In this document: piece by piece, positions 1 to 64,000 of the stretch
How positions within the stretch are numbered: the first letter of the stretch is position 1
How the letters are laid out: each line of letters starts with the position of its first letter
Assembly (NCBI GenBank): GCA_963749915.1
Contig: CAVVOP010000022.1
Coordinates: 192,001 to 256,000 of the forward strand
DNA length: 64,000 nucleotides
Source: an uncultured cyanobacterium
GTDB lineage: Bacteria; Cyanobacteriota; Cyanobacteriia; Cyanobacteriales; Cyanobacteriaceae
Reading direction: 5' to 3'
The notes under the pieces: model-generated
The model's database searches: none
What the model saw: the letters and a program-made list of their open reading frames with translations, nothing else
What the model was told of the DNA's origin: nothing
Made by a program: the position numbers and the translations under genes

Positions 1-104
1 AGCTATGTTCATAAATTAGTCGCTTTTGTTAGCCTTAAATAAGTATCTATTCTAATGTAAAATGATAGTGATAATTTTTAGTAAGCATAAGGTATAAAAA
101 ATAT

Positions 105-221
105 ATGACTCCTTCTTTAGCCAATTTTCTCTGGAGCTTAGTCTGGGGTGCTGCCATCGTCGTTATTCCCGCAACTATTGGTTTAATTCTCGTTAGTCAA
201 GCTGATAAAATTCGTCGCTAA
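105..221 (+). CDS. psbX: Photosystem II reaction center protein PsbX (38 aa; not in the ORF track)
   Basis: Hand translation [38 protein letters not shown] matches the PsbX pattern. It lies directly upstream of ycf66, as is usual in cyanobacteria. Confidence 0.95.
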
Positions 222-374
222 GAAGTAACATTCTTTAAATGCGTCTTAGCTTCTCATCCAAAGGGCGACACTTTCGCCCCTAACTATTGATTGCGTATTA
301 CTTTTGAGCAAAATTTTTAGATTCGACTCATGTTCGTTAAGATAGAAAAAAATATCATCCTTTAGGTTTTAGTA

Positions 375-1196
375 ATGGTTAATTTTGGTTTTAACTCAGC
401 AAGTATTTTAGGCATTTTTTTAGCTTTAGCTGGTGCTGGTTTATATTTACTGCGTTCTTTACGTCCTGAAGTTTCGAGAGATCATGATATATTTTTCGCC
501 GCGGTAGGATTACTTTGCGGTGGAATTTTACTTTGGCATGGTTGGCGCTTAGATCCTATTCTTCAGTTTAGTCAATTATTGTTGGCGGTCTCGGCAGTTT
601 TTTTTGCGGTGGAAAGTGTGCGTTTAAGAGGTGTTACCACCGAGCGAATGAAAGGACGTTCTTCCTATGTGGATGACGATCGCCCCAGTAGACGAGTTTA
701 TCGAGCAGAACTAGCACAAATGGATGGTTATGAGGATGATTATGAGGATGAAGAAGAAATGCCTCCCCGTCGTCGTTTACAAGGTACTCCTGTAAAATCA
801 ACGTCCTCTCGCCGTAGTGGTTATGAAGAAGAAGCTCCCACCTCTCGTTCTCGTCGTCCCCGTCCTTCTGGTTACACTCAAGAACCTCCTGTAAATCCTC
901 GTCGTGGCAATCCCTCTTCTCGTGTTCGTCATCAATATGATGATTGGCAAGAAACCCCTGATCATTGGGAAGAAAGTTCAACCCCTGTCCGTCGTAGTTC
1001 TCCTCGAGTGTCTCCTGATTCATCGGATATTCCACCTTCGAGAAGATCGAAAAAACGTCGTCCTAAATCGGCTGATGATATAGTTTCTAGTGTTGGCACG
1101 GAATATGTTGATTATCAACCTTTAGATAATAACGTAAATAACGACAGCCCTGATAATCCTCGGCCCCCTCAAAATCCTGATAATTTCGATTATTAA
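375..1196 (+). CDS. ycf66: Ycf66 family protein
   Basis: Hydrophobic N-terminus with RPEVSRDHDIFFAAVGLLCG and GWRLDPILQF, followed by an R/P/S/D-rich disordered tail. Confidence 0.9.
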   Translation: MVNFGFNSASILGIFLALAGAGLYLLRSLRPEVSRDHDIFFAAVGLLCGGILLWHGWRLDPILQFSQLLLAVSAVFFAVESVRLRGVTTERMKGRSSYVDDDRPSRRVYRAELAQMDGYEDDYEDEEEMPPRRRLQGTPVKSTSSRRSGYEEEAPTSRSRRPRPSGYTQEPPVNPRRGNPSSRVRHQYDDWQETPDHWEESSTPVRRSSPRVSPDSSDIPPSRRSKKRRPKSADDIVSSVGTEYVDYQPLDNNVNNDSPDNPRPPQNPDNFDY

Positions 1197-1210
1197 AATG
1201 CCATGGTTTT

Positions 1211-1792
1211 TTGATTAGTTTATTGCGACCTTTTTTAATTCTTCATTTTGTAGTTTTGAAGCTATTTTTTGCTCTACTTCTTTTTGCCTCTGGTTTAATT
1301 GTCGGTGGTTGTACCTCCAACAATTTATCTCTCTCCCCTAATTTTCTTAACAGCAGATATAATGATGAACAACCTGTGCTGAGTGGAGATGGTCGCTGGT
1401 TAGCAATGGTATCAAATCGTTATGGTCGTAGAGAAGTTTTATTGTATGATTTACAGCAACAATCTTTTGTTGATTTACCCGGCCTAAATTTACCTAATGC
1501 GATTACTGATAGTCCGAGTCTTAGTCGTGCTGGTAGATATATAGTTTATATTTCCAGTATTCAAGGGCGACCTGATATTTTTTTATATGATCGAGCGACA
1601 AAACAAAATCAGTTATTAACTCAAGGTTATCGCAGTTGGTTGAGAAACCCCCGTGTGAGTCCTGATGGTCGTTATATAGTCTTTGAAACTGCCCGTCGTG
1701 GACAATGGGATATAGAGGTGATGGATTTGGGTCGTAATATGGAATTAGATCAAGTTGATGGCGTTGTTGAAAGTAAGGTTTCTCGACCATAA
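1211..1792 (+). CDS. TolB-like PD40-repeat lipoprotein
   Basis: Repeated P-x-x-S-x-D-G-R-(W/Y) motifs and a lipobox-like VGGC. Start codon uncertain. Confidence 0.8.
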   Translation: MISLLRPFLILHFVVLKLFFALLLFASGLIVGGCTSNNLSLSPNFLNSRYNDEQPVLSGDGRWLAMVSNRYGRREVLLYDLQQQSFVDLPGLNLPNAITDSPSLSRAGRYIVYISSIQGRPDIFLYDRATKQNQLLTQGYRSWLRNPRVSPDGRYIVFETARRGQWDIEVMDLGRNMELDQVDGVVESKVSRP

Positions 1793-1815
1793 AGACGATC
1801 CCAGGAAAGAGGAAA

Positions 1816-2262
1816 TTAGATATAGTAGTGGAGAAAAGATTGTCCGGGATTGACCAAAAAACGGTTCTTGACGGCTTGTCTGCCCAATAACATTCTAAAA
1901 CCCATTACGTCACGATTAGTCAGGGTTAACTCAATATCCCACTGATAACTACCTAATTTTACCTTTGTGAGAATCACCGGTCTAAGTTGGCTATGTCCTC
2001 CTGAATTGGTAATGTGCCTATATTCAAGTAAGGGGGCGATACAATTAACCGTCATGTGGGTTTCTCGTTGGATTGGATGTACTTGAAACTCGACCATTTC
2101 TCGATCTTCCACTTTATAAGTATGAATATGAAAAGCGTGTAGTGACGAAGTTCGAGCACCAGTATCGATTTTAACTTTAATTTTGTCAACCCCCAATATT
2201 GGTAATGCTAGATATTCTCGCCAACCAATTAGGGGTAATTCTTTTTTTTGATGTTTCTTCAT
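1816..2262 (-). CDS. Retropepsin-like putative ATP-dependent zinc protease (RimK-associated family)
   Basis: IGWRE, KIDTGARTSSLHA and LTNRDVMGFRMLLGR motifs. Confidence 0.88.
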   Translation of the reverse strand: MKKHQKKELPLIGWREYLALPILGVDKIKVKIDTGARTSSLHAFHIHTYKVEDREMVEFQVHPIQRETHMTVNCIAPLLEYRHITNSGGHSQLRPVILTKVKLGSYQWDIELTLTNRDVMGFRMLLGRQAVKNRFLVNPGQSFLHYYI

Positions 2263-2337
2263 TTATCGAATCTAAGTCCCCAAGTTCGGAGACTTTTTTG
2301 AGATGCTGATTACTAATTACTGATTATTCCACGAAAC

Positions 2338-4638
2338 TTAATTCGCACAGGCGGTACATTCTTCTTTAAAAGAATCCCGTTGCACGACGCGCACATAATA
2401 AACTGCTTTACAGCCTTCTTCCCATGCCATGACCAACGTATTATAAATATCCTTGGCTTTTAGAGCTCTTTTTGGTTCATTGGCGAAATATACCCCCTCA
2501 TTGAGATTGAATAGTAGCTCCATTGAAATCCCTGTATCGATCCATTGCTGAATTACAGCGATCGCTTTTACTACTTCTTCTTGATTGAGGTGTTTATTTT
2601 CCTGATAAAACCAGTTTTTATCGTTAATAAAAGGAGGCGCAATGGGCACTGTACCTTTTGCCCATTTATCATAAAAAAAGCGACTATAAACTGGTAAAAC
2701 ACTAGCCGTACAACCTTGTACTAAGGATGAAGATGTGTTGGGTGCGATGGCTGTAATATGTGAGTTACGGATACCGAATAGTTGAATATCATCGGCCAAT
2801 TGTCGCCAACGGGGCTTATTATAGGCGTTTTCCTCAAACCATTCTACAGGCCGGCAACCAATTAATAAGCCCTTACTCCAATCGCTGCCCTCAAAGGCGG
2901 GATAGGCACCTCTTTCTTTAGCTAATGTCATGGATGCAGCGGTGCAATAATAACCTATATCCTCAAATAAATTGCTAATTTGGGGGAGGTCACTATATCT
3001 TAAATTTCGTTTTGCTAACCAATCCGCTAAACCCATGGCACCTACTCCAATAGTACGATAGCGATCATTATGAGCCTTGGCATCACCAAAGGGTGGTAAG
3101 GTGATCTCAATGGTGTTGTCTAAAATTCTGACTGCCAAGCTACAAATAGACGACTTTTCAGAATCTTCTAAATTGGCAAGGTTTAGGGATACTAAATTAC
3201 AGCAGTGGGCATATCTACCAGGAGTAACATTGCTAAAACTCTCAGTGCATAAATTTACCCCAGGAATATAACCCTCATGTTTATTCGGATTTCCTTTGTT
3301 AATGGTATCTTTAAAGGCTAAGTAAGGCATTCCCGTTTCTACTTGTGCCCTCATGATCTGTTTAAATAATTCTCTGGCGTTTACCTTTTTATAGATTTTT
3401 ATTTTTGTGCCAAGGTTTGATTCTATAATGCTATATGCCTTTTCAAATTCTGCTCCCCATAAAGTCGGTAAGTCAATATCTAAAGCATTTTTGACTTCAA
3501 AAGGATCAACTAAAGTCCATTCTTGCTTATTTTTGATTCTACGCATAAATTCATCGGGGAGAATAAGCTGAGGGAAAACATCGTAAGCCTTACGACGTTG
3601 ATCGCCATTTTCTGTTTGCATCTCTAAAAATTCTGGTACATCGAGATGCCATATATCCAAACCTACAGTTACAGCACCGGCCCGTCTTCCTCCCTGATTC
3701 ACTGCTATGGCCGTATCATTGAGTAATTTAATCCAAGGTATTACCCCTCCTGACGCATTTTTCTTGCCCATTACAGAGCTTCCTGTAGCCCTAATTCTGG
3801 ATACATTTACCCCCACTCCACCGCCGTTTTTGGAAATTCTAGCAGTATTGGTGATTTCTTGAAAAATACTTTCTAAGTTATCATCAATACTAACGATAAA
3901 ACAGCTAGTTAATGAACCGTTAGGAACCCTTAAGTTAGCCAAAATAGGGGTAGCTAAGGAAATACGACGAGATGCGATCGCCTCATAAAACTTACGAGCA
4001 TAATTCAATCTAACTTCAGGTGCTTCCACCATAGCGAGGAATAATGAACAAGTCAAATAGGCTTCTTGAGGTAATTCTTGAGGCAGAAGATAACGATTAC
4101 GTAACAACACGACTCCAGCATAGTCATAATCCAAATCCCAGTCAGGATTAATCCAACTATTAGCTTCTTCTAATTCCTGTGGGGAGTAGGCCAAAATCCT
4201 TTGATCATATTTACCCTGTTTAACAAACCTAGCAACAGTTTGGGCATAATTACCATAATTATAGCCTCGTTTGGCAAGAGTGTCTTTCCATAAACTCCAA
4301 ATATGTAGTCTACCTGCTACATATCGCCAGTCTGGTTCTTCGAGATTACACATTTCCAAGGCACAATTAATTAAATTGTCCTGAATTTCCCTGGTAGTAA
4401 TGCCATGACGTAGACGAGTTTTTAAACCAGATTCTAAGGCGATAGAATTGGCATCTTTACCGTTGCAAGCCCAATCTACGACTTTTCTAATTTTACTAAT
4501 ATCAAGGGGGGCTGATTTTCCGTTTCTTTTAATTACTTCGATACTTTTAGTCTGATGATTTAAATGGTGATTCTGACTACCAATATGAACCGTTGATGAG
4601 TGGCTAGAGATCGTATTTTCTTGTGTATCCAATAACAT
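2338..4638 (-). CDS. nrdA: Class I ribonucleoside-diphosphate reductase alpha subunit with N-terminal ATP cone
   Basis: VIKRNG ATP cone, catalytic NLCTE, APNTSSS, YY pair and C-terminal CTAC. Confidence 0.93.
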   Translation of the reverse strand: MLLDTQENTISSHSSTVHIGSQNHHLNHQTKSIEVIKRNGKSAPLDISKIRKVVDWACNGKDANSIALESGLKTRLRHGITTREIQDNLINCALEMCNLEEPDWRYVAGRLHIWSLWKDTLAKRGYNYGNYAQTVARFVKQGKYDQRILAYSPQELEEANSWINPDWDLDYDYAGVVLLRNRYLLPQELPQEAYLTCSLFLAMVEAPEVRLNYARKFYEAIASRRISLATPILANLRVPNGSLTSCFIVSIDDNLESIFQEITNTARISKNGGGVGVNVSRIRATGSSVMGKKNASGGVIPWIKLLNDTAIAVNQGGRRAGAVTVGLDIWHLDVPEFLEMQTENGDQRRKAYDVFPQLILPDEFMRRIKNKQEWTLVDPFEVKNALDIDLPTLWGAEFEKAYSIIESNLGTKIKIYKKVNARELFKQIMRAQVETGMPYLAFKDTINKGNPNKHEGYIPGVNLCTESFSNVTPGRYAHCCNLVSLNLANLEDSEKSSICSLAVRILDNTIEITLPPFGDAKAHNDRYRTIGVGAMGLADWLAKRNLRYSDLPQISNLFEDIGYYCTAASMTLAKERGAYPAFEGSDWSKGLLIGCRPVEWFEENAYNKPRWRQLADDIQLFGIRNSHITAIAPNTSSSLVQGCTASVLPVYSRFFYDKWAKGTVPIAPPFINDKNWFYQENKHLNQEEVVKAIAVIQQWIDTGISMELLFNLNEGVYFANEPKRALKAKDIYNTLVMAWEEGCKAVYYVRVVQRDSFKEECTACAN

Positions 4639-4710
4639 TGCTTCTGCCTCGCTTACTTTAAGTATTTCTACTCAAAAAAAATTTAATGCTGTTTAATCTT
4701 TTTCTTTTAT

Positions 4711-4758
4711 ACCATACATATGGGGTACTCTGCTCTCTACATACACCATATGTAAAAT
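4711..4758. promoter_or_regulatory. Tandem NrdR boxes upstream of nrdA
   Basis: ACCATACATATGGGGT (4711-4726) and ACACCATATGTAAAAT (4743-4758) resemble the NrdR consensus acaCwAtATaTwGtgt and start 32 bp apart. Confidence 0.75.
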
Positions 4759-5066
4759 TTAGTCAATAAAATTAAATACCTATTTTTGGGAAGGAGCAAT
4801 AGAGAATAAACAATGGATAGTTTATAATGAATAGTTAATAATGAATAACGAAAGTTGCTTTGTAATACTAGTTACTTTGCTTATATATCATTACATTAAG
4901 ACTTTTTATGTCAATTTAGACGATCTGCGCATCGCTAATGATAACAGAATTTTTCTGAACTAAATCTTAAGATTAACCTCGGTGAAAAACTCTCTGTTTT
5001 CCGACTTCTGCAAAAAGTCTATTAAAATAAAAAACAGCTATAGAGAAAAAATCAGAAAAAATAACC

Positions 5067-5831
5067 ATGGGTAACGAAAATATAGTACTTTTATCCGCTA
5101 GAGAAATCGAGAAAATGCGACAGGTGGGAAAATTGGCCGCACAATTGTTAGAGTATTTAGGGAAAATGGTAACACCTGGAATTAGTACTCACGACTTAGA
5201 TCAAGCGGCAGAAAAATGGACAAAAGAACATGGGGCAAAAAGTGCTCCATTGGGTTATCATGGTTTCCCTCGCTCAATTTGTACCAGTGTTAATGAGGTA
5301 ATTTGTCATGGTATCCCTAGCAAAGACCAAATTTTAAAAGATGGAGATATTATTAATATTGATGTCACCCCTATTTTAGAAGGCTATCACGGGGATACGT
5401 CTAAGACTTTTTTTGTGGGTACACCTTCTGATGAGGCGAAAAAATTGGTAGAAGTGACCGAAGAATGTTTATATAGAGGCATAAATGCGGTACGCTCTGG
5501 GGGTAGAATTGGGGATATTGGAGCAGCAATTCAAGAATATGCGGAAAGTCATGGTTATTCGGTGGTGAGAAATTTTGTGGGTCATGGTATCGGACGCACC
5601 TTTCATACACCCCCTCAAGTGCCTCACTATGGTAAAAAGGGTACAGGGAAGAAATTGCGACCCGGAATGGTATTTACCATTGAACCGATGATTAATATAG
5701 GCACATGGGAAGCTGATGTCTTAGAGGATGGTTGGACTGCTTTAACGAAAGATCGTCAATTATCTGCTCAATTTGAACATACCATCGCTATCACCCATGG
5801 AGGAGTGGAGATTTTAACGGTGGATAAGTAA
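5067..5831 (+). CDS. map: Type I methionyl aminopeptidase
   Basis: SICTSVNEVICHGIP, DGDIINIDVT, GHGIG, FTIEPMIN and SAQFEHT motifs. Confidence 0.96.
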   Translation: MGNENIVLLSAREIEKMRQVGKLAAQLLEYLGKMVTPGISTHDLDQAAEKWTKEHGAKSAPLGYHGFPRSICTSVNEVICHGIPSKDQILKDGDIINIDVTPILEGYHGDTSKTFFVGTPSDEAKKLVEVTEECLYRGINAVRSGGRIGDIGAAIQEYAESHGYSVVRNFVGHGIGRTFHTPPQVPHYGKKGTGKKLRPGMVFTIEPMINIGTWEADVLEDGWTALTKDRQLSAQFEHTIAITHGGVEILTVDK

Positions 5832-5906
5832 TGTATGTAAATAAAATTTATCCCTTTGAAGTATTTATTTCAAAATATAAACTATATCAATTATTTCAAG
5901 TTTGCT

Positions 5907-7118
5907 ATGAAAAAAATCTGTTTAGGTTTCGCAATTATTCTATTTATTTTATGTTCAAATTTAATTTACACTCCCAACGCTTACGCCTATAGTGAAGAAG
6001 AAAAAGTTTTATTACAATCTTGGCGTTTAGTCAACGAGGCTTATGTGGATAATTCTTTTAATAATCAAAATTGGTGGCAAATTCGGCAAAAATTCCTCAA
6101 AAAACCTTTACATAATCGGGAAGAAACTTATACTACCATTAAGGAAATGTTAGTACTTCTCGATGATCCTTATACTCGTTTATTACCCCCAGAAAACTAT
6201 CATAATCTACAAATTACCACTTCTGGCGAATTATCAGGCATTGGCTTACAAATTAGTATCAATGGTGAAAATAATCAATTAGAAGTTGTAACACCTTTAC
6301 CCAGTTCTCCGGCGGAATTAGCGGGGATTCAACCACGAGATCAGATTGTCACCATTGATGGTATTGATACGAACGCCTTGACCTTAGATGAAGCGGCTAA
6401 TAAAATTAGAGGAGAAATTGGCACAAAAGTAACCCTTGAAGTTAAACCCAGAAATGAATCGAAGATCAAAACCTATACCTTAAAACGTGATCGTCTTTCT
6501 TTAAGTGCCGTCAATTCTCGTTTAGATAAAACTAACCCCGATTACCCCATCGGTTACTTAGGCCTAACCCAGTTTAGCGCCAATGCCACCAAAGATTTAG
6601 CCCATGCTTTAGGAAAATTAGAACAAGAAGGGGCAAAAGGCTATATTTTAGACTTAAGAAATAATCCGGGGGGTTTGTTACAAGCAGGAATAGAAATCGC
6701 CCGTTTATGGTTACAACCGAGTACCATCGTTTATACTGTCAACCGTCAAGGAATTTTAGGCAGTTATGATGCGGATGGAGACGCTTTAACCGATAAACCT
6801 TTAGTAATATTAGTAAATCAAGGTTCAGCCAGTGCCAGTGAAATTCTTGCAGGGGCATTAAAAGATAACCATAGAGGAGTTTTAATCGGCGAAAAAACCT
6901 TCGGCAAAGGCTTGATTCAGTCTTTATTTGAATTACCCGATGGTGCAGGAATTGCTATTACTGTCGCTAAATATGAGACTCCTAGCCATAAGGATATTAA
7001 TAAACTAGGTATCACACCCGATTATATTGTAACCCAAGATCCCATCAGTTACTTTGAAATTGGCACAGAAAAAGATCTTCAATATCAAACTGCTGTTAGT
7101 TATTTAGCTCAAAAGTAA
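5907..7118 (+). CDS. ctpA: Carboxyl-terminal processing protease (S41, PDZ), CtpA-like
   Basis: DLRNNPGG, SASASEI and TFGKGLIQ motifs. The ATG at 5907 gives a clean signal peptide; the ORF track starts at 5856. Confidence 0.85.
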   Translation: MKKICLGFAIILFILCSNLIYTPNAYAYSEEEKVLLQSWRLVNEAYVDNSFNNQNWWQIRQKFLKKPLHNREETYTTIKEMLVLLDDPYTRLLPPENYHNLQITTSGELSGIGLQISINGENNQLEVVTPLPSSPAELAGIQPRDQIVTIDGIDTNALTLDEAANKIRGEIGTKVTLEVKPRNESKIKTYTLKRDRLSLSAVNSRLDKTNPDYPIGYLGLTQFSANATKDLAHALGKLEQEGAKGYILDLRNNPGGLLQAGIEIARLWLQPSTIVYTVNRQGILGSYDADGDALTDKPLVILVNQGSASASEILAGALKDNHRGVLIGEKTFGKGLIQSLFELPDGAGIAITVAKYETPSHKDINKLGITPDYIVTQDPISYFEIGTEKDLQYQTAVSYLAQK

Positions 7119-7282
7119 AACTTCCCTTAAATTTTTAGCAAATATAATATGAAAACAAAAATATATTTATGCTTTCATATTGCATCTGAAGTTTATCCAT
7201 AAAAAAATCTCCCAAGAATTACTTAATTGTAAGGGAGAAAAATAAGGTTATTTTCAAAAGCTAATAGCTGAGAATTCTTTTA

Positions 7283-8107
7283 TTAATTAGTTTTTAAAAC
7301 GGGAGCTAATTTTATATTTTTCGCCAAACCTAAAAACTCTAAAATTTTGATGGTAAACCAAGTTAAATCAATTTCCCACCATTGTAAACCATGACGGGCA
7401 GAATATTGAAAAGCATGATGATTATTATGCCAACCTTCCCCGAAAGTTAGTACGGCAACCCACCAACAATTGCGAGATTGATCATTCGATTCATGACTTT
7501 TATAGCCAAATTTATGGGTTGCACTGTTAACAAACCAAGTTACATGAAATACTAATACTAAACGGAGGAAAATACCCCATATTACTAATGGCCATCCGCC
7601 CCACCAAAACAGTAATAAGCCTAATACAACTTGAATGGGGATAAAGTATTTTTCACAAAATAAATAAAACGGATCATTTTGGATATCTTTTGTATATTTA
7701 GGTACATCCTTATTAGCTGGATTTTTAATCAACATCCAACCCATGTGACTCCACCAAAAACCTTTATTAGAATCATGGGGATCACCTTGATGATCAGAGT
7801 ATTTATGATGAATACGGTGTAACCCTATCCACGAAATAGGACCACCTTCACAGGCTAAAGTACCACAGAAAATGAGAAGGTACTCTAACCATTTTGGGGT
7901 TTCAAAGCTACGGTGACACACAAGTCGATGATAACCTAACGTAATTCCCACACAAGCAGTAAGCCAATAAAGCAGTAGGGTTACCCCTACCGCACGCCAA
8001 CTAAAATTACTGGGCAAAAACGCTAATAAGGCCACTAAATGAATAGTAGACATGTAAATAATAATATGCCATGCGGGAGCAAGTTTTTCGGAAGTTGAAA
8101 CTGTCAT
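7283..8107 (-). CDS. desC: Delta-9 acyl-lipid desaturase
   Basis: His boxes HRLVCH, HRIHH and HNNHH. Confidence 0.9.
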   Translation of the reverse strand: MTVSTSEKLAPAWHIIIYMSTIHLVALLAFLPSNFSWRAVGVTLLLYWLTACVGITLGYHRLVCHRSFETPKWLEYLLIFCGTLACEGGPISWIGLHRIHHKYSDHQGDPHDSNKGFWWSHMGWMLIKNPANKDVPKYTKDIQNDPFYLFCEKYFIPIQVVLGLLLFWWGGWPLVIWGIFLRLVLVFHVTWFVNSATHKFGYKSHESNDQSRNCWWVAVLTFGEGWHNNHHAFQYSARHGLQWWEIDLTWFTIKILEFLGLAKNIKLAPVLKTN

Positions 8108-8438
8108 TTTTATGAGTGAATTCTAGTATATTCGAATTTTATTATTTTCTATTGTTAAACAAGCCGAAACTTACTTATTTTTTAAGATTCTAAGTTATGG
8201 TAGAAACTGGGAAACATATACAAAGTCGGTGTTAATATTGATCATGTTAAGACCAAGTCAAATGGTTTATAACCAGACCCTTAAATCACGACCCTATAGA
8301 TTATAAACTATAAATCGAGATTAAGATATGATACTTTGCCTTTAAAATTTAAAACAGCCGTTCAATTTATATTAACTAAATTTAAGATACTTGAAGTTAT
8401 CAAATTATTGATCAAAATTTAATTGAGAGAACCTAAAA

Positions 8439-9746
8439 ATGAACAAGAATAATCTCGCCGCTTTTTTAGAAGAAATTAAAAAAAAACTTAGTAATATTAA
8501 TGCTGATTCCTTAGAAATCCTTGAATGGGATCGAGTTTCTGATGGCAAAAACAGGATTAATCAAGTAGCCATGAGTAAATATCCCCCCTCTTATTTAGTT
8601 ATTCCCAATTCCAAAGTTATCCTATCACAGTTTTTAAATGTTTGTTGTGAACATGAGTGGGTAATTTTACCCATTGGCAATGGCACGAAAATTCATTGGG
8701 GAAAACTGCCTGATAATTACGATGTTATGGTTAGTACCAGTAAAATCAATCATATTATTGAACATGCGGCAGAGGATTTAACGGTAACGGTGGAAGCAGG
8801 AATGAAAATAAAAGATTTACAGCAATTTTTGGCCTTAAAAGGCCAATTTTTACCCATTGATCCCTGTTATCCTGAATCTGCTACCATTGGGGGGATTGTG
8901 GCAACGGCGAATACAGGTAGTTGGCGACAACGTTACGGGGGGGTGAGGGATTTATTGTTAGGCATCTCTTTCTTCCGAGGAGACGGTAAGGAAGCCAAAG
9001 CTGGAGGAAGAGTCGTTAAAAATGTAGCTGGTTATGATTTGATGAAGTTGTTTACGGGATCTTACGGTAATTTAGGGATTATTACCGATGTTACTTTTCG
9101 TTTATTTCCGCTACCGGAAAATTCTCTAACTTTGGTTGTAATAGGAGATCAAGAATCTATTTATCAGTTACAAAAAACTGTTTCCGCCTCGGGTTTAACA
9201 CCGACGGCGGCGGATTTATTGTCAGAGTCTTTAGTGAAAACCCTTGATTTAGTCTCAGGATTAGGCTTATTATTCCGTTTTCAGGGCATAACTGAAAGTG
9301 TTAAAGAACAGTCTTCCCAAATACAAGCATGGGGTAAACAGCTAAATTTGTCTATTCGAACCTATGAAAATCAAGCAGAATTCCAGCTATGGAAAGATTT
9401 ATCTGAAAAAACTTATGTGATCGATTCGGAAGATACAGTTACTTGTAAGGTAGGTATTTTGCCTAGTGAAGGAGTTAATTTTATGTCCTCTTTCGATGGA
9501 TATGGTTTAATAAATATTAGTAGTGGTATTGGAAAATTATCTTTTAACCCAGGGTCTAAAAGTCATCAAGTTATGAAATTACGCCAATTCTGTGAGAAAA
9601 GGGGCGGTTTTTTGTCAATTTTAACGGGTTATACTTTTCTCAAAGGAAAAATTGAACCTTGGGGTTACATTGGTAATGGATTAGAAATGATGCGTACTAT
9701 TAAACAAAATTTTGATCCGAAAGGGGTTTTTGTTGATCGTCTTTAA
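8439..9746 (+). CDS. glcE: FAD-binding oxidoreductase, glycolate oxidase subunit GlcE-like
   Basis: DLTVTVEAG and AGGRVVKNVAGYDLMKLFTGSYG motifs. Confidence 0.82.
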   Translation: MNKNNLAAFLEEIKKKLSNINADSLEILEWDRVSDGKNRINQVAMSKYPPSYLVIPNSKVILSQFLNVCCEHEWVILPIGNGTKIHWGKLPDNYDVMVSTSKINHIIEHAAEDLTVTVEAGMKIKDLQQFLALKGQFLPIDPCYPESATIGGIVATANTGSWRQRYGGVRDLLLGISFFRGDGKEAKAGGRVVKNVAGYDLMKLFTGSYGNLGIITDVTFRLFPLPENSLTLVVIGDQESIYQLQKTVSASGLTPTAADLLSESLVKTLDLVSGLGLLFRFQGITESVKEQSSQIQAWGKQLNLSIRTYENQAEFQLWKDLSEKTYVIDSEDTVTCKVGILPSEGVNFMSSFDGYGLINISSGIGKLSFNPGSKSHQVMKLRQFCEKRGGFLSILTGYTFLKGKIEPWGYIGNGLEMMRTIKQNFDPKGVFVDRL

Positions 9747-9791
9747 CCGTAGAGTGAGTAAAAAGAGGTGCAAGGTAGGATAGAGATTAAG

Positions 9792-9816
9792 AGAATAGAA
9801 TAGAATAGAATAGAAT
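9792..9816. repeat. Pentanucleotide tandem repeat (AGAAT)x5
   Basis: Directly visible in the intergenic region. Confidence 0.9.
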
Positions 9817-9865
9817 ATAAATATATTATATTTTGTTAATCCTGATTTAATTATTACTCATTATT

Positions 9866-10375
9866 ATGTTATCTATCATCTCAATTTTTAGCATCTTTAT
9901 TGTTTCTTTTTCGGTATTAATTTCTCCCATTCATCTTGTTACATCTCAAAATTTACCATTGTTAGGTGCTATTTTTCATTTTGAAGGAAATATGCCTACT
10001 AATTTAGGTGTAACCGATGGAAAACTCCCTAATTGTCCTCCTTCTCCCAATTGTGTAGTTAGTCAAAATGGTGATGAGACTCATTACATCAAACCGTTAA
10101 CCTACAAAGGCGATCGCACTGAAGCATATAATAGTTTTGTGAAAATTTTATCCGTAGTACCAGAGACAAAAATTGTGGAACAAAAAGAGGATTATATTCG
10201 TACAGAATCCCGCAGCAAAATCATGGGTTTTGTCGATGATGCTGAATTTTATTTTCCCTCAGATGAGAACATAATACATTGGAGGTCGGCTTCTCGTTTA
10301 GGGGAATCAGATTTGGGAGTAAATCGTCGTCGTTTAGAGCAAATTCGCCTTGCCTTTGAAGACTTTAATAGTTAA
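9866..10375 (+). CDS. DUF1499 family protein
   Basis: CPPSPNCVVSQ, GFVDDAEF and RSASRLGESDLGVNRRR motifs. Confidence 0.9.
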   Translation: MLSIISIFSIFIVSFSVLISPIHLVTSQNLPLLGAIFHFEGNMPTNLGVTDGKLPNCPPSPNCVVSQNGDETHYIKPLTYKGDRTEAYNSFVKILSVVPETKIVEQKEDYIRTESRSKIMGFVDDAEFYFPSDENIIHWRSASRLGESDLGVNRRRLEQIRLAFEDFNS

Positions 10376-10414
10376 AAAAAGAATGCTATTTTCCCAATTA
10401 AGAAGATGAAAGAA

Positions 10415-11674
10415 TTAGTTTTTTACTATATTTTCACTTACTCCAGAAATAGCGGCTAAAATCACCCATCCTAAAAGATTTAACTTTAAATCAAAAATGC
10501 TTATATCAAATAAATTAAAGATAATAAAACCGCTAAAAACTACTAAATAACTAAATAAAATAATTGCCTCAGATTTTTGATCTTTGAATGTGTTTAATGC
10601 CAAAACTCCTCCCCATAAAATTCTGCCGATGAGAAACATTATCACACCTAAAGTTATTAATCCTGTTTCGGCACCAAACATCAAAAATAAGTTGTGAGGA
10701 TGTCCTAAATAAATCGAGGTTTTTTCCTCATATAAAATGCTAAAATTTCTTAAACCCCAACCGAAAAAAGGACGATCCGTAATTAAATCCCAACAAAAAC
10801 GCCACTGACTAGTCCTTAAAGTGGGTAAAGGACGATCGGGATACATCTGATCTGATAATCGTTGCCATAAAAAACTAGGGACAATTTTCCGTAACCAATT
10901 TTGTTCCGGTAAATTACCAAAAGAAGCCCAACTTACTATTACCCCGCCAAAGGCTAATAATTGTAAAATAAAGTACCAATTGAGATAAATAGCAAAGGCA
11001 GTAAAACTTAAAAAAGTAATAATCCAACCATTACGAGAACTGGTTAAAACTAGGCCAATAAGGTTAATGATAATAGTAAAAATTAGTAGTAAGTTTATTG
11101 GATTAATATTATTTTTTTTCCATCGATAAATCAATAAGCCTAATGTGAAAATTAACGCAGTAGTTAAATATAAAGTTAAGGGATTGGCATGGGGAAAAAC
11201 TGAGGACATTCGCCCCTCTGGCATTCCATAAGCTGTTAATTTCCATCCTAAAAATTTTGAAAAAATATCCCCAGTTGCCCAACCAAATTTTACTTCCCCA
11301 ATGCCTAACAAAACGACAATAATTGAGTTGAAAATAATTGGTGAAATAACAAAAAATAGTTGATTATAATTATTAATTGAAGTTCTTAAACCTAAAAACA
11401 TCAAGAAAAAAGGCACAAAATGAAATAATCCTAACCATGCCTCCCCAGAATTATAAGCAGAAAGGCAGGATATTATCATCAAACAAGTTAAGCCGAAAAG
11501 ACTATAACTAAGATGATGACAAATAATCCTTTTATAGTTATTTTGCCATGATTTATAACTGATAAACAATAAAATAAGAATACTTAAAAAAGTTTGAAAA
11601 GGTAAAATTAAAAGACTTAAAAATAATAGTTTTAAATTAATATATTCGGGATTATTATAAGTTTTAAACACCAT
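10415..11674 (-). CDS. O-antigen ligase family (Wzy_C) membrane protein
   Basis: Multi-pass membrane protein with R-x-x-S-x-F-x-HAN, TSSRNGW, PFFGWG and HPHNLFL. Confidence 0.85.
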   Translation of the reverse strand: MVFKTYNNPEYINLKLLFLSLLILPFQTFLSILILLFISYKSWQNNYKRIICHHLSYSLFGLTCLMIISCLSAYNSGEAWLGLFHFVPFFLMFLGLRTSINNYNQLFFVISPIIFNSIIVVLLGIGEVKFGWATGDIFSKFLGWKLTAYGMPEGRMSSVFPHANPLTLYLTTALIFTLGLLIYRWKKNNINPINLLLIFTIIINLIGLVLTSSRNGWIITFLSFTAFAIYLNWYFILQLLAFGGVIVSWASFGNLPEQNWLRKIVPSFLWQRLSDQMYPDRPLPTLRTSQWRFCWDLITDRPFFGWGLRNFSILYEEKTSIYLGHPHNLFLMFGAETGLITLGVIMFLIGRILWGGVLALNTFKDQKSEAIILFSYLVVFSGFIIFNLFDISIFDLKLNLLGWVILAAISGVSENIVKN

Positions 11675-11696
11675 TATATTCTTGATTAAAAATTAA

Positions 11697-12311
11697 TTAA
11701 TTAATATGCTTTGCTATATCAAAGTTTAAAAGGATAATCTCAGAAGAAGAAGAAGAATTATTATTTAAGCTGGGATTTTTGTTTTTTTCTAGATATTTTA
11801 CTACTTGATTAAATACAAAAATTCCCATAAGAGAAAGTAAAATAATACTGACTAAACTTTTTATAAAATTATTACTTGTAAAAGGATTTCTTTGCCTTTT
11901 TGATAATATTTTACTAGGAGTTATTTCAGTATTTTTAGAAATAGTTTGTTCAAAAAAAAATTTGGCTTTTTCTTTATTTCTTCTACCAGTGATGATAAAA
12001 TCTAGAGTATTACCTTGTGCATCTAAGGCTCTATATAGGTATTTTCTCCTTCCTCTTAATTTAAAAGGAATTTGTACCACCCTCCAGCCTTTTTTACGCC
12101 TTCTTTCCGTTTCCCGAAACCTTTTCATCGCCCTAGGAGTATATTCTTGTACTAAAGAATTAATAGTACGAGGATCAATTTTAAAACCCCGTTGTTGCAT
12201 GACCATTTTTAATTGAGAGTAGCTTAATCTTTCTGTAACATACCACTGAATACAGAGTAAAATGATCTCTTCTCTAATTTGATCCCAAGAATTATAACTA
12301 ACACTCCTCAT
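11697..12311 (-). CDS. IS6-family transposase-derived protein, truncated and catalytically degenerate, with a C-terminal TM helix
   Basis: EIILLCIQWY..LSY..L..M.QRG, YLYRALDAQGNTLDF and AKFFF follow the IS6 transposase N-terminal half. The usual W-R-V-D-E-T-Y reads WRVVQIP. Confidence 0.7.
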   Translation of the reverse strand: MRSVSYNSWDQIREEIILLCIQWYVTERLSYSQLKMVMQQRGFKIDPRTINSLVQEYTPRAMKRFRETERRRKKGWRVVQIPFKLRGRRKYLYRALDAQGNTLDFIITGRRNKEKAKFFFEQTISKNTEITPSKILSKRQRNPFTSNNFIKSLVSIILLSLMGIFVFNQVVKYLEKNKNPSLNNNSSSSSEIILLNFDIAKHIN

Positions 12312-12597
12312 GTTTTATCTACCTCATTAAGCGGCCTTTATTTCTCATTACTTTAAGTTTAATGATACCATCATTTTATACTTAAAGCTCTTATTAAAAT
12401 TAAAATTACTAATTTATTTATTGATCATTAATAATGAATCTCATAATTTTTTCTTTTTCATTATTTAATCTTATCAATACTGATTTAATAATATATTTTA
12501 GTTGATTTTGAGGCCTAATGTTATAATAAAAAACAATAAAATTAATTAAAATATTTTGATTTAATCTTAATTAACTCTGAAAAATTATCAAAAATAT

Positions 12598-13320
12598 ATG
12601 AAAGCGATTAACATTAACAACCTTTATTTTCAATATAATAACTATACATTATTTGAGAAGTTATCTCTAACCATTGAATCTCATAAAAAAGTTGGTTTAA
12701 TTGGTGCCAATGGTTCTGGTAAAACCACTCTTTTTTTATCTATTTGTGGAATTTTAGCTCCGAAAAAGGGAGAAATTAAACTTTTTGATAAAGTAGTAAA
12801 ACCTAATAATTTTTACCCTGAAATTGGCTTAGTTTTTCAAAATCCCGATGATCAACTATTTTGTCCAACAGTTAAAGATGATATTATTTTCGGGGCAGAA
12901 AATTTAGGTTTATCACCTCGAGAAATTGATGTGAGAATGATGCAAGTTTTACAGGCGACAGGTATTGAGCATTTACAAAATCGAGTAACTCATGAGTTAT
13001 CAGGAGGGGAAAAATGTATGGTAGCCATTGCTTCGGTTTTAATTATGAATCCGCAAATTATTCTTTATGATGAACCTAGTGCTAATTTAGATCTGAAAGC
13101 GAGAAGAAGACTGATAAATTTTTTAGAATCTTCTTCTCAAACTATTTTAATTTCTGCCCATGATTTAGAGTTAATTTTAGAGGTTTGTCATCGAGTAATT
13201 GTCTTAAACCAAGGAAAAATTGTGGCAGATGGCAATCCTAAAGATATTATGAGTAATGCTGATTTAATGACTGAAAATAATTTAGAAATACCACCTTCAT
13301 TATCGAATTATCGACTATGA
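12598..13320 (+). CDS. cbiO: ECF transporter ATP-binding protein (CbiO-like)
   Basis: GANGSGKTT, VFQNPDDQLF, LSGGEK and DEP motifs. Confidence 0.82.
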   Translation: MKAININNLYFQYNNYTLFEKLSLTIESHKKVGLIGANGSGKTTLFLSICGILAPKKGEIKLFDKVVKPNNFYPEIGLVFQNPDDQLFCPTVKDDIIFGAENLGLSPREIDVRMMQVLQATGIEHLQNRVTHELSGGEKCMVAIASVLIMNPQIILYDEPSANLDLKARRRLINFLESSSQTILISAHDLELILEVCHRVIVLNQGKIVADGNPKDIMSNADLMTENNLEIPPSLSNYRL

Positions 13321-13997
13321 TCGCCAAAAATAATAGTACCTAAACGAATCATAGTTGCACCAGCCTCAATGGCTAAAAGATAATCCCTGGACATTCCCAT
13401 GGATAATTGATCAAAATCTGGGGGAAAATAGTTATCTTGACGTAAACTCGAAGCCAAATCTGTTACCCGTTGAAAAGCCGATAAAATCCCCGCTGAAGAT
13501 AAGCCTAACGGTAAAATAGTCATTAAACCCCGAAAATGCAAAAATTCAAGCTGTTGTAAACTTGACAAATCTTTGTACAAATCACCAACACTCCAACCAT
13601 ATTTATTCTCATCACGCAAAATTTTTACCTGTAAACAAACTTGAGGTAACGTGACAATAACTTCATTTTCTAAGGCCTGTTGAGCAAAAAAATCCAACTT
13701 CTGAGCAAGTTTTAGACTATCTACAGAATGAATCCAAGAAAAAGATTCCACCACCTTTTTAGCCTTATTGGTTTGCAAATGCCCGATAAAATGCCAACAA
13801 ATATCTCTAAAATCTCGAAATTCCTCTTGTTTACTAATCGCCTCTTGTAATTTATTTTCCGCAAAATCCCTTATTCCAGCTTTGTAAACTGCCCTCATTA
13901 TTTCTACCGAAACGCTTTTTGTCACCACTATTAAACGCACATGATCAGGAATAGTCTCTTGAATTTTCCGTAAATGGTTGACTATGTAACTACTCAT
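13308..13997 (-). CDS. pipY: YggS/PipY pyridoxal-phosphate homeostasis protein
   Basis: VTK, WHFIGHLQTNK, LSMGMS.DY and GATMIRLGT motifs; overlaps the pipX stop codon. Confidence 0.92.
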   Translation of the reverse strand: MSSYIVNHLRKIQETIPDHVRLIVVTKSVSVEIMRAVYKAGIRDFAENKLQEAISKQEEFRDFRDICWHFIGHLQTNKAKKVVESFSWIHSVDSLKLAQKLDFFAQQALENEVIVTLPQVCLQVKILRDENKYGWSVGDLYKDLSSLQQLEFLHFRGLMTILPLGLSSAGILSAFQRVTDLASSLRQDNYFPPDFDQLSMGMSRDYLLAIEAGATMIRLGTIIFGDHSR

Positions 13998-14263
13998 TGA
14001 AATGTACGTTGGTAAAGTTCATTAACTTGTTTATAGGCATCCCATTCTCCGTTGCCTCTGAGACCACGCAATTTTCTTTCTACCAATATACGTGCCTGTG
14101 TACGACTCAAAGGCTCAAAAACTATTTCTGTGGATTGAATTATAACTTTAAAAAAAAGACGTTGAGCGTATAGTGTCGTAAATAATTCTTCATTTTTTTC
14201 GATGATACATAAACGATAAAGAAGACCAAAACTGGGATGATTTATATATATTTCTGTACTCAT
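13994..14263 (-). CDS. pipX: PII-interacting protein X, NtcA coactivator
   Basis: YINHPSFGLLY and LFTTLYAQRLFF motifs; 89 aa. Confidence 0.96.
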   Translation of the reverse strand: MSTEIYINHPSFGLLYRLCIIEKNEELFTTLYAQRLFFKVIIQSTEIVFEPLSRTQARILVERKLRGLRGNGEWDAYKQVNELYQRTFQ

Positions 14264-14457
14264 TAAACTGGGGAATAATGCTAATGGTTTAGTTTTGGCA
14301 TGTATGGTATTCGATTGTACCGTTTATTCGCCAATAATTCCATATTTTTATGAAAAATTATTTGACTTAGAACCAAGATTAACAGTTGCATTTAGAAAAA
14401 GTAAAGGTTATGATAGTTTTAGACATGAAAAAAGTTTTATAGGAGTCTTCTTTATTA

Positions 14458-14592
14458 ATGGATCAGATAGAGAAAGTGATAGAAAAACTCAGAGAGTGGA
14501 CTCAAAAATTAATTGAGGCTTTACTAGGACCACAATCAGAACCTGAACCCGAATTAATTCCTATTCCAGTGAGGGATCGTGGTCATTATTAA
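14458..14592 (+). CDS. Small cyanobacterial protein (44 aa; not in the ORF track)
   Basis: MDQIEKVIEKLREWTQKLIEALLGPQSEPEPELIPIPVRDRGHY, with AGGAG upstream. Amphipathic helix followed by a PEPELIPIPV tail. Confidence 0.75.
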   Translation: MDQIEKVIEKLREWTQKLIEALLGPQSEPEPELIPIPVRDRGHY

Positions 14593-14635
14593 ACCCCTAC
14601 TCATATTTATTTGAATTTGATTTGAATAAAGAGTC

Positions 14636-15097
14636 TTGTCCTTGTCAAAATTTAGCATATTAGTATTAAACGGTCCTAATCTGAATCTTTTGGGTAAAAG
14701 AGAACCGGCTATCTACGGACGTCTGACCCTTGAAGATATTAACACAATGTTGGATCAAGAGGCTATTACCTTAAATGTTGAGATATCTTGCTTGCAGTCT
14801 AATCATGAAGGTGTCTTAGTTGATTACATTCATCAAGCATTGAATAATCATCAGGGTATCCTTGTTAATGCTGGTGCTTATACTCATACAAGTGTAGCCA
14901 TCCGAGATGCCTTGGTAGGGGTGGCTATTCCTTTGGTGGAGGTGCATCTGAGTAATATTTATAAACGAGAAGATTTCCGTCATCATTCCTACATAGCACC
15001 CATCGCCATCGGACAGATTAGCGGTTTTGGGGCAGACAGTTACCGTTTAGGTTTACAAGCATTAGTTAATTATCTGCAATCATCCTCAAAACCTTAG
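14636..15097 (+). CDS. aroQ: Type II 3-dehydroquinate dehydratase
   Basis: [19 protein letters not shown] and EVHLSNI motifs. Confidence 0.96.
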
Positions 15098-15103
15098 GGT
15101 CGG

Positions 15104-15976
15104 TTAATTTCCTATGGTTAGTCGCCCCAACCAAAATAATAATAGGAATAAAAGAGCTAAAAAATCATATATACTTAATTTTAATTGGTGCCATTGTACC
15201 TGATGTTTATTAGGACTTGTAAATCCTCTTACTTCCATGGCGATAGCAATTTGTTCTGCTCTTAATAGAATGTTTTCTAATAATCTTTCGGCAACAATTA
15301 ACCAAATTTTTAAACTTTTTTTGATGCCTAGTTTCTTCCAATTTATGGCTCTGGTAAGAATCGAGCGAATTAAATTTTGGATTTCTTCTAATACTAAAGG
15401 AATGAATCTTAAGGCTAAAGTTAAGGTTAAAACTATCTCTGTAATAGGTAATTTAAACTTTCTTAAAGGTAACAATAATTCTTCAATACCGGCAGTAATT
15501 TGTTCGGGTGCAGTGGTTAATAAATATAAATTACTGCTATAAATTAACGTAAAAAATAGGGTACTAATTCTAATGGCTAAATCGATGGATCGCCTAGTAA
15601 CTTTAAAGTTACCAATTTGATATAAAGTGTATTGATAATCCGTAGGTTGCGTAATGGAAATATCGCTAGTGGGCAATCTCGGTTGGTAGCTGACAGTTAA
15701 ACCATCGGGTGCCAAGGATGCCATGATGAAAATCAGACACGAGAAAAATAATAGCCAACTCATCTGTTTTTTTTGCACTCGCCAGGGAATTAAGGCTAAA
15801 CTGGTAAGAATTATTAAAAATAATACTAAAAAAATACGCCAGTAAGGATTAGCTAATAAAGGAGTAAGAATAAGGCTCATCAGCCATGCCAATTTTACTC
15901 TTGGGTCAAGTTGGTGTAACCATGTTAGGGGTTTCTCTAAGTATAATCCAATGGGAAGCGATCGTAATAAATCCAT
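15104..15976 (-). CDS. ECF transporter transmembrane component T (CbiQ/EcfT, Ycf92-like)
   Basis: MDLLRSLPIGLYLE start, LDPRVK, LRFIPLVLEE and AMEVRGF motifs. Confidence 0.88.
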   Translation of the reverse strand: MDLLRSLPIGLYLEKPLTWLHQLDPRVKLAWLMSLILTPLLANPYWRIFLVLFLIILTSLALIPWRVQKKQMSWLLFFSCLIFIMASLAPDGLTVSYQPRLPTSDISITQPTDYQYTLYQIGNFKVTRRSIDLAIRISTLFFTLIYSSNLYLLTTAPEQITAGIEELLLPLRKFKLPITEIVLTLTLALRFIPLVLEEIQNLIRSILTRAINWKKLGIKKSLKIWLIVAERLLENILLRAEQIAIAMEVRGFTSPNKHQVQWHQLKLSIYDFLALLFLLLFWLGRLTIGN

Positions 15977-16234
15977 AATTAATTAATTGACAGTTGATAT
16001 TGGTTCGTTGGTAGGAGTCGAATAAGATTCAACCCTTGGGATAATTGATAGTTATTCACTGTACACTGTTCATTGCCCTATCATACTTTGGGACTTTTTA
16101 GTAATTAAAGCAACACTTTCAAACAGAATTGGCAAAAATAGAAAAGAATAAAAAAGAACGGATTGAGTCAGTGGAATTAGTTTTTTAAGAGGAAAAAATG
16201 TTCCTCTCCCTATTCTATTTAATTTGTCTCACAC

Positions 16235-16265
16235 AAAAAAGCCCTTCCCACCCAGAGAAAGGCTT
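16235..16265 (-). terminator. Probable intrinsic terminator of the atp operon
   Basis: Imperfect stem followed by a T6 run on the minus strand, just past the gamma-subunit stop codon. Confidence 0.55.
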
Positions 16266-16288
16266 ATTTGAAGTCAATTTTTAAGAGA

Positions 16289-17236
16289 TTAACCCAAAGC
16301 ATTCGCACCGGAAACAACCTCAAGAATTTGTTGGGTAATAGATGATTGACGGGCTTTATTATAAGAAAGAGTCAAGGTTTTCATCAATTCCTTCGCATTT
16401 TCACTGGCGTTACTCATGGCAGTCATCCGTGCAGCTAATTCACTAGCGGCGGATTCTTGTAACCCTCTCAATAATTGATTATTGATGTATAAAGGTAAAA
16501 GAGAATCAAGAATTTGAATTGGGTCTTGTTCAAAAATCATCTCTCTAGGAAAGTTATCCATCACATTCGTGACCGTTTCTCTCTCTACTTGAAAAGTACC
16601 ACCGCGCACCGTTAAACGGAAGATCTCATCGTCTTTTACTTCCAAACCCTGGGGAGTCAAGGGTAATAGGGTTTGAATAACTGGTTCAGAACTGATTAAA
16701 GAGACAAAACGAGTGTAAATTAATTCTACTCGATCGACATTATTAGAGAAAAAGAAGGATAACAACTCATCTGCCATCGCCCCTGATTCTTTTGCCGTGG
16801 GAATTTGTTCCAAACCGAAATATTTTTGAATAATTGGTTCGTTTCTGCGTTTGAAATATTGATTCGCTTTTCTACCTACAGTTACATAGGTGTAATTAAT
16901 ACCTTGGGACTTTAATTCTGCCGCTCTTTGTTCGGCTTTTTTTATCACGTTAGTATTATAACCACCGCATAAACCACGATCCCCTGTAACCACAAATAAA
17001 GCGACAGTTTGTACTTCTCTTTGTTTAAGTAAAGGTAAACCAGTTTCTTCCATGCGGAGACGATTTTGTAAACCGAAGAGAACTTGAGCTAAAGTATCAG
17101 CAAAAGGGCGAGTTGCGGTAACCTGCTCTTGAGCTCTTCTAACTTTCGCTGCCGCTACTAAACGCATGGCTTCAGTAATTTTTTTGGTATTTTTTACTGA
17201 GTCAATACGATCTCGTATCGCTTTTAAATTAGACAT
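16289..17236 (-). CDS. atpG: ATP synthase F1 gamma subunit (atpC in cyanobacterial nomenclature)
   Basis: [19 protein letters not shown] and ELAARMTAM motifs, plus the cyanobacterial insertion DEIFRLT. Confidence 0.97.
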
Positions 17237-17330
17237 GATGTTAATTGATAATTAATAATTGATAATCATAATACTGTTCAATAGGTTAAAGTAGGGAGGA
17301 CAAATGCCCCCCAAGAAAATAATTAATCAA

Positions 17331-18842
<1,512 letters not shown>

Positions 18843-18967
18843 TTATTTTTAGCGACTTATATTTATAAAGTTTGCTTGTTAATACAACTGATCGTTTGTA
18901 GTAAACCCTTTGGGGTTAATAATTTTTGAATAAAACGACTAAAGTCGATAGGACGAACTCTAGTTCG

Positions 18968-19522
18968 TTAACTAGAACCAAGTACATTAAGACTAATACG
19001 ACGCAATTGTCCCTTGAGACTAGCATCGTAAACTTGGGAACCGACTTTGATGATTACACCACCAATAATATCAGGATCAATTTTAGTCTGAATTTCAACC
19101 TGATCCGCCCCAGTAAGATTTTTGATTTTAGCGACTAATTTTTCAGCTTCACCCTCATACAGTCTGACTGCGGAGGTAACCTCAGCTAAAACGACGTTAT
19201 TTAACTTGCGGAGGATTTCCAGATATTTACTACAAACGCCCTCAACAAAGCCAATACGTTTTTTATCCACTAATAACAACAAAAAGTTGAGAAAAAAGGG
19301 ATTTATTTGCTCTCCTGCGGCTTGTCTGATAATCGCTTTTTTATCCTCAGCTTTTACCAATGGACTACTCAAAAAAGTTTTTAATTCCGATGATTCTTGG
19401 ATTAGTGTCAACAATGTGCGGACATCTTCACCAATAGCGTCAGTAATATTTTTTTGTTGAGCTAGTGACATTAGGGCTTCAGCATAAGGTTCTACTATTT
19501 CGGCGGTAATAGCACTTTGCAT
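18968..19522 (-). CDS. atpH: ATP synthase F1 delta subunit (atpD in cyanobacterial nomenclature)
   Basis: PYAEAL, AEVTSA and IIGGVIIKVGS motifs; operon position. Confidence 0.95.
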   Translation of the reverse strand: MQSAITAEIVEPYAEALMSLAQQKNITDAIGEDVRTLLTLIQESSELKTFLSSPLVKAEDKKAIIRQAAGEQINPFFLNFLLLLVDKKRIGFVEGVCSKYLEILRKLNNVVLAEVTSAVRLYEGEAEKLVAKIKNLTGADQVEIQTKIDPDIIGGVIIKVGSQVYDASLKGQLRRISLNVLGSS

Positions 19523-19526
19523 AAAT

Positions 19527-20051
19527 TTAACCTCCTAATTGCTCTACAGCACGACTAATGAGCTTACCTTGAATATCGTCATTCAGAGTTTCTTTTAACT
19601 GCTGCTCTGCTTTTTCAAGTGCTAATTCAGCAATTCTTTGTTTTAAACCTGCTACTACTTTAGCTCTTTCGGAGGCTAATTCTTGTACGGCAACAGATCT
19701 CATTCTTTCAATGTCTTTTTGTCCTTGTGCCAAAATTTCCGCCCGTAGTTTTTCAGCGGTAGATTCTGCATCAGATTTGATTTGTTTCGCCTTAACTTGA
19801 GCCTGATTAAGATTTTCTTTCCCCTCAGCTAAAGCCTTAGCGGCAATGGCGGCAAGATTTTCCGCTTCTTGGATTTCCTCAGCAATTCTATTGCGTCTTT
19901 CCGTGAGTATGTTACCCACAAATTTCCCACCATAGACTACTAACAACCCAATAATGATAATTAAGTTAATTAAGTTGGAGCCGAGAATATCTAAACTTAT
20001 ACCAAATCCGCCGGCAGTTTCTTCAGTGGCTAGATAAAATAAAGTCACCAT
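19527..20051 (-). CDS. atpF: ATP synthase F0 subunit b
   Basis: DILGSNLINL TM segment followed by a coiled coil; operon position. Confidence 0.93.
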   Translation of the reverse strand: MVTLFYLATEETAGGFGISLDILGSNLINLIIIIGLLVVYGGKFVGNILTERRNRIAEEIQEAENLAAIAAKALAEGKENLNQAQVKAKQIKSDAESTAEKLRAEILAQGQKDIERMRSVAVQELASERAKVVAGLKQRIAELALEKAEQQLKETLNDDIQGKLISRAVEQLGG

Positions 20052-20129
20052 AAATTAATCTTTAGTGGAATTAGGCTTATTTCATACAGGAAAACAAAAG
20101 AGATGAAAAACACTCCTTGTTAACCCTGG

Positions 20130-20609
20130 TTATTTTACAAATTCAAGTCCGATAACTTTCTCAAGAATTTGCCGGCTTAAAGCAGTGACTTCTTGTTCTA
20201 GGGAATTTAAAGCATCTACTCTTTCCGCCTCAATTTGTTCTGATGCTTTTTGACGTTCAGCAATTACTTCTTGCTGTGCCTGTTGTACCTGTTCAGATAG
20301 AATTTTTTGAGCTTCAGATTGAGCCGTGGCGATAATTCCTTGAGATTGCTTACGAACTTCTTTTAATTCTTGTTCATATTGTTGAGCAAGGGCGATGGCC
20401 TGTTCTTTCTGTGTCTTAGCTTGTGCTAACTGACCCTGAACATAACTAGCGCGATCGTCAATTGTCTTACCTAGGGGTTTGTACAAGAGGGCGTTGAGTA
20501 TTGCTGCTAACAGTAAAAACTGGATTGCCATTAAAGGCAAAGTAGCGTCAAAATCAAATAACCCTCCCTCTGCGGTTTCGGCCGCGAATAAAATCCATTG
20601 TGTCATCAT
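20130..20609 (-). CDS. atpF2: ATP synthase F0 subunit b' (atpG in cyanobacterial nomenclature)
   Basis: [17 protein letters not shown] motif. Confidence 0.93.
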
Positions 20610-20797
20610 AATTTGACTTAGTGGCAGAATTTATGTGTTCCGTTTTTCTAATCTACAATTATGCTTAGAACTATTACTGCAATTTTTTATTTTGTTCAGT
20701 TCTTAGGCTTTAGGACTAGGTTTTCCGAAGAAAAAACCTAAAACCTAATACCTGAATTTTTTGCTTTAGGTTATCCTAGTTCTAATTAACTTAATTA

Positions 20798-21064
<267 letters not shown>

Positions 21065-21335
21065 TTAATTAATTTAGTACGACAAAAAAATGTAGTTTGT
21101 TGAGGGAATGAGCTTAATTATCGTTCCCCTATGTTAGTTAATCACACAATGGTCATTAATTTGATCCCAAAAAGTATTTAACTATATTTTGGGTTTTTAT
21201 GATAGCCAGTTTTATGAAATTCTGACCCTTAAATTTGATTTAAGTTAATTAGCCCTGGAATATTTTTCACAACCGCACTTGTGTAACCTATAGCTAGTAA
21301 ACAGCATAACTGTTCCTATAGGTTTAGATTACAGT

Positions 21336-22091
21336 TTAGTCGTGATGTTCTTCTCCATGACTTTCCATAGCTTCCCCAATATAGGATGCGGCTAAGGTGG
21401 CAAAAATTAATGCTTGGATAGCACTAGTAAATAAACCTAACATCATTAAAGGTAGGGGAACAATTAAAGGCACTAATAAAACCAATACCCCTACAGCCAA
21501 TTCATCCGCTAAGATGTTACCGAATAAACGGAAACTTAGGGAAAGAGGACGAGTAAAGTCTTCAATGGCACGGAAAGGCACCATGATGGGGGAGGGTTGG
21601 GCGTAATCGGCAAAGTAACCTAAGCCTTTCTTACTAATCCCTGCATAAAAATAAGCTAAGGATGTTAATAACGAAAATGCTACGGTGGTGTTGATGTCAA
21701 CAGTGGGAGCGGACAATTCTCCTCCGGGGATTTCGATCAACTTCCAAGGAATCAAAGCCCCTGACCAGTTAGACACAAATATAAATAAGAATAATGTGCC
21801 GATAAAAGGTACCCAGGGGCGATATTCTTTTTCACCGATTTGATCTTTAGCTAAACCACGTAAGAAATCAAGGACGTGTTCCATGAAATTCTGGAAACCC
21901 GACGGGATTCTTTGGACATTTCTAGTAGCGGCAATGGAAGCAATAATGAGAACACCGATTACGAACCAAGAGACGAGAAATACTTGTCCGTGTACTTTGT
22001 ATTTACCGATCTCCCAGTAAAAGTGTTCTCCTACTTCGATGGCTGCTAGGTTAAGAGAGTTGAATAAATTTATTGTGTTTGCAAGTTCCAT
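21336..22091 (-). CDS. atpB: ATP synthase F0 subunit a (atpI in cyanobacterial nomenclature)
   Basis: [17 protein letters not shown] motif. Confidence 0.97.
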
Positions 22092-22141
22092 TGAACAAGA
22101 TTTTTCCTGATTTTAGGAATCTTTGACAATTTATCATAAAA

Positions 22142-22600
22142 TTAGCCTTTTTTTTCTGATTTATTTAGATTGCCCAATAAACTACCGGGTAAAATATAAA
22201 AAAGAATAGCGGCTTTGTAAGTCATGAAACCGAGAAAAATCGGAATCACTTGTAGTTGTTGCCGTTGGGTAGCAACGATAATTAAACCAACAAAAATAGC
22301 AAGTCTTGTGGCACCAATGCGTTTTTTAAACGTTCCCACTTTTTCTACTTCCCGTGCCAACATATTCACATAAACTAAGCTGAAACAAGCTCCTAATAAG
22401 TAGTTTAGGCTAGTATTTAAACTATAAAAACACCAAACTAGGATAAAGCTAACAATAGCTATGGAAATAGTTCCGAAGAGAAGATTGTTACGGAGTTGAT
22501 AAAACTCTTTCATGAAATCCTCCTTTTTTTCTGGTGCACTACTCTCAACTTCAGCTGGTTGAGTGACAGTGGTCATGGGGGTAGAGTCGGAATTGATCAC
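22142..22600 (-). CDS. atpI: ATP synthase protein I (Atp1)
   Basis: Four hydrophobic segments, NYLLGA and FLGFMTYKAA; first gene of the operon. Confidence 0.88.
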   Translation of the reverse strand: MINSDSTPMTTVTQPAEVESSAPEKKEDFMKEFYQLRNNLLFGTISIAIVSFILVWCFYSLNTSLNYLLGACFSLVYVNMLAREVEKVGTFKKRIGATRLAIFVGLIIVATQRQQLQVIPIFLGFMTYKAAILFYILPGSLLGNLNKSEKKG

Positions 22601-22792
22601 TTTGACGGAGAGATTCTTTGAGAATCGCTTTTTTGGTTTGCTTATAAGAAGTTAAGGGTAATATACAAAATGACACTACTTTAACTCACACGCCCATAAT
22701 TTTATCATGAGAGTGATCCTTGATGTTAATTTTTATGAATTTCAACCTTGTCAACTCTGTCTTGATACTTTCCCTGAAACTGCGATCGCAAC

Positions 22793-25312
22793 TTAAAAAG
22801 ATAACTTCTGTTGAGAAACGGATTTAATGAAATTGGTAGCATCTTCTGCGGGTAAGGGATGACTGAAAAAATTTCCCTGCATCATCTCACACTGTAACTG
22901 TCTCAATAACTGTAATTGTTCAAGGGTTTCAATCCCCTCGGCAACTACTTGTAAATTAAAGCCTTTGCCCAAGGTAATAACAGCTGAAATAATAGCGATA
23001 TCTTCAGACTCATTTTTAAGTTCTTTGACAAAACTTTGATCTATTTTGATTTTATTAAAAGGAAACTTTTTCAGATATCCTAAAGAAGAATAACCGGAAC
23101 CAAAATCATCCATAGAAATAGAAATTCCTAAATCCGTTAATTGATTAAGAATAACTTGTGTCAAGTCGGGATGCTCGATGATAGTGCTTTCGGTTATTTC
23201 TAATTCCAAATATTTTGGATCTAATTCTGTCTGTTTTAAGATCTCCCCGAAATGGGAGACTAAATTTCGTTCTTGTAACTGTTTGGGAGATAAATTAACG
23301 GCTACTTTGAAAGGTGCTAAACCTAAATTTTGCCATCTCTTGTTTTGTTGACAAGCGGTAAATAACACCCATTCTCCGATGGATTTAATTAAGCCCGTTT
23401 GTTCAGCTATAGGGATAAACTGCACAGGTGGCACTATCCCTAAAACGGGGTGTTGCCAACGAATTAAGGCTTCCATTCCCGTAATTTTTCCCGTTTTAAC
23501 ATTAATTTGTGGTTGATAATGTAATTCGAATTGATTGTGTTCGATGGCTTCATATAAGTATCCTTCCATACGCAGTAATTCACTTTTTTTCTGATTCATG
23601 GAAGAATTATAATATTGATAATTATTACCTCCTTGATCTTTCATTCGATATAAGGCAGTATCAGCATTTTTTAGTAAAGTATCTAAGTTGTCTCCGTCTT
23701 GAGGATAAATGGCAATACCTATACTTAAATAGGCATATAGTTCATATTCCATCACTTGAAAGGGTTTTTTCAGGGAGTCTAAAATTCTCTGGGCGACGAG
23801 GGAGGCATCTTCACAGTGTTTGATTTCTGATAACAAAATCGTAAATTCATCCCCCCCCCAACGTGCCATTAAATCGGCATTTCGTAGAACTTCTTGTATT
23901 CTGTGTGCTACTGCTTGCAAAAACTTATCTCCGATACAATGTCCTAATGTATCGTTAATGTTCTTAAATCTATCTAAATCTATAAACATAATACCAAATT
24001 GATGCTTATATCTTTGAGCACGGGCGATCGCCTTGTCTAATTGTTCATTAAATAGATTACGATTCCCTAATTCTGTTAATAAATCATGACAGGCTTGATA
24101 ACGTAACTTCTCCTCCGTCAATTTTCTTTTTGTAATATTGCGTACTGCATAACAAATAAATTCTTTGGCACCATAATAGATAGTGCTAATATTAACCTCT
24201 ACATCAATGAGTGATCCGTTCTGATGAAGGTGGATAGATTCTTTAATTAAATTGAGGCGATCTTTTTGCACCCTTCTGATGATACTATCGACAATATCAG
24301 GATCTGCCGCCACTAAATCATATAATTTCAGAAGGGTAATTTCTTGACTAGAATGGCCTGTTAAACTGCAATAGGCCTGATTAGCTTCCATAACTTGTTT
24401 AGAAATAGGATCAACTAAAAGAATTCCTTCTGAGATTTGTCTGACAACGGCACGATATTTTTCCTCATTTTCCCTTAAGGCTTTTTCAAAACTATCTCGC
24501 TGACTAAAGGAAAAAATATAACTTTTAATGTGAGTCTTATCTTTAATAAAATGAGCGTATTGGGTAAAATGGTTATCTTTATATTTTATTTCTCTGATAC
24601 AAAAATCTTTGCCGGTACCTTGTAAATCCTTCCAGAGATTATTGATAAAAGGGTTAGATGGAAAATCATGATAAAAATCAGGAAATTTATCCATTAAAGA
24701 ACTATTCGTATAATCAATTTTTCCCTCTAAATCAGTGGTGAGAATAGGACAATCTAGTATGGCGTCTTGATTGTGTAAAATAAAGAGTATTTCTTGAATA
24801 AAAAAGTTTTCTTGTTCTTCTTTTGTTTTTAACGTAATCTTTGATTGAAAATCTTCAGATTCTGGATACTTTATATATTTTGTATTGTAATTGTTGCTGT
24901 ATCCAGTTTTCTTTCTTATATTTGGTTCAGCAACTGTGCTTTCTTTATAATTATCAGAGTAACAAATAGAATAGATAAATTCAACTTCATTCCCTCCGAT
25001 GGTAATTATATCTCCCGATTTTAATTCGTGGGATAGAAACTTATCACCATTGATAAATAAACCATTGGCACTACGATTTCCCTTTAAGTCCCCATCGATA
25101 ATCCAAAATAATTCTTGTTGATTTTCCTCTTTATATTTAACAGGTAATATTGAGCAATGATAACGAGAGATAGTGGGATGATAGATAACGATATTATTGC
25201 TAGAATGACGACCTATAGAATAAACTTCATTATTTAAAACGATATTTTGTTCGACATGAGCATATTTGATTTTTAATAGGTGTTTAACTTCTACCTCATA
25301 ATTCATCCTCAA
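22793..25312 (-). CDS. FHA-PAS-GGDEF-EAL signalling protein
   Basis: FHA (SIGRH..ISRYH..SANG), PAS, RNAD..GGDEF, MEALIRW and DDFGSGYSSL. Confidence 0.92.
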   Translation of the reverse strand: MRMNYEVEVKHLLKIKYAHVEQNIVLNNEVYSIGRHSSNNIVIYHPTISRYHCSILPVKYKEENQQELFWIIDGDLKGNRSANGLFINGDKFLSHELKSGDIITIGGNEVEFIYSICYSDNYKESTVAEPNIRKKTGYSNNYNTKYIKYPESEDFQSKITLKTKEEQENFFIQEILFILHNQDAILDCPILTTDLEGKIDYTNSSLMDKFPDFYHDFPSNPFINNLWKDLQGTGKDFCIREIKYKDNHFTQYAHFIKDKTHIKSYIFSFSQRDSFEKALRENEEKYRAVVRQISEGILLVDPISKQVMEANQAYCSLTGHSSQEITLLKLYDLVAADPDIVDSIIRRVQKDRLNLIKESIHLHQNGSLIDVEVNISTIYYGAKEFICYAVRNITKRKLTEEKLRYQACHDLLTELGNRNLFNEQLDKAIARAQRYKHQFGIMFIDLDRFKNINDTLGHCIGDKFLQAVAHRIQEVLRNADLMARWGGDEFTILLSEIKHCEDASLVAQRILDSLKKPFQVMEYELYAYLSIGIAIYPQDGDNLDTLLKNADTALYRMKDQGGNNYQYYNSSMNQKKSELLRMEGYLYEAIEHNQFELHYQPQINVKTGKITGMEALIRWQHPVLGIVPPVQFIPIAEQTGLIKSIGEWVLFTACQQNKRWQNLGLAPFKVAVNLSPKQLQERNLVSHFGEILKQTELDPKYLELEITESTIIEHPDLTQVILNQLTDLGISISMDDFGSGYSSLGYLKKFPFNKIKIDQSFVKELKNESEDIAIISAVITLGKGFNLQVVAEGIETLEQLQLLRQLQCEMMQGNFFSHPLPAEDATNFIKSVSQQKLSF

Positions 25313-25418
25313 TGACCCCTCGAATAAACTTAAACTTTAAGTCAAGATATATTTATTGATTTATATCAATTCATATCAATATCATACAACTCTTTTTCTC
25401 AGGTATTCAGAATTGTAA

Positions 25419-26639
25419 CTAGCAATTTATCAGACTGAAACTAGACCCAGATAAATCAGAAAAACCTCGTAAAGAAAACTGAGTTTGTGTTGAGGAGAGA
25501 TTTTTACTTTGCAACAAAACACCGAAATTACCTAGGCCTTCGGGATTAATTAAACTATGTAATTCCTGTCGCCGTTGCAATATTTCCGTTAAGGATATTT
25601 TCCCATTGGCGGCTAATTTATCTAAGCGATCGCCTAATCCTAAACTAATTAAAAATAAGGCTTGTTTTGTGTATCTTAGAATACTTAAACCGAAAAATTC
25701 TCCATATTTTTCCAAAGCGGTAAAATTAACATGAGAAGTAATATCCTGAGCACCAATATTAACATAAAGGTTATCATGGTGACGATGTTGATAATAACAT
25801 TTTAATGTACCTTGACTGCGTTGAGGGTGATAATATTTTTTGGCGTTATAACCATAGTCAATGGTCAATAAATAACCTTGTTTTAATTTACTAGACACTT
25901 GCCGAAGCCAATCAATAACGTCTAAATTTACTTCCGTTTGATAATTGTCAGGGTAAATATCTGCTGAAAAATTAACGCCTATTACCTCAAAATAACTGTT
26001 AATGTCTTGACAGGAGAGAGAATCATATTTTGTCAGCAATTTATTCCCATTTTTCGTGAGATAAATTTCCTCTAATTTTTGTCGGGAATACCTAATTAAA
26101 TGAACGGGCATGGCATCGATTAATTCATTACTAAAAAAACAACCAATAATCGAATTATCAGGAATCGAATCCCAATCCTGCCATTTTATCCGAATAGTAC
26201 TAGCAAAATTATCTAATAATAGCTGTTGTTGTTTAAGTTTTAGTGTCTGAGATTTTTCGATAATAATGTATTCAATATTAAGAGCAAAATTGGGATAATT
26301 ATTCAAAATATAATTAATAATTGTCAAGGCTAAATTACCATTTCCTGCACCTATTTCTAGCAATTTAAAGTTAGATGGTTTACCTAAAACTTGCCAAAAT
26401 TCTTCAAATTGAATAGCTAATAATTCACCAAAGTCTGAGGATAAACAAGGGGATGTAAAAAAATCACCCTGATTGCCTATAATAATTTTATTTGAGTTAT
26501 AATAACCATGATCCGGATCATATAAACACAAATTCATATATTCAGCAAAAGTTATTTTTTGATCAGGAGAATTATTAATAGTTTTAAATATTTTCTCTAA
26601 TAATGGGTTATAGTTATCAACTATATTTTTTTTAACCAT
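25419..26639 (-). CDS. SAM-dependent methyltransferase, MidA/NDUFAF7 family
   Basis: TFAEYM..CLY..GYY, GDFFTS, EIGAGNG, SNELIDA and DITSHVNF motifs. Confidence 0.9.
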   Translation of the reverse strand: MVKKNIVDNYNPLLEKIFKTINNSPDQKITFAEYMNLCLYDPDHGYYNSNKIIIGNQGDFFTSPCLSSDFGELLAIQFEEFWQVLGKPSNFKLLEIGAGNGNLALTIINYILNNYPNFALNIEYIIIEKSQTLKLKQQQLLLDNFASTIRIKWQDWDSIPDNSIIGCFFSNELIDAMPVHLIRYSRQKLEEIYLTKNGNKLLTKYDSLSCQDINSYFEVIGVNFSADIYPDNYQTEVNLDVIDWLRQVSSKLKQGYLLTIDYGYNAKKYYHPQRSQGTLKCYYQHRHHDNLYVNIGAQDITSHVNFTALEKYGEFFGLSILRYTKQALFLISLGLGDRLDKLAANGKISLTEILQRRQELHSLINPEGLGNFGVLLQSKNLSSTQTQFSLRGFSDLSGSSFSLINC

Positions 26640-26712
26640 TTTTAGTTATATGCATTTACTTAATTTATTTGTATTAAGGTGGGGAATGGTAAAAGTCCCA
26701 ATTGTTCGCTGG

Positions 26713-27297
26713 TTAAACTTCATCAGCAAAACTATTTATTCTCTTAAAATTAAAAGGTCCTGCAACTGAACCCCATAATAATTCATCAGTAAAAGGATCT
26801 CGTCCTCTGTCAAAACTTACTAATTTTTCTTTGCTAATTTCAAAACTATTATCTAAATAAGATTCCTTCCCTTTTCTGACAACAATACAGGCTTTTCCTG
26901 GTTTAATAGAACCTTTAAAATGATTATCATGCCACCTAGCTATCATATCACAACCGTTCATTTTTTCGAGATGATCGATGGTTAATTGTTTAAGTTTTTC
27001 AAGATTTCTGGAAGCACCATAAAATGCTGTTTCCTCTTTTAGTTTGTAATGTTCTAATTCTAGATGATCATCAACTATGAGAATTTTAAATACTCTTAAA
27101 CGATAGGGTTGATTGAGTAAAAAATCGTAGGCTTGTTCTAAAAATAAAGTTGTACCACCTAATAAAGATTCTGGTAAAGGGCGCATACAAACTCGAATAT
27201 GGGCAAAAAAAGGTGGGTTTTCAAATGCTTGTTCTTGGTTGCTAAAATCTGCCGCCATTAATCTTGCTAAGGCTTTTACATCTGTAGAATGGGTCAT
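26713..27297 (-). CDS. cpcT: Phycobiliprotein chromophore lyase CpcT/CpeT
   Basis: MTHSTD..ADFSNQEQAFENPPFFAHIRVCMRP. Confidence 0.92.
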   Translation of the reverse strand: MTHSTDVKALARLMAADFSNQEQAFENPPFFAHIRVCMRPLPESLLGGTTLFLEQAYDFLLNQPYRLRVFKILIVDDHLELEHYKLKEETAFYGASRNLEKLKQLTIDHLEKMNGCDMIARWHDNHFKGSIKPGKACIVVRKGKESYLDNSFEISKEKLVSFDRGRDPFTDELLWGSVAGPFNFKRINSFADEV

Positions 27298-27959
27298 TTT
27301 AAATACGATTTATTATCAATTTTTTTCAATGCTAGTTTAACACGACTTCGGATGGCAATTTCGGCATCTTCACCCATGATTTGTGCTAATTTTTTCTCAA
27401 TTTTATTCGTTAAGTTATTATTACTAAAATCAATGGCTTGATATAAATTTTCTAAAGAAACCACAGAGGCATAACGCACCACCCATTCACCATCATTGAT
27501 GGTAATAAAAAGATTGTCTAAAATTTGAGTTTGAGTAGAAATAATTTTATCTGGGGGTAATTGATGCCATTGCAAACTACCTAAACCTTTTGTCGCCGCA
27601 CGTCTAACACTTAAGGAAAAATCATTAACAGCGGCCTTTATCAGTAAATCTAAAGTGCGAATATCCCCAATTCCAGCAAATACTCTAACTGCCCAAGCTC
27701 TTGCACCATAATTGTATTGATCTAAACTATGCAATAAGGGCTCAATAACAGATGTTCCTAAAGCGATTAAACCTTCCGTAGCGGCAACGGCGGCACCCGG
27801 ATTGTTATAACCTAATACTTGGATTAAAGTCGGTATAGCTTCAGTTGATTCACTTTCAGCTAATTTGCTGACGGCTTGAAATAATTCAGGTGCGGAGTCA
27901 GCTTTTTCTACGGCAGAAATGAGTTGATTTACAGGTTGAATAGTCCTTTCTGTATTCAT
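27294..27959 (-). CDS. cpcF: Phycocyanin alpha-subunit lyase CpcF (HEAT repeats)
   Basis: LGYNNPGAAVAA, YNYGARAWA and DFSLSVRRAA motifs. The ATG at 27959 avoids overlap with the upstream gene. Confidence 0.88.
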   Translation of the reverse strand: MNTERTIQPVNQLISAVEKADSAPELFQAVSKLAESESTEAIPTLIQVLGYNNPGAAVAATEGLIALGTSVIEPLLHSLDQYNYGARAWAVRVFAGIGDIRTLDLLIKAAVNDFSLSVRRAATKGLGSLQWHQLPPDKIISTQTQILDNLFITINDGEWVVRYASVVSLENLYQAIDFSNNNLTNKIEKKLAQIMGEDAEIAIRSRVKLALKKIDNKSYLK

Positions 27960-28042
27960 AATATCTGTATTGCAATAATAAGTTAGAACTTGTAATATTG
28001 TGGAGGAATGATAACCTTTGCATCTTTTACACCGAGACAAAA

Positions 28043-28327
28043 CTAAAAGTTTAATAATTGCAAAAATTCTGATGCTGTCAATCCACATTGAATATAATTG
28101 GGACGAATAGGGTTATAAGGGCTAACTAGGCGATCGATGGTAATAATCTGGGCAGTAGGTGATAACATGGGTAAATCCGGATCAAATTCCGTAGCACCGC
28201 TTAAATTACTAGAAAAACCTTTAAAAATCATAATCTCGACTTCTTCCTCATTATCTCTGGCTTTAACAATTAAAACCTCTTGAGGATGTAGTTGACTATA
28301 AGTTTCTAGTTGTTTAATAGTAATCAT
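28043..28327 (-). CDS. Conserved cyanobacterial hypothetical protein
   Basis: LETYS..HPQEVL, IFKGFSS.L and IDRL..PYNP pattern. Confidence 0.75.
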   Translation of the reverse strand: MITIKQLETYSQLHPQEVLIVKARDNEEEVEIMIFKGFSSNLSGATEFDPDLPMLSPTAQIITIDRLVSPYNPIRPNYIQCGLTASEFLQLLNF

Positions 28328-28402
28328 TACAATAAGTTAAAACTCACAAAAATTAATTAAATAACTCTAGTGTAGTATTTTACTCTTCTGACCTCAAGGG
28401 TG

Positions 28403-28996
28403 TTACTGTTGCAAGGCAATTCTACCTTGTTTGATTAGTCGAAAGGCTAAAAAATAGAAGAAGTAAATACAATAAATGATCAACCCTGTCATGGCTAAAA
28501 AGCCTAAAAATCCTGTGGTTGCATTGGGATGAAACCAACTTTTGAAATGCCAAGGTGCTTCTAACCACACTCTACAAACAATTTCGACACTGGCATCGGG
28601 GGAGAATGTACAAGGCAAGAAAGGAATAAAAGCCATCGCACTAATAATACCATAAAAAGTAATTGCCCAACGCCATGTAGTAACACTCAATCTTAGAGGA
28701 CTTTTCGGCAAGTCTCTGATTTCGTCGTTAATATCAACCCAAAACCATAAACTAATGACGACAAAAATATGAGCCAAAAACCATACTAAATATCCCACTT
28801 GCCAAACGGGAATAAATAGATAAATAGCAATGGCCATTAAACTAGCGACACGCCAAAAAATAACCAATAAACGCTGAATGGAGGGAATTTGGGCTAATAA
28901 CCCCCAAATAGAAAGAATTAAGGGCAAAATTAAACATAATAAAACAAATAGCTTATAGTTAGTCCAGACTAATGATTTTAGTAACGTTTCTTCCAT
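28403..28996 (-). CDS. DUF3177 family membrane protein
   Basis: LVWT.YKL, WRVASL, SLWFWVDINDEI and C-terminal KQGR. Confidence 0.82.
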   Translation of the reverse strand: MEETLLKSLVWTNYKLFVLLCLILPLILSIWGLLAQIPSIQRLLVIFWRVASLMAIAIYLFIPVWQVGYLVWFLAHIFVVISLWFWVDINDEIRDLPKSPLRLSVTTWRWAITFYGIISAMAFIPFLPCTFSPDASVEIVCRVWLEAPWHFKSWFHPNATTGFLGFLAMTGLIIYCIYFFYFLAFRLIKQGRIALQQ

Positions 28997-29065
28997 AAAA
29001 AATAATTAGATACTTAAACAAACTTAATTGTATCTCTTCTGGTCAAATTGCCGGTAGAAACACAT

Positions 29066-29090
29066 AAAAAGAGGTGGGAAAACCCCACCT
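29066..29090 (-). terminator. Intrinsic terminator after cp12
   Basis: AGGTGGG/CCCACCT stem followed by a T-tract on the minus strand. Confidence 0.7.
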
Positions 29091-29121
29091 ACTGAATTTA
29101 CATCATGAAGATATTCAGAAA

Positions 29122-29346
29122 TTAGTCTTCGTAAAGACGACATTCAGCCGCATCGGGGTTATCATCACAATATTGCTCTAAAGATGTTTTATGAGGTTCA
29201 TTGTCTTTTCGATGAGAGGCTTCGGCTTGTAATTCTTCTACTGCATCCCAGGCGGCAGCACATTCGGGAGAGGTTTTCCCGCTAATATCACAAACTTCCC
29301 TAGCTTGTTTTAGTTCTTCTTGAATTTTTTCTTGTATATTGCTCAT
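29122..29346 (-). CDS. cp12: Calvin cycle regulatory protein CP12
   Basis: C..CAAAWDAVEEL and YCDDNPDAAECRLYED; both Cys pairs present. Confidence 0.96.
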   Translation of the reverse strand: MSNIQEKIQEELKQAREVCDISGKTSPECAAAWDAVEELQAEASHRKDNEPHKTSLEQYCDDNPDAAECRLYED

Positions 29347-29569
29347 AATTTCGAGATTCCTTTGAATATTTTTTGGTCCTCTTATAGCTTATAACAGAAT
29401 TTCACTATTTGTTGTCGTGATAGATGCCATTGCTATGGGGAAAATTATATCTTAATCTCAGTGAAATATGATAATTTTTCGTTAGGATCACATATAATTG
29501 ACGGAATACATGAAACAGCAAAGAGAATAACTTTGTAGATTTGTCTGTAGAATTATAAACTGTTAAATC

Positions 29570-30622
29570 ATGAGTAGTGAGTTTCGAGAATTATTAAAAA
29601 AAATCGGCAGTGGCACACATACCCATAAAAATTTAAGCCGTCAAGAAGCTAGTTTAGCCTTGGAGATGATGTTGACAGGAATTGCTACTCCCGCCCAAAT
29701 TGGAGCTTTTTTAATGGCCCATCGCATTAAACGCCCCACAGGGGAAGAATTGGCGGGAATGTTAGACACTTATACTAAGTTGAGCACAACTTTACCTGTT
29801 ATTAATAACTCTCAGTATCCCCTCACGATTCTCGGTATTCCTTACGATGGTAGAACAAGAAGTACTCCTATTTCCCCTATTACCACTTTAATTTTATCGA
29901 TGATGGGTGTTCCCGTGTTAATGCACGGCGGCACAAAAATGCCCACAAAATATGGCTTAACTTTGGCGGAAATTTGGGCAGGTTTAGGCATAAATGTGAC
30001 AAATTCATCATTAATTGGGGTAGAAAATCTCTTAAACAAGAGTAACTTTGGTTTTCTTTATTTACCGCAACATTTCCCCCTTGCTAATAAATTAGTACAA
30101 TATCGGGAAGAAATCGGCAAACGTCCTCCCATTGCCACTTTAGAGTTAATTTGGCAACCCTATGAAGGTAAAAGTCACCTCATGGCTGGTTATGTGCATC
30201 CTCCCACCGAAAAGATAATTAGAGAGGCTTTGAATTTAAGAGGAGTTGAAAAATTTACTTTAATTAAGGGTTTAGAAGGTAGTGGAGATTTAAAATTAGG
30301 GCAAACTAATATTATCGTTATTGACAGTGAAGAAAATGAACAAGGATACCAATACCTCAAAGTAAACCCCTACCATTATGAGTTAAAAGGCGATGATCCT
30401 GTGTTGTCTAATTATCAAGAATATTTTGCACAATTAGCCAAAACTATTAGGGGAGAAAAATCAACTTTAACTATTAGTAGTATTTTGAACGGTGGTTTTT
30501 ATCTTTGGCGCTGTGGCGTTACGGATTCTATGGAAAAAGGTTTAACTATCGCTGAAAACTTGATTATTCACGGCAAATTACAGAATCAGTTGGATAATAT
30601 TAAAAGTGTAAATAATTGTTAA
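29570..30622 (+). CDS. Anthranilate phosphoribosyltransferase family protein (YbiB-like)
   Basis: ATPAQIGAFL.AHRIKRP, PYDGR and GYVHPP motifs. Confidence 0.82.
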   Translation: MSSEFRELLKKIGSGTHTHKNLSRQEASLALEMMLTGIATPAQIGAFLMAHRIKRPTGEELAGMLDTYTKLSTTLPVINNSQYPLTILGIPYDGRTRSTPISPITTLILSMMGVPVLMHGGTKMPTKYGLTLAEIWAGLGINVTNSSLIGVENLLNKSNFGFLYLPQHFPLANKLVQYREEIGKRPPIATLELIWQPYEGKSHLMAGYVHPPTEKIIREALNLRGVEKFTLIKGLEGSGDLKLGQTNIIVIDSEENEQGYQYLKVNPYHYELKGDDPVLSNYQEYFAQLAKTIRGEKSTLTISSILNGGFYLWRCGVTDSMEKGLTIAENLIIHGKLQNQLDNIKSVNNC

Positions 30623-30626
30623 TTAT

Positions 30627-31556
30627 TTAACTTACTTTTAGACACATATTAAAAGAACAATAATTAAGGTTATTATTAAGTTCAGAGTTGATTATTCGGT
30701 GTAAAGTTTCTGGTAAAACAGTGCGATCTAAAAAAGAATTATTAAGGTTAGTATGAGCTAAATTTGCACCACTCAAATTGGCTTGGGATAAGTTTGTGTC
30801 ATCTAAAATTGCCCCTGTTAAGTTTGCCATTTCTAAATCTGCATTCTGTAAATTTGCACCTCTTAAATCTGCACCCTGTAAATTAACTCGACATAAACGT
30901 GCTTCTCGGAAATTCGCGTCCTGTAAATTCGCGTCCTGTAAATTTGCACCGCTCAACCTTGCACCATAAAAGTTAGCTTCGACTAAGCAACTATTAGTTA
31001 AATTAACGTCCTTCATGAAGGATCGAGTAAAGTTGGCCTGATATGCAGAACATTCTCTCATATTCGCACCACTTAATCTTGCTTCCTGAAAAATACTCCA
31101 ATTTAAGTTACTTTTTACCATATTTGCACCTCCTAAGTTAATACGATAAAGAGATGCACCACATAAATTTACTTCCGTTAAATCACCCTTCGCTAAATTA
31201 GCATGACTGAGATTTGCACCGCTTAATTGACTGTGGACAAATTGCGATCGCACCATAAAAGCACCAGTCAAATTAGCTTTGGTCAAGTCTGCCCAGTTGA
31301 AAATAGCTTCACTTAACTTAGCATAGGTGAAATCTGACCAATTAAGTTGAGTTTGGGTAAAATTAGATTTAGTCAAAAAAGCACGATTAAAGTTAACCCC
31401 AATTAATTTTGAGCCTTCTAAATTTAATGCAACTAAAACCGATTGTGCTAAATCTGCACTTTGTAGCTTAATTTCTTGAAATTCACGAATACCTTGTTCA
31501 TATTGACGCAAAAACTGGGACACTTTCATCTTTTTTACCTCTGTTGACCTCATCAA
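30627..31556 (-). CDS. Pentapeptide repeat protein
   Basis: Long A(N/D)L-x-x periodicity and YEQGIREF N-cap. Confidence 0.92.
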   Translation of the reverse strand: MMRSTEVKKMKVSQFLRQYEQGIREFQEIKLQSADLAQSVLVALNLEGSKLIGVNFNRAFLTKSNFTQTQLNWSDFTYAKLSEAIFNWADLTKANLTGAFMVRSQFVHSQLSGANLSHANLAKGDLTEVNLCGASLYRINLGGANMVKSNLNWSIFQEARLSGANMRECSAYQANFTRSFMKDVNLTNSCLVEANFYGARLSGANLQDANLQDANFREARLCRVNLQGADLRGANLQNADLEMANLTGAILDDTNLSQANLSGANLAHTNLNNSFLDRTVLPETLHRIINSELNNNLNYCSFNMCLKVS

Positions 31557-31868
31557 TATTTACAACAACATCATTTCAGTTTCTGTAAGAAAAAATACGA
31601 ATTAACTTTTCGTTAACCCAATTCTTTATTTAATTCTAATATCTGATGACTAGAGAAAGAGTAGATACCGTAATTACTCTTAATAAATATTTAATAATCT
31701 TCATTAAACCTCTTATTGCAAGGATCTGGGTATAGCAAGTGGATCCTTCTTTGTCAATTCTCCTCCATCATGGTTTAATGATTTAGCATTGGCAAATAAC
31801 TAATATATAATGTAGGTAACGGAATTTAAAGAAACTTAAAGAAAGTAAATATTATAGACACTGAGGGC

Positions 31869-32024
31869 ATGGAAAGAAAAAAATTAGTGGCGGTAATTAC
31901 GGGGATAATTTCAGTTTTATTAGGAGTTATCTATTTAGTGTTAGTACAGTTACTTGACTCCAGAGGTGCGATGATTCCCGCCCCCGTTACTGACTTATCT
32001 TTCATTTTATATCCTTTCATTTAA
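31869..32024 (+). CDS. Small membrane protein (51 aa; not in the ORF track)
   Basis: MERKKLVAVITGIISVLLGVIYLVLVQLLDSRGAMIPAP...; GAGG upstream; one TM helix. Confidence 0.75.
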   Translation: MERKKLVAVITGIISVLLGVIYLVLVQLLDSRGAMIPAPVTDLSFILYPFI

Positions 32025-32054
32025 ACAATATCGGAATCTATAGTTAATATTTTT

Positions 32055-32477
32055 ATGAAAATTATCCGATTGATGCACGGCAAGTTACATCGAGTTACAG
32101 TTACTTCCGCTAATGTTGATTATATAGGCAGTATATCCATTGATCCTGAATTGATGGAAAAAGTCGGTATTTTACCCTTAGAAGAAGTGGATATAGTCAA
32201 CTTAAATAATGCGAACCGTTGGTCAACTTATGCTATACCCGGAGAAAAAGGTAGTCGAGAAATTTGTCCTAATGGTGGTGCGGCTTTATTATGCCAACCC
32301 GGCGATATATTAATTATCTACGCTTATGAACAATGCGATCGCCAAGATATTATGGTTAATGGTCATAAAGCTAAAGTGTTAGTGGCCGATGAGAATAATA
32401 ATATAGCAGACTTTTTTGAGCAAACTTTAACTACTCATAAGGGTGAAATTCAGTTTAAAGAAAGACTAGAAGACTAG
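32055..32477 (+). CDS. panD: Aspartate 1-decarboxylase
   Basis: [16 protein letters not shown] self-cleavage site and NGGAA. Confidence 0.94.
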
Positions 32478-32654
32478 TGGAAGAATGCAGAATTAAGAAT
32501 GTGGAATGTGTAGAATGAAAAACCCTTAATTTTCAAGGCTTACAAGAATTTTAAACTCTCGTTTTATTTCCGCACTCTATTACTAGTGGTCTGTCAAGAT
32601 ATTTTTGAGGGACTGGGAACGGATAATTTTGGATTTTAGAGAATCCTCCTATAA

Positions 32655-33791
32655 ATGGCTATATTTAACTTTAGGTTTAGGGACATAAAAGTTTATACTG
32701 AAATTGAGCAAGGGCGACAATGGCTTAATAAATATGATGGTTGTATCCCTATTTTTACCTGTACTCTCGGCTTTACCGCAACTGCTTTAACACAAAATAT
32801 TTCTACCGCCGGGGCAACTCCCGAATCTCGCCGTTATACTGCTTTAGCTGATGCCGAATTTTTAGTTAATGGTATTCAAAAAAAGCCTACTTTTCCCTTA
32901 CCGCCTTTAACTGTGGGTATTTCTCCCACATTAATTAGTCGTGCCGTGATAGAGAAATTTGATTTGCCTCTCTATGTATTTAATGCGGGTTTATTACAAT
33001 CTCCCTCGGTGAACAATATCGACTTAGGGGGAAAAACTGCAGATTGTGTTTCCACAGGAAAAGCCTTATCTTTAGGAACGGTGCAACATTTATATCAACA
33101 AGGCTTATATTGGGGAGAAATTTTGGCACAACAAGCTAAGTCCAGTTATATCATCTTAAGTGAATGTGTTGTCGGGGGTACAACTACCGCCTTGGCAGTT
33201 TTAACGGCGTTAGGGATTTCGGCGGCAGGAAAAGTTAACAGTAGTCACCCAGTGTGTAATCATCAACAAAAATGGACATTAGTGCAGGAAGGATTAAAAA
33301 ACGCCGGTTTTAATGATCAAAATAACAGACCTGATCCCTTAAGGATTATAGCCGCAGTAGGGGATCCAATGCAAATTGTTGTGGCAGGAATGGCTATGAG
33401 CGCGAGTAAAAATGTAGGGATAATGTTAGCAGGTGGGACACAAATGCTAGCAATTTTCGCTTTAATTAAGGCATTGAAAAAAATATCCTCTACTCAGGCT
33501 AACTTAGAAAATATTATCGTCGGTACAACTCGTTGGGTAGCGGAAGATTTTACGGGTGATACTATTGGTTTGAGTAAAATTATCAGTAACGTTTCCCTGT
33601 GTGCCACAGAGTTAAATTTTACCTCCTCTAGTTATCCTCTTTTACAAGCCTATGAAAAAGGATATGTAAAAGAAGGAGTTGGTGCAGGAGGAAGTGCAAT
33701 TGCATCCCATTTACTCGGCATTGATAAAGAAGAATTATTGCACATGATAGAAACCGTTGTGTCTCGTTTCCTCATTGCTACGGGCGGCTAA
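32655..33791 (+). CDS. cobT: NaMN-dependent phosphoribosyltransferase, CobT-like (cyanobacterial/archaeal type)
   Basis: ECVVGGTTTA, GDPMQ, LAGGTQM and YVKEGVGAGG motifs. Confidence 0.82.
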   Translation: MAIFNFRFRDIKVYTEIEQGRQWLNKYDGCIPIFTCTLGFTATALTQNISTAGATPESRRYTALADAEFLVNGIQKKPTFPLPPLTVGISPTLISRAVIEKFDLPLYVFNAGLLQSPSVNNIDLGGKTADCVSTGKALSLGTVQHLYQQGLYWGEILAQQAKSSYIILSECVVGGTTTALAVLTALGISAAGKVNSSHPVCNHQQKWTLVQEGLKNAGFNDQNNRPDPLRIIAAVGDPMQIVVAGMAMSASKNVGIMLAGGTQMLAIFALIKALKKISSTQANLENIIVGTTRWVAEDFTGDTIGLSKIISNVSLCATELNFTSSSYPLLQAYEKGYVKEGVGAGGSAIASHLLGIDKEELLHMIETVVSRFLIATGG

Positions 33792-34190
33792 CAATTGATC
33801 TTCAAGGGATGCAATACGATGATAAGCCGCTGTTAATTGTGCCGTTAAACGGTATACTTGTTCCTCACAAGGAATATTATCTGACCCCTTATAGTCTGAC
33901 AATTCTGCGTACATAGCCTCATCATCCGTTAAAATATCTTTATGATTATTAAGGCCATGGTTATGTTTACTTAAAACTAGATCGCATAGTGCTGTTTCAC
34001 CATCATTAATTGATTCTAGGTTTTTGTCATGATTAGGAGTGGTTTCTAGGCATTGATTAACTTCCAAATCTGACAGAGAAATATTTTCCATTCCTTCCCA
34101 ATCGATATATTCCGCCAGTTGTTTGACGATGCGATAAAGTTGATTAACTTTAATTTGTAAATGGGCTAATTCTTGTTTTTTTCTGTACAT
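33735..34190 (-). CDS. Hypothetical coiled-coil protein
   Basis: Cyanobacterial-type C-terminal motif QVYRLTAQLTAAYHRIASLEDQLL. Confidence 0.7.
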   Translation of the reverse strand: MYRKKQELAHLQIKVNQLYRIVKQLAEYIDWEGMENISLSDLEVNQCLETTPNHDKNLESINDGETALCDLVLSKHNHGLNNHKDILTDDEAMYAELSDYKGSDNIPCEEQVYRLTAQLTAAYHRIASLEDQLLAARSNEETRHNGFYHVQ

Positions 34191-34485
34191 ATCCAGTTAT
34201 TATCCTTCTATAGTTAGTTAGTTAATTAATCTGTTTATTTTTTCTATTTTCCATGTTAAAGTCTCCGAAAAAATAATCCGCAGTATTACTGATTAATTTA
34301 ACAATTCCCCTCTATCACTGATCTTTTCTTGAAAAGGACAATGAATGAGCCGAGTGACGCATAAACCATAAATTATTACAAGTTTTTTTGATAAAATGAA
34401 AGTCTGAAATGTAATCTGGGGTCTCCACGCTATATATCTTTCTTAGAATAGTCGTGTGTTTTGTCATATATGGAGGTGCAAATTA

Positions 34486-35151
34486 GTGGGATTATCACAT
34501 CAAATAATTGGCGATGGTAGTCAACTACAAAAACAAACAAGTAAAGTGGCCCAAGATGTGTTAAGAATGGGAGCATTAGTGGAGGAGTCGTTTCGATATT
34601 CTCATCAGGCCTTATTTGAAGGTCAATTAGAGTTGGTGGCGATTATTAAAGCAAAAGATCGGGAAATCGATCGCTATTATCGAGAAATTGAAATGCACTG
34701 TGGCAGTATTTTAACTTTACAAGCACCAGTAGCTCAAGATTTGAGGATACTGAGTGCTTTTATGCAACTTGTGCGAGATTTAGAAAGAATTGGAGATTAT
34801 GCTCAAGATTTAGGGGAAATAGCCATTAAACTGGCACTTTATACCCCTCATTCCTGTATGCCTGATTTAGCTATTATGTCGGAACAAGCACAGATAATGT
34901 TAGCGAAAACTATGGTAGCTTTAAGTGAGTTAGATCGTGAAGCAGGAGAGAAAATCAAACTTTTAGATGATACTGTTGATTCCGCTTATGAAAGTCTTTA
35001 TAAAACTTTAGCTTATCAAAGTGATGTAAAAGGAGTAGTTGAACCGATTATATTACTTGCCCTAGCAATTCGTCACCTAGAAAGAATGGCAGATCATGCA
35101 ACCAATATAGCCCAAAGAGTATCATATATCGTCACGGGGCGGCGCAATTGA
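34486..35151 (+). CDS. phoU: Phosphate signalling complex protein PhoU
   Basis: QAPVAQDLR, DLERIGDYA and LERMADHATNIA motifs; GGAGG precedes the GTG at 34486. Confidence 0.94.
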   Translation: MGLSHQIIGDGSQLQKQTSKVAQDVLRMGALVEESFRYSHQALFEGQLELVAIIKAKDREIDRYYREIEMHCGSILTLQAPVAQDLRILSAFMQLVRDLERIGDYAQDLGEIAIKLALYTPHSCMPDLAIMSEQAQIMLAKTMVALSELDREAGEKIKLLDDTVDSAYESLYKTLAYQSDVKGVVEPIILLALAIRHLERMADHATNIAQRVSYIVTGRRN

Positions 35152-35185
35152 CGATGAACAATTAATTATTAACTACCCACTGTTA

Positions 35186-35923
35186 ATGTTCGATTTAAAA
35201 AATAATGCCAGAATTGGAACTTTTTATGGTGTCAGCGTTGGTACAGGCGATCCAGAATTAATTACGGTAAAAGGTTTAAAAATCTTACAAAATACGAGAA
35301 TTATCGCTTTTCCGGCAGGCATTAATCATAAAAAGGGTGTGGCACAAACCATTATTGGAGAATATTTACAACCCCACCAAAAAAAACTCTCCTTATCTTT
35401 TCCCTATACGTTGTCTCAAGAAACTCTTTCCCAAGCTTGGCATTCTGTCAGTATGGAAGTTTGGCAATATTTACGAAAGGGTGAGGATGTGGCTTTTGCC
35501 TGTGAGGGAGATATTAGTTTTTACAGTACTTTTACCTATGTTGCCCTAACCCTGCAAAAAATATGCTCTGCCATTCAAATTGTGAGGATTCCGGGGGTTT
35601 CTTCACCAATGGCGGCGGCCTCGGCTTTAAGTCTGCCATTGACAATGCAAGAGGAAAAATTAGCTATTTTACCTGCACTTTATTCTATCCAAGAGTTAGA
35701 AAATACTTTGGATTGGGCGGACGTTGTGGTGTTAATGAAAGTGGCTTCTGTTTATAACCAAGTATGGAATATTTTGGCAAAAAGAAATTTATGGGATTGT
35801 GCTTATTTGGTAGAAAAAGCGACTAATAATTCCGAAAAAATTTATACTTCTTTAGAAAATTACCCTCAATTAAAACTAAGTTATTTTTCTATCTTAATTA
35901 TTCGTTTTAACAAATTATCTTAG
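35186..35923 (+). CDS. cobI: Precorrin-2 C20-methyltransferase
   Basis: GVSVGTGDPELITVKG, EGDISFYSTF, IPGVSS and VLMK motifs. Confidence 0.88.
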   Translation: MFDLKNNARIGTFYGVSVGTGDPELITVKGLKILQNTRIIAFPAGINHKKGVAQTIIGEYLQPHQKKLSLSFPYTLSQETLSQAWHSVSMEVWQYLRKGEDVAFACEGDISFYSTFTYVALTLQKICSAIQIVRIPGVSSPMAAASALSLPLTMQEEKLAILPALYSIQELENTLDWADVVVLMKVASVYNQVWNILAKRNLWDCAYLVEKATNNSEKIYTSLENYPQLKLSYFSILIIRFNKLS

Positions 35924-36210
35924 GGCTCTTCCAGAGTAGTTATTATAAAAACATATTAAACACCTTAAACACTTAAGTAATAAGGCGTAGTAAACACTTA
36001 ATGGTTTATGAATTTTATATTTAAAGACTTTTTTTATTGATAAAAAATCATTAAGTATCCAGATAAAAATTAAATATGACTCGCATATATGTTTAACTTT
36101 ATTTAAAATTTATGCCAAATTCTTCACCAAAACTTTAAGAAAAAAGCCGTAAAAATTATATTGATCTTAGTAAGATATAAATAAGGTTTAATATCAAAAA
36201 ATATTAGTAT

Positions 36211-36510
36211 ATGTGGGAAAAAAAACAAGATTTAGAATTATTATTATCCTCTTTTAGGGCTTTATCAGATCCTATTAGACTGGAAATATTGGAAATATTA
36301 GGAAATAAAGAAATGTGTGTAGGAGATATTCATACATTATTAAAAATAAAACAACCTAAAGCCTCTTTTCATCTAAGAATATTAAAAGAATCAGGTTTTG
36401 TGAATATTAAACGTCAGGGGCGTTACATCTACTATAGTTTAAATCAAGATCATTTCACTAGATTGAGGGAATATTTAGATAAATATCGAGAAAAACCTGT
36501 TAATCAATAA
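36211..36510 (+). CDS. ArsR/SmtB family transcriptional regulator
   Basis: FRALSDPIRLEIL, EMCVGDI, SFHLRILKESG and RQGRYIYY motifs. Confidence 0.92.
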   Translation: MWEKKQDLELLLSSFRALSDPIRLEILEILGNKEMCVGDIHTLLKIKQPKASFHLRILKESGFVNIKRQGRYIYYSLNQDHFTRLREYLDKYREKPVNQ

Positions 36511-36604
36511 CTGTCATCTTGAAGATATTCGAGCACAAAATTCTACCGATTTTTAGGTTAAACTGCAATATTATCTAAAAAGTCAATTCAAGGATTAACA
36601 GAAG

Positions 36605-37492
36605 ATGTCACGTCAATTAGCTTTTCTCGGTTTAGGGGTAATGGGTAAAGCCATGTATGTAAATTTGCTGAAAAATGGTTGCTCTATTAAAGCATGGAAT
36701 AGAACCACAAATAGTCTTTCTCTTCAATCATTATCCTCGGAATTTCAGTTAAATGTTGTGGATAGTATTTCCGAAGCGGTTAGGGAAGCGGATATAATTT
36801 TTACCTGTTTAGGGGATGTGCCGGATGTAGAGGCGGTAATTTTTAACTCTCAAGGGGTGATGGAGTTTGCACAATCCAATAGTTTAATTGTGGATTTTAG
36901 CACCATTGGCTCACAAGGGGCTCAAAGAATTGCTGAAAGATTACAAACTAAAAATATTCGTTTTTTAGATGCACCTGTTTCTGGGGGTGACATTGGTGCC
37001 CAACAAGGCACTTTAACTATTATGGTAGGGGGACACTTCGCGGATTTTCAAGAATGTGAACCTTACTTTAACATTTTAGGCAAAAATATTACTTATTGTG
37101 GTTCGGTAGGTAGCGGTCAAGGGGTGAAATTATGTAATCAAGTATTAGCCTCACTACATATGATTGGAGTATGTGAAGCCTTAAAATTAGCCGAAAAACA
37201 AGGTATTGATCCTAACCTGATAGTCAAAGTTTGTAGTACGGGAGCGGCTGGTTCTTGGGCTTTAAGTAATTTAGCACCGAAAATTATTGATTCTGACTAT
37301 AATCCGGGTTTTATGATTAAACATATTTTGAAGGATTTACGGTTAGTAGAAGAAACTCTGGGGAAAAATAGTCATTTACCCGGTGTGGAATTGGCACAAA
37401 AATTATTTGAGATAGCGGCACAATTAAATGAAGGTGAGGGTTATAATCTCGGCACTCAAGCTATGATTAAAAGTTATTCTTCCATATTATAA
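36605..37492 (+). CDS. NAD(P)-dependent beta-hydroxyacid dehydrogenase (3-hydroxyisobutyrate dehydrogenase family)
   Basis: FLGLGVMG, DAPVSGG, KLCNQ and KDL motifs. Confidence 0.9.
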   Translation: MSRQLAFLGLGVMGKAMYVNLLKNGCSIKAWNRTTNSLSLQSLSSEFQLNVVDSISEAVREADIIFTCLGDVPDVEAVIFNSQGVMEFAQSNSLIVDFSTIGSQGAQRIAERLQTKNIRFLDAPVSGGDIGAQQGTLTIMVGGHFADFQECEPYFNILGKNITYCGSVGSGQGVKLCNQVLASLHMIGVCEALKLAEKQGIDPNLIVKVCSTGAAGSWALSNLAPKIIDSDYNPGFMIKHILKDLRLVEETLGKNSHLPGVELAQKLFEIAAQLNEGEGYNLGTQAMIKSYSSIL

Positions 37493-37533
37493 CTATTTTT
37501 ATTAAGGGAATAATTTACTAACAATTTAATTAT

Positions 37534-38442
37534 TTATTGTCCATTTTCAATTGCGATAAAAGCAATAAATGCGGCAATTAATTCGCCTAAAATGCTATTA
37601 ATCCGAAATAATGCTATGACTATTAAAACTATTTGAGGGGGCAAAAAAGACTGATTAAAAGTAGCGATAATAGTGGCTTCAAAAATGCCAATTCCGCCAG
37701 GGGCACCAGGTACAATTAAACCTAGTAACCAGGCGAAACTAAACCCGCTTAATATTTGAAAAATTAAGCTCATTTTTACGGAAACAAAAGCTAATAAAAT
37801 TAATAAAAATGCAAATCCTCTTAATAATAAAAAAATAACTTCTCCTAATAATGGTAACAAAGGATATTTAGTTAATTCAGCACTATTATTACTGCTTTTA
37901 CTCTTCGCTAACTTACTTAAAATGGGGTTAATAATTTTAGGATTAATCCCTACTAAAATAATGATAATTATTATTAATTGAAGTAGAAAAATTATGGGAG
38001 AAAACTTAACTTCAATGATGCCAATACTAGCACTCATAACGGTAATTAATAGAGCGGCGATCGCCATTAATAACGGTTCAATGACAACGCTAACCGTAGC
38101 AACGGCTAAATTATCACCTTCGTCCTGAATGGCTTTAACTCTACCGAAAAAATGCCAAATATTACCCGGAAGATATTTACTGATGTTAGTAATCAAATAA
38201 ATTTTGATTGCTTTTAATCCTTGTAATTTAGTTTGAAAAATAGCTAAAATCCATGTCCAAACCCAGGCAGAAAAAGTATGAGCGATAATATTTAAAAATA
38301 AACTTAATCCTAACATCAACCAAGTGAAGTTAGTAAATTTAACTCCGATAACCTCTCGCCAATTATTCTTAAAAGTAGCGATAATAAAAAAGAAAGTTAT
38401 CCCTAAAATTAGCCATCGAAAAAACTTTTTAACTAATTTCAT
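37534..38442 (-). CDS. Lysylphosphatidylglycerol synthase TM-domain (UPF0104) membrane protein
   Basis: KYLPGNIW and PGAPGGIGIFE motifs; multi-pass membrane protein. Confidence 0.82.
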   Translation of the reverse strand: MKLVKKFFRWLILGITFFFIIATFKNNWREVIGVKFTNFTWLMLGLSLFLNIIAHTFSAWVWTWILAIFQTKLQGLKAIKIYLITNISKYLPGNIWHFFGRVKAIQDEGDNLAVATVSVVIEPLLMAIAALLITVMSASIGIIEVKFSPIIFLLQLIIIIIILVGINPKIINPILSKLAKSKSSNNSAELTKYPLLPLLGEVIFLLLRGFAFLLILLAFVSVKMSLIFQILSGFSFAWLLGLIVPGAPGGIGIFEATIIATFNQSFLPPQIVLIVIALFRINSILGELIAAFIAFIAIENGQ

Positions 38443-38451
38443 TAACTGAAC

Positions 38452-38883
38452 TCATTCCCAAAACTTTGATGTTGTGATCAATTGAAAAGAAAAAGAGCCA
38501 ACAATAAAGGCTAAAATGAAGATAATCGGATTAAAACTGAGTTGCACTAGGGAAGTAACGGCAGGTCCGGGACAAAAGCCTGAAATTCCCCAGCCAATGC
38601 CGAAAATCACCGCCCCTAATATTAATTTGGCGTCTATATCGTTGCGGGTGGGAAGGTAAAATTTCTTGTCAAAAATGGGGTGTTTTAAGGGCAAAATAAA
38701 CCTAAAAGTAATTACCGTTACCCCCACCGCACCGCCTAAGACAAACATTAAGGTTATGTCCCATTTTCCCATGACATCAAGAAAACCGATAACTCTCTCT
38801 CTGTCTACCATCTGAGATACGGCTAACCCTAAACCAAATAATAAACCACTGATCAACGCCACTATATTCTGTTTATTATCCAT
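38452..38883 (-). CDS. YeeE/YedE family membrane protein (sulfur transport)
   Basis: GLLFGLGL, GFLD..G.WD and FGIGWGISGFCPGP motifs. Confidence 0.88.
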   Translation of the reverse strand: MDNKQNIVALISGLLFGLGLAVSQMVDRERVIGFLDVMGKWDITLMFVLGGAVGVTVITFRFILPLKHPIFDKKFYLPTRNDIDAKLILGAVIFGIGWGISGFCPGPAVTSLVQLSFNPIIFILAFIVGSFSFQLITTSKFWE

Positions 38884-38885
38884 GC

Positions 38886-39308
38886 TTATCCTAAAATATG
38901 TCTAACTACAAATACCGTGATCATCCCCGATGTTAAAAAACTGATTACTGCTGTAAGCGATCGCACTGATAATCTACCTAAACCACAAACTCCATGTCCA
39001 CTAGTACAACCGTTGCCCATTCTTGTGCCAAAACCCACTAAAAAACCGCCGATAATCATGGTAATTAAGTCGAGGTTATAACTGGGGGTGTTAGGCAAAG
39101 GTAAAAAATACTCATAAATCAAGCCACCGAGTAACATTCCTCCGAGAAAATACCAACGCCATACTTGAGAGGCGGTAAATTCTAATGCACCATTCATCAT
39201 GCCACTAATACCGGCAATTCTACCGTTAAAAGCTAATAAAACAGTGGCACTTATGCCGATTAAGACGCCGCCAATTAAGCCATTTATCCAACTTGATTGT
39301 ATTTCCAT
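38886..39308 (-). CDS. YeeE/YedE family membrane protein (sulfur transport)
   Basis: GRIAGISG and GCTSGHGVCG motifs; ATG at 39308 preferred. Confidence 0.88.
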   Translation of the reverse strand: MEIQSSWINGLIGGVLIGISATVLLAFNGRIAGISGMMNGALEFTASQVWRWYFLGGMLLGGLIYEYFLPLPNTPSYNLDLITMIIGGFLVGFGTRMGNGCTSGHGVCGLGRLSVRSLTAVISFLTSGMITVFVVRHILG

Positions 39309-39343
39309 ATAGTTAATTTTGAAAAGATTTGAAATTGATCCCA

Positions 39344-39374
39344 AATTCTAAATTCTCAATTCTCAATTCTCAAT
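39344..39374. repeat. Heptamer tandem repeat (AATTCTC)-like, STRR type
   Basis: About 4 copies visible between the TRAP solute-binding gene and yeeE. Confidence 0.75.
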
Positions 39375-39380
39375 TATTAC

Positions 39381-40481
39381 CTATTTACCTACCATAAAAT
39401 TAGCGTAACTTAACTCATTAATACTGTTCCATTTGACGATGGCATCTTTAAAGGCTTTCCAAGGTTCATAAATAGCCTTAAAATTAGCATCCTTAGCTGC
39501 GTTACTTTCATAGATATCTAAAGCTACTTTTTGGGCTTCAGTCATAATATCTTGAGGATAAGCCACCAATTTTGTACCCCCTTGAATAATAGTTGTTAAA
39601 GATTTTTGATTGAGGAAATTATATTGTGCTAGCATATTGAGATTCGCTTCCTTTGCCGCTGAGATAAACATATTTTGGTATTCTGAAGGCAGTTTTTCCC
39701 ACGCCAATTTATTCACTAATACATCTAGAGTCGGTCCGGGTTCCCACCATCCGGGATAATAATAATATTGTGCCGCTTTATTTAAACCCAGTTTTTGATC
39801 ATCATAAGGTCCTACCCATTCTGCCGCATCAATAGCACCCCGATCAAGCGCCAAGAAAATTTCCCCGCCGGGTAACACTTGCACATTTACCCCTAGTTTC
39901 GACATAACTTCACTCCCTAATCCAGGAATGCGCATTTTTAAGCCTTTCAAATCAGCAAGGGATTTTACCTCTTTTTTAAACCATCCCCCCATCTGTGCCC
40001 CTGTATTCCCAGCAGGAAAGTTGATAATATTAAAGTCGGCGTAAACTTTTTGCATGGCTTCTAATCCCCCCCCATGATATAACCATGCGTTTTGTTGTTC
40101 TGCCGTTAAGCCAAAAGGCACGGATGTCCCAAAAGCGAGGGCAGGGTTTTTGCCAATATAATAATAACTTGCCGTGTGTCCACACTCAACGGTGCCATTT
40201 TGTACCGTGTCTAACACTTCTAACCCCGGTACAATTTCCCCTGCGGCATAGGGAGTGACGGTGAATTTTCCGCCACTCATGGCTTTAAGGCGATCGCATA
40301 CTGTTTGTGCACCTCCAAAGATAGTATCTAAAGATTTAGGCCAACTGGTCACCATACGCCATTTGATTTCAGGGAGACTGTTAGCGGTGACGGTGGAATT
40401 ATTTTGACTTTGACAAGAGACTAAAGTGGCAGAAGTTACAGCGCTAATACCAGCACTGGTTAAAAATTGTCTTCTTTGCAT
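39381..40481 (-). CDS. TRAP transporter substrate-binding protein (DctP/TakP-like) with Tat/lipoprotein signal
   Basis: RRQFL Tat motif, lipobox LVSC, QMGGWF, LKMRIPG and AAEWVGPYDD. Confidence 0.9.
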   Translation of the reverse strand: MQRRQFLTSAGISAVTSATLVSCQSQNNSTVTANSLPEIKWRMVTSWPKSLDTIFGGAQTVCDRLKAMSGGKFTVTPYAAGEIVPGLEVLDTVQNGTVECGHTASYYYIGKNPALAFGTSVPFGLTAEQQNAWLYHGGGLEAMQKVYADFNIINFPAGNTGAQMGGWFKKEVKSLADLKGLKMRIPGLGSEVMSKLGVNVQVLPGGEIFLALDRGAIDAAEWVGPYDDQKLGLNKAAQYYYYPGWWEPGPTLDVLVNKLAWEKLPSEYQNMFISAAKEANLNMLAQYNFLNQKSLTTIIQGGTKLVAYPQDIMTEAQKVALDIYESNAAKDANFKAIYEPWKAFKDAIVKWNSINELSYANFMVGK

Positions 40482-40746
40482 TAATTTTCTTTTCTATATA
40501 TGGATAAATTTTTCTGAATTTAACTATTAATTTAACTATTTAATGTTTTTTTAAAAGACGCAAAAAAATAAGAGTTTTTTATTTTTAAGCTTATTTTCTA
40601 CTAAAAATATTCTACAGGAATTAAGGTGTGCAGTGCGTCTTTCTACATAAATTGTTAAATATTTAATTACTTATTTCTAATTACACCTCGTTCACCGATT
40701 TCAAAATTAGTTAGGAAAATTAGGTATAGTTCTGCTTCTCCTAGTA

Positions 40747-40818
40747 AATTAACGCCCAAGCTCACCGGCGGCAATCGAGCGCAGCGGAATTGCCGTCCGG
40801 TGCAGCGCCTTGTTATGT
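40747..40818 (-). other. Integron attC recombination site (72 bp)
   Basis: Minus strand reads ACATAAC-AAGGC-GCTGCACC-GGACGGCAAT..ATTGCCGCC-GGTGAGC-TTGGGC-GTTAATT. The R'', L'', L' and R' boxes and two extrahelical bases are present. It is a GC-rich island overlapping the gene's TAA stop. Confidence 0.92.
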
Positions 40819-42876
40819 GTTTTCTGCATATTTTATTGATAACTCATCTTCAAAATCGAAGGTTGTCAGAGCTTGCTTAATTCTGTCAAATTTGCCCATA
40901 TTGTCAATGTTTGCTTCAATGAAATAAGTGTCATTTATTGGAACTGCTTGTCTTAATCCCTTTTCTCTTGGATTCTTTGTCAAACTAATTCGCTCACCCA
41001 AGTCGGATGTGAAAAATGTTTCAGGTTGAAGCTCAAAAAGCTGTTTAAAGACTTCCACATAAAGTTTCGCTACTTGATTAACTTCAATTTTTTGGTCAAA
41101 GAAAATGGCATACTCCAATTTTTTATGTTTTGGATCGTCAGCTTCAAATATATTTAGTTCTCCATTGTCTCCGTTTGTTTCAATCTCTATTTGAGGGTAT
41201 TCCCATATTTTCAAGAATCGTTCTGAAATCAAGTCAAAGCGTCTTTCAATTTCTGTCTTGTCCCATTTGTCGAGGATTGAAAGGTATTTGTTAATCCATA
41301 ATCGGCTGTCTTTATATCCCGCTCCGTCTAAGTCTCTTTTATGAATAAATGGTTTATTTCCGAGTTTGCTATTATTACCCGATAAAGTCAGATTGCCAAT
41401 GGTGTTCAGATAATTTTCTTTGATAAAGATGTATTCGTCATTGCCCAATTCCATTTTCCATTTTGGGTCAGGATTCTGAGGAAAGATGTGTTCAATTGTA
41501 ATATCTGGATTTCCTTCAATGGCTACTCTCTCTCTATTTTCATAGTTCTCAAGTCTTTCAAGTAGATAAATCCTATTCTTAGATTTAATGTTGTAAACGT
41601 CTTTAACCTTTAGAGCGTCAATAACTTCTGCATTCTTTGGAAAACGCTGAACACCTGACCTTTGTAGTAATGATTTTTGAATTGAATAAAGATAATTGTC
41701 CGACTCTACTTTGTCGTAGAGGCTCATGAATATCTTGTTCAGGGCATTAGTTGGTAAACCAAGAATAAATCTTCTCCATGTAAATGACTGGATTAAGTCA
41801 AGGACTTTTAAAAAAGTGGGTTTATCAATAATTGATGAAACAAAATCATCATATACTTTCATCAGGAAAGGGAAAGCAACATTAATCTCAAGGCGGTTGA
41901 TATACTCCAATTGTAGGCGTATATCTTTGTCAGGCTCATTTTTGGGATTAATCAATTTGTTATAGTGTTTGACCAGTCCTTTTATTCCTGTCAGATTACT
42001 TTCAAGTTCGTCTATTGATGTTGTCGGGTATTTTGTTTTAAACTCAAGATACACTTTTCCCTTATTGGGTATTTTTTTGTTCTCTAAAGTCAGATAGTCA
42101 CGGATATAGTCGGAAACTCGGCTAACATTAAGAGTTTCGTCCTTTGCAAGCTTTTCAATGACTTCCCAATAGTTTTGATAAATGTTGTTTTGGTCTCTGC
42201 GGTTCAGACCCATCAAGATATAATTTCGGATTAAGTCTGCCTGAGACAATTCTAAGCCTGTTGAATTAAGGCTTTCAAAAATTCTTTGAGGATCGTCTTT
42301 TTCTCTGTCAAGTGAAATTTCAACAAACATGAGCTTTGAAAGACCTTTCAAGATGAATTGATAATTTTCTTCAGTAATTCTTCCCTTGAAGTAATTGAAG
42401 TTGTCAACGAGCTTGGAGAAATCAGGGAAATCTTCATTATCGTCACTTCTTAAAAGATATTTCAACGCCTTATCATTATTCTCAGTAGGTCTTAGTTTCA
42501 GCTTTTCTTCTTCTGGGACAAATTTGTTTATTAGGTATGTTTCGCTTATTTCATTTACAAGCTCTTCGTCTTTTAATTCTTTAGCAAGCCTGTGAAGAAC
42601 CAAGTAGATGAGTGTTAGTGTTGTCAATCTTTGTTGACCGTCAATCACCGTCAATTCTTTAATTCTTGAAGCTGTGTAAACATCATCATGAACATAAACT
42701 ATGCTACCGATAAAGTGAGCATTCATTTCGTTATTTGTGCCGACTTCAAGAATGTCGTCAAGTAGCTGTTTACATTGCCCTATTGACCAATCATAATTTC
42801 TTTGGTAAACAGGAATTACGAACTGAGTCTTATTTGATGATAAAAAGTCTTCTACTTTGGTTTCGTTTGCTTTCAA
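40813..42876 (-). CDS. GmrSD-like DUF262 + DUF1524 (HNH) putative modification-dependent restriction endonuclease, cassette-borne
   Basis: IPVYQRNYDW, VIDGQQRLTT and IFESLNSTG (DUF262); TIEHIFPQ..IGNLTL..NSKLGN (DUF1524). The TTG start at 42876 follows AGGA and lies inside the cassette boundary. Confidence 0.88.
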   Translation of the reverse strand: MKANETKVEDFLSSNKTQFVIPVYQRNYDWSIGQCKQLLDDILEVGTNNEMNAHFIGSIVYVHDDVYTASRIKELTVIDGQQRLTTLTLIYLVLHRLAKELKDEELVNEISETYLINKFVPEEEKLKLRPTENNDKALKYLLRSDDNEDFPDFSKLVDNFNYFKGRITEENYQFILKGLSKLMFVEISLDREKDDPQRIFESLNSTGLELSQADLIRNYILMGLNRRDQNNIYQNYWEVIEKLAKDETLNVSRVSDYIRDYLTLENKKIPNKGKVYLEFKTKYPTTSIDELESNLTGIKGLVKHYNKLINPKNEPDKDIRLQLEYINRLEINVAFPFLMKVYDDFVSSIIDKPTFLKVLDLIQSFTWRRFILGLPTNALNKIFMSLYDKVESDNYLYSIQKSLLQRSGVQRFPKNAEVIDALKVKDVYNIKSKNRIYLLERLENYENRERVAIEGNPDITIEHIFPQNPDPKWKMELGNDEYIFIKENYLNTIGNLTLSGNNSKLGNKPFIHKRDLDGAGYKDSRLWINKYLSILDKWDKTEIERRFDLISERFLKIWEYPQIEIETNGDNGELNIFEADDPKHKKLEYAIFFDQKIEVNQVAKLYVEVFKQLFELQPETFFTSDLGERISLTKNPREKGLRQAVPINDTYFIEANIDNMGKFDRIKQALTTFDFEDELSIKYAENT

Positions 42877-42896
42877 TTCTTTAATTCCTGTTTTCG

Positions 42897-42934
42897 ACAC
42901 ATAACTTATAATTGTACCGCAAGTGCAGTATAAC
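42897..42934 (-). other. Cassette 5' core site and attI-like region
   Basis: Minus strand GTTATAC-TGCACTTGCG-GTACAAT-TATAA-G|TTATGTGT. GTTATGTGT is the exact complement of the attC R'' end ACACATAAC. Confidence 0.65.
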
Positions 42935-43176
42935 ACTTTCAGGACTTACGCAAGAGAAAAAAAAGAAATAGCTATAACCCTTGTCAGTAGGTTTAAAGGC
43001 AAGACAGCGATCGTTATAACCTTCCATTGAGATTAGTTAATGGTAAAATTAAGGAGAAAATAGTTTTCTAATCTGATTTTAGAATATCTTTTATTTATTG
43101 TGTTAGACGGCGTTAAAAAGTTCGATGACAAACTATTATCTAATTAATTTTGAAATCGGCGAACGGGGCGTAATCA

Positions 43177-43974
43177 CTAATTATTGATCGCTTCTCTGAG
43201 ACTATGACATAATATTGCTAAATCTTTTAAGCCTTCTTCGGGGCTAGTGTTAGCTAATTTTTTGACAAAGGCACTACCAACAATTACGCCATCTGCCCCC
43301 CATTGTTTCATCTGTATTGCTTGAGAAGGTTCAGAAATGCCAAAACCAACTCCTATGGGTTTATCGGTGACGGTTTTTAACTTACTGATTAAATCTTCAA
43401 CTCGACTTTCTACCTGCAATCGCATCCCAGTAACACCAGTAACACTAACTAAATAGATAAAACCTTGAGATTTTTCAGCAATATGTTGAATTCTATCCAA
43501 GGGTGAAGTTGGTGCAACTAATAAAGTAACCTCTATACCGCATTTTTCGGCAATTTGTAAGAAAGTTTCCGCCTCCTCTAAAGGTAAATCGGGAACAACT
43601 AAACCCTTAACCCCTACATTAGCAATAGTTTTCATGAAATTTTCTACTCCCCGATAAAAAATAGGATTGTAGTAAGTAAATAAAATAATGGGAATAGTAA
43701 TTTCATCTTGAAGGTTTTTGACAATCTCAAGAACATCATTTAAACAGACACCATTTTTTAAAGCACGAGTAGCCGCTGCTTGAATTACAGGGCCATCGGC
43801 AAGAGGATCAGAATAAGGCACACCTAATTCAATCATATCTGCACCATTTTGAGCCAAAATTTTGATAGCTTTAACGGTGGTTTCTAAATCAGGATCTCCC
43901 GCGGTTATAAAAGGAATTAAAGCACATTTATTTTCTTTTTTTAGTTGTTCAAAACACTGAGAAATTGAGGTCAT
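43177..43974 (-). CDS. trpA: Tryptophan synthase alpha subunit
   Basis: [25 protein letters not shown] and GVIVGSA motifs. Confidence 0.97.
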
Positions 43975-44077
43975 TTGTTATGAATAAATATATAAACTTA
44001 ATAAATTAGTAATCGTTAGTAAAATTGACAATTAATCATGATTCTTATCTCCTAATCTTCTAGTCTCCTAGTCTCTA

Positions 44078-44368
44078 TTACTCTTTTTCTGCCATTAATT
44101 TTTCGATTTCTTCGGGGGACATTTTCTCTAATTGTTTAGCAAAAAAAGCGTCTTCATAGTCTTTAACTTGTTTATGATAAGTCATGTCATTAGTGAAAAC
44201 TCGGAATAAATAAGTTAATATCCAACCGATTAAACCTAATACTAAAATTCCTTGACTCCAAATGCCAGCTTGAGCAGAATCAACTCCTAAAAATTGAAAA
44301 ACAACATAAGCTAAACCGCCTAAGGAAAACACCCCTAAAGCGATTAAAATAGCATCTATTCTTCTCAT
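44078..44368 (-). CDS. DUF3007 family protein
   Basis: MRRIDAI, AGIWSQ and YLFRV..MTY motifs; sits between ndhL and trpA as is common in cyanobacteria. Confidence 0.85.
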   Translation of the reverse strand: MRRIDAILIALGVFSLGGLAYVVFQFLGVDSAQAGIWSQGILVLGLIGWILTYLFRVFTNDMTYHKQVKDYEDAFFAKQLEKMSPEEIEKLMAEKE

Positions 44369-44411
44369 GATTAAATCCTAATTTATTTTCTTCTTATTTA
44401 TGCTTTTTTTC

Positions 44412-44663
44412 CTAGGTTAATTCTCGGCGACGAGGGCGAAAATTTAAAAATGGACTTAATAATATCATCCCGGGAAAAGAAAAGAATACCATAAAGTACA
44501 TAAATCCTCTTTCAACGGAACTCGCCACATACCATCTTTGGTTGAGGTAAAAATAAACCCCTGCAGGAAGTATTAATAAATATAAACCACTGAGACTTAA
44601 ATATAAAATAGCGGTGATAATGGTTTCTAAGTCAATATTTTCGATGTTTAATAAGTTTTCCAT
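44412..44663 (-). CDS. ndhL: NAD(P)H-quinone oxidoreductase (NDH-1) subunit L
   Basis: YLNQRWYVASSVER.FMYF.VFF.FPGMILLSPFLNFRP. Confidence 0.94.
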   Translation of the reverse strand: MENLLNIENIDLETIITAILYLSLSGLYLLILPAGVYFYLNQRWYVASSVERGFMYFMVFFSFPGMILLSPFLNFRPRRRELT

Positions 44664-44724
44664 AATTGCTGATTTTGTTCTAACTTTTTTCTGCTTTTTT
44701 AGATTGCTATATAGTTACTATATC

Positions 44725-45153
44725 TTGACATTCGCCCACCGTTAACCCTATGGGTGTAACGGGGGATTCTTACTTCATCCACTCAACTTATCAATCTAGC
44801 ATCATTGGTACTTTTAGCTAAACAATGATTCTTAACCATATCAGCCACTCTTAAATTCTCATAGGCCACGACATCATTAGATGACACTACGCACCGAGCT
44901 AATTTTACTAGCCAGTCTTTACGCTGACGAGAGACTAAAAGATGCTTTCTGCCTAATCGATTAATTGCTTTTTTGCGATTATTACTACCTTTTTTCTTTT
45001 TACTTACTTGTCTTTGAAGCCTTTTTAACCCCTTCTCTAAGATTATTATAGATTAAAGGGAATTACTTTAGCAATGTTTTCTTTACAGGTCAAATTTGAT
45101 CCCCCGTTAAAAGGTTGTGCATCTTGAGTTTTTAACGAGGGGATTCATTCGAC
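44725..45153 (-). mobile_element. Internally deleted IS200/IS605-family element (non-autonomous)
   Basis: Right end is GAAT-hairpin-TCAA (44725-44769). A related hairpin lies at 45099-45145, with a tnpB fragment between them. The left boundary is approximate. Confidence 0.8.
44783..45037 (-). pseudogene. tnpB: tnpB internal fragment (RNA-guided nuclease remnant)
   Basis: Hand translation EKGLKRLQRQVSKKKKGSNNRKKAINRLGRKHLLVSRQRKDWLVKLARCVVSSNDVVAYENLRVADMVKNHCLAKS. No start codon; RuvC-I, zinc finger and RuvC-III are missing. Confidence 0.88.
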
Positions 45154-45334
45154 ATCCAAAGATAATTCCGGAAGAGCCAAACTTAATTTGAGAGAAAAAA
45201 TGTATAATTATGAATCTCAAAATAGGAACATTTATAATTAAGGGTCAGTCTGTTTGTTCATAATAGCAGTCAAACTGATTGTTAGTTATTCATTGCTATA
45301 ACTGTGACTTTTACTTTAAAAAATAAAATAATTT

Positions 45335-46600
45335 TTGATGAATAAATTAAATAACTATAAAACAAATAACTATAAAACTACCACTGCTTTATTCCTTAGT
45401 CTTACTTTTGGGGTTGGTGCGACTCTGCCTATAACCACATCTTTCCTTCATCCTCCGGCGGTAATGGCTCAAAATGCCCAATTTAACGATGTTTCTCCTG
45501 ATTATTGGGCGGCAAATTTTATCAATCCTTTGGTACAAAAAGGCATTATTGCTGGTTTTCCTGATGGTACTTTTAAACCCGATGCACCTGTAACAAGAGC
45601 TCAATTTGCAGCGATGGTGCAAAAAGCCTTGCCGAAAAATCAAGTAAGACCTCCTATTAATTTTAATGATGTAGCAAGTAATTATTGGGCCAATAATGCC
45701 ATTAGAAAAGCTTATCGTATGGGTTTTCTTTCGGGTTATCCAGGACAAATTTTTCGTCCTGAACAAAATATTCCCCGGGAGCAAGTCTTGGTATCATTGG
45801 CTAATGGATTGAATTATAATCCTAATCAAGATGTTAATAGTATTCTTAATTTCTTTAATGATTCCAGTAGCATCTCTGATTTTGCCCGTTCTCCAATAGC
45901 CGCCGCCACCGAAAGAAATTTAGTGGTTAATCATCCCACTTTACGGCAATTAAACCCTCTTAGTAATGCGACTAGGGCGGAAGTTGCTGCTTTCATTTAT
46001 CAGGCTTTGGTTTCTCAAGGACAGTTACAAGCTATTAACTCGAATTATATTGTTGCCTTGACGCCGACGGTTACAAGTTATAGCCTTGCCAAGGGTACAC
46101 AAATCCCTGTTACCCATGAGGAAGATTCAATTTTATTAACGAGGAATGAAATTGTGCCTCTAACTCTAACGGTTACAGCTAATATGCGCAATAATAGGGT
46201 CATAATTATCCCCCGTGACAGTAAAATTATAGGGGAGTTGCGTCCTGTGGCTAATGGTACAAGGTTTTTTGCCCAAACATTACAATTAAGTAACGGTCAA
46301 ACTTATAACATAAGTGCTTCTTCTCAAGTTATCACTGAAACTACCAGTGTTTCTAAAGGTATGAATGTAGGAAATTTATTGAAAAATGCCGCCTTAGGTA
46401 CGGCAGCAGCGGCGGCTATTGCCGCAATTACAGGAGATCGAGCGATCGCTACTGAAGAATTATTAATGGGTACAGGGGCGGGTATTTTAGCCACATTAAT
46501 TCCCCAATTTTTAGGATTAAATAAGGTGGATTTATTAGTAGTAAGACCCAGCAGTAATTTAGATCTAATTTTGGATGAGGATTTCGTAATTAACAATTAA
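45335..46600 (+). CDS. S-layer homology (SLH) domain protein
   Basis: Signal peptide and three SLH repeats (FNDV..YWA, GFPDGTFKP..TRAQFA, ATRAEVAA). Confidence 0.9.
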   Translation: MMNKLNNYKTNNYKTTTALFLSLTFGVGATLPITTSFLHPPAVMAQNAQFNDVSPDYWAANFINPLVQKGIIAGFPDGTFKPDAPVTRAQFAAMVQKALPKNQVRPPINFNDVASNYWANNAIRKAYRMGFLSGYPGQIFRPEQNIPREQVLVSLANGLNYNPNQDVNSILNFFNDSSSISDFARSPIAAATERNLVVNHPTLRQLNPLSNATRAEVAAFIYQALVSQGQLQAINSNYIVALTPTVTSYSLAKGTQIPVTHEEDSILLTRNEIVPLTLTVTANMRNNRVIIIPRDSKIIGELRPVANGTRFFAQTLQLSNGQTYNISASSQVITETTSVSKGMNVGNLLKNAALGTAAAAAIAAITGDRAIATEELLMGTGAGILATLIPQFLGLNKVDLLVVRPSSNLDLILDEDFVINN

Positions 46601-46673
46601 CAATTGTAATAAGTAATAAGCCAGTAATATATAACTTCAGATTTTGAGTCCAAAATCTTACTATGAAAGAAAC

Positions 46674-47477
46674 TCACATTCTCAAATCTTGTTTATTGCC
46701 TAGAGTATAATTATTATTTTGAATTAATTTTTCCAGGCGTTTAACTCTTTTTTCTGGTTGGGGATGACTAACAAAAAAATCGGTGACATTATCTTGTTTA
46801 TTTTCATTAATTAAACGTTGAAAAAAATCGGTCGCCCCTGCTACATGACCATAATATTGATTTAATAAATTTAACCCAAATTCATCGGCTTTAATTTCTT
46901 GGGCTTGAGAATATTGTGCATTAGCTAATATATTGGCGAAATCTGCACCTGATTGAAGAATTTCAACACCACCGAAAATATAATTAATCACTATTTTGAA
47001 TAGCAAAATATTACCTAAACTTCTCAGATGATCCCTATGGGCAAAATGTCCTATTTCATGACCTAAAATCATCACTAACTCATTTTCTGATTTTACTTCT
47101 TTTAATAACCCTTCGTAGATAATAATCATATCCCCCGGAACTGCTAAAGCATTAACAGTATCTTCAGGAATATATAAAACCTGATAATCTCTTTTATAGG
47201 CACTATTTTCTGGTAATAATTCCTCTAATTTCTCGACTATTTCATTTAATTTTACTTCTGTTGATGATGGGTTACTTTTATGTTTAAATTCCTCAGTAAT
47301 TAAAGCTCCTATTTTTTGTTCTACACTCACAGGAATAAAGTTAACTATCTGATTAATTAATACAAATAATCCGAATAAAATAGATATTCCTACTCCTCCA
47401 AATAAGACTAATAATATTAATAATTGTCGATTATTAGTTTCGGGATTTCGATCGCTAATGGGTGAAGAATAAGGCAT
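46674..47477 (-). CDS. M48 family metallopeptidase
   Basis: N-terminal TM helix, NALAVPG, HEIGH, E..AD and SHP..R motifs. Confidence 0.92.
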   Translation of the reverse strand: MPYSSPISDRNPETNNRQLLILLVLFGGVGISILFGLFVLINQIVNFIPVSVEQKIGALITEEFKHKSNPSSTEVKLNEIVEKLEELLPENSAYKRDYQVLYIPEDTVNALAVPGDMIIIYEGLLKEVKSENELVMILGHEIGHFAHRDHLRSLGNILLFKIVINYIFGGVEILQSGADFANILANAQYSQAQEIKADEFGLNLLNQYYGHVAGATDFFQRLINENKQDNVTDFFVSHPQPEKRVKRLEKLIQNNNYTLGNKQDLRM

Positions 47478-47505
47478 TAAATTAATTAATAAAAATTTAT
47501 TTTAC

Positions 47506-48207
47506 TTAGCTTTTAACAGGACGAAAAGGATTGAGAAAATTAAGCAAAGAATACAAATTGCGGGATTGTAACCACAATTTACCATTGCCACTAAAACGAC
47601 AAACTAAACCTTCTCCCCCGAAAATTCCCGTGCGTAAACTACGAAAAGATAAACCACCGATCATTTCCACATTATAATTAAGGGTATCCTCAAAGGCAAC
47701 GATATAACCGGTATCGACAATATAATTTCCCCTAACATCAATTTCAAGAATAGCACCATAGGAACTAAACCAAAAATCGCCGATTCCTGTGGCTTTTAAT
47801 AAGAATAGAGATTCACCACTAAAAAACCCTTTAAAACCTTGAAATTTAGTGTCAATTTCGATAGTAGGACTACAGGCAACAAAACCAGAAGATTGCACCA
47901 TTAAACCACAATTTTTGGTTAAATAATAATGTTTAATATCTCCGGGAACACCGGGAGATATATATAATTCTCCAGAAGTTTTTTTGGCCGTAAATTCGCT
48001 TAAAAATAAAGATTCACCCCCAAACATTCTCCCAATACTCTTACCCAAACCACCACGCATTTTTGACTTCATTTCGATACCAGAATCCATCGCCGCCATA
48101 CCCCCTGCTTCAACGATTACTGTTTGATTTGGTTCAAGCTCCAAAATCAAAAAACCATAGGCAGGATTATGCTCAACACGATATTTTATTGCCGATTTAT
48201 TAAACAT
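47506..48207 (-). CDS. AIM24/TIGR00266 family protein (paralog 3)
   Basis: EAGGM, GGESLF, YIVDTGYIVAF, GGEGLVCRF and QSRN motifs. Confidence 0.9.
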   Translation of the reverse strand: MFNKSAIKYRVEHNPAYGFLILELEPNQTVIVEAGGMAAMDSGIEMKSKMRGGLGKSIGRMFGGESLFLSEFTAKKTSGELYISPGVPGDIKHYYLTKNCGLMVQSSGFVACSPTIEIDTKFQGFKGFFSGESLFLLKATGIGDFWFSSYGAILEIDVRGNYIVDTGYIVAFEDTLNYNVEMIGGLSFRSLRTGIFGGEGLVCRFSGNGKLWLQSRNLYSLLNFLNPFRPVKS

Positions 48208-48253
48208 AATGAATAATGAATAATGGATATTTAATATTTGGTTTTTAAATATT

Positions 48254-48281
48254 TTACTTATTACTTATTACTTATTACTTA
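48254..48281. repeat. Heptamer tandem repeat (TTACTTA)x4
   Basis: Directly visible; a second short heptamer repeat (ATAATGA) lies at about 48206-48225. Confidence 0.85.
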
Positions 48282-48959
48282 TTATCGTGGTGGCAATTGT
48301 GAACCAATTAAACTGCCAAAATGACCTGGATTATGGGTTTGACAAAAGACTTTTCCTCGTCCATAAAAACGACAAACTAAACCTTCTCCTCCTAAAAATG
48401 AGCCTAGCCAACTATTCCCAGCTTTACCAATTTTAAAGTCTAAGGTTTTTTCAAAAGCGACAATATGCCCTGTGTCAACAATATATTCTCCATCGACATC
48501 TATTTCGTAAATACCGCCGAAGGAGCTTAAAATTACGGGGCCATAACCTGTAATACTTAACCAAAAAACGGATTCTCCTGAAAAGAGGGATTTTAAACCC
48601 TGAAATCCCAAGTCTATATCGATGCCAGAGGCACAGGCTAAATAAGAACCTGATTGAACTATTAATTCATTACCTAGCATTTCATAAACGAGGATATCAC
48701 CGATGAAACGAGGTGCTAAAAAAATTTCTCCATTAGGTTGATAACAGCGAAAAACACTCAGAAACAGTGATTCTCCAGCCATCATTCTTTTTAACCCTCC
48801 GAGTACACCCCCTCCCTTTCCTTGCCTTAGGGTGGTGCTAACATTGATAAAATCGCTCACGGCAACCATTGTTCCCGCTTCAGCTATTAATTCTTCTTGG
48901 GCGTTCATGGTTATTTTGGCGATGGCACTATCTGGCTGTTGTAAAATTTGTATATCCAT
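48282..48959 (-). CDS. AIM24/TIGR00266 family protein (paralog 2)
   Basis: AEAGTM, AGESLF, YIVDTGHIVAF and GGEGLVCRF motifs. Confidence 0.9.
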   Translation of the reverse strand: MDIQILQQPDSAIAKITMNAQEELIAEAGTMVAVSDFINVSTTLRQGKGGGVLGGLKRMMAGESLFLSVFRCYQPNGEIFLAPRFIGDILVYEMLGNELIVQSGSYLACASGIDIDLGFQGLKSLFSGESVFWLSITGYGPVILSSFGGIYEIDVDGEYIVDTGHIVAFEKTLDFKIGKAGNSWLGSFLGGEGLVCRFYGRGKVFCQTHNPGHFGSLIGSQLPPR

Positions 48960-48962
48960 AAA

Positions 48963-49625
48963 TTACCGCACCTTGGGACGTAAAAAACCGACTAAACCAC
49001 TGACACTACGAGATTGAATGTAAATAGTGCCTTTACCTTTCAATTTATTGACAAAACCCTCACCGGAAGTGAGAGACGATAACAAGCCACCAGATAAACC
49101 TACACTCATTTTAATATTTGAATCATATCCGACAAGGTGACTACTATCGACAATAAACTCGCCGTTAATTTCTTTATGGGTGATACCGCCATAACTACCA
49201 AATAAAACCCTACCTTTACCGCCAAATTGTAGTTTAAATAAACCCTCTCCAGCAAACCAACTAGCAAAACCGGCCCATTTAACCCCCATTTTAGCACCTC
49301 CTGCATGGGCAATATATGTTCCGGCTTCTAAACAAATGCTTTTACCTTCTAATTTTAGGGCTTCAATATCCCCAATCACCGATTGAGTTAAAACAAGATT
49401 TAATGGACGATTAGTTTTATTGTGAAATACATTAACGAATAAAGATTCTCCGCCGAAAAATTTGCGCATCAAGGCGGGAATTAAACCACCAGAAAATTCT
49501 GTTGTCATCACAATATCAGCGTCCATGCTAACCATAGCACCAGCCTCTGCCGTAATTTTCTCTCTGGGTTCTAAAGTGACAAAAATAGCGGCAAAAGCAG
49601 GACGGTAGCGGATGTTATATTTCAT
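48963..49625 (-). CDS. AIM24/TIGR00266 family protein (paralog 1)
   Basis: AEAGAM, GGESLF, FIVDSSHLV, SGEG and QSRS motifs. Confidence 0.9.
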   Translation of the reverse strand: MKYNIRYRPAFAAIFVTLEPREKITAEAGAMVSMDADIVMTTEFSGGLIPALMRKFFGGESLFVNVFHNKTNRPLNLVLTQSVIGDIEALKLEGKSICLEAGTYIAHAGGAKMGVKWAGFASWFAGEGLFKLQFGGKGRVLFGSYGGITHKEINGEFIVDSSHLVGYDSNIKMSVGLSGGLLSSLTSGEGFVNKLKGKGTIYIQSRSVSGLVGFLRPKVR

Positions 49626-49761
49626 GATTCAAACAATGACTATCATATCATTGTTCCCATTTTAGTTTATTTATTTTGATGAAGAAATTAAAAAATTATT
49701 AAGTAAGATAATAATAAAAATTTTTCGTTAATTAAGAAGCAATAATTTTGGGCAATATTTA

Positions 49762-51483
49762 TTATTTTTTAACAGCGGAAGGTTTACCCCAAATAACCGT
49801 TTCTCTGGTATAAATTACCATGCCAGGTTTAGCACCTTTTGGTTTATATACATAGCTGGGTTTAGTATAAATTACTGGCACTTGATCACTTTCTCTACCC
49901 TGACTATAATAGGCAGCTAAATTAGCGGTAAATTGTAAATCTTGATCCTCTGGTGCATCTCCAGCACTTAATCTTAGTAAGACATGGGAGCCCGAAATTT
50001 CCTGTGCATGAAACCATATATCATAATCCGTAGCGGTGCGAAAAGTTAATATATCATTTTGACGATTATTTCGTCCCACCAAAACTTCATAACCGCAGGG
50101 GGTTTGATAGTGTCGAGGATTCGATTCTTCTACAATATTATTAACTCGATATTGGCTATCTTCGATATATTTTTGACTAATTAATTCGGTTTTGATTTCC
50201 TGCAAAGTGGTTAAATCTTCCGTTTCTTGATAGTCTAATTGATTTAAAATTGTGGCTATTTGTTGTAAATAATTAATTTCGGATTCCACTTCTTCCAATA
50301 AAGGCTGAACCATTAATTTTGCTCGTTTTAATTTCTGATTTTGCTTATATAAATTTTGGGCATTTTGAATCATATTTTTATTCGGTGCCAGGTCAATTTT
50401 TACTGCTTTATTCGTGGTAAAGTCATTTAATATTATTTCTTTCATTCCCGCTTTCCATTCATGTAAGTGGGCCATTAATAAATCGGCTTTATTACTGTAA
50501 ATTTCGCAGTTATCGGAATCGTTTAATTTATCTTTATATTTATCTTTTTTGATTATTAGTTTATTTAAAATATTCTTGATTTTTTGCTGTATTTTTTGTT
50601 TTGATTGTCTAAAATTTTCACGATAAATTTGATTATTATAATAATTATTTATAATTTTATGTAAGTCTTTATTATTAATATTTTCATCTAAAACCGTATA
50701 ACCTTTATCAGTTTCTCGACAATTAAAAGTTTTATTTTCAATAGTTATTAACCAATGTTGCCAATTTTTATATAAATTTTGCCATTCTTCAGATGTTAAT
50801 TCTTGATTCGATTTTTCTCCTAAAATTTGCGATCGAGTTAATAAGTCTTGTAGGATGATGGAGCTAACTCCTCGATAAGTTTTGATTAATTGTTTATCAA
50901 TTCTACCTGGAATTAAACTTACTTTTTCCTGCCATTTTTTAAAAGATTCCGTTAGTTTTGGGGTCTCTCCTGGCAATGCAGGAGGTAGTTGATAGAATTG
51001 GCTAGTTTCTACTGTGCGCAAACTGGATTTATCGGCGGTGACTTGCTTGGCAACGGTAATAATTTGATTCTCGGCAGAGGTAAGAATCACATTGCTATAT
51101 TTACCCATTATTTCTATATATAAATGATGTAAAGGTTGTTCATTTGGGCGTTTTGCAAATTCAAAATCTACTACCCTCTCCCAATCTGCCACAATTTTTA
51201 CCCCAATTAAAGCATAACCGTTAATGAGATGTCGTAATTGCTCACTAAAAGTAAAGGTATCTTTGCCCCGAGGAGGAGGATTCCCAATGCAAATTCTAGC
51301 GGCTTGGGGATGCCATGATACCGTTAACCAAGCTTTATGATTCAGACTGCGCAGACAAAAACTGATAGTGTAGCGATCAATTTGATATATTTGTTCCAAC
51401 CTAGAAGGAATATAGTTATTATTTAATGAGTCACAGATAGCTACAAGGGTTGTATAGTCAACAGGTTGCATGGGAATTAACAA
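49762..51483 (-). CDS. rqcH: NFACT/Rqc2 (RqcH, fibronectin-binding A-like) ribosome quality-control protein
   Basis: EIMGKYSNVIL, VGRNNRQND, WFHAQ..GSHV and KPKGAKPGMVIY motifs. Confidence 0.85.
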   Translation of the reverse strand: MLIPMQPVDYTTLVAICDSLNNNYIPSRLEQIYQIDRYTISFCLRSLNHKAWLTVSWHPQAARICIGNPPPRGKDTFTFSEQLRHLINGYALIGVKIVADWERVVDFEFAKRPNEQPLHHLYIEIMGKYSNVILTSAENQIITVAKQVTADKSSLRTVETSQFYQLPPALPGETPKLTESFKKWQEKVSLIPGRIDKQLIKTYRGVSSIILQDLLTRSQILGEKSNQELTSEEWQNLYKNWQHWLITIENKTFNCRETDKGYTVLDENINNKDLHKIINNYYNNQIYRENFRQSKQKIQQKIKNILNKLIIKKDKYKDKLNDSDNCEIYSNKADLLMAHLHEWKAGMKEIILNDFTTNKAVKIDLAPNKNMIQNAQNLYKQNQKLKRAKLMVQPLLEEVESEINYLQQIATILNQLDYQETEDLTTLQEIKTELISQKYIEDSQYRVNNIVEESNPRHYQTPCGYEVLVGRNNRQNDILTFRTATDYDIWFHAQEISGSHVLLRLSAGDAPEDQDLQFTANLAAYYSQGRESDQVPVIYTKPSYVYKPKGAKPGMVIYTRETVIWGKPSAVKK

Positions 51484-51735
51484 TTAACAGTGAACAATAA
51501 ATTAACTATCAACTGTGAACTGTCAACTGTCAACTATTAAGTACTTGTATGTAAATATATTCTGATGATTTATCGGTAACCCAATACTGATACTGTTGGT
51601 CAACTTAAACCAGAAGATAGAGGCTCTTATTGGAAAAGAACCGCGCACATTTCTTAGTTGCACATCGCGTTTTCATCGATTATAATCATAGGCTAATCAA
51701 TATATTGATATAAATATCATGTGAGGATAAAAAAA

Positions 51736-52290
51736 ATGAATGAAAAATTGAACAGCATACAAAAGTTTATGGGTTCAACTCTTGGAGCCTTGGTACTAGC
51801 TACTGGAACCTTAGGACTATCTGTTAGCAGCACTCAAGCCCAAGTAGAAATAATGGAAGAAGATGTAGTAGTGGAAGAAATTCCTTCAGACCAACTTGAA
51901 GCACTAATTGCCGTGGCAAAAATGGCAGAAGGACAAAGAACTTATTATAAAAAGAACGGTAAGTTCCTCGATGAAGTAAGTGAACTTCAGAAGTTGTTTG
52001 AAATTGAATTGCCATCTAGCTTCAATTATGCAGTTCGCACGACTGATGAGGCAGCCTATAACTACGTCATTCCCAAGGATAATTCTTCCCTTAAAGCCTT
52101 TGTTGGGTCCACCTTTCTAGCACCCGATGGCAGTGGCGAACTGACTACTATTATCTGTCTAAATAAACAGGCAGGACAAGATCGTCTTTCCGATCCTCAT
52201 TTTGTGAGAAATCCTCTGAATCCTCAACAGTTTGGTTTGCAATGTGGAGAGGACTCAGTCCTAGTACCAGCCTCTAAGCTTACTGAATAA
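51736..52290 (+). CDS. Secreted protein with type IV pilin-like G/H domain
   Basis: Sec signal ending TQA|Q; GQRTYY..G.F..L..YNY..LKAFVG..IIC..C pattern; GAGGA before the ATG at 51736. Confidence 0.7.
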   Translation: MNEKLNSIQKFMGSTLGALVLATGTLGLSVSSTQAQVEIMEEDVVVEEIPSDQLEALIAVAKMAEGQRTYYKKNGKFLDEVSELQKLFEIELPSSFNYAVRTTDEAAYNYVIPKDNSSLKAFVGSTFLAPDGSGELTTIICLNKQAGQDRLSDPHFVRNPLNPQQFGLQCGEDSVLVPASKLTE

Positions 52291-52521
52291 GCAAGCCAAG
52301 TGAGCTGCTCATTTCCGACTAACTTCTGAGAAGGGAATATTTCTACTTTTACGCCCCAACCTTTGAAGGTTTAGGAAAACTAGGGGCGATTTGGCTTGAA
52401 AAGTTTTTTCAGTCCCATAACCATAGGGGAATTGCCAATAGATAACCAGAAAAATTTATTAACACGATCTTCTTAAGTTACGTTACGATTAGTAAGATCA
52501 AAATTATGAGGAGTCTTAAAA

Positions 52522-52932
52522 ATGATTAAAAATATCTTGAAAATGTGTTCTTTAGCAGTTGTTACCGTTGCCGCTCAAAGTTTAGTTCCTCTGGTTGCCC
52601 AAGCAGAGACTTCTAGTCTCAGTGATGGTGTAATGTGTGTAGCTAAAGGCACTGTTAGTGGGAAGCGCATTTGGTTTCAAACCTCTGTCATTGATGATGC
52701 CACGATGAAAACTAATGGAACACCCGTGACAGTTTTGATCACCGAAGCTAAAACTACTGGTCCTGCCTCGGAAACAATGGTAGCAGGAAAGGGAACGACC
52801 ACTTATCTTGGCGACAACCGCTATAGTGGTAAGACAGAAACGGATACCCCGCTATCCTTCTCTCTATCCAGCAATTATTCCCACATTGCCTTGCGGCACG
52901 GTGACGACCTCTTTGCCGGAGTCTGTCATTAA
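52522..52932 (+). CDS. Secreted hypothetical protein
   Basis: GAGGAG RBS, signal ending AQA|E, and Cys near both ends of the mature chain. Confidence 0.75.
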   Translation: MIKNILKMCSLAVVTVAAQSLVPLVAQAETSSLSDGVMCVAKGTVSGKRIWFQTSVIDDATMKTNGTPVTVLITEAKTTGPASETMVAGKGTTTYLGDNRYSGKTETDTPLSFSLSSNYSHIALRHGDDLFAGVCH

Positions 52933-53013
52933 TCTCAAAGAGATTGATTCCCCGTTGTAGATTGCCTCCCGCCCTCGCTACAACGGCTAGATTATATATT
53001 TTTTAAAACTATT

Positions 53014-53463
53014 ATGAAGCGTCTACCACTGCTAAAACTTCTAACTTTTGGTTTGATTTTAACCTCTGCAAACTATATCCCCGGTCATCTTGCCGCTCAA
53101 ATTCCTAAACAACCTGAAATGGAAATGGATGGTACAAATATAGATAATTTACCTAACGACCCACAGCAAATGACTACTTGGCTTTGCAATCAAGACACTA
53201 AAGAAATCGTCGTTGAAGTAAAGGATGTGGCTATTTGGCCAAAAATGCTTGAAAACGAAGGTTGGCAATGTCAGGAAACTTTATCGGCTATTCCAGTTAA
53301 TTCAGAAAAGTTTTATTGTACCCCCACTAAGGATATCGGTATTCTAACCGTATTTTGGGTCAAAGGGGAAGGTGGAAAAGAGCAAATGCAAGCTTGGTTA
53401 GATGAGTTAAGGAAAAACCAAGGTATGGTTTGTTATATCAACCACAATCAATTTTGGCAATAG
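53014..53463 (+). CDS. Secreted hypothetical protein
   Basis: Signal peptide and four Cys. Confidence 0.75.
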   Translation: MKRLPLLKLLTFGLILTSANYIPGHLAAQIPKQPEMEMDGTNIDNLPNDPQQMTTWLCNQDTKEIVVEVKDVAIWPKMLENEGWQCQETLSAIPVNSEKFYCTPTKDIGILTVFWVKGEGGKEQMQAWLDELRKNQGMVCYINHNQFWQ

Positions 53464-53541
53464 ATAGTTTTTAGCCTCATCGGCATTCAGTGCGATCATT
53501 TAATCATTATTAATTAATTTTTAGTCAAGAGGAAATTTATC

Positions 53542-54243
53542 ATGAACAAAATCACTTGCTATTTAATAACTCTAACCCCGTTCGTCTTTTCGGCATTCGC
53601 TTGGACGATACAGCCCTTGCCAGCAGAAGCTCAAATGCGAGGGGGGGATTCCCAGCAGTTCTTTGAGGAAGGGAACGAGCAGATGCAACAAAATATTCAA
53701 GACCTAGAACAGGAAAGAGAGAAAAAAGAAGAACCATTAGGAGAAACTCTCAGTATAGGCGAAAAAGACCCTAGTGAACCACAAATAGAAAAAGATCCCA
53801 CTAAACCAGAGGTTGAAGACGTTCCTGATCCCGGTCAAGAAAAACCAGATGTTCAAGGGTCAGAACCAGAAAAAGAGAAAAAAGAAGAACCACTAGAAAA
53901 AACTCCCAATGTAGGCGAAAAAGACCCCACTAAACCAGAGGTTGAAGACGTTCCTGGTCCCGGTCAAGAAAAACCAGATATTCAAGGGTCAGAACCAGAA
54001 AAAGACCCCACTAAACCAGAGGTTGAAGACGTTCCTGGTCCCGATCAAGAAAAAATGGATATTCAAGGGTTGGAACAGGAAAGAGAGAAAAAAGAAGAAA
54101 CATTGGAAAGAACTCTCAATGTAGGCGAAAAAGACCCCAATAAACCAGAGTTTAAAGACGTTCCTGGCCCCGGTGAACAACTGGGACTGGATGAAAACCA
54201 ACCTTTCGCCCCCACCGATGAAGAAGCAGAAATCAAGCTTTAA
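53542..54243 (+). CDS. Secreted acidic Pro/Glu/Lys-rich repeat protein
   Basis: GAGGA RBS, signal ending AEA|Q, and four KDP(T/N)KPE(V/F)(E/K)DVP units. Confidence 0.75.
   Translation: MNKITCYLITLTPFVFSAFAWTIQPLPAEAQMRGGDSQQFFEEGNEQMQQNIQDLEQEREKKEEPLGETLSIGEKDPSEPQIEKDPTKPEVEDVPDPGQEKPDVQGSEPEKEKKEEPLEKTPNVGEKDPTKPEVEDVPGPGQEKPDIQGSEPEKDPTKPEVEDVPGPDQEKMDIQGLEQEREKKEETLERTLNVGEKDPNKPEFKDVPGPGEQLGLDENQPFAPTDEEAEIKL
53791..54177 (+). repeat. Intragenic mosaic tandem repeat
   Basis: AAAGAYCCCA.TAAACCAGAG starts at 53791, 53920, 54001 and 54130 (periods 129, 81 and 129 bp). Confidence 0.88.
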
Positions 54244-54267
54244 ATTAACAAATAAGGGGAATTTTTC

Positions 54268-55020
54268 ATGTTTTATTGTTCTAGTTTATTAAAGGTATAT
54301 ATCATCAAAAATATTCGATTATTTCAATATTTATTAAGTTTTTTGACTATGGTTAGCCTCTCTAATTTAGAACTTTTATTCCCTAAATTAGCCCAAGCTC
54401 AAAAAGCAGATGATTTAGTAAGTTTACAATTTCCATCTGGGGTCAAAAATCAAATTTCTCTTGGTAATACTTGCCAAGATTCACACGGAAAACCCATGAT
54501 AGTTTTAATGCCTGCCATTAAAACTGAATCAGGGGGAACAAAAAACTATGGCAAAACGATTAACTCTAATCCAATAATTTTGATTTATGTACCAGAAAAA
54601 GGAAAAACAGTAAAAATACAAGTCAATAATGCAGATGGAAAAGGATTAGAGTCAAGAGTAATTAATCTATTCGGAGAGGCTGGTATTCTCAAAATTAATT
54701 TGTTAGCTTATAGTGAGCTAGAGCAAGGAGAGACTTACAATTTTGCTCTTGATTTAGTTTGTGACTCAGGGAAAAATCTCAATTTCACAGCAGAAATAAA
54801 AAGAGAAAATTTAGCAAAAGATATTGAAAAATTGCTTACTGAAGAAGAAGATACTTTGGCACAAATTCAAATTTATGCAGAGAACGATCTTTGGTTTGAG
54901 ACCTTGGCTTTAATGGCAGAAATTCGCCAAGAAAACCAACAAGAATGGGAGGAACTGTTAAATTCCGTTGGTTTACAAGCATATCAGAATGAGGTTTTTA
55001 TTCTTGATGACTCCAATTAG
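54268..55020 (+). CDS. DUF928 domain protein
   Basis: YGKT..P.I.IYVP, LE.G..Y.F..LVC, YAENDLWFETL and WEELLNSVGL motifs; the start may be downstream. Confidence 0.8.
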   Translation: MFYCSSLLKVYIIKNIRLFQYLLSFLTMVSLSNLELLFPKLAQAQKADDLVSLQFPSGVKNQISLGNTCQDSHGKPMIVLMPAIKTESGGTKNYGKTINSNPIILIYVPEKGKTVKIQVNNADGKGLESRVINLFGEAGILKINLLAYSELEQGETYNFALDLVCDSGKNLNFTAEIKRENLAKDIEKLLTEEEDTLAQIQIYAENDLWFETLALMAEIRQENQQEWEELLNSVGLQAYQNEVFILDDSN

Positions 55021-55144
55021 GAGTTGCACTTCCATTGACAGCCCTTCTCCCCTCTCTCTTGATGCGCTACCAAGTGCGTCTTTCGCCGAAGCGGGCACTG
55101 CCTCCTGCCCTCTTCAAAATATTCAACCTTAAGAGGTATTTTTT

Positions 55145-55612
55145 ATGGGTTATCGTCCTATCCTGTTCGCCATTTTTGCTTCTTTAATCAGCTTTCCCTT
55201 CCCAAGTCAAGGGGAAACCTGTATGCCTCTGTCGCTGGTTGGCGGTCAAGGAAGTGAAGTAACTAAGACCGTCTCTCAACCTACCATTCCGGGTCCTTTT
55301 GGTGTTGATATTACTCGTAACAATTGGAATACTGATTGGGCAGTTCCTAGCGATCGCAGTTTCCGGAGTTTTGTGGCAACGATTGTTTCGGAAAAAGGCG
55401 GTTCTTTTGACATCAAAATGTATCTTAAATACAGCGACCAAACGGCTGGCGAATTTTACAACGCTAGTGGAGTTCAACTAAATTCGCGGGATCCCTTAAA
55501 AATTACGGCCGGGTCGCGTACAAATGATGAACCCTATCAAGTAAATCTGTTTGTTGGTGGCTTAAATCACATTGGCAATAGCTATAAGGCATCTGTGTTT
55601 GGCTGCTTATAG
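55145..55612 (+). CDS. Secreted hypothetical protein
   Basis: GAGG RBS, signal peptide, terminal Cys pair and NWNTDWAVP. Confidence 0.75.
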   Translation: MGYRPILFAIFASLISFPFPSQGETCMPLSLVGGQGSEVTKTVSQPTIPGPFGVDITRNNWNTDWAVPSDRSFRSFVATIVSEKGGSFDIKMYLKYSDQTAGEFYNASGVQLNSRDPLKITAGSRTNDEPYQVNLFVGGLNHIGNSYKASVFGCL

Positions 55613-55839
55613 CCGTGTTCAAATGAATGATAGAGTTAAAAACAGATACTTCCATTTATACAAAGGAAATAATTGGACTTTACTCAAATAAGCCATTAAT
55701 TCTTCCGGGAAATATAGATTGATCTTGATTTTTTAAGGTATGATCCCACTAAAATGTAAAATAATTGGGGACGTCAAGGGCATTTTTGTTGATTTTCAAC
55801 CCCCAATTATAGACAAAACTATTATGTGAGGAATTAAAT

Positions 55840-57276
55840 ATGGTACTTTCTGTTACTAAAAACTCGTCTTTGTCAGATTATAAAATCTCAAAACCTAGCG
55901 ATCACTTGCCCGATAAATTATTCGGTACAGACGGTATTCGAGGCAAAGTTGGGGATTTATTAACGCCTAATTTGGCTTTACAGGCAGGGTTGGCGGCGGG
56001 TAATGTTTGGCAAGAAGAGTTTAAGGCTTCCGAGGGTGTTGTTATCATTGGGCAAGATTCCCGTAATTCTAGTGATATGTTATCAATGAACATCGCATTA
56101 GGTTTGACCTCTCTAGGTTTGGATGTGTGGAATATTGGTTTATGCCCTACTCCTTGTGTAGCTTACTTAACAAAGACAACAGAAGCTATGGGAGGGATCA
56201 TGATTTCTGCCAGTCATAACCCTCCAGAAGATAACGGAATCAAGTTTTTTGGTTCTGATGGTACTAAGTTAGATCAATTGTTGACCAATGCCATCGAAAA
56301 GACTCTCCGCAAAAATATCGACAATGAAATTAGCTTAAACGGAGGTAAATGCGGTGAAAATAGTCAACAACACCATTTACTAAAAAATTATGCTCATTTT
56401 TTAAGAATGTCCCTCCCTCCTGATTTAGACTTTGGGGGAATGCGTATTGTCTTAGATTTGGCCTGGGGGGCATCTGTAGAACTTGCCCCTGTTCTATTTG
56501 AGGCTTTAGGGGCGGAGGTTATTTCTTTACATAATCGACCAGATGGCGATCGCATCAACGTTGATTGTGGTTCAACTCATTTAGAGAAATTGCAACAAGC
56601 AGTACAAAAATACGAGGCGAATATCGGATTTGCCTTTGACGGTGATGCAGATAGAGTTATGGCAGTAGATGCTAAAGGTCGTGTTGTTTGCGGTGACTAT
56701 ATTCTTTATTTATGGGGTAAATACTTAAAAGAGCACAATTTGTTACCTGATAACTTATTAGTAACTACAGTTATGGCAAATTTAGGCTTTGAATTAGCAT
56801 GGCAAAAATTAGGTGGTAAATTCTTGCGCACGGCGGTTGGTGATCAATATGTTCAAGCTGCCATGTGGGAAACGGGTGCTATGCTGGGGGGTGAACAATC
56901 AGGACATATTCTCTGTCATCATCATCATTTTTCGGGGGATGGCATTCAAACGGCTTTACAATTAACGGCCTTAGTCAGACAGCAGGGTAATTGTTTAGTG
57001 TCTTTAGTAAATAATAGCTTTATTCGGTATCCCCAAGTATTGAAGAATGTAAGGGTAGAAAACCAAGAAAAACGCTTAAATTGGCAGGATTGCTACCCAT
57101 TACAACGGGCGATCGCCAAGGCGGAAGAAGCCATGGGTCGTGAAGGTAGAGTCCTAGTAAGGGCATCAGGTACAGAGCCCTTAATTCGGGTAATGGTAGA
57201 AGCAGAAAACGAGAATTTAGTCAACTATTGGATAGATTATTTAGTTAGAGTTGTCGAACAAAACTTCAACAACTAA
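55840..57276 (+). CDS. glmM: Phosphoglucosamine mutase
   Basis: [28 protein letters not shown] and RASGTEP motifs. Confidence 0.95.
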
Positions 57277-57461
57277 CAATTAACAATTAGGGTTAGGTTG
57301 ATACTAAATCTCTTCCGGCACTCTGGCAAGGGTTTGACAGAGGCTAAACTACAAAATAATCTGATTTTTAGATCAAATACAGCGACAATGGTTGAGTAAA
57401 ATATTAACTCAGGCATGGAAAAGTTTACGGCAATAGACTTTTTCGCCAGAATCCAGTTTTT

Positions 57462-58736
57462 ATGGGAATCACAGTGAGTAATAGGCAACTTTTTCAACAG
57501 GTAAGAATTTTAGATCCTTTTTCGGCGATGGACAAAGTTAGTGATGTATTATTGGATCAGGGCATCATTACGGAAATTAGCGATCACATTGTTACAGAAA
57601 AAGATCAAACTCGATTAATAGATGGTAAGGGTTTAATTTTAGCACCCGGATTGGTAGATTTGTATAGTAGAAGTGGTGAGCCAGGTTACGAAGAAAGAGA
57701 AACCCTAAAAAGTTTGACAGAAGCTTCACAGGTAGGAGGTTTTACCCGCTTAGCTATTTTACCGAATACTAATCCCATCATCGATAATCCTAGTATTGTT
57801 ACATGGATAAAGCAAAAAACAACTCATTGCAAGACGAAATTTTATCTTTGGGGGGGATTAACTCAAAATTTAGAGGGGATTGCTATTGCAGAGTTAGCTG
57901 ATTTAGCAGAATCGGGAGTGGTTGGTTTCACGGATAATCATCCCCATAGTAATTTACAATTGGTGAGAAAATTATTAGAGTATGCCCAACCTTTTAATTT
58001 ACCCGTGGCTTTGGTACCGACAAATGTGCAATTAAGAGGGAATGGAGTTGTGAGGGAAAGTCGTACTTCTATTCGTCTCGGTTTAGTTGGAAATCCAGAA
58101 ATTGCGGAAACCGTTGCCATTGCCTCTATTTTAGAAATTGTTTCCCTAACGAAAACTCCTGTTCATTTAATGCGCATCTCTACCGCAAGGGGGGCACAAT
58201 TAATTAAACAAGCCAAAGAGAGTAATTTACCCGTTACCGCTAGTGTCAATTGGCATCATTTACTGTTAAACACTGAAATTGTCGCTAGTTATAACCCCAA
58301 TGTAAAATTTGAGCCTCCTTTAGGTACGGAAATCGATCGACTTGGTTTAGTAAAGGCTATTAAGGATAATATCATTGACGCCATCGCAGTGGATCATACC
58401 CCTTATACTTATGAAGAAAAAACTGTCGCCTTTGCACAAGCACCAACAGGAGCGATAGGATTAGAGTTAGCCTTACCGTTACTATGGCATAATCTCGTCA
58501 TCACAGGAGAATTGTCACCGTTGGAATTATGGCGCAGTTTGAGTGTTAATCCTTTAAAATGTTTAAATCAAGATCTTATTAAACTACAAGTAGGGCAACC
58601 TGCGGAGTTAACCTTGTTCTCTCCCCAACAGACATGGCAAGTTACCCCTTCTCAACTGAAATCTTTATCTTTTAATACTTATTGGTTGGATAAACAATTA
58701 AAAGGGAAAATAGTGCCCCTAGAAATAGGGTGTTGA
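57462..58736 (+). CDS. pyrC: Dihydroorotase-like protein (PyrC'-type, probably inactive)
   Basis: PGLVDL..GEPG.E.RET, GGFT, PNT.P and DH.P motifs; the HxH metal motif is replaced by YSR. Confidence 0.8.
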   Translation: MGITVSNRQLFQQVRILDPFSAMDKVSDVLLDQGIITEISDHIVTEKDQTRLIDGKGLILAPGLVDLYSRSGEPGYEERETLKSLTEASQVGGFTRLAILPNTNPIIDNPSIVTWIKQKTTHCKTKFYLWGGLTQNLEGIAIAELADLAESGVVGFTDNHPHSNLQLVRKLLEYAQPFNLPVALVPTNVQLRGNGVVRESRTSIRLGLVGNPEIAETVAIASILEIVSLTKTPVHLMRISTARGAQLIKQAKESNLPVTASVNWHHLLLNTEIVASYNPNVKFEPPLGTEIDRLGLVKAIKDNIIDAIAVDHTPYTYEEKTVAFAQAPTGAIGLELALPLLWHNLVITGELSPLELWRSLSVNPLKCLNQDLIKLQVGQPAELTLFSPQQTWQVTPSQLKSLSFNTYWLDKQLKGKIVPLEIGC

Positions 58737-58962
58737 TTTTTTACACCATAGTTCATACTGTTTTTATTACCAATGGCTTAGAATTATTTGTTTATTTAAA
58801 TATTATAGTTACTAATCTTCAAAGTGGTTTTATAATGAGTGGGAAACCTGACTTGAAGGGGTAACCATCAGCCCAATGAGGCACTGAAGTGGGCAGGATG
58901 AAAATCCAAAAAAGTTTAGACAATTTGTTGTCGCTTTAAGAAATAAATAAAAGGAGTAGAAA

Positions 58963-59667
58963 ATGTCAACAGTTTTTGATTTAATGGCGAAACCTTTGGG
59001 AAAAATACTAGAAGAAGCTGGGTTAATAAATCAAGGACAGTCACAGGTAGTTTTAATGGAGCAAAATATTTATGATAATTTAAAATTTGGTGAGATTTTG
59101 GTTCTTCATGGTTGGTTAAAGCAAGAAACAGCAGATTTTTTTGCGGAAACAATGCGACAACTAATCAAAAAAGAAACTTTTGATCTGCAAATTGGCAAGT
59201 TTTTTAAACAAGCAGGTTTATTATCAGAACAAGATATTCAGAGTATTTTAAATGAACAAAAAAACACAGGCATAAAATTTGGTTCTATAGCTGTATTGAA
59301 AGGATTTATAAAAGAACAAACGTTAGATTTTTTTCTCAAATACTTTAGCGGGACTCATGAAAAAAGCGATCTTCAGTATAAAGATAAGGACACCTTAACA
59401 GAAAGAAGATTATCTCTTCAGAATCAAAATAAATCATACCTATCTGATTACTACGATCTGGCTATGGCTTATTTTGCCAAAGCTAGTTCCGTAAGCACTA
59501 AATTAGAAAAGCTCAAAATATTGCAAGATTTTTTGAATTTGTACCACAACATTGAAAGACTGCAAATGCAAAATGATCCCGATATTGGAAAATTACCGAA
59601 AGAAGCACAACATCGGCTTGATCAGGTTTATGCCTTGGTCTTAGCGGAATTGGCTAAACTCCGGTAA
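58963..59667 (+). CDS. Protein with tandem MshEN-like (T2SSE_N) motifs
   Basis: PLGKILEEAGLI..Q, KFGEILVLHGWL, QIGKFFKQAGLL..Q and KFGSIAVLKGFI; AAGGAG RBS. Confidence 0.72.
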   Translation: MSTVFDLMAKPLGKILEEAGLINQGQSQVVLMEQNIYDNLKFGEILVLHGWLKQETADFFAETMRQLIKKETFDLQIGKFFKQAGLLSEQDIQSILNEQKNTGIKFGSIAVLKGFIKEQTLDFFLKYFSGTHEKSDLQYKDKDTLTERRLSLQNQNKSYLSDYYDLAMAYFAKASSVSTKLEKLKILQDFLNLYHNIERLQMQNDPDIGKLPKEAQHRLDQVYALVLAELAKLR

Positions 59668-59917
59668 CTGTAATTGCTTGAATGGGAAATATTATCATCC
59701 CAGCAATTTTTATCTTGTAGAAGTACAAAAGTAGCCTAAAAATTTTTACAGGGGACCGGAACTAAATTTCAGGCATTGCACCATTGGCGAACGATATACA
59801 ATTTTTTACGGAGTTCAAATAAATATTTATCTCGAGGGATCGCCTAATGTTAAAACTTTTATCAAAAAATTACGATCTAATCCCACAGATTTTTGGTTCA
59901 CGACTAGTATTTTTTAA

Positions 59918-59998
59918 TGCGGATGGCGAGACTCGAACTCGCAAGGCAAAGCCACACGCCCCTCAAGCGTGCGCGTATACCAATTCCGCCACATCCGC
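59918..59998 (-). tRNA. tRNA-Leu(GAG)
   Basis: GCGGATG/CATCCGC acceptor stem, anticodon arm CACGC-TTGAGGG-GCGTG, long variable arm and GTTCGAG T-loop; CCA not encoded. Confidence 0.96.
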
Positions 59999-60085
59999 AA
60001 AGGCTCACAACCCAGTATTATAGCTTATTGTTCTTGAATCAGTCAAGTATAATAAGGAAAAGTTTTTACGAGATGGCTGTCAGTA

Positions 60086-61225
60086 ATGTTAAATAAATTT
60101 ATCGGTTTATCCTTGTTGAGTCTCAGTTCTAATTTTGTATTTAATAGTCATTCATTGGCTCAATCTATACCTTTAAAACCTGTTGATAATGTGCCGATCA
60201 AAATAGTTGATGAACAATTATTTACCCGTGACAAACAAGCATTAATACGGGGGATCGATCACAGTTTGCGTTATCTCAATACTGATAAGGCGAAAACTGT
60301 TTATCAAAATTATACAATGCCCGAGTTTAGTCGTGAACGGGTGATAGCTTCCTTAAAGCGTTTTCGTCAATTATTAGTTAATTCTACCAGTGCGGCACAG
60401 TTACAAAGGGCGGTAGACAAAGAATTTCGGTTTTATCAATCGGTGGGTTATGACGATCAGGGAACGGTATCTTTCACTGGTTATTTTCAGCCTGTTTATA
60501 ATGCAAGTCGTCAAAAAACGGCTGTTTATCGTTATCCTTTGTACCGTAAACCGAATGACTTTGATTCTTGGCAAAATCCCCACCCTAGCAGGTCAGATTT
60601 AGAGGGTAAAGATGGGTTAGGTAATAATAGTATTTTAAGGGGTAATGAGTTAGTTTGGTTTAGTGATCGCTTACAAGCCTATTTGGTGCAGATTCAAGGT
60701 TCAGCAAAATTGAAACTCACGGATGGTAAAATTATGACCATCGGTTATAGTGGTGCAACAGATTATCCTTATAGTAGCTTGGGGAAGGAGTTAATCAAAG
60801 ACGGGAAAATACCAGCAGACCAGATGAGTCTGCCCCGTTTAATAGCTTATTTAGAAAGTAATCCCGATGAATTAGACATCTATTTGCCTCGCAATAATCG
60901 TTTTGTTTTCTTCAAGGAAACAGGAGGAAAACCAGCCACGGGTAGTTTAAATGTTCCCGTTACCGATGAAAGATCGATTGCTACAGATAAGTCAATTATG
61001 CCTCCGGGGGCGTTGGCTTTAATTTATACACGTATTCCCCAACTAGATAACCAAAAACGGCTTGTTACTCCTAACGTTAGCCGTTATGTCTTAGATCAAG
61101 ATACAGGAAGTGCCATTAAGGGTCCGGGTAGAGTAGATATATTTTTCGGTACGGGAGACATGGCGAAAACTAAAGCGGGTTTGGTAGATTGGACAGGAGA
61201 TTTATATTACTTACTCCTTAAGTAA
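60086..61225 (+). CDS. mltA: Lytic murein transglycosylase A
   Basis: FTGYFQP, QIQGS, SIATD and QDTGSAIKGPGRVDIFFG motifs. Confidence 0.93.
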   Translation: MLNKFIGLSLLSLSSNFVFNSHSLAQSIPLKPVDNVPIKIVDEQLFTRDKQALIRGIDHSLRYLNTDKAKTVYQNYTMPEFSRERVIASLKRFRQLLVNSTSAAQLQRAVDKEFRFYQSVGYDDQGTVSFTGYFQPVYNASRQKTAVYRYPLYRKPNDFDSWQNPHPSRSDLEGKDGLGNNSILRGNELVWFSDRLQAYLVQIQGSAKLKLTDGKIMTIGYSGATDYPYSSLGKELIKDGKIPADQMSLPRLIAYLESNPDELDIYLPRNNRFVFFKETGGKPATGSLNVPVTDERSIATDKSIMPPGALALIYTRIPQLDNQKRLVTPNVSRYVLDQDTGSAIKGPGRVDIFFGTGDMAKTKAGLVDWTGDLYYLLLK

Positions 61226-61248
61226 AAAAGGCGATAAACAATTAACAA

Positions 61249-62256
61249 TTATTTACTTATTTGTTCGGTATTATTGGGAGATTGTCCGTTATTACCGCTA
61301 AAAGATTGAAATAGGGTAAATCCTGCTATCGCCACTACAGCAACAGCACCAACAATTCCGGCTATTTTTAATTTACCTTTATTATTGGTTTCTGGGACAG
61401 AATCTTCTTCGGCGGGATCTTCAGGATGGGCGTAACGATGAAAAAGAAAATCTAGGGCATAGTTGCGTAATTCGTAGTAACGAGGATCTTCAGTTATTTG
61501 CACACGATTACGGGGACGAGAAAAGGGAATTTCGAGAATTTCGCCAATTTTTGCCTTGGGACCGTTGGTCATCATTACAAGGCGATCGGCTAAAAACAAT
61601 GCTTCATCTATATCGTGGGTGATCATCATAACGGTTAATTGATGATTGCGCCAAATTTCTAATAATTCCTCTTGCAATTCTTCTTTGGTGATGGCATCTA
61701 ACGCCCCAAAAGGTTCATCTAAAATCAAGACTTCTGGACGAATAGCCAACGCACGGGCGATGGCCACCCTTTGTTTCATCCCCCCAGATAATTGATTAGG
61801 TTTCTTTTTTGCCGCTTCCGTCAAGCCAACCATGGCCAAATGTTCTTCCACAATGGTGAGTTTTTCTTGTTGATTTTTGTTTGGATAGACAGCATTAACC
61901 GCAAGAGAAACATTGTCAAAGGCTGTTTTCCAGGGCAATAAACAGTAATTCTGAAATACCATCATGCGATCAGGACCGGGTTCGGCGATAATTTTATCTT
62001 TAAGTTTAACTGTACCAGTGGTGGGCTGATTAAAACCGGAAATCATGTTTAAAAGGGTAGATTTACCACAGCCGGAATGCCCTATGACGCACACAAATTC
62101 ATTTTCTTTAACAGTCAAATTGACATCATCTAAAACTGTGTAATCGCCGTTGGGGGTTTCGTAAACCTTGGAGACTTGATCCACAGTTAAAAAGGCAGTT
62201 TTTTCGATGGTAGAAGTATTATTTTCAGTATTCATTAAACTTTGCATAATTTTCAA
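61249..62256 (-). CDS. nrtD: Nitrate ABC transporter ATP-binding subunit D
   Basis: GHSGCGKST, PGPDRMMVFQNY and [16 protein letters not shown]; follows nrtC. cmpD cannot be fully excluded. Confidence 0.82.
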   Translation of the reverse strand: MKIMQSLMNTENNTSTIEKTAFLTVDQVSKVYETPNGDYTVLDDVNLTVKENEFVCVIGHSGCGKSTLLNMISGFNQPTTGTVKLKDKIIAEPGPDRMMVFQNYCLLPWKTAFDNVSLAVNAVYPNKNQQEKLTIVEEHLAMVGLTEAAKKKPNQLSGGMKQRVAIARALAIRPEVLILDEPFGALDAITKEELQEELLEIWRNHQLTVMMITHDIDEALFLADRLVMMTNGPKAKIGEILEIPFSRPRNRVQITEDPRYYELRNYALDFLFHRYAHPEDPAEEDSVPETNNKGKLKIAGIVGAVAVVAIAGFTLFQSFSGNNGQSPNNTEQISK

Positions 62257-62365
62257 AATAGTGGTTTGTTAATAATTATTTTTATTCCTAAATCTTGGCC
62301 CCCAAATCCACAACTTTGGCGAATTTAATTATATTTCTCTGCCAGAATTGGGAGTGAAGGGAGGA

Positions 62366-64000
62366 TTATTTAGTGGCTAAATTATCAATCAAGATCTCGG
62401 ATACTTGATAATCACGGCGGATAGTGAATCTTTCTAAGTAGCCGATGGGATCATCGGGATTGAAAACCATTTTGTCAAACAGTGGAAAACTATGGCGATC
62501 GGGCTCAACATCCGATAAACCTAATTGCCTACAAGCCTCACCGTATAAATCCGGACGACGCACTCTTTCCAAAATTTCGACCCAGTTACGAGGGAAAGGT
62601 GTATAACCCCAACGGGCTAATTGAGTTAACACCCATAATCCTTCAACCCTACCCGGAGAATTGGCTTGATCTACATAGAATTGATTAAACCTTAATAAAG
62701 ATTCGGTTTTTGTGCCGTAATTATAGGAATCGACAAAACCAGGACGGATATATTTAGCATCAACACCGACATATTCAGGACGGGCAAGTAACTCGACAAT
62801 TTCTGCACGGTTACGGTAATCGTCACAATATTCACAAGCCTCAATCAAAGCCTTAACTAAGGCAATGTGAGTTCTGGGGTATTTTTCTACCCAATCTTCT
62901 TTTACTCCTAAAATTTTCTCAGGGTGTCCTGACCAAATATCGATGTCTGTAGTAATCACGAAACCAAGATCTTCCTGCACTGCATGAGAATTCCAAGGTT
63001 CACCAACACAGTAACCGTCAATGTTACCAGCCTTGAGATTTGCCACCATTTGTGGCGGTGGAATTACCGTTAAACTGACGTCTTGATCGGGATCAATGCC
63101 CCCTGATGCTAACCAGTAACGCAATAGCAAATTGTGCATAGAAGCAGGGTGGACCATGCCAAAAGTGTGGACTTTATCAGGAGTTCGGGCGATCGCTTCC
63201 TTCAATTCCTGAAGGTTTGTAACTCCCATTTCTTGGAATTCTTTACTTAAAGTAATAGCGTTACCGTTGCGACTTAGCACCATTGAAGTAATCATGGGAA
63301 TCGAAGGGTTCCCCCCTGCACCCAAAGTCATACTTAAAGGCATTCCTGCCACCATTTGTGCGGCATCTAAACGTCCTTCGGCGACGCCTCTTGCTAATTC
63401 TTTCCATGATGGTTCGCGGACTAATTTCACTTGTTCTAAACCATGTTCTTGGAAAAATCCCTTCTCTTTGGCAATCATTAAAGGTGCACAGTCAGTTAAG
63501 GGTATGAAACCAATATCAAGGTTAATTTTTTCTAAGCCATTACCCGCCACTGCTTCTTTATTAAAGATGATTTGTCCGACTTTTTTGGATCGCTTCTGTT
63601 GATTGAGGAAATAAACCATTTCGTTTCGCAGAACATAGTAACTGGGATTATTTACCACTTCTAACCTTTGTCTTGGACGGGGGAACGGTACTTCTAAAAC
63701 TTGCCCGATATGAGCCTCAGGACCGGTGGTTAACATGACGATGCGATCCGATAACAATAAGGCCTCATCCACATCATGGGTTACCATTATGCAAGTAACA
63801 TGATTTTCTTGAACAATCCTCATTAAATTTTCTTGTAAATTTCCTCTGGTTAAGGCATCTAATGCCCCAAAAGGTTCATCTAAGAGTAGTACTTTGGGTT
63901 TTGTTGCCAAGGCACGGGCGATGGCAACCCGTTGTTTCATACCTCCAGACAGTTCCCCCGGACGTTTATGGGCAGCGTGTTTTAAGCCGACAATACCGAT
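62366..64000 (-). CDS. nrtC: Nitrate ABC transporter ATP-binding subunit C (5' end outside the window)
   Basis: [14 protein letters not shown] and [13 protein letters not shown] fused to a NrtA-like domain ([20 protein letters not shown]). Confidence 0.82.

Follow-up and report, generated by a model that had tools for sequence, protein, structure and literature searches.

A putative IS1634-type mobile insertion cassette carrying an integron attI site and a GmrSD-family nuclease cassette in a cyanobacterial genome

Results

Organization of the locus

We have analyzed a window of 64,000 nucleotides (positions 192,001 to 256,000 of contig CAVVOP010000022.1) from an uncultured cyanobacterium of the family Cyanobacteriaceae. 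The locus is carried by contig C22 of a 34-contig draft genome; positions are those of the window unless a contig (C) is named, and G and L designate genomes and loci. The insert under study is flanked by the start of a gene for DctP (TRAP; 39381-40481) and the stop of trpA (43177), and ndhL, a gene that marks the host as a cyanobacterium, lies near the locus. The following features were recognized:

40678..40683, no strand: left copy of a putative 6-bp target duplication, 5/6 identical to 43171-43176 and equal to the perfect duplication of element L334
40684..40714, plus: left terminal inverted repeat, IS1634 type, 31 bp; profile rank 23, 21/31 identical to each L334 end
40715..40752, minus: 38-bp stub after attC, either the truncated start of a further cassette or partly inner-end DNA of the IS
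40747..40818, minus: attC, 72 bp, with a hairpin fold and a core complementary to the first bases of the cassette
40753..42904, minus: integron gene cassette, 2152 bp
40813..42876, minus: open frame of a GmrSD-family (DUF262 + DUF1524) type IV restriction-like nuclease, 687 aa, TTG start
42903..42937, minus: attI core of a cyanobacterial integron family, its conservation ending at the crossover and its upstream dyad missing or out of register
42940..42952, plus: short end motif of a second dispersed repeat, with no partner in the element; it truncates the upstream part of attI, including the dyad
42953..43124, plus: decayed integrase leader and promoter region, from alignment with the start of the L195 intI
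43125..43139, plus: intI codons 1-5, the same five residues as in the intact L195 IntI, abutting the inner end of the right repeat
43140..43170, minus: right terminal inverted repeat, IS1634 type, 31 bp; profile rank 8, 22/31 identical to each L334 end
43171..43176, no strand: right copy of this putative 6-bp duplication, immediately following the stop codon of trpA

The terminal repeats belong to the IS1634 family

An earlier note, made from the sequence of this stretch, had described inverted repeats of 35 bp at 40680-40714 and 43140-43174 with 31/35 identical positions, and these are confirmed. Indeed, the best pair of inverted 31-mers at least 1 kb apart matches at 27 of 31 positions, a value attained by none of 150 random 2.8-kb control stretches from the genome, whose maximum was 23. 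The outer 4 bp of each 35-bp arm belong to the flank, leaving true ends of 31 bp that are alike at 27 positions, and the element accordingly spans 40684-43170 (2487 bp). The left and right ends face inward and are each other's best match genome-wide. Between them the DDE transposase of autonomous IS1634 elements is absent, and a search for its remnants inside the element returned weak matches only (none better than E 0.004, the strongest within the nuclease ORF), which bears out the description of the insert as being without transposase.

The sole other genomic match to the ends is a degenerate copy at C11:25380 with 7 mismatches, a score that 0 of 40 shuffled queries equalled, and this copy matches the ends of a multi-copy element of the same genome whose transposase is of the IS1634 family (NF033559, 263 bits against a cut-off of 100, scored on the C9 copy). 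A profile was built from 20 ends of 10 IS1634 elements, with no window sequence included; 25 loci were examined for this, the others being without a usable pair, and L322 and L323 being omitted for their different outer ends. When 9,384,346 genome positions are ranked by this profile, the right arm of the window comes 8th and the left arm 23rd, among the IS1634-type ends of the genome. The closest element, L334 in genome G046, has ends identical to those of the insert at 21-22 of 31 positions. Also, the ends of the insert start with C, as IS1634 ends do: the accessible part of a description of the family gives ends that begin with C and AT-rich target duplications of 5-6 bp (PMC2266710), and that of a study of Microcystis presents IS1634 elements as mobile there (PMC11448079). 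Judged by this similarity, the ends of the insert are assigned to the IS1634 family. The abundant second IS1634 subfamily of the genome has different ends. An early identification of the repeat with the 3' end of intI was given up when its similarity to IS1634 ends became clear.

Solo ends of IS1634 type were observed at several places. At C11:25384-26800 (L257) such an end lies where homology with relatives breaks off, and adjoins a GC-richer two-gene insert, encoding by eye P-II-like and sterol-desaturase-like proteins; at its far end this insert has about 57 bp in common with those at C1:1759 and C19:28464. At C17:16237 and G006:C1:70930 (L274) about 31 bp resemble the parent element, and divergence follows. 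Since solo 31-bp ends occur in the genome, junctions at the inner edge of a repeat are possible without capture of DNA between two ends.

The insertion site

The TA reported at both ends is present (40682-83 and 43171-72), but not as a TA duplication, as it sits inside a putative, near-palindromic 6-bp target repeat with 5/6 identical positions. This repeat has one mismatch and is AT-rich, and a rough calculation by hand puts the chance of so good a match at about 1 in 20 such pairs. In L334 the 6-bp duplication is perfect and identical to the left flank of the insert; perfect 6-bp duplications are found in 3/10 elements of the IS1634 clade and in one copy in this genome, while 6/10 clade elements have at most two matching bases in their 6-bp flanks. 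In the second subfamily (e.g. L294) the flanks are AT-rich and alike, with a matched 6-bp duplication in 2/25 end pairs, and such scarcity suggests that copies have recombined, that the assembly has collapsed them or that the mode of insertion is unusual.

In G007, which belongs to another genus of the same family, dctP and trpA are also neighbours, with 321 bases between the aligned stretches versus 2771 here. This spacer, shorter by about 2450 bases, is too divergent to be aligned or to place the junctions. Within the genus (n = 5) the two genes lie far apart or on separate contigs, or the dctP match is weak. No exact empty site was seen, and the sequencing runs examined showed no joints across the element. 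The possibility that one arm is a native flank of trpA or dctP was rejected, as nothing similar was seen by eye at 11 loci of relatives.

The integron core

The earlier description of what lies between the repeats, in minus-strand order an attI-like site, a 2152-bp cassette, its attC and a stub, holds. The crossover of attI falls after 42905. The 35-bp motif is present in many cyanobacteria, where it is conserved exactly to the crossover and is then followed by different DNA in each genome; its consensus pattern is found in 36/401 genomes, with at most seven sites per genome, and the reversed control gave 0. For comparison 60 loci from 27 genomes were fetched, comprising 63 sites besides that of the window. 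One of these loci, L195, has attI beside a complete intI (TIGR02249, 447 bits against a cut-off of 265), and 10 further ones have a recognizable 5' piece of intI directly upstream. On this comparison the site in the window is a genuine cyanobacterial attI. The 11-bp motif that interrupts it at 42940..42952 has 15 genomic occurrences, among them two inverted pairs about 90 bp apart.

Upstream of attI, the approximately 235 bp that had been taken as non-coding are in fact an integrase leader with intI codons 1-5: the beginning of the L195 intI and the segment ~43095-43139 can be aligned with a score of 54, versus a maximum of 42 in 300 shuffles. No sigma-70-like promoter was detected in 42850-43200. 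No intact intI over the TIGR02249 cut-off was found in the 34-contig genome, the only intI remnant found there being internally deleted (C22:156921-157249). This remnant, with two internal deletions, is part of a second decayed integron at C22:153500-157249 (L258), which has a different repeat layout on the attI side and frameshifted restriction-like genes alongside.

As to the surroundings of the other sites, at L204 (G029:C214:16630-17298) two attI sites face each other about 640 bp apart, and at L195, L210, L226, L229, L236 and L249 attI lies between locus-specific direct repeats of about 50-200 bp. Such direct repeats suggest dispersal by recombination and not by transposition. None of the 63 other attI sites (27 genomes) has an inward-facing pair of IS1634 ends; inverted repeats around attI at L203 and L205 were considered and do not score as IS1634-type.

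On its bottom strand attC folds into a hairpin of -17 kcal/mol (z -2.05; 6/200 shuffles equally good). Its identity to sites on two plasmids of other phyla, from Geoalkalibacter and Citrobacter, is 91-92%, and only attC was matched in the plasmid and phage searches. BLAST detected no second copy of it in the genome. The element holds a single attC, while a CALIN is defined by at least two in the absence of intI. The stub gave no significant match to the DNA of 12 IS1634 loci.

The nuclease cassette

The cassette encodes a protein that scores above the Pfam cut-offs for both PF03235 (133 bits) and PF07510 (83 bits), also matches the PADLOC Orf5 and HEC-06 models, and has SspE and DUF262 proteins among its solved relatives; its C-terminal ~130 aa gave sub-threshold atlas matches only. 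Nucleases combining DUF262 and DUF1524 resemble GmrSD-like type IV restriction enzymes, and integrons are reservoirs of defence genes, according to the accessible text of PMC12409362. From family membership, the cargo most likely cuts modified phage DNA. The earlier note had named an anti-phage nuclease: a GmrSD-type nuclease of foreign origin it is, its anti-phage role being a likely one by family.

Among 7997 scored candidates, 5811 homologues pass E 1e-100, the best being 97% identical. Of the named genomes, those with the nearest homologues are a Clostridiales MAG (97% in protein, 94% in DNA), a Balneolaceae isolate and many Bacteroidota, whereas in six genomes of the host family the homologues are just 65-71% identical in DNA and have no attC by eye. 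With its closest homologues outside the host family, the gene has thus arrived recently from a foreign source. At the DNA level, similarity to the closest relatives ends where the ORF ends on either side, and many relatives bear a different, longer attC-like site (30/80 loci inspected). Members of the same GmrSD family occur as cassettes with such long sites at L041, L059 and L065-L074, mostly in Bacteroidota, so that one ORF family is packaged with two classes of attC.

Search for further copies and a transposase

The search with the ends, which had been proposed as a way to find further copies, other cargo and an autonomous partner, left the element as a single copy, with none of these in genomes, metagenome or viral contigs. 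At up to 3 mismatches there is no other copy of the ends in 19 genomes of the family or in 400 other genomes of the order, and no exact match in metagenome or viral contigs. A looser end pattern occurs in 13/301 genomes of the phylum, no more often than its reversed control; of 13 looser matches examined outside the host genome one, in G006, is an IS1634-type solo end, and the best-looking one, in G276, was discarded as lying inside a coding gene. A 24-bp match at C22:526846, within a Fic gene, is attributed to chance; around it, at C22:525500-528200 and adjoining glyA, lies a partly decayed, foreign-looking region of restriction and Fic genes (names given by eye). When 18 other ends in the genome were tested, no inward-facing partner lay within 5 kb of any of them.

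No cognate transposase was found; the nearest in the genome is that of C10:43567-45747, a member of the clade with an open frame of 578 aa. The ends of this clade member are only 16-18 of 31 identical to those of the insert, and for this reason the insert may now be immobile.

Sequencing runs from other samples

We have compared four runs from two studies, of 20 listed; X1, X3 and X4 come from one study and may be close to the source. X1 contains both ends and unchanged pieces of the nuclease gene, and therefore the element is not an assembly artefact. A metagenome contig of X1 (40260-40799), with a depth of 4.9 in a range (below 5) where single contigs may be errors, reads from the dctP promoter across the left end and the stub to an attC with five differences from that of the window. 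This variant suggests a different or additional cassette at the site and hints at turnover. Over trpA, run X2 differs from the window at 16 of 1676 bases; it has the right end and the intI stub, and beyond 43091 and below 42939 its sequence is unlike that of the window. That the nuclease is uncovered in X2 is no evidence of its absence, as the part of the run that was read amounts to about 37% and leaves dctP uncovered as well.

Discussion

The locus combines the features of a mobile insertion cassette, namely two IS ends, a passenger gene and no transposase, and its junctions lie 0 and 38 bp from the inner edges of the ends. We consider, with a probability of roughly 0.6, that it is an IS1634-type mobile insertion cassette with an integron core as passenger, inserted as a unit. 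The course of events would be as follows. An IntI now absent from the assembly would have placed the foreign GmrSD cassette in attI; the integron core would have come between two IS1634 ends via deletions or replacements stopping at or near their inner edges, the same deletions cutting intI after codon 5; and a cognate IS1634 transposase, provided in trans, would have inserted the unit just after the trpA stop, duplicating 6 bp. From the arrangement of the sequence we infer that the ends may well have moved the cargo. The broader proposal of a cassette-shuttling system is not warranted on present evidence, with one copy and no cognate transposase found.

A different order of events would have an IS1634 element or MITE arrive first and an integron fragment, taken up for instance by natural transformation, later replace its interior through illegitimate recombination, so that the ends never carried the cassette. 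It would fit a genome in which IS1634 relics are common and the element itself is single-copy, and integrase-less attI sites are scattered without IS1634 ends in 63/63 cases. As these sites lack IS1634 ends and several lie between locus-specific direct repeats, another route of attI dispersal exists. Yet the junctions, at most 38 bp from the inner edges and with no transposase DNA, would call for a very short resident element, and none of the 18 other ends examined in the genome proved to belong to such a short pair. We regard this sequence of events as the main alternative, though an unlikely one.

It is improbable that two whole IS1634 copies moved the integron as a composite transposon before losing all but their outer ends by deletion, a course that requires two deletions ending at the inner edges and that has left no transposase remnant. 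IS-flanked class 1 integrons are known, as the accessible part of PMC3575428 describes, and the unlike sequence in X2 would suggest, weakly, a longer leader in a related strain. Far less credible are the ends of an IS630/Tc1-mariner-type MITE with TA duplication, which the earlier note had proposed on the strength of the TA that flanks both ends: this TA belongs to the putative, near-palindromic 6-bp target, the similarity to IS1634 ends (IS1634 alone was compared directly) extends over their full length, and no other element sharing these ends was found in the genome at up to 9 mismatches. Finally, the note had allowed that solo repeats across the genome could make the pairing coincidental, and related unpaired IS1634-type ends are indeed common there, but a chance pairing of two unrelated solo ends is practically dismissed by an inward-facing, mutually best-matching pair that surpasses 150/150 control stretches.

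If the IS1634-type cassette did move as a unit, its empty form of about 335 bp (IS1634 end, intI leader, attI, stub and IS1634 end) could be a portable, reloadable dock, moved by an IS1634 transposase and loaded with cassettes, or relieved of them in exchange for others, by a visiting IntI, with neither enzyme aboard. This extension is speculative and probably does not hold. The dock might conceivably still exchange cassettes when IntI comes from elsewhere, and the sole hint of reloading is the variant attC beside the same stub in X1. If true, defence genes from other phyla would reach new chromosomal sites in this way, and many cyanobacterial attI sites without an integrase could owe their position, by one route among others, to capture between IS ends.

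Several known systems resemble the element, here compared through the accessible parts of the cited articles. MIC231 of the Bacillus cereus group, derived from IS231 (PMC6199540), likewise has two IS ends, a passenger and no transposase gene, falls in a size range of 0.7-3 kb, and would need a transposase in trans for its movement. Unlike MIC231, the element is of IS1634 type, cyanobacterial and single-copy, and its passenger is an integron dock with a cassette that is exchangeable in principle. Class 1 integrons flanked by MITEs or IMUs in Acinetobacter and Enterobacter (PMC3575428, PMC10969869) also join a defective integron to non-autonomous ends and a target repeat, here a putative one; these are resistance integrons between two whole MITEs of 288-439 bp, whereas here a bare 31-bp end on each side encloses a native cyanobacterial integron type with a defence gene. 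With the IS1634 family as described (PMC2266710) the element shares ends starting with C, whose sequence fits cyanobacterial members, and a putative 6-bp AT-rich target repeat, but it has no transposase, and its exact ends were found on no other element. Among chromosomal integrons, CALINs and single attC sites lacking intI (PMC4889954, which records integrons in Cyanobacteria) there are likewise attC-bearing cassettes without a neighbouring integrase; unlike a CALIN, the element keeps attI and five intI codons, together with one attC. A literature search, mostly short of subscription journals, found no report of IS1634 ends enclosing an integron, and none of dispersed cyanobacterial attI sites.

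The weight of the finding is moderate, given a single and probably immobile copy. The spread of integrase-distant attI sites in cyanobacteria is unexplained, and the locus offers a route, namely capture between IS1634 ends; passenger-carrying IS derivatives would thereby be extended to the IS1634 family. A defence gene from a cassette pool rich in Bacteroidota would moreover have entered a cyanobacterial chromosome via a native integron.

Follow-up and report, generated by a model that had tools for sequence, protein, structure and literature searches.

Integron gene cassettes that stand apart from an integrase gene (intI) have been described under two names, both of which come close to the locus presented here. 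CALINs, or integron remnants, are cassettes without intI, for which intI loss or rearrangement was proposed as the origin in a survey that, in the part drawn on here, counts cyanobacteria among the integron hosts (Cury et al. 2016, PMC4889954). SALINs consist of one gene and one attC with no intI near and, in the portion of that study considered here, are defined as isolated cassettes without another att site nearby, insertion at secondary sites (attG) being the route proposed (10.1101/2022.09.11.507474). The use of orphaned cassettes by IntI acting in trans has already been suggested as well (PMC4889954, PMC9668308). The program of Cury et al., as described in the consulted part of PMC4889954, matches only the attI sites of classes 1-3, and these exactly, so that the attI class described below (type B) would be invisible to it. 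In the main texts of the literature searched, no description of this attI class or of a genus-wide orphan state was found.

The locus lies in a stretch of 64,000 nucleotides (the window) from an uncultured cyanobacterium. It fits the computational definition of a SALIN and would be called one, but it is an intI-less cyanobacterial integron platform with one defence cassette, and not a lone cassette, because the upstream cassette end coincides with the crossover of an attI conserved among cyanobacteria. It thereby differs from SALINs, in that a cognate attI is present at the 5' junction; from CALINs, in that the orphan unit is a retained attI, often found in several copies per genome; and from complete integrons, in that the attI at the first cassette junction has no intI adjoining. 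We are confident, though short of certainty, that this is an intact GmrSD-family cassette in a cyanobacterial attI without integrase, likely inserted by IntI-catalysed attC x attI recombination.

The cassette and its cargo

The cassette (40753..42904, minus strand, 2152 bp) comprises a 28-nt leader, the gene and the attC up to the G of R', and is intact with exact boundaries. Its attC (72 bp, 40747..40818, minus strand) reads, in the order of that strand, R'' ACATAAC (40818-40812), 5 nt, L'' GCT(G)CACC (40806-40799), GG(A)CGGCAAT ... ATTGCCGCC, L' GGTGAGC (40766-40760), 6 nt and R' GTTAATT (40753-40747), with two extrahelical bases, and its bottom strand folds at -17.0 kcal/mol (DNA parameters) with two single-base bulges. 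This site was the top match of an attC heuristic run genome-wide, and the attC architecture described in the first-pass annotation, for which scoring by a covariance model had been suggested, stood up to it: a model built from 17 other attC sites gives 61 bits (E 9e-12), and the second-best match in the window reaches 13.7 bits, which makes this the sole attC there. The model is home-made, not that of IntegronFinder, and three of its training rows belong to the window site's own attC family; 21 attC-like sites had been harvested, one near-identical to the window attC and three near-duplicates being left out of the alignment. It was used in place of earlier strict heuristics, which missed most sites (10/66 loci; control strand 0/66), and the covariation counts on the alignment (A2) are partly circular, since its rows were picked for pairing, and are excluded from the evidence.

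The TAA stop of the gene falls within ACACATAAC (R''). At the other end, the G of GTTATGTGT is at 42905, 28 nt away from the TTG at 42876, and the perfect 9-bp complement of R'' noticed there at first sight holds at 9/9 bases, as in a linearised circle, the complementary 9-mer having 19 occurrences in 4.69 Mb, counted over both strands, or 2e-6 per position. Because this complement starts at G 42905, the cassette runs from 40753 to 42904, and these ends, already proposed in the first-pass annotation, are borne out by a copy of the gene that starts at the same G|TT elsewhere: in a metagenome locus (L216), a 90% DNA match begins exactly at the crossover G, the gene being preceded by an attC, where the window has the attI, and followed by another attC. 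A further locus (L215) has nearly the same leader, but a different, shorter attC (55 bp), and the two loci together present the same gene unit with the same boundary in other att contexts. attC sites also stand behind the cargo homologues of L217 and, weakly, L226, and an attC nearly identical to that of the window is found downstream of a complete intI in G110 (L179/L209). Homologues with 96% identity (L212-L214) have other ends, with GTTGGGTG before the gene and CACCCAAC after it, and the gene is therefore packaged with more than one kind of site; the attC model found no match to the long sites of L212, the member of that group searched. Cargo homologues between GTTGGG/GTTAGG-type starts and complementary ends were observed in L212-L214, L225, L228, L247-L249, L253 and L263. 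Judged from these ends, the cargo gene seems to move between two cassette systems.

The nearest cargo proteins, 94-97% identical, are non-cyanobacterial (those with a name are labelled Saprospiraceae, Balneolaceae, Clostridiales or Streptococcus, further ones Bacteroidales and Flavobacterium, and most carry no label), whereas the homologues of six relatives share 61-73% identity, lie at other loci and have no attC match within the 12-14 kb around them; the foreign origin initially claimed for the gene is upheld by this difference. The alignment of homologues (A1) leaves out two homologues from relatives, L031 and L035, which have an in-frame stop at the given coordinates. The codon preference remarked by eye, CTT and GAC against TTA/GAT-rich neighbours, was likewise confirmed by counts against the whole genome: CTT accounts for 23/79 Leu codons (10.8% genome-wide), TTA for 15/79 (50.7%) and GAC for 36/52 Asp codons (22.5%), and the codon adaptation of the cargo is at the 6th percentile of 2034 ORFs, that is, atypical, not extreme. 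Vertical conservation at the locus, which would have spoken against the first reading, was not found. Upstream of the cassette and in the same orientation is the host gene trpA (43177..43974, minus strand; Pfam Trp_syntA), and downstream is dctP (39381..40481, minus strand; Pfam DctP), encoding a TRAP solute-binding protein; in G007 both are adjacent, with a 248-bp gap and no cassette. This adjacency is common only to the window genome and G007, which belongs to another genus, the five same-genus trpA loci examined having other neighbours, and a close empty allele is therefore lacking. The dctP of G007 (L030, G007:C4) is frameshifted near codon 225. Elsewhere in the window, three tandem similar genes, which we take to be TIGR00266-like, stand beside a peptidase-like gene (46674-49625), and a 233-aa protein with repeated EKDPTKPEVEDVP-type units is encoded at 53542-54243.

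The cargo (40813..42876, minus strand) is a 687-aa fused GmrSD-family protein with a TTG start, recognised by Pfam, PADLOC, motifs and fold. The Pfam domains GmrSD_N (residues 8-220, E 1.7e-38) and GmrSD_C/HNH (413-550, E 2.7e-23) are both above the cut-offs, the PADLOC models BREX Orf5, HEC-06 and mREase_IV match, and the family motifs are intact (DGQQR at 79, FESLN at 200, EHIFPQ at 462 and GNLTL at 494). With the GmrSD type IV enzymes, BrxU, DndI and SspE it shares the fusion of DUF262 and DUF1524 and the motifs DGQQR, FxxxN, EHIxPQ and GNLxL, taken for this comparison from the consulted part of PMC4619093, as well as the fold, its predicted structure (pLDDT 76) matching DndI (9jfl, Z 23.9), SspE (7dri, Z 22.3) and BrxU (7p9k, Z 14.6). 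It differs from the solved members and relatives in its 11-19% identity to them and in an extra SeqA-like C-terminal domain, and, unlike its BrxU and DndI relatives, it is stand-alone: BREX, Dnd or Ssp partner genes are absent at the cassette locus, where the neighbours are trpA and dctP. The extra domain, of about 95 aa, is unnamed by Pfam and by the Atlas (best 0.85) and is predicted with a pLDDT of 44 when taken alone; residues 590-682 match two SeqA structures (Z 7.4 and 7.2), the better one being 3fmt (residues 591-682, rmsd ~3 over 91 residues), and since Z is modest this resemblance is a lead. Among the defence cassettes of integrons, restriction systems of types II and IV are reported to be prevalent in the portion of that work considered (10.1101/2024.07.02.601686). 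From its domains and modelled fold, the cargo is likely a modification-sensing defence nuclease, which would act as a nucleotide-dependent HNH enzyme against phage or plasmid DNA and whose SeqA-like tail may read adenine methylation. Its start (42876-42878) has one T more than the ATG of close homologues, and a contig from a public run (X6) is without one base at 42875; the extra T, which yields the TTG, may lower cargo expression.

The attI at the upstream junction

While the boundary itself was rightly drawn from the R'' complement in the first-pass annotation, the reading of a lone cassette missed that the upstream junction is a conserved attI. This site (42905..42938, minus strand) consists of a core-like GTTATAC (42934-42928), 10 nt, an L box GTACAAT (42917-42911), 5 nt and the crossover G (42905). 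When the spacer between trpA and the cassette was compared with 251 genomes of the order, there were repeated matches to 35 nt ending at G|TT, and in the ten loci with this match the sequence past GTT is different in each. Searched with a 24-nt pattern, the GTDB collection has 92 stretches with the motif TGCGGTACAATTATAA|GTT, which reduce to 72 distinct sites; among the 80 matches listed, 79 bear a cyanobacterial title and the remaining one is titled 'uncultured bacterium'. In the window genome, the 19-nt motif has one exact match (reversed control 0), which is the only type-B site there. The consensus consists of a distal GCGGTA repeat followed by GTATTGTACCGCA-NN-TGCGATACAAT-TATAA-GTT, and conservation extends up to GTT and fades within ~10 bases past it, where a variable core-like sequence is found.

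In 71 loci, the motif precedes 49 clusters of different sequences, and the covariance model finds an attC downstream in cassette orientation at 42 of these loci (7 of the 42 also supplied training sites for the model, and another five share a single cassette), the other 29 being without a detectable attC within the DNA examined; over equal lengths, attC matches number 52 downstream, 6 upstream and 0 on the opposite strand. In 26/42 loci, R'' of the first attC is fully complementary to the 7 bases at the motif. A type-B site stands divergently upstream of a full-length intI in G061 (C161) and, as a more diverged copy, in G099 (C12), and faces a truncated intI in G012 (C13), and these three intI form one clade with a support of 0.993 (FastTree, 29 sequences, from the 29/32 loci that gave long enough ones). 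Judged from its position and content, the stretch 42905-42938 is the attI of one IntI clade. In attI1 of class 1 integrons, there are likewise an R box with the G|TT crossover, a 5-nt spacer, an inverted L box and upstream accessory repeats; the type-B sequence is unrelated to it, however, and its accessory box together with its L box makes up an imperfect palindrome, unlike those of attI1. The window copy lacks the distal TGCGGTA repeat and apparently also the promoter that are present in intact copies.

Regarding the transcription of the cassette, a scan for consensus promoters detected none upstream of the gene, a TG-n-TATACT is seen by eye inside the attI (42935-42927), and the public RNA runs shared only 5-7% of words with the window; transcription would come either from trpA read-through or from this extended -10. 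Rfam gave no match at the site, its only match in the window being a tRNA, and a dif-like reading of the junction, made by eye, was dropped once the motif was found facing intI. On the plus strand, GTTAGAC occurs within 43102-43116, with GGCGTTA after it on the opposite strand, an arrangement similar to the accessory box that type-B attI copies have in G004 and G011.

Orphan sites and the missing integrase

In the assembly, of 34 contigs, which could miss an intI, no match passes the TIGR02249 cut-off, and no intI-like sequence is found near the attI. The initial statement that there is no intI is thus correct for intact genes, but two remnants exist in the genome, one internally deleted (C22:156941-157243) and the other a 5' stub (C21:501072-501140). 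The description of the attC as solitary holds in the window, and fails in that an attI partner is present and the genome has more att sites of both kinds: the covariance model finds 7 attC sites at E < 0.02, that of the window included, and four type-A attI sites (GAAAGTTTC...TAATA.ATAG|TT) stand in front of cassettes on C13, C21 (two) and C22. The two longer pieces of the C22 remnant are 86-92% identical to type-A integrases and ~50% to type B, and since the remnants are of this other clade, the enzyme that loaded the cassette would have left no trace.

These other loci were in varied condition. At G000:C22:153900-157243 (L009), the internally deleted intI and a type-A attI are followed by a frameshifted multi-gene cassette, presumably McrBC-like, with a degraded attC near 153870. 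At G000:C21:498390-502200, two type-A attI lie 3 kb apart, both fronting cassettes and the second with the intI 5' stub, and attC matches are found at 499716-499775 and 502110-502193. At G000:C13:917-3854, an orphan type-A attI fronts a 2.9-kb frameshifted methyltransferase-like cassette, whose attC scores 73 bits and whose R'' is complementary to the first core. Further attC sites are those of C8:875834-876850, behind a truncated type-A platform and a GC-rich foreign gene, C21:194930-195015 and C21:611343-611430, the last with almost no cassette left.

The orphan state of the type-B site is far from particular to the window genome. Among the 72 sites, none has a full intI beside the motif in the DNA examined, which reaches at most 4 kb to either side and is shorter in some loci; 18 sites are accompanied, at an almost constant distance, by an intI 5' stub of ~24-42 codons, and one by a 3' fragment. 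In the sample of 251 genomes, with at most 8 intI candidates scored per genome, intI above the family cut-off occurs in 23, so that integrons, called uncommon in cyanobacteria at the outset, are not very rare in this order; the motif (<=1 mismatch) occurs in 21, of which only G061 has intI at E <= 1e-60. None of the 20 genomes of the window's own family has intI above the cut-off, and the search of plasmids for type-B intI gave only 6 short partial matches. In Microcoleus, the genus of G243, 56/79 genomes have the exact motif, in up to 5 copies (reversed control 0). Are these sites still in use, or are they leftovers? They could be fossils, loaded beside a former intI, the differences between strains having arisen by homologous recombination across the flanks and not by current IntI, a serious contender whose chances we put somewhat below even. 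Consistent with it, none of the 79 Microcoleus genomes, mostly drafts, has a full-length intI match and 5 have fragments, many downstream attC are eroded or missing, and the type-A array by the window genome's own intI remnant is decayed. Against it, 9 different first cassettes occur among the 13 loci of one upstream flank cluster, a single 1.2-kb cassette is found behind 6 different upstream flank clusters (some flank clusters may be mobile modules in their own right), and the window cassette is intact, with a codon use that has not ameliorated.

The Microcoleus intI stubs (L071-L144) end near the same codon (~29), beside a HIP1-like GCGATCG pair, and stand behind several different flanks, often what we assume to be small toxin-antitoxin-like genes. 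Their common end points to a single ancestral stub that was copied as a unit, and within the stub a TTGACA-18-TATTAT promoter is seen by eye.

The window site fits the consensus from 42905 to ~42938 and then gives way, where intact copies have the distal repeat, to a short dispersed repeat (GCGTAAGTCC, 42938..42951, minus strand; 15 genome copies) that abuts the end of the attI homology. Contigs from two public metagenome runs, one contig of X1 and two of X3, part from the window at 42937-42939; past the breakpoint, the X1 sequence agrees with the distal repeat, and that of X3 amounts to only 11 nt. One contig of X3 follows the spacer on the trpA side over 42939-43091 before it diverges, the X3 contigs branching at 43091. 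A single X1 contig (depth 4.9) links the flank on the dctP side to an attC that has three indels, which hints at a different last cassette in a near-identical strain. The samples being mixed, all these contigs are hints.

The flanks also contain an inverted repeat, 35 bp on the dctP side (40680..40714, plus strand) and, on the trpA side, 43140..43174 (minus strand), beginning 2 nt past the trpA stop. The attI and the cassette may be a non-autonomous unit bounded by these repeats and moved behind trpA by some transposase, which would be compatible with the loading proposed above and would make transposition the cause of the orphaning; we regard this as rather unlikely. The repeats match at 31/35 positions, the best of 300 shuffles of the two flanks reaching 26/35, and without the bracketed 2.5 kb the gap between trpA and dctP would be ~200 bp, like the 248 bp of G007. 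However, the repeat is found only in the window genome among 301 genomes (up to 3 mismatches), has no copy in viral contigs or plasmids and is absent from the other type-B loci examined; there is no target duplication (by eye) and no transposase at the unit, and the breakpoint near 42938 falls inside the bracket. A third copy in the genome was rejected, the look-alikes being weak and the best one lying inside a coding sequence, presumably with a Fic-like motif. Integron fragments bracketed by inverted repeats, such as the IMU- and MITE-flanked ones, are similar in layout, but the repeats here are only 35 bp long, are single-copy, belong to no known element family and come without a visible target duplication. 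Very improbable, finally, is a chance insertion at an attG, which would leave a true single attC and make the resemblance to attI a coincidence: no intI is near the cassette and SALINs, common as they are (3400 in RefSeq), have been proposed to arise so, but attG sites are described as differing broadly from attI, as far as the consulted part of that study goes (10.1101/2022.09.11.507474), and the conserved match of 35 nt that ends at the crossover largely refutes this reading. The 19-nt motif is matched exactly, occurs once in the genome with none in the reversed control, faces intI elsewhere and precedes those 49 sequence clusters.

The preferred reading, IntI-catalysed loading, would thus proceed as follows. 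A type-B IntI would have recombined the folded bottom-strand attC of a circular cassette with the window attI at G|TT, and intI, its promoter region and the distal attI repeat would have been lost or left behind, with the breakpoint near 42938: they were deleted in place, or else the unit between the inverted repeats arrived behind trpA without them. The cassette would now be frozen unless a matching IntI arrives: to be excised, it would have to undergo attI x attC recombination at an attI devoid of its distal repeat, and this would probably take a matching-clade integrase, which is absent from the assembly even as a remnant. Joints of the cassette ends (empty site or circle) were not seen in the contigs of 4 public runs, and contigs cannot show their absence.

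Implications for cyanobacterial integrons

Taken alone, the cassette is ordinary, single cassettes being known in thousands and restriction genes being common cargo, and the value of the case is in the docking site, although it also documents that a likely defence nuclease with a SeqA-like domain recently crossed phyla to enter a cyanobacterium. How CALINs and SALINs arise is not yet settled, and current tools are blind to attI outside classes 1-3; here, a defined cyanobacterial attI, the matching IntI clade and a genus with 56/79 site-bearing genomes are supplied, and therefore loading in trans can be directly tested against attG insertion and against fossil sites. The type-B attI also suggests a native landing pad for engineering. 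More tentatively, and at odds we would keep well below even, cyanobacteria may run a distributed, integrase-free integron: attI pads, several of them dispersed over each genome, would persist without intI and would still be receiving defence and other cassettes from across phyla, through an integrase that comes transiently from outside or, less likely, through a host recombinase. If this were true, many cyanobacterial 'single attC' calls would be occupied orphan attI sites and not random insertions.
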